Of a stretch of DNA of 19,666 bases, positions 1 through 19,666 are shown one piece after another; within the stretch, counting starts at the first letter, position 1, and the number at the start of each line of letters is the position of its first letter. Location: positions 1-19,666 of the forward strand of contig JBGAFW010000028.1 of assembly GCA_044227045.1 (NCBI GenBank). The letters run 5' to 3'. A program made the translations under genes and the position numbers. Below the pieces are notes generated by a model. It searched no databases, was not told the DNA's origin, and worked only from the letters and a program-made list of their open reading frames with translations. This stretch comes from Labilithrix sp. GTDB taxonomy: Bacteria > Myxococcota_A > Polyangia > Polyangiales > Polyangiaceae.

Positions 1-1443
1 GTCGTCGCTGCGAGACACTTGCAGCTCGATCAGCTCGTCGCGATGAAGTTCCTTCGCAAGGGCGCGGTCGAGAGCTCCGAAGCGTCGATGCGGTTCCTTC
101 GCGAAGCGAAGGCCGTCGTGAAGCTTCGCAACGAGCACGTCGCGAAGGTCTACGACGTCGGCACGCTCGAGAGCGGCGAGCCGTACATCGTGATGGAGCA
201 CCTCGACGGCTGCGATCTCGCAGCCCTCGCGAAGCAACGTCACACGCTCGAGGTCGGTGAGGCGGTCGAGTACGTGATGCAGGCGTGCGAGGCGCTCGCC
301 GAAGCGCACACGCTCGGGATCGTTCATCGCGACATCAAGCTCGCCAATCTCTTCGTGACGCGTGGTCCCGCCGGTGGGCCGCTCGTGAAGGTCCTCGACT
401 TCGGCATCTCGAAGACGAACCCCTTCGGCGAGTCGGAGCACGACATGACGCGCACCGCGTCGATGCTCGGAAGCCCGCGCTTCATGTCCCCCGAGCAGAT
501 GCGCGATCCACGCGCGGTCGACGCGCGCTCGGACATCTGGTCGCTCGGCGTCGTGCTCTATCGCCTCGTCGCCGGTCATCCGCCGTTCGAGGCAGACACG
601 CTGGGTCGGCTCCTCACGATGGTCATGCACGAGCAAGAGCCGCCGCTGTCGGCCGTGCGCCACGACCTTCCGCACGGCTTCGACATCGTCGTCGGTCGCT
701 GCTTGCAGAAGGATCCCAACCAACGCTTCTCGAACGTCGCAGAGCTCGCGTACGCGCTCGTTCCGTTCTCGGTCGATCCCGCGCGCGCGCGGAGCTCGGC
801 CGACCGCATCGCCGCCGTCTTGAGCTTGCCGATGCTTCCGCCGATCACCGGCGACATCTCGATCCCGATCTCGGTCGGCGCGCCGGCGTCGAGCCGAAGC
901 CACTCGGGTCGCATCAGCAATCCTCCGGGCGCGAGCGACACGGGCACGGCGGCTCCTTGGGCCGGCACGCACGGCGGCGGCTCCCGCACGCCGCGCACGG
1001 GCTCACGTGGGACGACGATCTGGCTGGGCGTCGCGCTCGCCGGCATCCTCGTCGGCTCCGCCATCTTCGCGAAGGTCCGCCGCGATCAGCAGCACGACGC
1101 CCAAGCGCAGCAGCGCGCCGAGCAGCAGCAAGCCGCCGCCGCGCAGCAGCTCCCCGTCGTCACCGCGACGATGACCGCGTCGCCGAATCCTCCGCCCGCG
1201 ACGCAGCCTTCGTTCGATCCGAGCCCCACGCCCCCGGCCGCGGTCGTGATCGGGGCTTCGCCGTCCACCCAGCAGCAGCAGCAGCCCCAGCCCGTCGCGG
1301 CGTCCCCCCAGAGCCCGCCGCGCGGCGCCGCCGTCGTGCGCGGTGGTACGCGCAAGCAGCCCACACCGCCGTCTTCGCCGCGCCCGTCGACTCCGTCTCC
1401 GAAGTCGAATGAGGGTGACGGTATCCCTACGACGCGCGATTAA
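1..1443 (+). CDS. Hanks-type Ser/Thr protein kinase, truncated at the 5' end by the window edge; kinase domain, single TM helix, Gln/Pro-rich extracytoplasmic tail
   Basis: Frame 1 is open from nt 1 and the Gly-loop must lie upstream. Canonical motifs are present: VAMK (subdomain II Lys), HRDIKLANLF catalytic loop, DFGISK, SPE, DIWSLGVVLY and a subdomain XI Arg. A hydrophobic helix TTIWLGVALAGILVGSAIFAKV follows, then a low-complexity Q/P/A/S-rich C-terminus. The stop TAA is at 1441-1443. Confidence 0.9.
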   Translation, partial: VVAARHLQLDQLVAMKFLRKGAVESSEASMRFLREAKAVVKLRNEHVAKVYDVGTLESGEPYIVMEHLDGCDLAALAKQRHTLEVGEAVEYVMQACEALAEAHTLGIVHRDIKLANLFVTRGPAGGPLVKVLDFGISKTNPFGESEHDMTRTASMLGSPRFMSPEQMRDPRAVDARSDIWSLGVVLYRLVAGHPPFEADTLGRLLTMVMHEQEPPLSAVRHDLPHGFDIVVGRCLQKDPNQRFSNVAELAYALVPFSVDPARARSSADRIAAVLSLPMLPPITGDISIPISVGAPASSRSHSGRISNPPGASDTGTAAPWAGTHGGGSRTPRTGSRGTTIWLGVALAGILVGSAIFAKVRRDQQHDAQAQQRAEQQQAAAAQQLPVVTATMTASPNPPPATQPSFDPSPTPPAAVVIGASPSTQQQQQPQPVAASPQSPPRGAAVVRGGTRKQPTPPSSPRPSTPSPKSNEGDGIPTTRD

Positions 1444-1468
1444 GCTTTAATGTGAGCGTGAGGGAAGC

Positions 1469-2500
1469 GTGAGGCTGTCTCGTCAGAGACTCGGTGTCGT
1501 CGGCGCCTGCAGCGCGATCGCGTTCTTCGCGTCCGCGATCGCCGACATGGCGACCGGGCGCGAATCGATCGCGCACGGCGCGGGCGGAGACAACGAAGGC
1601 GGCGCCGCCGCCGCCGAGTCGCTCTTCCAAGAGGCGCGCCGCTTGATGGACGCCAAGCGCTATGGCGACGCGTGCCCGAAGTTCGCCGCGAGCCAAAAGC
1701 TCTCTCCCGCGATCGGCACGCTGCTGAACCTCGCCGACTGCTATGAGAAGAACAACCAGCTCGCCAGCGCATGGGCGCGCTTTCACGAGGCGATCGCGCT
1801 CGCGCAGCGGCTGAATCGAACGAACCGCGAGCAGACCGCGCGCGAGCGTGCCGACAAGCTCGAGCCTCGGCTCATTCGGCTCACGATCCTCTCGCACGCG
1901 TCGAACATCGACGTGAAGCTCGACGGCAACCCGATCGATCCCGCCGTGCTCGGCACCGCGATTCCGGTCGACGCAGGCAAGCACTCGATCGAGGCGACCG
2001 CGAAGAACAAGAAGCCATTCTCGAAGGACATCGAGGTCAGCGAGAAGAAGAAGGATCCTTCCGTCGACATCCCTCCGCTCGAAGACGAGCCGAAGGAGAC
2101 GAAGAACGAGGTCACGCCGCCGATCACCGAGCCTCCGAAAGAAGAGCGCGGCGGATGGTCCACCCAGAAGACGATCGGCGTCATCGCGGGCGCAGCGGGC
2201 ATCGTCGGCCTCGGCGTCGGCGGGTACTTCGGGCTGAAGACGTCCTCGACGTGGAACGACGCGAAGTCCCACTGCAACCAAGACCTCGACTGCGACGCGA
2301 CGGGCGTGAACCTCGCCTCGCAGGCAAAGAGCTCCGGCAACATCGCGACGATCGCGATGATCGCGGGCGGAGTGCTCCTCGTCGGTGGCGGCGTCCTGTT
2401 CTTCACCGCGCCGAGCAGCAGCGCGGCGGTCGGCAAGAACGGCCTTCGTGTTCGTGGAGGTGTCGGCCTCGGGTCGGTGGTGCTCGGAGGCCAGTTCTAG
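1469..2500 (+). CDS. Secreted/membrane protein with N-terminal signal peptide, TPR-like helical segment, PEGA-like beta domain, K/E/P-rich linker and two C-terminal TM helices
   Basis: GTG start at 1469 is preceded by GAGGGA at about 1460-1465. The n/h signal region is MRLSRQRLGVVGACSAIAFFASAIA. The PEGA-like stretch is IRLTILSHASNIDVKLDGNPID...AGKHSIEATAKNKKPFSKDIEV. Hydrophobic helices are TIGVIAGAAGIVGLGVGGYFGL and IATIAMIAGGVLLVGGGVLFF. The gene lies 25 nt after the kinase stop, and its stop TAG (2498-2500) abuts the next ATG. Confidence 0.75.
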   Translation: MRLSRQRLGVVGACSAIAFFASAIADMATGRESIAHGAGGDNEGGAAAAESLFQEARRLMDAKRYGDACPKFAASQKLSPAIGTLLNLADCYEKNNQLASAWARFHEAIALAQRLNRTNREQTARERADKLEPRLIRLTILSHASNIDVKLDGNPIDPAVLGTAIPVDAGKHSIEATAKNKKPFSKDIEVSEKKKDPSVDIPPLEDEPKETKNEVTPPITEPPKEERGGWSTQKTIGVIAGAAGIVGLGVGGYFGLKTSSTWNDAKSHCNQDLDCDATGVNLASQAKSSGNIATIAMIAGGVLLVGGGVLFFTAPSSSAAVGKNGLRVRGGVGLGSVVLGGQF

Positions 2501-3784
2501 ATGCACGTCGCCCGGCGGCTCGCCCTTACGGGCATCCTCGTCGGCTTCGTCGTCTCCGGTCTCATCGCGTGCAATGCCATCCTCGGCGTTCAAGACGTCT
2601 CGCTCGCGAAGAAGGACGGCGGCGGCGAAGAGGATCTCGACACCGGCGACGGAACGATCATCGACGACGACAGCGGTCCGGTCGGTCCGAGTCGTCCCAA
2701 CGTGTTCCAAGCCGCGCTCGGCGATCAGCATTCGTGCGCGCGAAAGCCTGCCGGCACGGTCCGCTGCTGGGGTGACGACACACAAGGTCAAACCGGCGCA
2801 GGCGTGACGTCCGACGGCGGCGTGATCGCTCTCCCGGTCGACGTCGCGGGCGTCAGCGACGCGATCGACATCGCCGCGGGACGCAACCACACCTGCATCG
2901 CGCGCAAGAGCGGCACGGTGTCGTGTTGGGGCTACAACCTCGACGGGCAGCTTGGTAATGGCGAGTCGGCGAACCGCCACTCCACGCCCGTCGACGTGAA
3001 GAACCTGAGCGGCGCGGTCGCGGTCGCGGCAGGCGGCAACTTCTCGTGCGCGCTCCGCAACGGCGGGACCGTCGCCTGCTGGGGAGGCAACGGCAGCGGC
3101 CAGCTCGGCAAAGGCGACGAGTCACCGGCGCTCACGCCGGTCGCCGTCGTCGATCTCACCGGCGTCGCGTCGATCTCTGCGGGGCAAGCGCACACGTGCG
3201 CGGTGAAGACCGACGGGAGCGTCGCCTGTTGGGGCGATGGCCTCAACGGTCAGCTCGGATCGGGAAAGCCGGAGAGCAAGTCGTCTCCGGTGGTCGTCGG
3301 CTCTCTGCCCGAAGCCTCGATGGTGTCGGCGGGTGAGCGCTCCACGTGCGCGCTCACGAAGACGGGCTCGGTCTACTGCTGGGGAGCCAACGAGCTCGGC
3401 CAACTCGGAAGCGGCGCGACCAACGCCACCGCCAACCCTTCGCCGATCGTCGTCGCCAACCTGACCGACGCGGCGACGATCTGGAGCGGCCGCAACCACA
3501 CGTGTGCGGTTCGAAAGTCGGGCGCGGTCGTGTGTTGGGGATCGGGATCACGCGGTCAGCTCGGCGATGGGCAGCCTCGCGTCGACGGCGGAGGACCCAC
3601 GCCGCAGCTCGTGCAGGTCTCGGGCATCCAGAGCGCGGTCGGCGTCGGCGCAGGCGGCGATCACACGTGCGCGCCGACACGCACGAACGCGATCGTGTGC
3701 TGGGGCGACAACGATCGCGGGCAGCTCGGCAACGGCACGCAGAAGAGCGAGCTCTCGCCCGTCAGCGTCACTGGGTACCCGTAG
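2501..3784 (+). CDS. RCC1-repeat (seven-blade beta-propeller) lipoprotein
   Basis: The ATG at 2501 directly follows the upstream stop, suggesting translational coupling. The signal peptide has the lipobox LIAC (MHVARRLALTGILVGFVVSGLIAC). There are seven repeats of the RCC1 signature, about 50 aa each: VRCWGDDTQGQTG, VSCWGYNLDGQLGNG, VACWGGNGSGQLGKG, VACWGDGLNGQLGSG, VYCWGANELGQLGSG, VVCWGSGSRGQLGDG and IVCWGDNDRGQLGNG. Confidence 0.9.
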   Translation: MHVARRLALTGILVGFVVSGLIACNAILGVQDVSLAKKDGGGEEDLDTGDGTIIDDDSGPVGPSRPNVFQAALGDQHSCARKPAGTVRCWGDDTQGQTGAGVTSDGGVIALPVDVAGVSDAIDIAAGRNHTCIARKSGTVSCWGYNLDGQLGNGESANRHSTPVDVKNLSGAVAVAAGGNFSCALRNGGTVACWGGNGSGQLGKGDESPALTPVAVVDLTGVASISAGQAHTCAVKTDGSVACWGDGLNGQLGSGKPESKSSPVVVGSLPEASMVSAGERSTCALTKTGSVYCWGANELGQLGSGATNATANPSPIVVANLTDAATIWSGRNHTCAVRKSGAVVCWGSGSRGQLGDGQPRVDGGGPTPQLVQVSGIQSAVGVGAGGDHTCAPTRTNAIVCWGDNDRGQLGNGTQKSELSPVSVTGYP

Positions 3785-3792
3785 GTCCATTC

Positions 3793-3824
3793 CGATTCGT
3801 AGGAGATCCACCTACACGAATCCG
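3793..3824 (+). terminator. Imperfect hairpin (7 bp + 2-nt bulge + 3 bp stem, 7-nt loop) 9 nt after the RCC1 gene stop; possible weak intrinsic terminator or regulatory stem
   Basis: gattcgt (3794-3800) pairs with acgaatc (3816-3822), and agg (3801-3803) pairs with cct (3811-3813). The loop is agatcca. It is followed by attgcgtggatttcc, which has only modest T content. A near-direct repeat tccgatt(c/g)(g/c)gt(a/g)gg occurs at 3791-3803 and 3821-3833. Confidence 0.25.
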
Positions 3825-3880
3825 ATTGCGTGGATTTCCCGCCAGTTAGGTCGCGGCACGCAATGTGCGCCTATGTAGGT

Positions 3881-5683
3881 ATGCTTCTGCGACCGCTCTT
3901 CGCGACCCTCCTCGTGACGTGCGTCGGTGCCAGCGCGGCATGCTCGGCCGACGCCTCCTCGGACGGAACGGACGACGCGGAGTCGGGCGAAGACGAGCTT
4001 CGGTTTCGCGCAGGCGCGGTCGACAAGACGCTGCCGGAGGTCGACGCGCAGGGCTACGAGATCGATCTGAAGGTCAACGACGTCCCTGGTCACGAGACGT
4101 TCACCGCCTCGGTCAAAGGCAACTACATCGCGACCGCCGATCTCACGACGCTCACGCTCGACTTCGAGGGCAACACGATCGACGACGTGACCGTGAGCGG
4201 ACGTCACGCGGAGCACACGCGCGACGGATCGAAGCTCGTCATCAAGCTCCCTTCTCGGATCGCGAGCGGCCGATCGCTGTCCACGCGCGTCACCTACCAC
4301 GGCGATCTCGCGCAGGTGGACGGCGCCGACCCGAACGACTTCGCCGCGTTTGGCGGCTTCATGGTCAAGCAGCGCAACACCGAGGGCAAGCGCATCTACT
4401 CCTCGCTGAGCTGGCCCTACAAAGCGCGTCGATGGCTGCCGCTCCGCGATCACCCGCGCGACGCCGCGATGGTGGCGATCTCGGCGACGTTCCCGAAGGC
4501 CTTCACCGTGCTCGCGAACGGAAAGCGCGTCAGCACGCAGGACAACGCGTCCGACGGATCGAAGACGTGGCGCTACGAAGCGCTCACGCCGATGCCCGCC
4601 TACGACTTCCACGTGTCTGCCTACGAAGGCTGGTCCGTCCACGAGGAGCACGCCGCGTCAGGCGTCCCCGTCACGTCGTACATGTACGCGAACGCGTCGT
4701 CGAAGCAGTCGAAGATCTACGGTGATCTCCCGAAGGTGCTCGACTTCTACGAGGCCACCTTCGGCAAGTACAAGTGGGGCTCGGCGACGTTCATCGAGGA
4801 GCCCATCTTCGGTGGTGGAATGGAGCACGCGTCCGTCGTGAGCATGGACGAGACGCTCTTCCCCGACCCGGTCGAGGCGCGAAAGACCGCCTTCCACGAG
4901 CTCGCGCATCATTGGAGCGGCAACCTCGTTCACTTCCGGCAGTGGAACGACTTCTGGCTCTCCGAGGGCTTCACCGAGTACCTCACCGGCCGCGCGATCA
5001 CGCACGTCGACGGCGCCGAGGCAGGCAAGGCGGTCTGGCGCGAATACCTCACGACGGCGCTCCAAGAGGATCGATCGAATCCCCATCCGCTCGCTCCGCC
5101 GGGCGAAGAGATCGACGTGCTCACGATCTTCGACGGCATCTCGTATCAAAAGGGCGCGCTGACGCTCCGGATGCTCGAGCACATCGTCGGCGAGCCGAAG
5201 ATGACGGCGTTCCTCAAAGGTTGGTTCGATCGCCATGGCTTTGGCGCCGCGGTGAGCACCGATGACTTGCAGCGCGAGCTCTCCGCCGAGTCGGGCAAGG
5301 ATCTCTCCGCGTTCTTCGCGTCGTTCGTTCGTCAGGGCTACCACCCCGAGCTACGCGTGACGTTCACCGCGAACGGCACCAGCACCGACGTGAAGGTCGA
5401 GCAGCTTCAAGACAAAGGCCCCGCTGGCGGGTTCGCTGGCTTCCCGCTCGACGTCGACCTCGTCGACGACGCCGGCCACGCCGAGCGCGTCAGCGTCGAC
5501 ATCACGGGCAAGACGTCGACGAAGCGATTCACGACGACGCGTCCGACCAAATCGATCGTCGCTGATCCCGACGAGTACGCCGTCGCCGTCGAGACCTGCG
5601 GTCAGACCGGCGGGGGCGAATGCAAAGCGAGCCAGCGCTGCGCGCCCCAACGCGCCGGTGTCTCGGCCTGCGTCCCGAAGTAG
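3881..5683 (+). CDS. M1-family zinc metallopeptidase (aminopeptidase N-like gluzincin), secreted or lipoprotein
   Basis: HELAHHWSGN...18 aa...WLSEGFTEY is the HEXXH-(18)-E zinc site. GGMEH matches the GXMEN exopeptidase motif. The signal peptide is MLLRPLFATLLVTCVGASAAC, with Cys candidates for lipidation. The start at ATG 3881 was chosen because GC3 rises sharply there. In-frame ATG 3863 and GTG 3830 are alternatives, but codon third positions upstream of 3881 look non-coding. The Cys-rich C-terminal tail is CGQTGGGECKASQRCAPQRAGVSAC. Confidence 0.88.
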   Translation: MLLRPLFATLLVTCVGASAACSADASSDGTDDAESGEDELRFRAGAVDKTLPEVDAQGYEIDLKVNDVPGHETFTASVKGNYIATADLTTLTLDFEGNTIDDVTVSGRHAEHTRDGSKLVIKLPSRIASGRSLSTRVTYHGDLAQVDGADPNDFAAFGGFMVKQRNTEGKRIYSSLSWPYKARRWLPLRDHPRDAAMVAISATFPKAFTVLANGKRVSTQDNASDGSKTWRYEALTPMPAYDFHVSAYEGWSVHEEHAASGVPVTSYMYANASSKQSKIYGDLPKVLDFYEATFGKYKWGSATFIEEPIFGGGMEHASVVSMDETLFPDPVEARKTAFHELAHHWSGNLVHFRQWNDFWLSEGFTEYLTGRAITHVDGAEAGKAVWREYLTTALQEDRSNPHPLAPPGEEIDVLTIFDGISYQKGALTLRMLEHIVGEPKMTAFLKGWFDRHGFGAAVSTDDLQRELSAESGKDLSAFFASFVRQGYHPELRVTFTANGTSTDVKVEQLQDKGPAGGFAGFPLDVDLVDDAGHAERVSVDITGKTSTKRFTTTRPTKSIVADPDEYAVAVETCGQTGGGECKASQRCAPQRAGVSACVPK

Positions 5684-5803
5684 CAGCGCTCGGCCGCGCG
5701 AAACACGAGCACCTGTACGAACCTGCAGGTTTTCCGTGGGATCACGGGGTCGCGATGACCGTTGGTGGATGAAGTTAATTGGGCGATACTCGTCTCCTTC
5801 TCT

Positions 5804-6823
5804 ATGCCGAAGAAGGACGACGCGGAAAGCAAGGCGACGACGGACGGCGAGCACGGCGAGCACGGCTCCGGCCACATCATCCAGTCGCTGCTCGTCAACA
5901 TCGCCATCGCGCTCGTGAAGGCGGTCGCAGCGTTCTTCACGAAGTCGGGCTCGATGCTCGCCGAGGCGCTCCACTCCTTCTCCGATTGCGGCAACCAGGT
6001 CCTCCTGCTCGTGGGCGTTCGACAGTCGAAGAAGCCCGCCGACGACACGCACCCCTTCGGCTATGGGCGCGCGATCTATTTCTGGTCTTTCATGGTGGCG
6101 CTCCTGCTCTTCCTCGGCGGCGGCGCCTTCTCCATCTACGAAGGCATCCACAAGATCCGTGAGCCCGAGCCGGTCGAGCGCGTGTGGCTTGGCATCGGGA
6201 TCCTCGCGGTGTCGCTCGTGCTCGAAGGGAGCGCGACGCTCTCGAACATTCGCGAGCTCAACAAGCGACGCGGCGACAAGGCGTTCGTCCAGTACCTACG
6301 CGACACGACCGACTCGGATCTCGTCGTGGTGTTCGGTGAGAACTCCGCGGCGGTGCTCGGGCTGTTCTTCGCGATCGCCGCGCTTGGTCTCTCCGCCGCG
6401 ACCGGAGATGGCCGCTGGGACGGCATCGGCAGCGTCGCGATCGGCCTCGTGCTCGTCGGCGTGGCGGGCTTCCTCGCGATCGAGGTGAGCTCGCTGCTCC
6501 TCGGCGAAGCGGCGCCGCCGGAGATCACGGACGCGGCGCACGACACCGCCAAGCGCTTCACCGACATCGAGAAGATCCTGAACGTCGTGACGATGCAGCA
6601 AGGACCAGGCGAGGTGCTCGTTCACATCAAGGCGTCGTTCACCGCCACGCTCACGATCGAGGATGCCTGCCGCGTCATCAACGAGTACGAAGCCGCGCTC
6701 CGCGCCGCGCGCCCCGAGATCCGTTGGGTGTTCGTGGAGCCGGACATCCCGAAGACGCCGTCGCAGCTCAAGCCGCGCAACGCGATCGTGAAGACGCGCG
6801 CGATCAGCAAAGACGCGAACTGA
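5804..6823 (+). CDS. Cation diffusion facilitator (CDF) family divalent-metal efflux transporter with His-rich N-terminus
   Basis: TM2 carries HSFSD (HxxxD). The N-terminus is His-rich (DGEHGEHGSGH). There are six predicted TM helices and a typical C-terminal cytoplasmic domain (VHIKASFTATLTIEDACRVINEYE). ATG 5804 was chosen because the 42-nt in-frame extension from TTG 5762 has low GC3. Confidence 0.88.
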   Translation: MPKKDDAESKATTDGEHGEHGSGHIIQSLLVNIAIALVKAVAAFFTKSGSMLAEALHSFSDCGNQVLLLVGVRQSKKPADDTHPFGYGRAIYFWSFMVALLLFLGGGAFSIYEGIHKIREPEPVERVWLGIGILAVSLVLEGSATLSNIRELNKRRGDKAFVQYLRDTTDSDLVVVFGENSAAVLGLFFAIAALGLSAATGDGRWDGIGSVAIGLVLVGVAGFLAIEVSSLLLGEAAPPEITDAAHDTAKRFTDIEKILNVVTMQQGPGEVLVHIKASFTATLTIEDACRVINEYEAALRAARPEIRWVFVEPDIPKTPSQLKPRNAIVKTRAISKDAN

Positions 6824-6828
6824 CGGCC

Positions 6829-8238
6829 TTACTGAAAGACCGTGCGCGTGACGCGGATGCCGTGCTTTGGACGGAGCGTGATGAGTGGATCGAGCACGAC
6901 ACGGTGACCCGGCTCGAGGCGAAGCTTCTCTTCGCGCACGATCATCGCGAGGATGATCTGCGCCTCCATCATCGCGAAGTGGTTCCCAATGCACATCCGC
7001 GAACCGCCGCCGAACGGCAGGTACGCATAGCGCGGCCGCTTCTCGTTGTTCGACGGCAAGAAGCGATCGGGGTTGAAGCGCTCGGGCTCGTCCCAGAAGC
7101 GTGGGTGCCGGTGGAGCACGTATGGGCAGATCCCGACGATGCTCCCCGTCTTCGCGGTGTACGCGCCGAGCACGTCGGGCTCCGTCGATTGCCGTTCGAA
7201 GATCCACGCCGGCGGGTAGAGGCGTAATCCCTCCTCGAGGACGCGCTTCGTGTACTCGAGGTGCTTCGTGTCCTCGAGCGTCGGCGCGCGATCGGGTCCG
7301 AGCACGCGGTGGGCTTCGTCGCGGATCTTCGCCTCGATCTCCGGATGCGCGGCGAGCAGCGAGAATGTCCACGACAGGAGATTCGCCGTCGTCTCGTGCC
7401 CCGCGAGCACCATCGTGATGACCTCGTCGCGAAGCTGGATGTCGTTCATCTTCGCGCTCGCGGCGTCGGCGGCGTCTTCGTCGACCGCCTCCATCAGCAT
7501 GCCGAGCAGGTCGTCACCGAAGCCGTTCTTCTCGCCGTCGTGACGTGCGGCCTGCTCGCGGCGATCGCGAATCAGGCGGTACACGATCCCATCGAGCGTA
7601 CGCATCGCGCGGTTGAACCGGACGTTGTTCGGCGTCGGGATGGACGGCGGGATCCGCACGATCGACTCGGCGTAGTCGTTCGCCCAGCGAAGCGCTGTGT
7701 CGAGCGCGCGGCCGACCTCGCGTGCATCTCCATCGACGTCTGCCGAGAACAACGTGAGGCCGACGATCCGAAACGTGAGCCGCATCATCTCTTCGTGCAC
7801 GCAGAACGTCTCGAGCCGGTCGTGCTTCCAGCGATCGAGCATCGCCCGCGTCGCCTCGGCCATCTGATCGGCGAAGTGACTGAGCCGCGCGCGATGAAAC
7901 GCGGGCTGCGCGAGCTTTCGCTGCCGTCGCCACGCCTCGCCCTCGCTCGTGAGGAGCCCCTCGCCGAGGACGATCTTGAGCCCCATGTAGTTGCGGCTCT
8001 TCTTGTACGCCTTCGCGTTGTCGATCAAGACGTGATGGATCACATCGGGATCCGCGAGCATGTAGTAGTCCCACGGACCGAACTTGAAGCGCACGACATC
8101 GCCGTATTGCCTGTGCGACTCGAGCATCAGCCCCAAGGGATCGCGCCACGCAGGGAGCACGCTCCCGAGCAGCGGCAGCCCTCGCGGGCCTGGAGCGATA
8201 CGGGGCGTCGTGACGTCGGCTCGGCTCGTGTTGGTCAT
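6829..8238 (-). CDS. Cytochrome P450 monooxygenase
   Basis: FGGGSRMCIGNHFA is the heme-thiolate loop (FxxGxRxCxG). AGHETTAN is the I-helix AGxETT motif. EEGLRLYPP is the ExxR motif. PERFNPDRF is the PERF motif. The ATG (reverse complement of cat at 8236-8238) is the first point with high GC3; the upstream in-frame extension to 8310 looks non-coding. The gene is convergent with the CDF gene, with only a 5-bp gap. Confidence 0.93.
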   Translation of the reverse strand: MTNTSRADVTTPRIAPGPRGLPLLGSVLPAWRDPLGLMLESHRQYGDVVRFKFGPWDYYMLADPDVIHHVLIDNAKAYKKSRNYMGLKIVLGEGLLTSEGEAWRRQRKLAQPAFHRARLSHFADQMAEATRAMLDRWKHDRLETFCVHEEMMRLTFRIVGLTLFSADVDGDAREVGRALDTALRWANDYAESIVRIPPSIPTPNNVRFNRAMRTLDGIVYRLIRDRREQAARHDGEKNGFGDDLLGMLMEAVDEDAADAASAKMNDIQLRDEVITMVLAGHETTANLLSWTFSLLAAHPEIEAKIRDEAHRVLGPDRAPTLEDTKHLEYTKRVLEEGLRLYPPAWIFERQSTEPDVLGAYTAKTGSIVGICPYVLHRHPRFWDEPERFNPDRFLPSNNEKRPRYAYLPFGGGSRMCIGNHFAMMEAQIILAMIVREEKLRLEPGHRVVLDPLITLRPKHGIRVTRTVFQ

Positions 8239-8271
8239 CGGATGGTCTTTCGGCGGAGCAACGTTCCACGA

Positions 8272-8291
8272 ACGTGAGATAATCCTCACGT
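8272..8291. promoter_or_regulatory. Operator-like palindrome 1 (ACGTGAG-ataatc-CTCACGT), 34-53 nt upstream of the P450 start
   Basis: Perfect 7-bp inverted arms flank a 6-bp AT-rich spacer. It shares the core AATCCTCAC(G/A)TTTG with site 2, 28 bp away. It lies between divergent TetR and P450 genes. Confidence 0.6.
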
Positions 8292-8300
8292 TTGATAGAA

Positions 8301-8318
8301 TCTGAGGCAATCCTCACA
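8301..8318. promoter_or_regulatory. Operator-like palindrome 2 (TGAGG-caat-CCTCA), 30-49 nt upstream of the TetR start
   Basis: The arms are TGAGG and CCTCA. The direct-repeat core aatcctcacatttg (8309-8322) is paralogous to aatcctcacgtttg (8281-8294). A possible -35 TTGATA (8292-8297) and a weak -10 CACATT (8315-8320) are 17 bp apart, so site 2 would sit in the spacer. Confidence 0.55.
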
Positions 8319-8349
8319 TTTGTCAATCGACGCCGACGAGAAAGCGAGA

Positions 8350-9102
8350 ATGCCCTCGAAATCGCCCAAAAAAGCCTCCCCTCCCCAAGGCGCCGAGGTC
8401 GCGGCGGACGCAGAAAATCGCAGGGTGCCGACGCAGGAGCGGAGCCGCCAGCGCGTCGCGCGCATTCTGGATGCGGCCGCCAGCGTCTTCGCCGAGCAAG
8501 GCCACGACGCCGCGACGATGGAGGCGATCGCGGCGAAGGCGGAGACCTCGATCGGATCGATCTACCAATTCTTTCCGAACAAGGCGGCCGTGTTCGACGC
8601 GCTCGTGCGGCGCTACCACGGGGCCATTCGCGCGTTTCTCGACAACATCTTGCAGGAGGAGCTCGCCCGCGCGCATCCGCTTGGCGACATCATCGACACG
8701 TCGATCGACGCGCTCACCACGCTGCACGAGACCGATCTTGGCTTTCGCGCGGTGTGGGCTGGGATGCATCTCACGAAGACGGTCGTCCGCGAAGGCGAGG
8801 CGCTGAACCAGGAGATCGCGCGGAGGATCGCGCAGGTCCTCGCGCCCAAGCTCCCCGGCCTCCCTGCGTCTCGCCACCTCCTCGTCGCGACGATGGTGGT
8901 CGAGATCGTCAGCGCGATGCTGATCTTCTCGGCGCGCCGGCTGAGCAGCGGCGAGCCAAACGCGCGCCGCGAGCGGATGTCGGAGACGAAGCTTCTCCTC
9001 CGGCGATATCTCGCGCCGTATGAAGTACCGGCAGGCGCGTCCCATTCGACGAATGCCCCGCAAAAAGTGGCAAAACGCAGCAAGCGCGCACGGTCGCGCT
9101 GA
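8350..9102 (+). CDS. TetR/AcrR-family transcriptional regulator
   Basis: The N-terminal HTH is RILDAAASVFAEQGHDAATMEAIAAKAETSIGSIYQFFPNKAAVFDAL, a classic TetR_N. The C-terminal half is an all-helical ligand-binding domain. ATG 8350 is preceded by the purine-rich stretch gagaaagcgaga. The gene is divergent from the P450. Confidence 0.93.
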   Translation: MPSKSPKKASPPQGAEVAADAENRRVPTQERSRQRVARILDAAASVFAEQGHDAATMEAIAAKAETSIGSIYQFFPNKAAVFDALVRRYHGAIRAFLDNILQEELARAHPLGDIIDTSIDALTTLHETDLGFRAVWAGMHLTKTVVREGEALNQEIARRIAQVLAPKLPGLPASRHLLVATMVVEIVSAMLIFSARRLSSGEPNARRERMSETKLLLRRYLAPYEVPAGASHSTNAPQKVAKRSKRARSR

Positions 9103-9221
9103 GCCGAAGGCGCGGCCGCGAGATGGCATGAAGACCACGAGAAGTGATCGTCCATTGCGCCAGCTGAGGCTGTAAGATTAGGGTGGCACGGGCTCTCGGT
9201 TGGGGCCGCCGTGCTTCAGCC

Positions 9222-10793
9222 ATGGCCGGCGATATTCGGAGCAAGAAGCCGAAGGTTCTGGGCGCGCGCGTCGCGGGGCTGCGGCTCACGCCCGAAGAGC
9301 GCTTCGTCATGGCACGCATCGACGGCCGGCTCTCCGTCGACGAGCTCGCGAGCGTGACGGGCCTCGAAGGTGATCGCCTCGAGAAGATCGTCTCGAAGCT
9401 CGCGTTCGACGGGGCGGTCGATCTCGGCGAGGAGCCTCGCTTCGCCGCCGCGGCCGCGGCCTTCGCGCCGGCCGAGGGAGAGACGACGTCGATGGCGGAG
9501 CTCGCGGCGGCGCTCGGCATGGATCCGAGCTCGTTTGGCGGAGGAAAGACCGCGCCGGTCGAGATGCCTCCCCCGACGCCGCGCAAGGTGATCGTCCGCC
9601 CGAAGATTCGCCCGAAGGCCGACCCGAGCGCGGTGGGCCTGGCGACGGCGCCTGCGCCTGCGGCCGAGGAAGCCGCGCCGCCGGTGCCCGCGGCACACGA
9701 CAGCGAACGCGATTTGCCCGACGTGCAGTCGGCGCTCGACCTCGCCGCGCTCGAAGCCTTCGGCGACGAGACGCCTCCCGACGCCGAGCCTGCGTCGCCG
9801 GGCGATCCCCCTCGCCGGGCCGCGCCACGCGCGCAGCAAGCCAAGAACCGCGCCGCCGTCGACGAAGCCCCGCCGCAGCTCGATGAGCTCGAAGAGGTCC
9901 ATGACGAGCTCGAGGAGGTCCACGACGAGCTCGAGGAGGTGCACGACGAGCTCGAAGAGGTCCACGACGAAGAGGACCAGCTCATCGAGCTCGATGATGA
10001 GGGAAACCCCGTCAGTCGTTCGGAGCAAAACGCACGTGACCGCGCCAGCGATCGCGAGCAAAAGGAAGAGGACGAGGTCTCACGCGCCGTCGCCGAGCGC
10101 AACTACCGCCAGGTGTTCGAGAAGAGCTGGCATCCGCTGCCCGTCGACCAGCGCATCGCGGGGGCGCGCACGGCGCACGGTCCCGACTTGCTCGCGCTGT
10201 GCTTCGATCCCGATCCGCGCGTCATCGCCGCCATCCTCGAGAACTCGACGGTGGGCCTCGATCACGTTCGCTTGATCGCCTTTTACCATCGTACCGGGAC
10301 GGGCCTCGAGATCGTCGCCCGCCGTCAGGACTGGCTCCGCGACATCCTCGTCGAGCGCCGCCTCCTGCGTAACCCGATGATCGGCGACATCGTGCTCTCG
10401 CGCGTGATGGGCCCGAAGCGGCTCTTCCAGACGTACAAGATCGCGATCGATCGCGAGATCCCCGAGCTCACGCGGACGAAGGTACGCGGCTACATCCGGC
10501 AGAAATGGCAGAACGCCACCTCGGAGGAGCGCGCCGATCTCTTGCTCCGGACGGAGGCCCGCTGCCTCATCATCATGACCGGCTGCACCTTCGACGCGAA
10601 GACGACCGCGATCCTCTGCGGCCGTCCGATCAACTCCGTCATGTTCGTGCAGTCGATCGCGAAGTTCCCCGCCTCACCGCCCGCGCTCCTCGCGCATTTG
10701 ATGAAGCAGAACTTCGTGCGGAAGAACCCGCCGCTGAAAAAGATGCTCCTCGCCCACCCGAACATGCCGGGTGACGTGAAGCGAAACATCTAG
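9222..10793 (+). CDS. Hypothetical protein: conserved-looking N-terminal about 70-aa domain, long Pro/Ala/Asp-rich disordered region containing (ELEEVHD)4, C-terminal about 260-aa alpha-helical (HEAT/ARM-like) domain
   Basis: The ORF runs to TAG 10791-10793. ATG 9222 is preferred over GTG 9183 because the 39-nt extension has low GC3. The N-terminus is LTPEERFVMARIDGRLSVDELASVTGLEGDRLEKIVSKLAFDGAV. The C-terminal region has repeated amphipathic helices (DPRVIAAILENSTVGLDHVRLIAF ... PALLAHLMKQNFVRKNPPLKKMLLAHPNMP). I do not recognise a named family. Confidence 0.75.
   Translation: MAGDIRSKKPKVLGARVAGLRLTPEERFVMARIDGRLSVDELASVTGLEGDRLEKIVSKLAFDGAVDLGEEPRFAAAAAAFAPAEGETTSMAELAAALGMDPSSFGGGKTAPVEMPPPTPRKVIVRPKIRPKADPSAVGLATAPAPAAEEAAPPVPAAHDSERDLPDVQSALDLAALEAFGDETPPDAEPASPGDPPRRAAPRAQQAKNRAAVDEAPPQLDELEEVHDELEEVHDELEEVHDELEEVHDEEDQLIELDDEGNPVSRSEQNARDRASDREQKEEDEVSRAVAERNYRQVFEKSWHPLPVDQRIAGARTAHGPDLLALCFDPDPRVIAAILENSTVGLDHVRLIAFYHRTGTGLEIVARRQDWLRDILVERRLLRNPMIGDIVLSRVMGPKRLFQTYKIAIDREIPELTRTKVRGYIRQKWQNATSEERADLLLRTEARCLIIMTGCTFDAKTTAILCGRPINSVMFVQSIAKFPASPPALLAHLMKQNFVRKNPPLKKMLLAHPNMPGDVKRNI
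9885..9968 (+). repeat. Perfect in-frame tandem repeat of 4 x 21 bp (gagctcga[a/g]gaggt[c/g]ca[t/c]gac) encoding (ELEEVHD)4
   Basis: Units occupy 9885-9905, 9906-9926, 9927-9947 and 9948-9968 and differ only at synonymous or wobble positions. Flanking codons continue the pattern loosely: LDELEEVHD upstream and EEDQLIELDDE downstream. Confidence 0.95.
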
Positions 10794-10814
10794 ATTTCAG
10801 GCGTTTCGTCGAGC

Positions 10815-11240
10815 TCAGGCCTTCTTCGCGGGCGCGGCCTGCGCCTTGAGCAGATCGCGGATCTCCGTGAGGAGCTTCTCCTGCGCGGGCGGCTCGGGCG
10901 GCGGGGCCTGATGCCGGAGCTTGTTGTAGGCGCGCACGATCAAGAACACGATGAACGCGACGATGAACAGCTCGATGAAGGACTGGAGTGCATCGCCGAA
11001 CCGGATCGCGACCTCCTTCGAGGCCTCCTTGCCGTCGGGACCGAAGACCGCCGGCTGGAGCACGTAGCGGAGCTCGGTGAAGTTCACCTTGCCGGTGATG
11101 AGCCCGATCGGCGGCATGATCACCTTCTCGACGAGCGCGGTGACGACCTTGCCAGAAGCCGCGCCGATGATGACGCCGACGGCGAGGTCGATGAAGTTCC
11201 CTTTGATCGCGAACTCGCGAAACTCTTTGACGATACTCAT
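10815..11240 (-). CDS. mscL: Large-conductance mechanosensitive channel MscL
   Basis: MSIVKEFREFAIKGNFIDLAVGVIIGAASGKVVTALVEKVIMPPIGL is the hallmark MscL N-terminus and TM1. TM2 is FIELFIVAFIVFLIV, followed by a charged C-terminal helix. The ATG is preceded by GAGGGGG. The stop is TGA (reverse complement of tca at 10815-10817). Confidence 0.95.
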   Translation of the reverse strand: MSIVKEFREFAIKGNFIDLAVGVIIGAASGKVVTALVEKVIMPPIGLITGKVNFTELRYVLQPAVFGPDGKEASKEVAIRFGDALQSFIELFIVAFIVFLIVRAYNKLRHQAPPPEPPAQEKLLTEIRDLLKAQAAPAKKA

Positions 11241-11255
11241 GTGCGGAGCCCCCTC

Positions 11256-12203
11256 TCAGAAGAACGTGTAGACGAGGTTGATGGACGCGATCGAATCGAG
11301 CTCTTCGACGTTCGGCAGCGGCTTGTTTTCGTAACGCGCGGTGTACGTCGTCGCGAGCGCGAGGCTGTCGGCCACGTTCGACTTCAGGCCGATGTCGGCG
11401 ATGAAGCGGTACGTCTCGATGTCGGCAAAGTTTTGCAGATATTCGACGCTCGCGATGAACGACACTTCCTTGCGCAGCTTGTTCTCGTAGCCGAGAAAGA
11501 GGCGGGCGTTGTGGAGTGTCTGCGTGCGATCGAGAGGAGGAGGTGCGGGTGTCCCGGGCGGTGATCCATCCGGGACGTTCTGCGCCAGCGCGTCGGTGCG
11601 GCGAACGTCGTGCTGCAAGTCGTAGCCGCCTTCGATCTGGAGCCGATGCGTCTTCGTGTTGATGAAGTAGTACGCGACGCCAGGGTCGACGTTGAGTCGA
11701 AGGTCGAGACCTTGGAAGCGATCGCGACGCGCCGTCGACTGGAGGAAGAGCGAGACTTCGTTCGTGAGGAAGTAGTCGTAGCGAAGGAGGCCTTGGTAGT
11801 TCTCGACCGTCGCCTCGATCGGCGCGCCCTTCTTTCCGGCCTTCGCGAAGTTGCCGGCGAGGGCGATGCTGAGCTGGTGCTCGTCACGGCGAAAGCGTGC
11901 CTTGCCGAACGACGTGACCGCGATCGTGCGCGCGTTTCCCGCGGAGAAGAGGCCGCCGAGGCCGAGGCTCACATCGTTCGCGTAGCGCGGGTCGTCGTCT
12001 TTGCGCTCCGTCCCCGTGACGAAGCCGCCTTTGGCGATGTCGGTGTTGCCCTTCGTCGCGGTGGACGCCTTCACCGTTTCGCTCGGCTGCAGAGGCTGCT
12101 CTTTGGCGGCCTCTTGTGCGAAAGCGCTCTTCGATTCGAGGAAGGTCGTCAGCGCGAGGGCGACGACGCAGCTCAAGACAACAGGGCGGGTCAGGATGGC
12201 CAT
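11256..12203 (-). CDS. Outer-membrane beta-barrel protein, DUF481 (YdiY-like) type
   Basis: The signal peptide is MAILTRPVVLSCVVALALTTFLESKSAFA. The body has alternating amphipathic beta-strand pattern rich in Y/G/N/T. The C-terminal ...SINLVYTFF ends in Phe, as is typical of beta-barrel OMPs. Its stop is 15 nt upstream of the mscL start codon in the direction of transcription, so the two genes probably form an operon. Confidence 0.7.
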   Translation of the reverse strand: MAILTRPVVLSCVVALALTTFLESKSAFAQEAAKEQPLQPSETVKASTATKGNTDIAKGGFVTGTERKDDDPRYANDVSLGLGGLFSAGNARTIAVTSFGKARFRRDEHQLSIALAGNFAKAGKKGAPIEATVENYQGLLRYDYFLTNEVSLFLQSTARRDRFQGLDLRLNVDPGVAYYFINTKTHRLQIEGGYDLQHDVRRTDALAQNVPDGSPPGTPAPPPLDRTQTLHNARLFLGYENKLRKEVSFIASVEYLQNFADIETYRFIADIGLKSNVADSLALATTYTARYENKPLPNVEELDSIASINLVYTFF

Positions 12204-12247
12204 GACGCGCCTGTCTAAGTGATTTATCCGGTTCCGTCACGGCTCTT

Positions 12248-12275
12248 CTGTCGCGGGACAGCCCGGCTCGAGCCG
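12248..12275 (-). terminator. Cluster of two GC-rich palindromes immediately 3' of the lipoprotein gene on the minus strand; candidate terminator or operator
   Basis: ctgtc-gcgg-gacag occupies 12248-12261 (5-bp stem, 4-nt loop). The perfect 12-bp palindrome cggctcgagccg occupies 12264-12275. On the minus-strand transcript these are followed by a comparatively AT-rich stretch (aagagccgtgacggaaccggataaatcacttagac), which also serves as the upstream region of the OMP-mscL operon. Confidence 0.3.
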
Positions 12276-12285
12276 CCGTTCGCGC

Positions 12286-12858
12286 CTACCGAGGCGTGGG
12301 GAACGTGATCGGGATCGTGAGCGTGCTGTCCCAGCACTTCTCGACCTCGGGGAACGGCGTCGTCTTGACGACACCGAGCATGCACTCGGCGACCGGATCG
12401 GGCAGGGTCTTCTCGATCACCTTCACCGTCTTGATCTTGCCTTTGACGTCGACGGTCATCTTGATCTTGACCGTGCCTTCGAGGTTCGGGTTCTTCTTCT
12501 TCCCTTGCGCGTAGCAGTCTTTCAGCTTCGGCCGCGCGCGCTTCTCGAAGTCGACGCCGACGGGCGTGCACTCGTCCTTCGTCTCGCCGACCACGACGGG
12601 CGGCTTCGACGGTGCGCCGGCGTCCGCAGGCGAGTCTGCCACCGGCGCGGAGGACGACGCGGGCGGAGAGGAGGATGCGCTGGACGCGGAGGACGACGCA
12701 GACTCGGATGCAGATGACGACGGCGACGCGTCCGTCATGTCCTCGGGCGCACCGGTCTTCGGCGGCGGCTTGTTGTCACCGCACGCGATGACGAGGCCCG
12801 GCGTGGCGACGGCAAAGAAGAAAGCGGCGACGACCCCAGTCCCAAGCTTCGTCTTCAT
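12286..12858 (-). CDS. Lipoprotein with Ser-rich linker and AgmX/PglI-type (TonB-C-like) C-terminal domain
   Basis: The signal peptide plus lipobox is MKTKLGTGVVAAFFFAVATPGLVIAC. A low-complexity region SPSSSASESASSSASSASSSPPASSSAP follows. The C-terminal domain is KDCYAQGKKKNPNLEGTVKIKMTVDVKGKIKTVKVIEKTLPDPVAECMLGVVKTTPFP with the conserved Cys pattern. The ATG is the reverse complement of cat at 12856-12858, and GTG at 12882 is a possible alternative start. Confidence 0.7.
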   Translation of the reverse strand: MKTKLGTGVVAAFFFAVATPGLVIACGDNKPPPKTGAPEDMTDASPSSSASESASSSASSASSSPPASSSAPVADSPADAGAPSKPPVVVGETKDECTPVGVDFEKRARPKLKDCYAQGKKKNPNLEGTVKIKMTVDVKGKIKTVKVIEKTLPDPVAECMLGVVKTTPFPEVEKCWDSTLTIPITFPTPR

Positions 12859-12910
12859 TCTTGGCGTTATACCCCGAAACACCGCGCCTGCGGGTGCGTT
12901 GGGGACGTGC

Positions 12911-13765
12911 TCACGCGTCTTCGGCTTCCGCAGCGAGGGCTTGGGTGAACGGAAGCGGCGCGCGGCCTCGCTTCTTCAACATGTCGAGCACGAGGTACGT
13001 CGCCAAGGCGGCGGCGAAGTGCTTGAGCGAGTGCCCGCTGACGACACGCGAGGTCGCCTCGTAGACCTGACCGTCGAAGTGCTCGAGGGCCTTGGCTCCA
13101 GCGTAGAGCACGACGACGATGAGCAGCTCGATGCCACGTGAATAACGCGGCGGAAAGAGGAGAAGCATCAGCGGGAGCGCGGCGACGGGGAAGAGCTGCA
13201 CGAACAAGTACACGCGCAGATCGCCGTGGCCCGTCTGCTCCGAGAGTCGCCACATCACGACGCTCGCCACACCCACGAACACGAACGGCAAGAGCAGCAT
13301 CCGCGACCAGTAGATGCTGATGCGCTCCGCGATGACTGCGGCGAAGAGTGACGTGAACGCGATCGACATCGGCAGGCGATCCCAAAACAGCGTCGGGGTC
13401 TTCGGATACAGATGGTAGTAGGCCGACCCGAACGCCGTCAGCATCACGCCGGCGAAGAAGAGGACGTACGCAGGCCGTTCGCGAAGAGACTCGAACGCCG
13501 TATGGGCTCCCGGCCGAAACGGACCGTCCGGATCGCGCGTCGGGCCACGACGCAAGAAGGAGAGCCCGATCCAGCCGACGATGAAGAACGGGATGTTCGA
13601 CAGGACGTTGAACGCGTTCGGGATCGCCTTCGATCCGACGTGGAGCGGCCGCGTGTCGGCGAAGTGGTGGTACGCCTCCGACTGCGGAATGGCGCCGTGC
13701 TTCCACAGCGCGACGCCCGCGCCGATGGCGATGAGAAAGAGAAGGACGACCTTGAGCCCCTTCAT
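12911..13765 (-). CDS. 7-TM alkaline ceramidase-like (CREST superfamily) integral-membrane hydrolase
   Basis: There are seven hydrophobic helices. Conserved polar residues are positioned as in alkaline ceramidase/PAQR-type hydrolases: SNIPFF in TM2, AYYHLY, and the TM7 motif SGHSLKHFAAA (GHxxxH). The N-terminus is MKGLKVVLLFLIAIGAGVALW. The ATG is the reverse complement of cat at 13763-13765, with AAGGTG upstream. Confidence 0.7.
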   Translation of the reverse strand: MKGLKVVLLFLIAIGAGVALWKHGAIPQSEAYHHFADTRPLHVGSKAIPNAFNVLSNIPFFIVGWIGLSFLRRGPTRDPDGPFRPGAHTAFESLRERPAYVLFFAGVMLTAFGSAYYHLYPKTPTLFWDRLPMSIAFTSLFAAVIAERISIYWSRMLLLPFVFVGVASVVMWRLSEQTGHGDLRVYLFVQLFPVAALPLMLLLFPPRYSRGIELLIVVVLYAGAKALEHFDGQVYEATSRVVSGHSLKHFAAALATYLVLDMLKKRGRAPLPFTQALAAEAEDA

Positions 13766-13884
13766 TCTTTCATTGCACCTTCAGATCCATGTCCTGAGCG
13801 AGACGAGGCAGACGAGAACAGCAGAATCATGACGCGGACGAAATGGCCACTTCGTGACGACACTTCATGCAAAGATGACACGTT

Positions 13885-14400
13885 TTGGCCGATTCCGCGT
13901 CTCGCAATGTAAAGGGCGTCCTCTTCACGGACTATGTCCGCATGATCCGTGGCAAGAAGGACGTGGACTGGGGCAAGCACCTGAGCCCCGAGGAGATGAG
14001 CTACCTGGTCAGCCGGGTGGACCCGAACGGGTGGTACCCGATGCTCTCCTTCGAGCGGATGGGAAACGCGATCCTGAAAGAGATCGCGGGAGGCCAGGTG
14101 GAGGCCGCGCGGATGTGGGGACGCATCAGCGTCGACCAACTCCGGATGGCCACGCCCCAGCTCTTCGACTTCGACGCGCTCGAGGTGAAGAGCGCCATCT
14201 CGAACCACGCCGCGATCGTGATTCACTACCACATGGGCGCGATGGCCGAGGAGGCCGCCTCGAACCAGACGATGGGGTTCTTCGAGCGCCTGCTCGTGAT
14301 CGCGGGCGCCGAGGGCGTCGACGCACGCTTCACCTCGCGGTCGTGGAAGGGCGACAAACAGACGCTGCTCGAGCTCCACTGGCAGCCCCCGAACATGTGA
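13885..14400 (+). CDS. Small soluble protein of unknown function (171 aa from TTG 13885; 152 aa if ATG 13942 is used)
   Basis: Composition is balanced and W/Y/M-containing with no low complexity, which contrasts with the Arg/Gly/His-rich antisense ORF at 13762-14415. A stop at 13876-13878 bounds the 5' end. The only in-frame starts are TTG 13885 and ATG 13942. The gene ends 60 nt before the hybrid histidine-kinase gene on the same strand. Confidence 0.6.
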   Translation: MADSASRNVKGVLFTDYVRMIRGKKDVDWGKHLSPEEMSYLVSRVDPNGWYPMLSFERMGNAILKEIAGGQVEAARMWGRISVDQLRMATPQLFDFDALEVKSAISNHAAIVIHYHMGAMAEEAASNQTMGFFERLLVIAGAEGVDARFTSRSWKGDKQTLLELHWQPPNM

Positions 14401-14460
14401 GGCGACGGGGAGCATGCGCCGCGGCGTGGATCATGCGACGATGTCCCTGGGCAACGGCTC

Positions 14461-18192
<3,732 letters not shown>

Positions 18193-18234
18193 TACGATCC
18201 CTACGGGCCGCGAAAGCGAGGACGAACGGGGAGC

Positions 18235-19666
18235 ATGGGTCGGGCGGAGGCACTTCTCGGCACGAGTCTCGAGTCGCGATACCGACTCGATGCCGTCGTC
18301 ACCGAGTCGCCAGACCTCTTCGTCTTCTCCGGTGAGGACACGCAAGGAACGCCGAATGGCTCCTCGCTGCCGATCGTCATTCGCATGCCGCGAGCACCAC
18401 GCGGCATGTCGATCCAGGAGATCGACGAGGCCTACGCGAAGTTCGCGACCGAGGCGACGCAGCTCGCCGCGATCAGCCGCGCCTCGCCCCATGTCGAGCG
18501 GCTCCTCGCGTCGGGCGAGGTCGAGACGCCCGACCGCGAACGGCTCGCGTTCTGCGTGTTCGAGCGCACCGAGGGCTCCTCGCTCGCCGAGTCGTCACGT
18601 GATCGAGGTGCGACGTCGCTGCAGGCGGCGGTGAAGCTGCTCGATCCGATCGCGTCGGCGCTGGCGACCGCGCACGCGCAAGGCGTCTTTCACGGCGATG
18701 TCCGTCCGGAGAACATCGTCGTCGTCGGGGGTCTCGACGCCGAGCGCCCAGCGCTGAAGCTCCTTCGCTTCACGCTCGCGACGCGCCTCGCGACCGGCGC
18801 TCGCGCGTTCTCTCCGCAGTATGGCGCGCCCGAGCATTTCAAGAAATCGTTCGGCGAGAGCTCGCTGGGTCCGCCCGTCGACGTGTATGGCCTCGCGCTC
18901 TGCCTCATCGAGCTCGTCGTCGGTCAACCTGCGCTCACGGGGACCTCCACGACGGAGCTCTACAAGCAGACGACGGACATCACGCGCCGTCCCACGTTGC
19001 GCGCTCGCGGCGCCGAGGTCTCGGAGGCGATCGATCTCGTGGTCGCGCGCGCCCTCGCGGTGAATCCCAAGCTCCGCTGGCCCACAGCGAAGGACTTCTG
19101 GTCGGCGCTCACCGCGCTCACGGGCCTTGGCGCGCTGACGGAGCCGACCGCGATCCCGATCACGCCTCTTCCTCTTCCGATCGCGACCCCTGCCCCAGCC
19201 CCAGCCCTAGAGCCACTCCTGGACGAAGCCGCGAGCGCGCGCAGCTCTCGGCTCTCGATCACCACCGAGCCGACGCCCGCGATCCCGCCGCCTCCCGGAA
19301 GTCAGCCCAACGTCGTCGCGCCGCCGCCTCCGCCCACGCGCGTGCCGATGTCGCTCGCGCCCTCCTCGACGCCGGCGCCCTCGTCGTCGAAGCCAAAGCG
19401 ACTCGCGAAGGACGCGGCGCGGAGCCATGAGCCCGCGGTCCTTCGTCGTCTCGACGAGGGCGCGGCCGAGTCGCATCCTCCGCGTGGGACGCTCCGCGAT
19501 CCCCGCGCCCGTGCGATCGCGATCGCGGCCGCGAGCCTCGTCACGCTCGCGATCGGCGGGACGCTCATCGCCTCGGTGTTCCGCCGATCGACACCCGCCG
19601 AGCCCACCGCGACCTCCGCGGTAGCGACCTCCTCCACCGCGCCGCCCGTGCCGCTGACCGCATCAT
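18235..19666 (+). CDS. Membrane-anchored predicted pseudokinase: degenerate Hanks kinase fold, Pro-rich linker, TM helix; 3' end runs off the window
   Basis: This ORF is absent from the supplied track because it has no stop in the window. ATG 18235 is in the same frame as the histidine-kinase gene, 42 nt after its TGA, and is the only start codon in that interval; GGGGAG lies immediately upstream. The kinase-like fold is retained: RASPHVERLL, FCVFERTEGSSL, the APE-like YGAPEHF, and DVYGLALCLIELVVG. Catalytic residues are replaced. There is no GxGxxG (TESPDLFVFSGED). VAIK-Lys becomes Arg (PIVIRMP). HRDxK becomes HGDVR. DFG becomes RFT (LKLLRFTLA). A PxP-rich segment and the helix AIAIAAASLVTLAIGGTLIASVF follow. 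Confidence 0.8.
   Translation, partial: MGRAEALLGTSLESRYRLDAVVTESPDLFVFSGEDTQGTPNGSSLPIVIRMPRAPRGMSIQEIDEAYAKFATEATQLAAISRASPHVERLLASGEVETPDRERLAFCVFERTEGSSLAESSRDRGATSLQAAVKLLDPIASALATAHAQGVFHGDVRPENIVVVGGLDAERPALKLLRFTLATRLATGARAFSPQYGAPEHFKKSFGESSLGPPVDVYGLALCLIELVVGQPALTGTSTTELYKQTTDITRRPTLRARGAEVSEAIDLVVARALAVNPKLRWPTAKDFWSALTALTGLGALTEPTAIPITPLPLPIATPAPAPALEPLLDEAASARSSRLSITTEPTPAIPPPPGSQPNVVAPPPPPTRVPMSLAPSSTPAPSSSKPKRLAKDAARSHEPAVLRRLDEGAAESHPPRGTLRDPRARAIAIAAASLVTLAIGGTLIASVFRRSTPAEPTATSAVATSSTAPPVPLTAS

Follow-up and report, generated by a model that had tools for sequence, protein, structure and literature searches.

A candidate envelope module in Polyangiales: Hanks-type kinase, secreted middle protein and lipoproteins with varying heads

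The window analysed here, 19,666 nucleotides of Labilithrix sp. DNA, carries at positions 1–3784 three forward-strand genes that encode a Hanks-type Ser/Thr kinase, a secreted middle protein (MID) and an RCC1 lipoprotein. These genes may constitute a single envelope module built around MID, in which MID is an adaptor that links a variable lipoprotein to the kinase; we assign this reading a probability of roughly 45%. MID, rather than the kinase, is the constant element and hub of the arrangement. The RCC1 propeller does not define the module: it is one of many interchangeable heads that follow a shared N-terminal motif. The three genes recur as a group in soil myxobacteria, and the swapping of lipoprotein outer domains is suggestive, though not proof, of a plug-in receptor system. 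No description of a kinase–MID–lipoprotein module was found in the literature searched, in keeping with the original prediction that RCC1 lipoproteins acting as co-sensors of Hanks kinases are undescribed.

The three genes and their products

All three reading frames are real genes, with third-position GC of 0.85–0.87 and GC1 exceeding GC2 on the + strand. The features of the kinase gene and the first junction are as follows.

1–1443, +: Hanks-type Ser/Thr kinase gene, truncated at the window edge and so lacking about 35 codons at its 5' end
37–48, 325–348 and 397–405, +: kinase motifs VAMK, HRDIKLAN and DFG (sequence)
1015–1071, +: single transmembrane helix TIWLGVALAGILVGSAIFA, aa 339–357 (hydropathy scan)
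1072–1419, +: Pro/Gln/Ala/Ser/Thr-rich linker, predicted periplasmic (composition)
1420–1440, +: extreme C-terminal motif G-I-P-T-T-R-D-COOH, the last seven residues (ortholog alignment)
1444–1468, +: spacer of 25 nt with Shine-Dalgarno-like GAGGGA (sequence)

The kinase matches the Pfam Pkinase model (E = 3e-40) and also contains an SPE motif. Its activity is not fully visible in the window because the N-terminal residues, including the Gly-rich loop, are cut off; in orthologs of 85–89% identity this loop reads GAGGMG. The enzyme is thus probably active, as had been proposed, on the strength of motifs found partly in the window and partly in its orthologs. A conserved cytoplasmic juxtamembrane motif, DTGTAAPWxGTHGG, precedes the membrane helix in the ortholog alignment. 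The 51 kinases found adjacent to MID have one such helix each, except for that of locus L073, which has two.

The tail beyond the membrane helix comprises 123 residues (24 Pro, 19 Gln, 17 Ala, 12 Ser and 11 Thr) and matches no Pfam domain; in 49 of the 51 adjacent kinases its length is 87–154 residues. The earlier picture of a single membrane helix and a tail without a folded sensor domain is borne out, but the tail is not featureless, for it ends in a conserved motif. GIPx[ST]RD is kept across 20 kinase orthologs. Arg at position −2 together with hydrophobic character at −6 to −4 occurs in 38 of 51 adjacent kinases as compared with 34 of 505 control ORFs from the same loci, an enrichment of about 40-fold (Fisher p = 7e-28).

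The second gene encodes MID, with these parts.

1469–2500, +: MID, proposed secreted hub or adaptor protein, 343 aa, member of a large uncharacterised family
1469–1579, +: Sec-type signal peptide (homologs show the n-h-c pattern and AxA cleavage sites)
1595–1870, +: TPR-like helical domain with invariant Cys69 and Cys91 and the motifs ACPKF and LLNLADCYEK
1874–2071, +: transthyretin-like or PEGA-like beta-sandwich (AF2, Foldseek)
2168–2410, +: membrane hairpin (TM1 2168–2236, loop 2237–2341, TM2 2342–2410)
2411–2497, +: C-terminal tail with conserved end G-x-G-x-G-S-x-x-L-x-G-x-F (homologs)

The gene begins with GTG at 1469, 25 nt beyond the kinase stop (TAA, 1441–1443), as first reported. An exhaustive profile search at E ≤ 1e-30 returned 7,964 representatives of 50%-identity clusters, nearly all of 310–370 aa, and a separate search found at least 533 homologs. 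No Pfam model covers the family, and MID has no match among PDB sequences. A hydrophobic h-region is present in the signal peptide at 52 of 54 loci.

The AF2 model of MID contains a helical repeat domain (aa 43–134) and a beta-sandwich (aa 136–201), both with pLDDT about 90. The proposed TPR-like segment agrees with this model, but in Pfam it scores only 17 bits against TPR_2, below the cut-off of 27. It resembles the TPR domain of BepA, an envelope biogenesis factor. The PEGA-like domain of the original prediction is present as a fold, and 4 of 15 homologs give sub-threshold PEGA scores (best E = 0.004, Pfam), but MID of the window has no match to Pfam PEGA; Foldseek pairs the sandwich with the transthyretin-like domain of carboxypeptidase D (E 0.014). 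The PEGA assignment therefore holds only at the level of fold or clan.

The two predicted membrane helices recur in the model as a hairpin of aa 232–266 and 277–313. The intervening loop of 35 residues contains His-Cys-x5-Cys, and two Cys lie within it at 79 of 80 loci. This conserved pair suggests an oxidising compartment and hence a periplasmic loop, while a cytoplasmic loop is predicted from the signal peptide; charge bias around the hairpin is uninformative on the orientation. In the tail, G331, G333, G335, S336, G341 and F343 are invariant among homologs, and the final residue is F or W at 71 of 80 loci.

The third gene follows without a gap.

2501–3784, +: RCC1 lipoprotein gene (seven Pfam RCC1 matches; WD40_RLD 291 bits, cut-off 150)
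2501–2569, +: lipoprotein signal peptide, lipobox L-I-A-C (sequence)
2570–2605, +: lipidated Cys24 and tether motif C-N-A-I-L-G-V-Q-D-V-S-L (sequence, comparison of loci)
2606–2695, +: acidic low-complexity linker (sequence; pLDDT 32–36)
2696–3781, +: seven-blade RCC1-like beta-propeller (AF2 pLDDT about 97, 28 strands)

The MID stop (TAG, 2498–2500) abuts the lipoprotein ATG at 2501, as originally noted, with GGAGG 8 nt upstream, and no terminator-like sites were found in the intergenic sequence between the genes. The description of the product as a lipoprotein of seven RCC1 repeats is confirmed by the seven Pfam stretches, the lipobox Cys24 and the 28 strands, or seven blades, modelled at residues 66–427 (pLDDT about 97). 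Its closest solved relatives are UVR8 (1e-50), followed by HERC2, RCC1, BLIP-II and the ACR4 ectodomain. The tether motif has pLDDT below 50 and is therefore not packed onto the propeller; in the model, motif and linker appear disordered and detached from it.

Conservation of the arrangement

Eighty Polyangiales MID loci, 56 of them with full flanks, were compared. They were gathered by two MID-specific peptide patterns and therefore sample one part of the MID family. The survey of kinase, PEGA and RCC1 synteny found the triad in the same order and on the same strand at 20 of the 22 loci with MID at least 47% identical. At locus L018 an RCC1 match was absent by tblastn, and the kinase is missing from L019 and L021, both orthologous RCC1 loci. 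Many orthologs also show downstream synteny of M1 peptidase and CDF genes; outside the orthologs these are gone.

A same-strand kinase of the same architecture adjoins MID at 51 of 80 loci (40 of 56 with full flanks), and the pairing holds down to 35% MID identity. The adjacent kinases have a median identity of 54% to the window kinase, as compared with 32% for other kinases of the same loci, and judged by these identities they form a subfamily of their own. Divergence of MID and of the adjacent kinase is correlated (Spearman rho 0.76, p = 8e-11), but this could be explained by duplication as a unit without contact. About 30% of MID loci lack a neighbouring kinase; at the 16 of 56 full-flank loci concerned the upstream genes are unrelated. 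The orders kinase–MID–lipoprotein, MID–lipoprotein–kinase and MID–kinase all occur.

A translationally coupled lipoprotein lies behind MID at 52–55 of 80 loci; its start nearly always abuts the MID stop or overlaps it by 1–7 nt (−7 to +1 nt). These lipoproteins share the N-terminal motif C-N-x-I-L-G-[IV]-E-D-V, found directly after the MID stop at 52–55 of 80 loci as against 9 occurrences elsewhere (six frames, about 0.77 Mb). Conservation extends to positions that the search pattern left free (E +8, D +9, V +10 and L +12), and across loci D/E/G/P/S/T/A account for 74% of the 30 residues that follow the motif. The heads vary: RCC1, FGE-sulfatase (1e-19), CarboxypepD_reg-like, PD40-like, Cys-rich repeats and unknown domains. 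MID and lipoprotein occur without an adjacent kinase at 22 of 80 loci, some with short flanks, and kinase and MID occur without a motif lipoprotein at 21 loci.

A possible mechanism and its alternatives

In the module that we propose, the kinase catalytic domain would be cytoplasmic and its membrane helix would lead into an unstructured periplasmic tail, some 120 residues long, that ends in G-I-P-x-[ST]-R-D-COOH. MID would be exported by its signal peptide, and its C-terminal hairpin would anchor it in the inner membrane, so that its TPR-like and transthyretin-like domains would be periplasmic. The lipoprotein would be tethered through its acylated Cys, followed by C-N-A-I-L-G-V-E/Q-D-V, the disordered acidic linker and the propeller. 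It is possible that the TPR-like groove of MID takes the free C-terminal peptide of the kinase, and that a second MID surface, either the beta-sandwich or the membrane-proximal C-terminal beta-hairpin, binds the tether motif. Ligand binding to the propeller might then alter kinase clustering or activity. In paralogous modules the kinase, MID and both motifs would be retained while the lipoprotein head is exchanged, which, if true, would create a plug-in sensor repertoire.

We infer a flow from ligand through propeller to kinase, and the original prediction is supported in part. Its split receptor is favored by the co-conserved, coupled triad, but RCC1 is exchangeable, MID is the constant element, and at 22 of 80 loci MID and lipoprotein stand without an adjacent kinase. 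The sensor-less kinase, to which the propeller and PEGA proteins would relay, has a conserved motif at the end of its tail.

Enzyme-like heads such as FGE-sulfatase would be as compatible with an effector as with a sensor role. The direction may be the reverse: MID and lipoprotein would work on their own as an envelope unit, for instance a membrane-held enzyme or binding module. Where a kinase is present, it would regulate this unit from the cytoplasmic side, perhaps through phosphorylation of L-K-T-S-S-T-W, the Ser/Thr-rich MID loop that joins the membrane helices. The MID–lipoprotein pairs without an adjacent kinase at 22 of 80 loci and the two RCC1 orthologs that lack it speak for this reading, as do the FGE-sulfatase head (1e-19) and the Thr-rich juxtamembrane kinase motif, of a kind typical of autophosphorylation sites. 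T258 and W262 of the loop are near-invariant, and cleavage of the signal peptide would put the loop in the cytoplasm; the two invariant loop Cys, however, are more in line with a disulfide in the periplasm than with a phospho-loop in the cytoplasm. A periplasmic kinase tail of about 100–150 residues with a conserved terminus is also left unexplained, and this alternative, including its phosphorylation example, seems rather unlikely.

Both Lol avoidance and the Bacteroidota export signal are established cases of lipoprotein sorting signals near +2. The tether motif likewise begins at +2 after the lipidated Cys, precedes an acidic linker and is independent of the head domain. It could be a localisation signal, for retention, surface export or release, read by a dedicated MID whose TPR domain is BepA-like, with the kinase a frequent neighbour that makes no direct contact. 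One translationally coupled copy per cargo is not what a general sorting factor would lead one to expect, nor is a signal almost confined to MID-adjacent genes, and the dedicated kinase subfamily with its C-terminal motif is unaccounted for; we regard this explanation as improbable. Adjacency inherited within one clade by independent genes, with the motifs as compositional or phylogenetic residue, is disfavoured and very improbable: M1 peptidase and CDF, which belong to no module, show that plain synteny exists in the clade, but they vanish outside the orthologs, whereas the pairings are still seen when MID identity is down to 35%, and across gene orders and lipoprotein heads, and the motif statistics rest on control ORFs from the same loci.

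Relation to known systems

The proposed chain of lipoprotein, MID and kinase follows the logic of the Rcs envelope-stress relay, in which the outer-membrane lipoprotein RcsF senses, IgaA is a separate inner-membrane adaptor, and the kinases RcsD/RcsC have a minimal periplasmic part; in NlpE–CpxA, too, a lipoprotein is the sensing element. In those systems the transducer is a histidine kinase, whereas here it is a Hanks Ser/Thr kinase, MID combines TPR and transthyretin-like domains, one lipoprotein head can stand in for another, and neighbouring genes are translationally coupled. There is no sequence relationship to Rcs or Cpx, with no hits in Pfam or NCBIfam.

WalK–YycH–YycI of Bacillus and CseA–CseC of Streptomyces provide precedents for membrane-anchored or lipoprotein accessories that share an operon with a sensor kinase and modulate its action. 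Their folds and kinase class are different, and they are fixed partners, without family-wide exchange of sensing domains and without short terminal motifs.

TPR grooves that read a short free C-terminal motif on a flexible tail are exemplified by Hop and CHIP with EEVD and by PEX5 with PTS1. By analogy only, MID may recognize the kinase GIPxTRD-COOH in the same mode. The eukaryotic examples are cytosolic, whereas the TPR region of MID has about 2–3 repeats and is sub-threshold in Pfam.

BLIP-II (1jtd, E = 3e-11) is likewise a bacterial, extracytoplasmic seven-blade RCC1-like propeller that binds protein, but it is a soluble beta-lactamase inhibitor without lipid and without linkage to a kinase or MID-like gene. 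In plant CRINKLY4/ACR4 (RCC1-like, seven blades) and Mycobacterium tuberculosis PknD (NHL, six blades), a fused propeller senses for a single-pass Ser/Thr kinase, and the ACR4 ectodomain (7a0j) is detectable by sequence from the RCC1 protein of the window (E = 7e-7). Here, by contrast, the propeller sits on a lipoprotein of its own; it is joined to the kinase at most non-covalently, and other heads replace it in paralogs.

The three genes and their products

Codon-position GC delineates three successive genes on the + strand of window positions 1–3784. Pfam searches and AF2 models bear out the original prediction of what they encode; a conserved motif lies within the first of them:

1–1443, +: Ser/Thr kinase
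886–1014, + (kinase aa 296–338): cytoplasmic juxtamembrane motif PPGaxDTGTAAPWxGTHGG, before the TM helix, conserved in the ortholog alignment
1469–2500, +: the middle protein, MID
2501–3784, +: RCC1 lipoprotein

The 19.7-kb window has a G+C content of 62–71%. Its proteins have their nearest relatives in metagenome-assembled genomes of Labilithrix and further Polyangiales, and an identical stretch is part of locus L001, a 10.6-kb contig from the assembly of a public sequencing run. The junctions are as predicted: 25 nt separate the kinase stop from the GTG start of MID, which is preceded by GAGGGA, and the TAG of MID abuts the ATG of the RCC1 gene with a 0-nt gap, GGAGG lying 8 nt upstream. 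A search between the three genes found no terminator-like site. Given these Shine–Dalgarno sequences, the short gaps and the lack of an intergenic terminator-like site, co-transcription is plausible.

The kinase scores 138.6 bits on Pkinase (Pfam PF00069; cut-off 31.7, E=3e-40) and retains the catalytic motifs VAMK, HRDIKLAN, DFG and SPE. It had been described as active, and very probably is, but this is only partly visible: the window begins about 35 residues into the protein, right after the Gly-rich loop (GxGxxG), which is seen as GAGGMG in orthologs at 85–89% identity. One TM helix (aa 339–357) is followed by a 123-aa tail made up mainly of P, Q, A, S and T, in which Pfam finds no domain. 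The description of this tail as unstructured holds, but featureless it is not; its extreme C-terminus reads G-I-P-x-[ST]-R-D in 20 orthologs (GIPTTRD in the window). The juxtamembrane motif is rich in Thr, as are the juxtamembrane segments at which other bacterial receptor kinases autophosphorylate.

MID in the window has the full architecture of its family: a signal peptide (textbook Sec type in homologs), an ACPKF/LNLAxCYEK helical domain, a beta-sandwich, a two-helix hairpin with a two-Cys loop, and an aromatic C-terminus. In an AF2 model based on 15 sequences, with a mean pLDDT of 68, the helical repeat domain (aa 43–134) and the beta-sandwich (aa 136–201) both reach a pLDDT of about 90; the two long helices pack as a hairpin at lower confidence, and a short C-terminal beta-hairpin falls below 50. 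The TPR and PEGA assignments of the original prediction survive as folds, but not as family memberships at Pfam thresholds. The helical domain has the helix-turn-helix repeat fold of the TPR type, and the sandwich has the transthyretin-like fold of the PEGA/CarboxypepD_reg clan, with the transthyretin-like domains of carboxypeptidases D, N and M as its top Foldseek matches (E 0.014–0.3). The TPR_2 score is 17 bits (cut-off 27) and that of TPR_12 15 (cut-off 30), and TPR is sub-threshold in all 15 family members examined; the window protein does not match PEGA (PF08308) even at E≤10, and the matches in 4 of 15 homologs are sub-threshold (best E=0.004). No solved structure matches MID by sequence. 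The signal peptide predicts a cytoplasmic inter-helix loop, whereas the two invariant cysteines would suit a periplasmic disulfide; a positive-inside charge count was uninformative about the orientation of the hairpin.

A word-indexed search returned more than 533 MID homologs; each is about 330 aa long, and hardly any has a name. When 1.84 billion cluster representatives were searched exhaustively with a profile, 7,964 matched at E≤1e-30 and, at the looser E≤1e-3, 32,873 did; nearly all of the best 150 measure 310–370 aa. By these sequence matches the MID family is very large, and Pfam has no model for it. Fusions of kinase and MID were absent from the best 150. The long matches were rejected as fusions: P0124 (521 aa) carries the TPR-like and beta-sandwich unit twice in tandem before a single membrane hairpin, and the N-terminal extensions of P0206 and P0185 look like kinase-tail read-through or mis-called starts.

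The third protein is, as predicted, a seven-bladed RCC1 propeller behind a lipobox. Seven RCC1 stretches (PF00415) score 194 bits and WD40_RLD (PF25390) 291 bits against a cut-off of 150; in the AF2 model residues 66–427 have a pLDDT of about 97 and form 28 strands in seven blades, and residues 20–61 lie below 50. Its nearest solved relatives are UVR8 (1e-50), HERC2, RCC1 and the bacterial BLIP-II, with the ectodomain of the plant receptor kinase ACR4 as a weaker one. The signal peptide ends in ...SGLIA-C24, fitting [LVI][ASTVI][GAS]C, and the Cys is invariant in 26 orthologs; acylation, and with it lipoprotein status, is predicted from this lipobox.

Other genes of the window

Downstream of the three genes lie an M1 peptidase, a CDF transporter, a P450 (− strand), a TetR regulator and more unrelated genes. 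Those considered here are:

3830–6823, +: M1 peptidase and CDF transporter genes, 3' of the RCC1 gene
9183–10793, +: 536-aa protein, no Pfam family, four tandem ELEEVHD copies
10815–13765, −: envelope genes encoding MscL, a DUF481 outer-membrane protein, a weakly TonB_C-like protein and a ceramidase-like membrane protein
14461–18192, +: large hybrid histidine kinase (three GAF, two PAS, HisKA, HATPase_c, receiver)
18193–19665, +: second kinase-like ORF, directly after the hybrid histidine kinase, running past the window end

Many orthologous loci (L007, L008, L009, L011, L015, L016, L019, L021, L023, L026) also have the M1 and CDF genes behind the RCC1 gene, at a varying spacing and at times with insertions; paralogous modules lack them. 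The M1 and CDF genes were rejected as module members because the synteny is confined to close orthologs and the distance is variable; it is ordinary clade synteny, outside the module.

The 536-aa protein has the N-terminal segment ERFVMARIDGRLSVDELASVTGL; in locus L018 an ORF 387 nt downstream of MID begins with the similar GFVLSRIDGRISMHDLVAITGI. The second kinase-like ORF (preceding stop at 18192, first ATG at about 18235) looks like a pseudokinase, since it matches Pkinase at only 2e-18, has HGD in place of HRD and lacks DFG. Its TM helix, AIAIAAASLVTLAIGGTLIASVF, and the Pro/Ala/Thr-rich tail behind it repeat the layout of the MID-associated kinases. The hybrid histidine kinase and this ORF may represent a pairing of a His-kinase with a Ser/Thr-kinase.

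Conservation and exchange of partners across 80 loci

Two MID peptide patterns, run against 185,579 species genomes, yielded 80 loci, which, having been gathered by MID-specific patterns, sample one part of the family; genes in them were called in this analysis by targeted ORF and motif searches. All are from Polyangiales or unclassified myxobacterial assemblies, Labilithrix luteola DSM 27648 among them. Two Cys in the inter-helix loop of MID are present in 79 of 80, a final F or W in 71 of 80, and a signal peptide in 52 of the 54 that could be scored.

The survey of synteny proposed with the original prediction largely upholds the triad: among the 22 loci with a MID identity of 47% or more, 20 have kinase, MID and RCC1 gene in the window order (tblastn). 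There are exceptions, however. L018 has no RCC1 match by tblastn, and L019 and L021 lack the kinase, with the RCC1, M1 and CDF genes in place:

L019, about 3893–5950: expected kinase space, no kinase-like sequence and no convincing + strand gene
L021, about 4150–5950: expected kinase space, likewise

A same-strand kinase still adjoins MID at 34–45% MID identity. Overall such a kinase is found in 51 of 80 loci (40 of the 56 with full flanks), mostly upstream of MID and at times downstream.

Gene configurations around MID (loci of 80)
Kinase–MID–lipoprotein: 26
MID–lipoprotein–kinase: 4
MID–lipoprotein, no adjacent kinase: 22
Kinase–MID, no motif lipoprotein: 16
MID–kinase: 5
MID alone (often truncated contigs): 7

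MID is the constant element, and the kinase and lipoprotein are frequent yet separable partners. Another transducer, such as an ECF sigma factor, was considered for the kinase-less loci with full flanks and rejected; their upstream genes are unrelated (Dus, LysE, LysR, DUF4202, DUF1993) or without a match.

The adjacent kinases have a median identity of 54% to the window kinase, against 32% for other kinases of the same loci, and by this measure form a subfamily of their own. Their divergence is correlated with that of MID (rho 0.76, p=8e-11). Each has one TM helix (two in L073), and in 49 of 51 the tail behind it is 87–154 aa long. Arg at the second-last position after a hydrophobic residue marks 38 of the 51, as in GIPxTRD, YDERL, LDGRF and LYGRRR. 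Of 505 control ORFs taken from these loci, 34 end in this way (odds ratio 40, p=7e-28).

The gene after MID in most loci either abuts the MID stop or overlaps it by 1, 4 or 7 nt, and encodes a lipoprotein. The RCC1 head is found only in the Labilithrix-like clade and a few others; elsewhere the head is an FGE-sulfatase domain (E=1e-19), a PD40-like protein, a Cys-rich repeat protein, a protein of about 530–556 aa with a CarboxypepD_reg-like segment, or a domain without a match. Common to these lipoproteins is a tether motif starting at the lipidated Cys, C-[NAS]-x-[IL]-Φ-G-[IV]-[EQ]-D-[VL]-x-L (CNAILGVQDV in the window). Behind a signal peptide, this pattern occurs directly after the MID stop in 52–55 of 80 loci and elsewhere nine times in all six frames of the loci (about 0.77 Mb), several of these matches lying within about 1–2 kb of a MID gene. 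Positions left free by the search pattern are also conserved (E 27/46, D 32/46, V 22/46, L 24/46). The next 30 residues are of low complexity, 74% being D, E, G, P, S, T or A. Since motif and linker are disordered and unpacked on the propeller in the AF2 model of the window protein, the motif is predicted to be a free, membrane-proximal peptide.

In one sub-class (L043, L044, L048, L059, L064) the order is MID, FGE-sulfatase lipoprotein, kinase; there the lipoprotein motif is C-A-[KQ]-L-V-G-I-[TE]-D-T and the kinase ends in ...P-L-D-G-R-[FLH]. Variants of the motif seem to go together with particular lipoprotein heads.

A proposed assembly and its relation to known systems

The original prediction was of a split receptor in which the RCC1 propeller and the PEGA protein relay ligand recognition to a sensor-less kinase. 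The idea is retained in revised form, with MID as an adaptor joining an interchangeable lipoprotein head to a kinase chassis. We infer the following arrangement. The kinase tail would be periplasmic, because a single TM helix separates it from a catalytic domain that has to be cytoplasmic; the signal peptide would place the TPR-like and sandwich domains of MID in the same compartment, where the lipoprotein tether should also lie. MID may capture the C-terminal peptide of the kinase, as its TPR-like domain has beside it a partner whose long flexible tail ends in a conserved free C-terminus. A further docking site on MID, for the tether motif, is suggested by the second conserved peptide, which stands at the very start of the co-translated lipoprotein. 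A probability of roughly 0.45 seems appropriate for a functional three-part assembly of kinase, MID and lipoprotein, and a lower one for the sensor-to-kinase direction specifically.

In the most far-reaching proposal, modular receptor Ser/Thr kinases of three components would make up a very large, hitherto undescribed family in the Polyangiales (Labilithrix, Polyangium and their relatives among soil myxobacteria). MID would join two short linear motifs, Φ-x-x-R-x-COOH of the kinase and C-N-x-I-L-G-I-E-D-V in the first ten residues of the lipoprotein, so that RCC1 propellers, FGE-sulfatase-like, CarboxypepD_reg-like and Cys-rich repeat heads could plug into one kinase chassis. As a whole this is tentative and somewhat doubtful.

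The main rival reverses the flow, MID and the lipoprotein being an autonomous envelope unit that the kinase controls. Kinase-less loci, enzyme-like lipoprotein heads and the Ser/Thr-rich loop of MID would all fit such a unit, but the conserved periplasmic end of the kinase is left unexplained, and we consider it rather unlikely. A sorting or chaperone role for MID ranks below reversed flow and is distinctly improbable. Mere synteny of the three genes also ranks below it and is the least probable reading.

If the adaptor-based assembly works as proposed, it would explain the input to an entire class of membrane kinases described as "sensor-less": a lipoprotein head, encoded separately, would be connected to them by an adaptor. 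It would also give a role to a protein family of thousands of sequence clusters that has no Pfam model. The two short, mutable motifs make the idea directly testable. Myxobacteria have hundreds of Hanks kinases, many without a recognizable sensor domain, and the inputs sensed are largely unknown.

Histidine kinases are known to sense with the help of lipoproteins (Rcs, Cpx); no report of such sensing was found for bacterial Ser/Thr kinases. A search on myxobacterial kinomes brought up general kinome papers only. Nor did the literature searches yield a description of a MID-like protein or a link between PEGA, TPR or RCC1 lipoproteins and myxobacterial Ser/Thr kinases, in line with the earlier view that the RCC1 pairing is undescribed. 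New here are the class of transducer, the adaptor family, the two connecting motifs and the exchange of lipoprotein heads across the family. Pfam and NCBIfam scans of the three proteins gave no homology to RcsF, IgaA, NlpE, YycH or YycI. The module resembles Rcs (RcsF lipoprotein, IgaA adaptor, kinase) and NlpE–CpxA in logic only, and the same is true of WalK–YycH–YycI and CseA–CseC, whose accessory proteins are non-homologous. Among receptor Ser/Thr kinases, plant ACR4 and mycobacterial PknD bear a propeller of their own, and the module is their unfused counterpart.

Follow-up and report, generated by a model that had tools for sequence, protein, structure and literature searches.

In Tn10, the TetR regulator and its target are divergent and separated by a short spacer of 81 bp, and the centres of the operators tetO1 and tetO2 are about 30 bp apart. 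These two palindromic operators are located inside overlapping divergent promoters, and the repressor controls both genes (PMC3511530). Moreover, by an experimentally derived rule, a TetR regulator whose divergent neighbour is less than 200 bp away generally acts as its repressor (PMC3511530). On the CAM plasmid of Pseudomonas putida, the cam operon (camDCAB) encodes redox partners. Work by Aramaki, Fujita et al. in 1993-95 is said to have placed camR and camDCAB in divergent orientation, with overlapping promoters around a single operator. CamR is a TetR homologue that represses the P450cam system as well as itself, and leaves its operator upon binding of camphor, the substrate of the P450 (PMC4592980). 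The CYP102 enzymes of Bacillus are P450-reductase (diflavin) fusions. Their Bm3R1 and FatR regulators are co-oriented with the P450, not divergent. Bm3R1 and FatR are TetR-family repressors dedicated to the Bacillus CYP102 P450, with a palindromic operator from which they are displaced by P450 substrates (PMC3814354).

The window, which means the whole stretch of DNA analysed here (19,666 nt, G+C 66.6%), contains a divergent pair of a cytochrome P450 gene and a TetR-family gene, as the initial annotation had proposed; Pfam confirmed both identities, and the ATG coordinates were exact. The two ATGs (the P450 ATG reads as CAT at 8236-8238) are separated by a spacer of 111 bp (8239-8349). The real frames were picked by GC3, which is 0.85 for the P450 gene, and the features are listed in Table 1. 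The other genes of the window encode a Ser/Thr kinase, an RCC1-repeat protein, an M1 peptidase, a cation-efflux protein, MscL, a DUF481 protein, an AgmX/PglI-tail protein, a ceramidase-like protein, a large hybrid histidine kinase, and a protein of 536 aa without family match directly after tetR. The P450 gene appears to be monocistronic, with the convergent cation-efflux gene ending at 6823. The region downstream of the P450 in the related loci described below was compared for a shared operon partner that could hint at the substrate; the GC3-based ORF heuristic, which is too noisy for this purpose, gave none that recurred consistently. No redox partner of the P450 was found among the neighbouring genes of the window, and the Rfam, tRNA and tandem-repeat scans of the window gave no match relevant to the spacer.

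Table 1. Coordinates of the genes, predicted operators and predicted promoter elements in the window.
Feature	Position	Strand	Remarks
Cation-efflux gene	5762-6823		convergent with the P450 gene, away from the operators
Cytochrome P450 gene	6829-8238	-	469 aa; presumed regulated effector; Pfam p450, E=1.6e-88
Operator site 1 (P450-proximal), predicted	8271-8292	.	AACGTGAGATAATCCTCACGTT; perfect 8+8 inverted repeat, 8271-8278 / 8285-8292
tetR promoter -35 GTGAGA, predicted	8274-8279	+	inside site 1
Alternative tetR -35 TTGATA, candidate	8292-8297	+	17-nt spacer to CACATT at 8315-8320
tetR promoter extended -10 TGaTAGAAT, predicted	8293-8301	+	its last three bases also form positions 1-3 of site 2; inferred start near 8308
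Operator site 2 (TetR-proximal, core operator), predicted	8299-8320	.	AATCTGAGGCAATCCTCACATT; in register with site 1
P450 promoter -10 CAGATT, predicted	8299-8304	-	outer left arm of site 2; 16 nt from the -35; inferred start near 8292
P450 promoter -35 TTGACA (reverse complement TGTCAA), predicted	8321-8326	-	abuts site 2 on the TetR side
TetR-family regulator gene	8350-9102	+	250 aa from the ATG at 8350; Pfam TetR_N and TetR_C_15/TetR_C_22

Comparison with the known systems showed both similarities and differences. The 111-bp divergent spacer with its palindromes falls within the '<200 bp' rule (PMC3511530). The arrangement resembles that of Tn10 in the divergent regulator and target, the short spacer and the two palindromes, and the distance between the centres of the two sites (28 bp) is near that of Tn10; the overlap with promoters is predicted here from the consensus and from conserved hexamers. 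However, the presumed target gene encodes a soluble P450 instead of a transporter that exports the inducer; the operator sequence AAYRTGAGG-N4-CCTCAYRTT is unrelated to tetO; and the C-terminal domain of the regulator is of the TetR_C_15 type, not the tetracycline-binding domain. The likeness to CamR is one of function, namely a TetR homologue with a P450, and the action of the regulator is predicted in the present case. CamR has one operator of another sequence (CAGGCTCTATATCTGCGATATACTGAGCAT) (PMC4592980), whereas two sites are present here; moreover, the P450 here stands alone, without the redox partners of the cam operon. The P450 belongs to the same broad branch as the CYP102 enzymes (match to the BM3 haem domain, E about 1e-43); however, it consists of a haem domain of 469 aa only. 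Judged by these sequence comparisons, the pair is a member of neither the CYP102/FatR system nor any named P450 equivalog.

The two sites are a single 22-bp element in the same register, with the consensus AAYRTGAGG-N4-CCTCAYRTT. The outer arms match at 8/8 positions in site 1 and at 7/8 in site 2, and a repeat search returned the pair as a 25-nt direct repeat (8270-8294 and 8298-8322) with 80% identity and 28-bp spacing. The shared core AATCCTCAC(G/A)TTTG, already recognized by the initial annotation, occurs exactly twice in the 19.7-kb window (8281-8294 and 8309-8322), where 0.06 copies are expected by chance; none of 200 shuffles contained two or more copies. The palindromes it had described, ACGTGAG-N6-CTCACGT (8272-8291) and TGAGG-N4-CCTCA (8303-8316), are both exact, and so is the distance of 34-53 nt between the former and the P450 ATG. 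The distance of 30-49 nt from the TetR ATG is correct for 8301-8320, whereas the core palindrome at 8303-8316 lies at 34-47 nt. The simpler pattern TGAG-N6-CTCA was found in the window at 8275 and 8303 only (0.25 expected). Using a weight matrix trained on the homologous P450-linked sites, site 1 and site 2 scored 32.0 and 33.4 bits, respectively; the next best position of the window scored -3.4 bits, and the best score across 50 shuffles was 9.2 bits.

The half-site GTGAG/CTCAC is also present in the SlmA site, which is GTGAG-TA-CTCAC. However, TGAGG and CCTCA are separated by N4 here and by N2 in the SlmA site, and the gene context and function also differ. The SlmA NCBIfam model gave a weak match to the N-terminal part of TetR (E=2.3e-8, 33.9 bits vs the cutoff of 120), so the regulator is not SlmA. 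Literature searches on the operator sequences and on myxobacterial TetR-P450 systems found no description of this pair or of these operators; within that literature the operator, the TetR subfamily (TetR_C_15 type) and the P450 clade appear to be uncharacterised.

The conservation of the locus was analysed in two ways. In the protein-anchored scan, one genome per species was searched with an alignment of the TetR homologues, and tblastn was used for the gene pair. The divergent TetR-P450 pair was found in loci L001-L007, L009-L013 and L015, which come from Labilithrix, Polyangiaceae, Sandaracinus and other myxobacterial metagenome-assembled genomes, with sequence identities of 38-66% for TetR and 49-74% for P450. 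A pair with 36% and 38% identity, respectively, is also present in a Deinococcus metagenome-assembled genome (L016). The two sites are kept in 14/14 myxobacterial loci found by the TetR protein only, while the spacer is otherwise unalignable. Since these loci were picked by protein only, the presence of the sites in them is an unbiased test. The start-to-start spacing of the two sites in the orthologous loci is most often 28 bp and varies between 26 and 38 bp. This variable spacing argues against a strict helical phase and suggests that two dimers might bind independently; it also means that site 1 has no constant distance from the transcription start.

In the DNA-anchored scan, metagenome contigs were searched with the palindrome alone, and at least one strict site was the selection criterion. 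Among the 120 loci obtained, 64 have a TetR homologue (27-62% identity) that starts within 400 bp of the site. The association was found in 43/49 of the loci with two sites 20-45 bp apart; one more of these has a weak TetR_N match, and two are at contig ends. The single-site loci without TetR have G+C contents spread over 31-73%, as would be expected if a 32-bit pattern were matched by chance in a collection of very large size. The genomes and metagenomes together gave 92 TetR-plus-site loci (40 with a divergent P450, 36 with enough sequence for a P450 but with another partner, and 16 too short for a decision), although many of the metagenomic loci are related or duplicated (e.g. L013 and L113), and the counts therefore overstate the independent observations. 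Homologues of site 2 are present in 40/40 P450-linked loci and in 42 other TetR loci (with different partners or on short contigs), and homologues of site 1 in 37/40 P450-linked loci. The weight matrix, which was trained on such sites, likewise detected two sites in 37/40, and no further sites in these loci, where up to 14 kb per locus was scanned. In other loci, this operator and TetR subfamily accompany a PEMT/ICMT-like methyltransferase, isochorismatase, acyl-CoA dehydrogenase or NAD-epimerase, and also with MFS, Rieske, transglutaminase-like and other proteins. The conserved sequence and number of the palindromes and their co-occurrence with TetR support the view that they would behave as cognate operators of this TetR subfamily.

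The pattern of conservation within the 22-bp element points in the same direction. The near-invariant positions are 1-2 (AA), 5-9 (TGAGG) and their mirrors; positions 3 and 4 are Y and R, and the N4 in the middle is unconstrained. Where the arms vary, complementarity is in weak excess over random pairing (65 vs 56±5 and 68 vs 55±5.5), and there is none in the centre. Arms that are conserved as sequence, a free N4 and at most a weak excess of complementarity fit a DNA site to which a protein dimer binds, and not an RNA hairpin under selection. It might still be supposed that the palindromes act as hairpins in the 5' UTR, stabilising or attenuating the P450 mRNA, or that some regulator besides the neighbouring TetR binds them; for instance, site 1 is predicted to be part of the P450 5' UTR and could form a stem of 8 bp there. 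However, the arm bases are invariant and not compensatory, the commonest pair at positions 3/20 (T/G) would be a C-A mismatch in P450-sense RNA, there is no match to an Rfam family, and site 2 is located upstream of the predicted P450 transcription start. Moreover, the motif tracks the TetR gene regardless of the partner. Both variants of this explanation are highly unlikely, and the two 22-bp palindromes are almost certainly genuine repressor-binding sites, as far as can be judged from sequence.

The -35 of the P450 promoter is probably located beyond site 2, on the TetR side. Site 1 is separated from the P450 ATG by 32 nt, which are not conserved. With only these 32 unconserved nt before the ATG, the P450 promoter would not be on the P450 side and would have to overlap the operators. 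On the other side of the spacer, TGTCAA (with up to one mismatch) was found at -1 to +2 nt from the TetR-proximal site in 37/40 P450 loci, 29 of them with a perfect match, and beside the TetR-proximal site in 14/14 protein-anchored myxobacterial loci. TTGACA, its reverse complement, is the -35 consensus of sigma-70. The frame of the TTG of this element relative to tetR varies among loci (0, 1 or 2); without a constant reading frame, TGTCAA should be a DNA-level element. The spacing from TTGACA to CAnnTT, the reverse complement of the left operator arm, is 15-18 nt across loci, with a mode of 16. A promoter scanner also reported the corresponding promoter on the minus strand of L015 (TTGACG-17-CATATT) and of L028; for the latter it gave matches in both directions. 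The -10 element of the P450 promoter is inferred only: CAGATT is a weak hexamer (3/6) that would also be fixed by the palindrome, and it is therefore not independent evidence.

Two other assignments of the same bases were considered and rejected. TTGTCAA does not seem to be conserved as a start codon of tetR (TTG at 8320), given the frames of 0, 1 or 2 across loci. The possibility that TTGTCA is a plus-strand -35 element of tetR was also rejected, because in L001-L003 and L008 the sole in-frame start lies upstream, inside the operator arm, and because no -10 follows.

The TGTCAA/TTGACA element could alternatively be an outer part of the operator for a second TetR dimer, which would extend the palindrome to about 36 bp and resemble the dimer-of-dimers of QacR. 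Three single-site loci (L141, L143 and L194) do have a near-symmetric TTGACAG-AATGTGAGG-N4-CCTCACGTT-GTCAA. However, the hexamer lies at a variable offset (-1 to +2 nt) from the core palindrome, 33/40 P450 loci lack the left-hand copy, and site 1 has no outer partner; the hexamer is also the sigma-70 -35 consensus at a promoter-like spacing. An extended operator is improbable, and the hexamer is better regarded as the putative -35 of the P450 promoter.

Two alternative promoters of tetR fit the window. The promoter scan found GTGAGA (8274)-16-TAGAAT (8301) as the sole sigma-70-type match in 8150-8450 (9/12; shuffle mean 0.0). A -10-like hexamer (at least 4/6) ending at position 3 of the TetR-proximal site was found in 29/40 P450 loci, and five loci with other partners have a perfect TATAAT there. 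T occupies position 3 in 34/40 TetR-proximal sites vs 10/37 P450-proximal sites. Such an asymmetry is not expected of a pure palindromic operator and suggests an added promoter constraint. The second candidate uses the alternative -35 element in Table 1, at which TTGACA (with up to one mismatch) was found in 7/40 P450 loci and 13/42 others, mostly with the 28-bp spacing; in many loci of this spacing the match is perfect.

These elements bear on the claim that each divergent start has its own operator, in which site 1 would serve a P450-side promoter and site 2 a separate autoregulation of tetR. Each site is nearest to one start codon, and accounts of Tn10-type systems are commonly reduced to this form; whereas the 32 nt between site 1 and the P450 ATG are neither conserved nor promoter-like, the conserved TTGACA in the P450 direction lies beyond site 2, and the best match to a tetR promoter begins within site 1. 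In the PEMT-linked relatives, moreover, the divergent ATG is just 11 nt from the distal site. This part of the initial annotation is unlikely to be correct; the conserved hexamers indicate a crossed, overlapping layout, in which both sites probably act on both promoters.

The spacer is therefore best described, with good but not full confidence, as a compact bidirectional promoter-operator, in which TetR would act at the two palindromes over overlapping promoters, with repression, autoregulation and release by a ligand. TetR, presumably as dimers, would bind the 22-bp palindromes at 8271-8292 and 8299-8320. The P450 promoter would have its -35 at 8326 to 8321, site 2 as its spacer and -10, and a start near 8292, which would place site 1 at about +1 to +22 of the transcript. 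The tetR promoter might have its -35 inside site 1, an extended -10 that ends in site 2, and a start inside site 2. Site 2 would thus cover the spacer and -10 of the P450 promoter together with the +1 region of tetR, and site 1 the -35 and spacer of the tetR promoter together with the +1 region of the P450. Since the predicted promoters overlap one another as well as the two operators, TetR at either site should block both promoters, which would result in P450 repression and negative autoregulation. A small-molecule ligand, if there is one, might bind the C-terminal domain of TetR and lead to release.

Binding of TetR to the sites could also activate the P450 or tetR itself, since a minority of TetR-family proteins, such as AtrA, are activators (PMC3511530). 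The operators, however, overlap the predicted -35, -10 and +1 of both promoters, which is a geometry of repression, and the activating or non-regulating TetRs in the same survey had spacers of more than 200 bp (PMC3511530). Activation is very improbable, and repression from both sites would remain the expected mode of action.

The variation among the distant loci may suggest a wider reading. The recognition-helix motif [ST]SIGS[ILV]YQFFPNK in the HTH of the TetR homologues is kept wherever the TGAG half-site occurs, whereas more distant members of the subfamily have CGAG half-sites and an S-[VP]-G-S recognition motif. Tentatively, and with somewhat more doubt than confidence, the TetR-proximal operator may be a self-contained, near-symmetric bidirectional cassette that has stayed intact across several phyla while at least eight types of partner were swapped, with the change from TGAG to CGAG tracking that from SIGS to S-[VP]-G-S. 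The layout of such a cassette would be a -10 of tetR, a palindrome with -10-like outer arms and an inverted TTGACA -35 for the partner. The phyla concerned include Myxococcota, Acidobacteriota, Chloroflexota and others; the partner types are P450, PEMT-like methyltransferase, isochorismatase, acyl-CoA dehydrogenase, NAD-epimerase, MFS, Rieske and transglutaminase-like proteins. If this is true, the subfamily would be a natural, portable and re-targetable sensor chassis.

The analysis supplies a precise two-copy operator and a promoter model for a widespread TetR_C_15-type subfamily and a stand-alone P450 clade. Its practical value might be a defined sensor and promoter for the building of reporters and the search for the inducer, which could be a route to the P450 substrate; the correction of the operator-promoter assignment matters for such engineering. 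The conceptual novelty is low, as this would be a classic TetR switch, and the understanding of TetR regulation is unchanged.

The TetR gene has an in-frame alternative start (TTG at 8320), which would give a protein of 260 aa and matches the public annotation; the public protein P0001 is 100% identical to TetR and 260 aa long. The N-terminal domain was assigned to TetR_N (PF00440, E=1.1e-15, 57.5 bits vs the cutoff of 24, residues 39-85), and the C-terminal domain to TetR_C_15 (E=1e-15, 58.6 bits vs the cutoff of 26.8). The AlphaFold2 model is all-helical with 10 helices (mean pLDDT 84.8), and its top Foldseek matches are all TetR regulators, including FasR, FadR, KstR, EthR2 and DesT, which indicates the canonical TetR fold. 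An assignment of the ligand class from these structural neighbours was rejected: lipid and acyl-CoA sensors are at the top, but the matches are weak (E about 1e-5, TM 0.5-0.6). The NCBIfam model of the Bacillus FadR also gave 34 bits only, vs the cutoff of 200.

The P450 contains a p450 domain only (Pfam), with no fused reductase, and its translation has intact AGHETTA, ExxR, PERF and FGGGSRMCIG motifs. The closest relatives of both TetR and P450 are proteins from Labilithrix and other Polyangia metagenome-assembled genomes, which makes a Labilithrix-like myxobacterium the probable source of the DNA. The P450 clade is stand-alone and abundant in soil myxobacteria, with hundreds of homologues (57-97% identity) that are publicly named as 'cytochrome P450' only. 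None of the NCBIfam equivalog cutoffs was reached by the P450; for example, the score was 281.7 bits vs the cutoff of 700 for the albaflavenone monooxygenase CYP170A1, and 265 bits vs 800 for the pentalenene oxygenase. By analogy only with CamR and camphor and with FatR and fatty acids, it is plausible that the P450 substrate is also the TetR inducer; that this substrate is lipophilic or terpenoid is a reasonable guess at most. Literature searches on PDB 7wzl/7wzm found no description of this TetR-P450 system. The closest solved structures to the P450 are 7wzl (276 bits), CYP97A3 (251 bits) and CYP170A1 (202 bits), and CYP97C1 is also near. Among these, 7wzl is an unnamed putative P450, CYP97A3 and CYP97C1 are carotenoid hydroxylases of plants, and CYP170A1 is a sesquiterpene oxidase.

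The operator pair and the TetR subfamily of the P450 locus were also found divergent from genes that do not encode a P450. The partners include PEMT/ICMT-like membrane methyltransferases at seven comparison loci (L114, L177, L189, L179, L119, L152, and L097), isochorismatases at four (L136, L146, L180, and L199), and acyl-CoA dehydrogenases (L143 and L194) and NAD-epimerase/3-beta-HSD proteins (L014 and L082) at two loci each. MFS_3, Rieske, and transglutaminase-like partners occur at one locus each, and a siderophore-interacting protein is the partner at a single Streptomyces locus. In Chondromyces apiculatus DSM 436 (L008, 3829-3890; TetR identity 52%), both operators and the TGTCAA element are present; the tblastn search revealed no P450 beside tetR, and the upstream ORFs that were tested had no Pfam match. 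This locus may represent the loss or replacement of the partner, and as it comes from a cultured strain, it could serve for experiments.

The distant members of the TetR family are from Deinococcus, Actinocorallia, and Acidimicrobiales. These loci (L016, 3900-3930; L018 and L021, about 3920-3990) have the same architecture as the window, including the trailing TT(T/C)(G/T)TCAA; their half-sites are CGAG/CTCG, and their recognition helix has S-[VP]-G-S in place of S-I-G-S. Comparison of these sequences, from only three to four loci, suggests that the two changes may reflect specificity covariation.

The start of the window TetR is ambiguous (Table). P0001, the identical public protein, is 260 aa long and has as its start a TTG whose first base is the final base of operator 2. 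The ATG start gives a K/P-rich N-terminus resembling those of the homologues. At L001-L003 and L008, the sole in-frame tetR start is an ATG within the right arm of the operator, and the operator GAGG, 8 nt 5' of this ATG, is a possible Shine-Dalgarno sequence. The weak palindrome CGAGAATGCCCTCG, flagged as terminator-like on the minus strand, extends across the TetR ATG of the window; its operator weight-matrix score is -5, and it is therefore probably a chance occurrence.

The 536-aa ORF downstream may be co-transcribed with tetR. It had no match in Pfam or NCBIfam, and its conservation at this place is confined to L001-L006, the six closest loci. Its tandem repeat encodes DELEEVH units in an acidic, low-complexity linker. 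Elsewhere, two Ser/Thr-kinase-type genes, the kinase gene and the protein-kinase-like ORF of the Table, flank the window.

Table. Positions of the features in the window.
Feature	Position	Strand	Remark
Kinase gene	19-1443		
TetR start, TTG	8320		
TetR start, ATG	8350		
Weak palindrome	8345-8358		
536-aa ORF	9183-10793	+	begins 80 bp past tetR
21-bp tandem repeat	9881-9970		4.3 copies, inside the 536-aa ORF
171-aa ORF	13885-14400	+	GC3 = 0.91
Protein-kinase-like ORF	about 18235-19666	+	HGDVRPENIVV motif; runs past the right end

Follow-up and report, generated by a model that had tools for sequence, protein, structure and literature searches.

A tandemly repeated acidic motif in the disordered linker of an uncharacterised Labilithrix protein: a candidate multivalent docking element

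In the window, i.e., the 19,666-nucleotide stretch of DNA from Labilithrix sp. that was analysed, one gene encodes four consecutive copies of the acidic heptapeptide ELEEVHD. The question raised by this locus is whether such an array is a folded or metal-binding element, a docking site for another protein or merely filler between two domains. Short linear motifs are well mapped in eukaryotes and poorly catalogued in bacteria, and the myxobacterial group to which the locus belongs is already known for eukaryote-like signalling. Combining the sequence of the window with that of homologues and with structure prediction, the present analysis favours the reading that the array is a tandemly amplified, clade-conserved, acidic-hydrophobic short linear motif, which probably acts as a multivalent docking or electrostatic element.

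As read directly from the window, positions 9885-9968 (+) consist of four 21-bp units arranged head-to-tail and in frame, each translating to ELEEVHD; in order, the units are GAGCTCGAAGAGGTCCATGAC, GAGCTCGAGGAGGTCCACGAC, GAGCTCGAGGAGGTGCACGAC and GAGCTCGAAGAGGTCCACGAC. Differences between them are confined to unit positions 9, 15 and 18, each of which is the third base of a codon and varies synonymously; thus, with three wobble columns varying, the array is perfect as peptide but imperfect as DNA. Tandem Repeats Finder places the repeat at 9881-9970 (period 21, 4.3 copies, 89% matches, score 145) and ranks it as by far the strongest tandem repeat of the window. With sequence, translation and Tandem Repeats Finder in agreement, the array is real, and the original prediction, which had described a 4 x 21-bp in-frame repeat encoding (ELEEVHD)4 with units identical save at wobble positions, is confirmed on both counts. 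Overlooked at that stage were a three-codon stub (QLD) of a fifth unit at 9876-9884, 5' of the array, and a degenerate copy (QLIELDD) at 9978-9998, on its 3' side. The array is in frame with the sole ORF having coding-type GC at third codon positions (9168-10793, +), where GC by codon position is 0.72/0.46/0.86. Both its unit length, a multiple of three, and the 89% matches between units are those of a VNTR-type coding tandem repeat.

The host gene (9222-10793, +) encodes 523 aa plus a stop, as indicated by coding-type GC3, the translation and an identical protein in the database (P0001), and its ATG at 9222 agrees with the N-termini of homologues. Besides P0001, database matches comprised 270 homologues, every one named 'hypothetical', and the sources of the cluster members are likewise all named 'hypothetical protein'. 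Searches of Pfam and NCBIfam returned nothing above threshold for the host protein, for all 57 members of the alignment or for the 'long' members of the family. Over-extended gene calling in high-GC DNA probably accounts for these long forms (650-900 aa), and Arg-rich upstream extensions of that sort can be seen in L016, L022 and L029. Judged by its sequence and predicted structure, the host is an uncharacterised protein of the Labilithrix/Polyangiaceae clade, composed of a winged helix, an acidic linker and a basic helical-repeat domain.

The N-terminal domain (aa 1-72; 9222-9437, +) has a predicted winged-helix fold of the MarR/Lrp type. Its match to the MarR_2 profile reaches 15 bits vs a cutoff of 27 (best family member, E = 1.8e-5) and so falls short of family assignment, and, with a pI of 5.4 and a net charge of −1, the domain does not offer a basic DNA-reading surface. 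Next comes a conserved short helix, TTSMAELAAALGMDP (aa 88-102; 9483-9527, +), which stands out as near-invariant columns in alignment A1, is modelled by AlphaFold2 as helical over residues 91-97 and is present twice in the homologue P0031. The linker (aa 108-221; 9543-9884, +), which ends in the QLD stub, consists of 22% Ala, 20% Pro, 9% Asp and 7% Glu and has a pLDDT below 50, bearing out the original prediction that the repeat is embedded in a long, disordered, Pro/Ala/Asp-rich linker; in homologues, the linker ranges from 31 to 189 aa. The array itself (aa 222-249; 28 residues) has a net charge of −16 and, across aa 219-249, is predicted to have no helix or other secondary structure (pLDDT <50), as is the single motif copy of P0040 (pLDDT <50). 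The degenerate final copy is continuous with a turn, QLIELDDEGNP (aa 253-263; 9978-10010, +), where pLDDT climbs to 72-88 and isolated beta-bridges are modelled at residues 257 and 263; its LIEL variant recurs in other homologues as ELIELGPGDEV or LIPLDENGNP. A long, acidic-to-mixed helix (aa 266-303; 10017-10130, +; pLDDT 80-98), containing the anchor ERNYR and having its counterpart in residues 93-123 of the P0040 model, then leads into the C-domain (aa 304-523; 10131-10790, +). The latter is basic (net charge +14, pI 10.2) and predicted to be all-helical, contains approximately 20 invariant Arg/Lys residues in alignment A1 and may bear a weak likeness to LRV (PDB 1LRV) and HEAT-like alpha-solenoids. 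It has no Pfam model, and the host family spans at least 208 clusters at 50% identity.

Within a linker that is otherwise unalignable, MAFFT recovers 'ELxEV' as the majority consensus. Of 120 homologues, 71 have the core [EQ]L[EI]E[VL]x[DE] in the linker, at 122 sites in total, where composition-preserving shuffles expect 1.1, and LEEVHD is found in 17 proteins where shuffles expect 0, both counts being inflated by shared ancestry. Despite the wide range of linker lengths, the final copy sits 55-69 residues (median, 64) ahead of the LALCFD anchor. Leu, Val and the acidic residues are retained at their places in the motif, with either Asp or Glu at position 7; variation is greatest at position 6, which is Gly at 36, His at 30, Thr at 20, Arg at 10 and Pro at 9 of the 122 sites. 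A disordered setting, a few fixed positions that are kept while the flanks diverge and recurrence in unrelated proteins (see below) are the hallmarks of a short linear motif, and all three are found here. The motif is restricted to the clade, as 108 of 113 distant representatives of the family have generic acidic segments only. Since these representatives, as well as the close homologue P0002, are without the motif, the core function of the protein does not need it. A search of 5.8 billion proteins with the 43-residue repeat peptide, a query that is too short and of low complexity, gave no match at E <= 10, and a literature search combining organism and repeat terms found nothing specific.

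The original prediction called for a comparison of copy number among relatives, and that comparison bears it out, with homologues carrying the motif in 0-5 core copies (0 in 49 of the 120, 1 in 36 and 2 in 26) and the closest lineage having five intact units vs four in the window. Unit architecture varies as well: 7-aa units occur four times in the window protein and five times in P0031, 12-aa units three times plus one in L002 and L011, and 13-aa units twice in Labilithrix luteola DSM 27648 (L013) and many ELIELGPGDEV proteins, with P0003 and P0004 showing an irregular spacing of 6-9 aa. In a tree of the C-domain, P0031 is nested among relatives having a single QLEEVHD, and the window protein adjoins both P0002, the nearest homologue beyond the species cluster, with 0 copies, and P0003, with an irregular five. 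Based on this placement and on the differing architectures, the motif has been amplified independently several times.

More recent history can be read from the closest relatives. A locus with 99.84% nucleotide identity (L001) has, like the window, four intact units plus the stub. The sister protein P0279, which is 95% identical to the host and encoded at two loci from two samples (L036 and L037; 93-97% nucleotide identity to the window), has five intact units, in order ELEEVHD, ELEEVRD, ELEEVRD, ELEEVHD and ELEEVHD, i.e., with His replaced by Arg in two. The samples holding these lineages are SRR28480386, SRR27900776 and SRR1027651. Four vs five intact units comes down to a 12-bp partial-unit indel in the first unit. 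By hand count, 10 of 84 bases differ between the window array and the four alignable sister units, in a lineage approximately 5% diverged. Because the units remain positionally alignable across that split, the array predates it and has not been rapidly homogenised; hence, the earlier suggestion of recent expansion or ongoing homogenisation was only partly right. Seven codons differ synonymously between the two arrays and two non-synonymously, both of them His-to-Arg, such that no amino acid has changed outside position 6. The resulting non-synonymous/synonymous ratio of 0/7 outside position 6, vs 11/21 in the surrounding linker, is a weak contrast that is not significant alone (hand hypergeometric estimate, ~0.08).

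In having a unit that is a multiple of three, near-identical head-to-tail copies, number differences between close lineages and independent gains, the array resembles the coding VNTRs of bacteria. However, in most classical bacterial cases the VNTR belongs to a surface or contingency locus and varies from strain to strain, whereas the host here is a cytoplasmic-type protein. Also unlike those loci, the array has remained stable in both lineages, each represented by two samples, and predates their ~5% divergence, and the difference between close relatives is the 12-bp partial-unit indel rather than a whole-unit step.

The motif is not limited to one family. Scanning for the DNA pattern brought up a tandem motif in an unrelated 708-aa protein (L039/P0282), a member of a family of ~700-aa Labilithrix-clade proteins that is without the C-domain of the host and for which Pfam and NCBIfam gave nothing above threshold. 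The strict motif occurs there at 22 sites in 11 of 113 members (0.29 expected), which are the closest 11 members, and always in the same Pro-rich C-terminal segment. One member, P0284, has only the 28-residue array in common with the window protein, at 26/28 identity, and another, P0296, also carries the QLIELGPG variant. Counting against the docking reading, strong codon bias makes the DNA for E-L-E-E-V-D alike in any gene.

Taken with its conservation, the presence of the motif in two families suggests a reusable tag for docking and not a coiled coil or a metal sensor. Each copy would be a low-affinity docking site for one common partner, with copy number setting the valency, and hence the avidity, and also how negative the local charge is. 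Further copies could arise by replication slippage or unequal recombination between 21-bp units, and small in-frame deletions at GA microhomologies may erode existing ones. The most obvious candidate reader, whether in cis or in trans, is the +14 C-domain of the host protein itself; that the motif is common to two unrelated families favours a partner in trans. There are precedents for such an arrangement. The carboxysome protein CsoS2 binds Rubisco through a repeated motif that is disordered and engages its one partner multivalently (bioRxiv 10.1101/708164), and Spd1 has tandem, disordered PCNA-binding motifs (PMC10939359). Like these, the array consists of a motif of 5-7 fixed residues in a disordered region, in tandem, with a core that is kept, spacers that vary and a copy number that depends on lineage, a likeness that by analogy suggests a function in valency or avidity. 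Unlike them, the ELEEVHD motif is strongly acidic, belongs to one myxobacterial clade and is known here from sequence alone.

The alternative that fares best is that the acidic segment, which is densest in the array, is an autoinhibitory tail, folding in cis onto the protein's own basic C-domain as a competitor or nucleic-acid mimic that gates an anionic ligand, with copy number tuning self-inhibition. It overlaps with the docking reading and differs solely in the reader, which would be self instead of a common external partner; it is possible, albeit considerably less probable. The acidic tail of HMGB1 and region 1.1 of sigma-70 are examples of acidic autoregulatory tails. In Hfq, the acidic C-terminal tip likewise autoregulates a basic, nucleic-acid-binding surface (PMC5606850). 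As in Hfq, a strongly acidic, disordered segment is tethered beside a strongly basic, folded domain, and this is the one feature kept across the whole family. In the 70 residues upstream of the C-domain, close homologues have a median charge of −19 and distant representatives one of −14, next to C-domain medians of +15 and +14, respectively, and, among the distant representatives, 78% of acidic segments have a charge of −10 or lower and 99% of C-domains one of +5 or higher. The fixed spacing of the final copy from the C-domain, the rise in pLDDT at QLIELDDEGNP, where it adjoins the long helix, and the invariant Arg/Lys residues of the C-domain are also in keeping with a cis tail. Unlike the situation in Hfq, however, AlphaFold2 gives no confident docking: in single-chain models, the canonical copies stay at pLDDT <50 and undocked on either domain of their own chain, whether the winged helix is present or absent, a prediction that argues against a strong cis interaction and is compatible with fuzzy or trans binding. 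Moreover, the same array exists in the unrelated family, which has no such C-domain, and the conserved Leu and Val are not required by charge alone.

It is unlikely that the array is neutral filler, i.e., a slippage-prone, partly palindromic 21-bp unit in a tolerant linker where selection acts on overall acidity or length only. The palindromes GAGCTC and CTCGAG, present in each unit, might make the sequence unusually expansion-prone at the DNA level, and the array RNA folds modestly more stably than shuffles (z = −2.0). Furthermore, anything from no copies to five is tolerated, the nearest outgroup has none, unrelated acidic mini-repeats occupy the same place in distant members ((EALDEAE)n in P0190 and (DDDDF)n in P0233) and the contrast in substitutions with the linker is not significant alone. 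Yet, across linkers that cannot be aligned, the core is retained at a constant distance from the C-domain and at least 60-fold more often than in shuffles; substitutions, whether among the units of one array or between arrays, are synonymous save at one position; an unrelated family has the same peptide and its LIELGPG variant too; and independent amplifications keep the core while altering the spacer. The original prediction would itself have accepted neutral filler had relatives always shown four units and homologues lacked the repeat, and, as homologues have the motif at varying number, the array is not filler by that standard.

Still less probable is the explanation first attached to the repeat, in which Leu and Val take the a/d positions of a coiled coil built from (ELEEVHD)4, and a carboxylate-flanked His ladder senses pH or a metal (Zn, Ni or Cu). 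The Leu and Val of each unit (positions 2 and 5, respectively) do give a 3/4 spacing over 28 residues. Acid zippers such as the E-coil or 'Peptide Velcro' are made of Glu-rich heptads with aliphatic a/d residues and are unfolded alone, but they need at least three regular heptads and a basic partner helix. Though the array has a comparable heptad composition, most homologues, going by their sequences, have one or two copies or spacings of 6, 9, 12 or 13 residues, and neither a predicted helix nor a run of at least 3-4 contiguous heptads is conserved in the family; a coiled coil thus cannot be the conserved role, and a net charge of −16 would oppose self-association. Regarding the ladder, ELEEV-type copies have His at position 6 more often than any other residue (26/58), 37 of 101 linker His lie within E[VI]H[DE], and EVHD recurs in distant members, e.g., as PEHEVHDDE, twice, in P0140. 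Nonetheless, His is at position 6 in only 19 of the 71 motif-bearing homologues, gives way to Arg in 2/5 units of the 95%-identical sister protein and is replaced by Gly, Thr, Arg, Pro or Ala elsewhere. Residues at i and i+7 on one helix are also ~10 Angstrom apart, and His so spaced, the only spacing available here, cannot chelate one ion. Conserved synteny places a cation-efflux (CDF) gene nearby, which was considered as support for metal binding; it was rejected, as the synteny is general, P450 and TetR genes break up the CDF linkage, the distant member P0275 lacks that linkage and the His is not conserved.

An element acting at the level of nucleic acid, be it a structured RNA, an array of protein-binding sites on DNA or a gene on the opposite strand, is close to refuted, for, although the RNA fold is modestly stable and minus-strand ORFs of good length span the array region, Rfam has no match there, self-complementarity of the Glu-Leu codons GAG-CTC accounts for the stability, ORFs on the minus strand or in alternative frames have a GC distribution over codon positions that is of the non-coding type, variation tracks the plus-strand reading frame and homologues conserve the peptide motif and not the DNA spacing. 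The likeness of EEV(H)D to the C-terminal EEVD with which Hsp70 and Hsp90 bind TPR clamps is one of sequence only, since recognition of that kind needs a free C-terminal carboxylate, whereas the present motif is internal (aa 222-249 of 523).

Returning to the docking reading, the seven-residue acidic motif, in which Leu, Val and the acidic positions are fixed and one position is free, is definable from comparative sequence alone, and it provides a peptide bait for two Labilithrix/Polyangiaceae protein families that are without any annotation. Because the motif is present in L. luteola DSM 27648, a strain in culture whose orthologue, with two copies, is located at about 1.906 Mb in CP012333, the proposal is testable, and the analysis also corrects an attractive but unsupported story of a coiled coil and a His metal ladder. 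A bolder version, advanced only tentatively, is a clade-specific motif-reader system in which a dedicated domain recognizes ELEEVHD- and LIELGPG-type motifs in several unrelated proteins; that reader may be the LRV-like C-domain of the host, gated in cis by its own copies, with repeat gain and loss tuning valency. If true, such a system would be a bacterial counterpart of the short-linear-motif networks of eukaryotes; should no partner exist for it, the motif would be no more than an ordinary acidic repeat of the linker.

Gene neighbourhood was set aside as a clue to function, given that synteny is general in the clade (CDF, P450, TetR, the target gene, MscL and DUF481), that the TetR gene is not universal and that the context of P0275 is different. 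The TetR-family regulator gene of the window (8320-9102, +; Pfam TetR_N and TetR_C_15 matches) has a counterpart directly upstream of the host gene in L001, L002, L003, L035, L036, L037 and the P0031 contig and not upstream of P0088 or P0275. In two relatives, the TetR gene overlaps the start codon of the host gene.

The best description of the repeat at window positions 9885-9968 is an acidic short linear motif, specific to one clade and amplified in tandem, within an uncharacterised protein. Its four head-to-tail 21-bp units each encode ELEEVHD, and the in-frame array is genuine: the units differ only at columns 9, 15 and 18, all third codon positions and all synonymous. Tandem Repeats Finder ranks it as the top array of the window (9881-9970, 4.3 copies, score 145). 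In the ORF that contains the array in frame (9168-10793, +), GC at the three codon positions is 0.72/0.46/0.86, as expected of coding sequence in a genome of 65-70 % GC; overlapping minus-strand and alternative-frame ORFs lack this signature. Because the N-termini of homologues begin MSDIKGKRPRILG, translation is placed at the ATG at 9222, giving a protein of 523 aa with the array at residues 222-249. QLD (9876-9884, +), the three-codon stub of a further unit, precedes the array, and a degenerate copy, QLIELDD, follows it from 9978 (+). Since the Glu codon GAG and the Leu codon CTC are reverse complements, every unit contains the palindrome GAGCTC (a SacI site) and often CTCGAG (an XhoI site); this self-complementarity might favour slippage. 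At the RNA level the array is predicted to fold a little more stably than shuffled sequences (z = -2.0).

At threshold, no Pfam or NCBIfam family matches the host protein. An AlphaFold2 model, made with a 57-sequence alignment, gives an N-terminal domain (residues 1-72, pLDDT 90-97), a short conserved helix inside TTSMAELAAALGMDP (residues 91-97), a disordered stretch without secondary structure that includes the entire array (residues 108-249, pLDDT below 50), the segment QLIELDDEGNP (residues 251-263, pLDDT 72-88), a long helix (residues 266-303, pLDDT 80-98) and an all-helical C-terminal domain (C-domain; residues 304-523, pLDDT above 89). MarR_2 matches fall below threshold in 44 of the 57 family members; the N-terminal domain is acidic (pI 5.4), which makes a role as protein-interaction module likelier than one as DNA reader. 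The C-domain carries a net charge of +14 (pI 10.2) and about 20 invariant Arg/Lys residues.

A word-indexed search detects 270 homologues, every one named 'hypothetical'. They all come from MAGs of Labilithrix, Polyangiaceae or 'Myxococcales', and the cultured strain Labilithrix luteola DSM 27648 has a homologue too. Within the close set, C-domains are 55-87 % identical and the linkers (31-189 residues) are unalignable. Even so, 71 of the 120 linkers contain the core [EQDM]L[EI]E[VLI] (122 sites in all), versus 1.1 expected from composition-preserving shuffles; ELEEV is in 32 proteins versus 0.3, and LEEVHD in 17 versus 0.0, counts that are inflated by shared ancestry. The motif, for which MAFFT gives the consensus 'ELxEV', persists in linkers with nothing else in common, and its last copy lies 55-69 residues (median 64) before an LALCFD anchor, whatever the linker length. 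The Leu, Val and acidic positions are fixed, position 7 being Asp or Glu, and the sixth is free: position 6, where the window protein has His, varies most (G 36, H 30, T 20, R 10, P 9), and even among ELEEV-type copies His, although commonest (26/58), is far from fixed. On this comparative evidence the heptad is a conserved short motif. The original prediction would have made the array neutral filler if related genomes always kept four units and homologues lacked the repeat altogether; by that test it is not filler, as homologues do carry the motif and copy number does vary, from none (49 homologues) through one (36), two (26), three (5) and four (1) to five (3).

The longer arrays are built from different units. 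Seven-residue units occur four times in the window protein and five times in homologue P0031, which is only 50 % identical to it overall; 12-residue units, ELEEVHDLEPAP, occur three times plus one separate copy at loci L002 and L011, where the DNA units are identical; units of 13 residues occur twice in L. luteola and many ELIELGPGDEV proteins; and P0003 and P0004 have irregular units of 6-9 residues. In a neighbour-joining tree of C-domains, P0031 is nested among relatives with a single QLEEVHD, and the window protein sits beside P0002 (no copies) and P0003 (irregular, five copies); the long arrays thus have independent origins. A further family member with three copies, L038, came from a DNA-pattern scan of metagenomes. 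Besides carrying (ELEEVHD)5, P0031 (JGI 3300047160 contig) duplicates the conserved TSLADFAAALGMDP helix motif; more than one linker element of this family evolves by tandem duplication.

The closest relatives bear on the age of the window array. Locus L001, from one sample, matches the window at 99.84 % identity and shares its four units. The second sequence in the window protein's 90 % cluster, P0279 (531 aa, 95 % identical, C-domain identical), is encoded on contigs of two further samples, L036 and L037, whose DNA is 93-97 % identical to the window. This sister protein has five intact units (ELEEVHD-ELEEVRD-ELEEVRD-ELEEVHD-ELEEVHD); DNA alignment identifies the window's QLD stub as the first unit minus 12 bp, with a separate 3-bp indel after the array. 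The window units align positionally with sister units 2-5, differing at 10 of 84 bases (hand count). The array thus predates the split of the lineages, and 'recent expansion or ongoing homogenisation', as first proposed, does not suit the window copy; it does fit L002 and L011, where units are identical. Between window and sister, array codons show seven synonymous and two non-synonymous differences, both of the latter His to Arg. Of single-base changes made at random in a unit, only roughly a fifth (11/63, hand count) would be synonymous; outside position 6 the peptide is therefore under purifying selection. In the linker around the array, 21 codons differ synonymously and 11 non-synonymously, with 9 gap codons, a contrast that agrees in direction and is not significant alone. 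Synonymous differences per codon reach 18-25 % in linker and repeat versus 6-8 % in the N-terminal winged helix and C-domain (window 9222-10790 vs L036 5001-6593), a three- to fourfold excess for which recombination, or tighter codon or mRNA constraint on the domains, could account.

Further out, searching 1.84 billion cluster representatives with a profile gave 706 matches at E <= 1e-3, of which 208 reach E <= 1e-30. The motif is absent from 108 of 113 distant representatives; these keep a strongly acidic segment before the strongly basic C-domain (median charges -14 and +14; -19 and +15 in the close set) and often have other acidic mini-repeats there, among them (EALDEAE)n, (DDDDF)n and PEHEVHDDE x2. 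Charge is thus the trait common to the whole family, and the ELEEV-type motif is its refinement in the Labilithrix clade. Distant members with acidic tandem mini-repeats are P0190, P0233, P0140, P0126 and P0154, one form being (LP.LGPEHEV[HA]DDEP)2, and EVHD recurs in distant members even without ELEEV. One MAG, Labilithrix sp. ACE_MYX8, has two paralogues (L009, L018) with different motif types, ELEEV x2 and QLIELGP...EVHDDDD. 'Long' versions of 650-900 aa (L016, L022, L029; representatives P0187, P0191, P0196, P0210, P0211) have N-terminal extensions that are Arg-rich or lack a Pfam match; for L016, L022 and L029 at least, the appearance is of ORFs called too long in high-GC DNA, not of real domains.

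The motif is also reused in an unrelated family. The DNA-pattern scan matched locus L039 (metagenome contig Ga0105046_10155523, about 245-2371, +; GC3 0.92, coding-type), whose 708-aa protein has, close to the C-terminus, a Pro-rich segment carrying QLEEVH-ELEEVHD-ELEEVHD-ELEEID. Its family (P0282-P0394, about 700 aa) comprises 113 matches from Labilithrix and Polyangiaceae, and Pfam/NCBIfam scans gave no match; a few distant members have a precomputed HD_5 match, and still more distant ones of 1000-1200 aa have TPR repeats instead. Eleven of the 113 members contain the strict motif, 22 copies altogether versus 0.29 expected, and its place is always this segment, ahead of a conserved ATTAPPPSETKE; P0296 carries the variant QLIELGPG. 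Member P0284 and the window protein have the array alone in common, with 26 of 28 residues identical. A Ser/Thr kinase gene begins just downstream of the L039 gene.

Each motif copy may thus act as a weak docking site, with copy number setting valency and local charge. Its occurrence in unrelated proteins favours a common reader acting in trans; the obvious candidate is the protein's own basic C-domain, in cis (autoinhibitory) or in trans. AlphaFold2 models gave no confident docking of canonical copies. Known analogues are the multivalent disordered motif arrays of CsoS2 (10.1101/708164) and Spd1 (PMC10939359) and, as an acidic autoinhibitory tail, the C-terminal tip of Hfq (PMC5606850). The evidence argues against the coiled coil first proposed, with its His ladder for metal or pH, as a conserved function: the a/d-like Leu/Val spacing is real, but no helix is predicted, the array has a net charge of -16, homologues mostly have single copies and non-heptad spacings, and the nearest relative has Arg for His. 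The array's four His residues might still have a lineage-specific pH or metal effect. An RNA- or DNA-level explanation of the array found no support. The chief value of the repeat is the handle it offers experimenters on two unannotated protein families.

The genes around the host gene (Ser/Thr kinases, RCC1-repeat protein, M1 peptidase, CDF transporter, P450, TetR regulator, MscL, DUF481, hybrid histidine kinase) are such as a myxobacterial chromosome typically carries, and gene order is broadly kept across the clade. TetR is often directly upstream of family genes and is missing for P0088 and one distant member; context therefore gives no functional lead. In the window, TetR (8320-9102, +) and P450 (6829-8310, -) form a divergent pair, with 119 bp between the TetR stop and the host gene start. 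The pair lies directly upstream in many relatives (L035, L002, L003, L036, L037, P0031 contig) and is absent upstream of P0088; in L035 and the P0031 contig the TetR stop overlaps the family-gene start, which suggests co-transcription there. Three ORFs with coding-type GC3 and no Pfam match (1469-2500, +; 12286-12882, -; 13885-14400, +) have counterparts, likewise without Pfam match, at matching positions in relatives. Other short in-frame repeats in the window are GCAGCAGC/CAG-type repeats (1089-1150, 1268-1291) in the part of the first Ser/Thr kinase gene (1-1443, +) that encodes the C-terminal tail, and a 24-bp x2 repeat (10931-10979) within the MscL gene (10815-11240, -).
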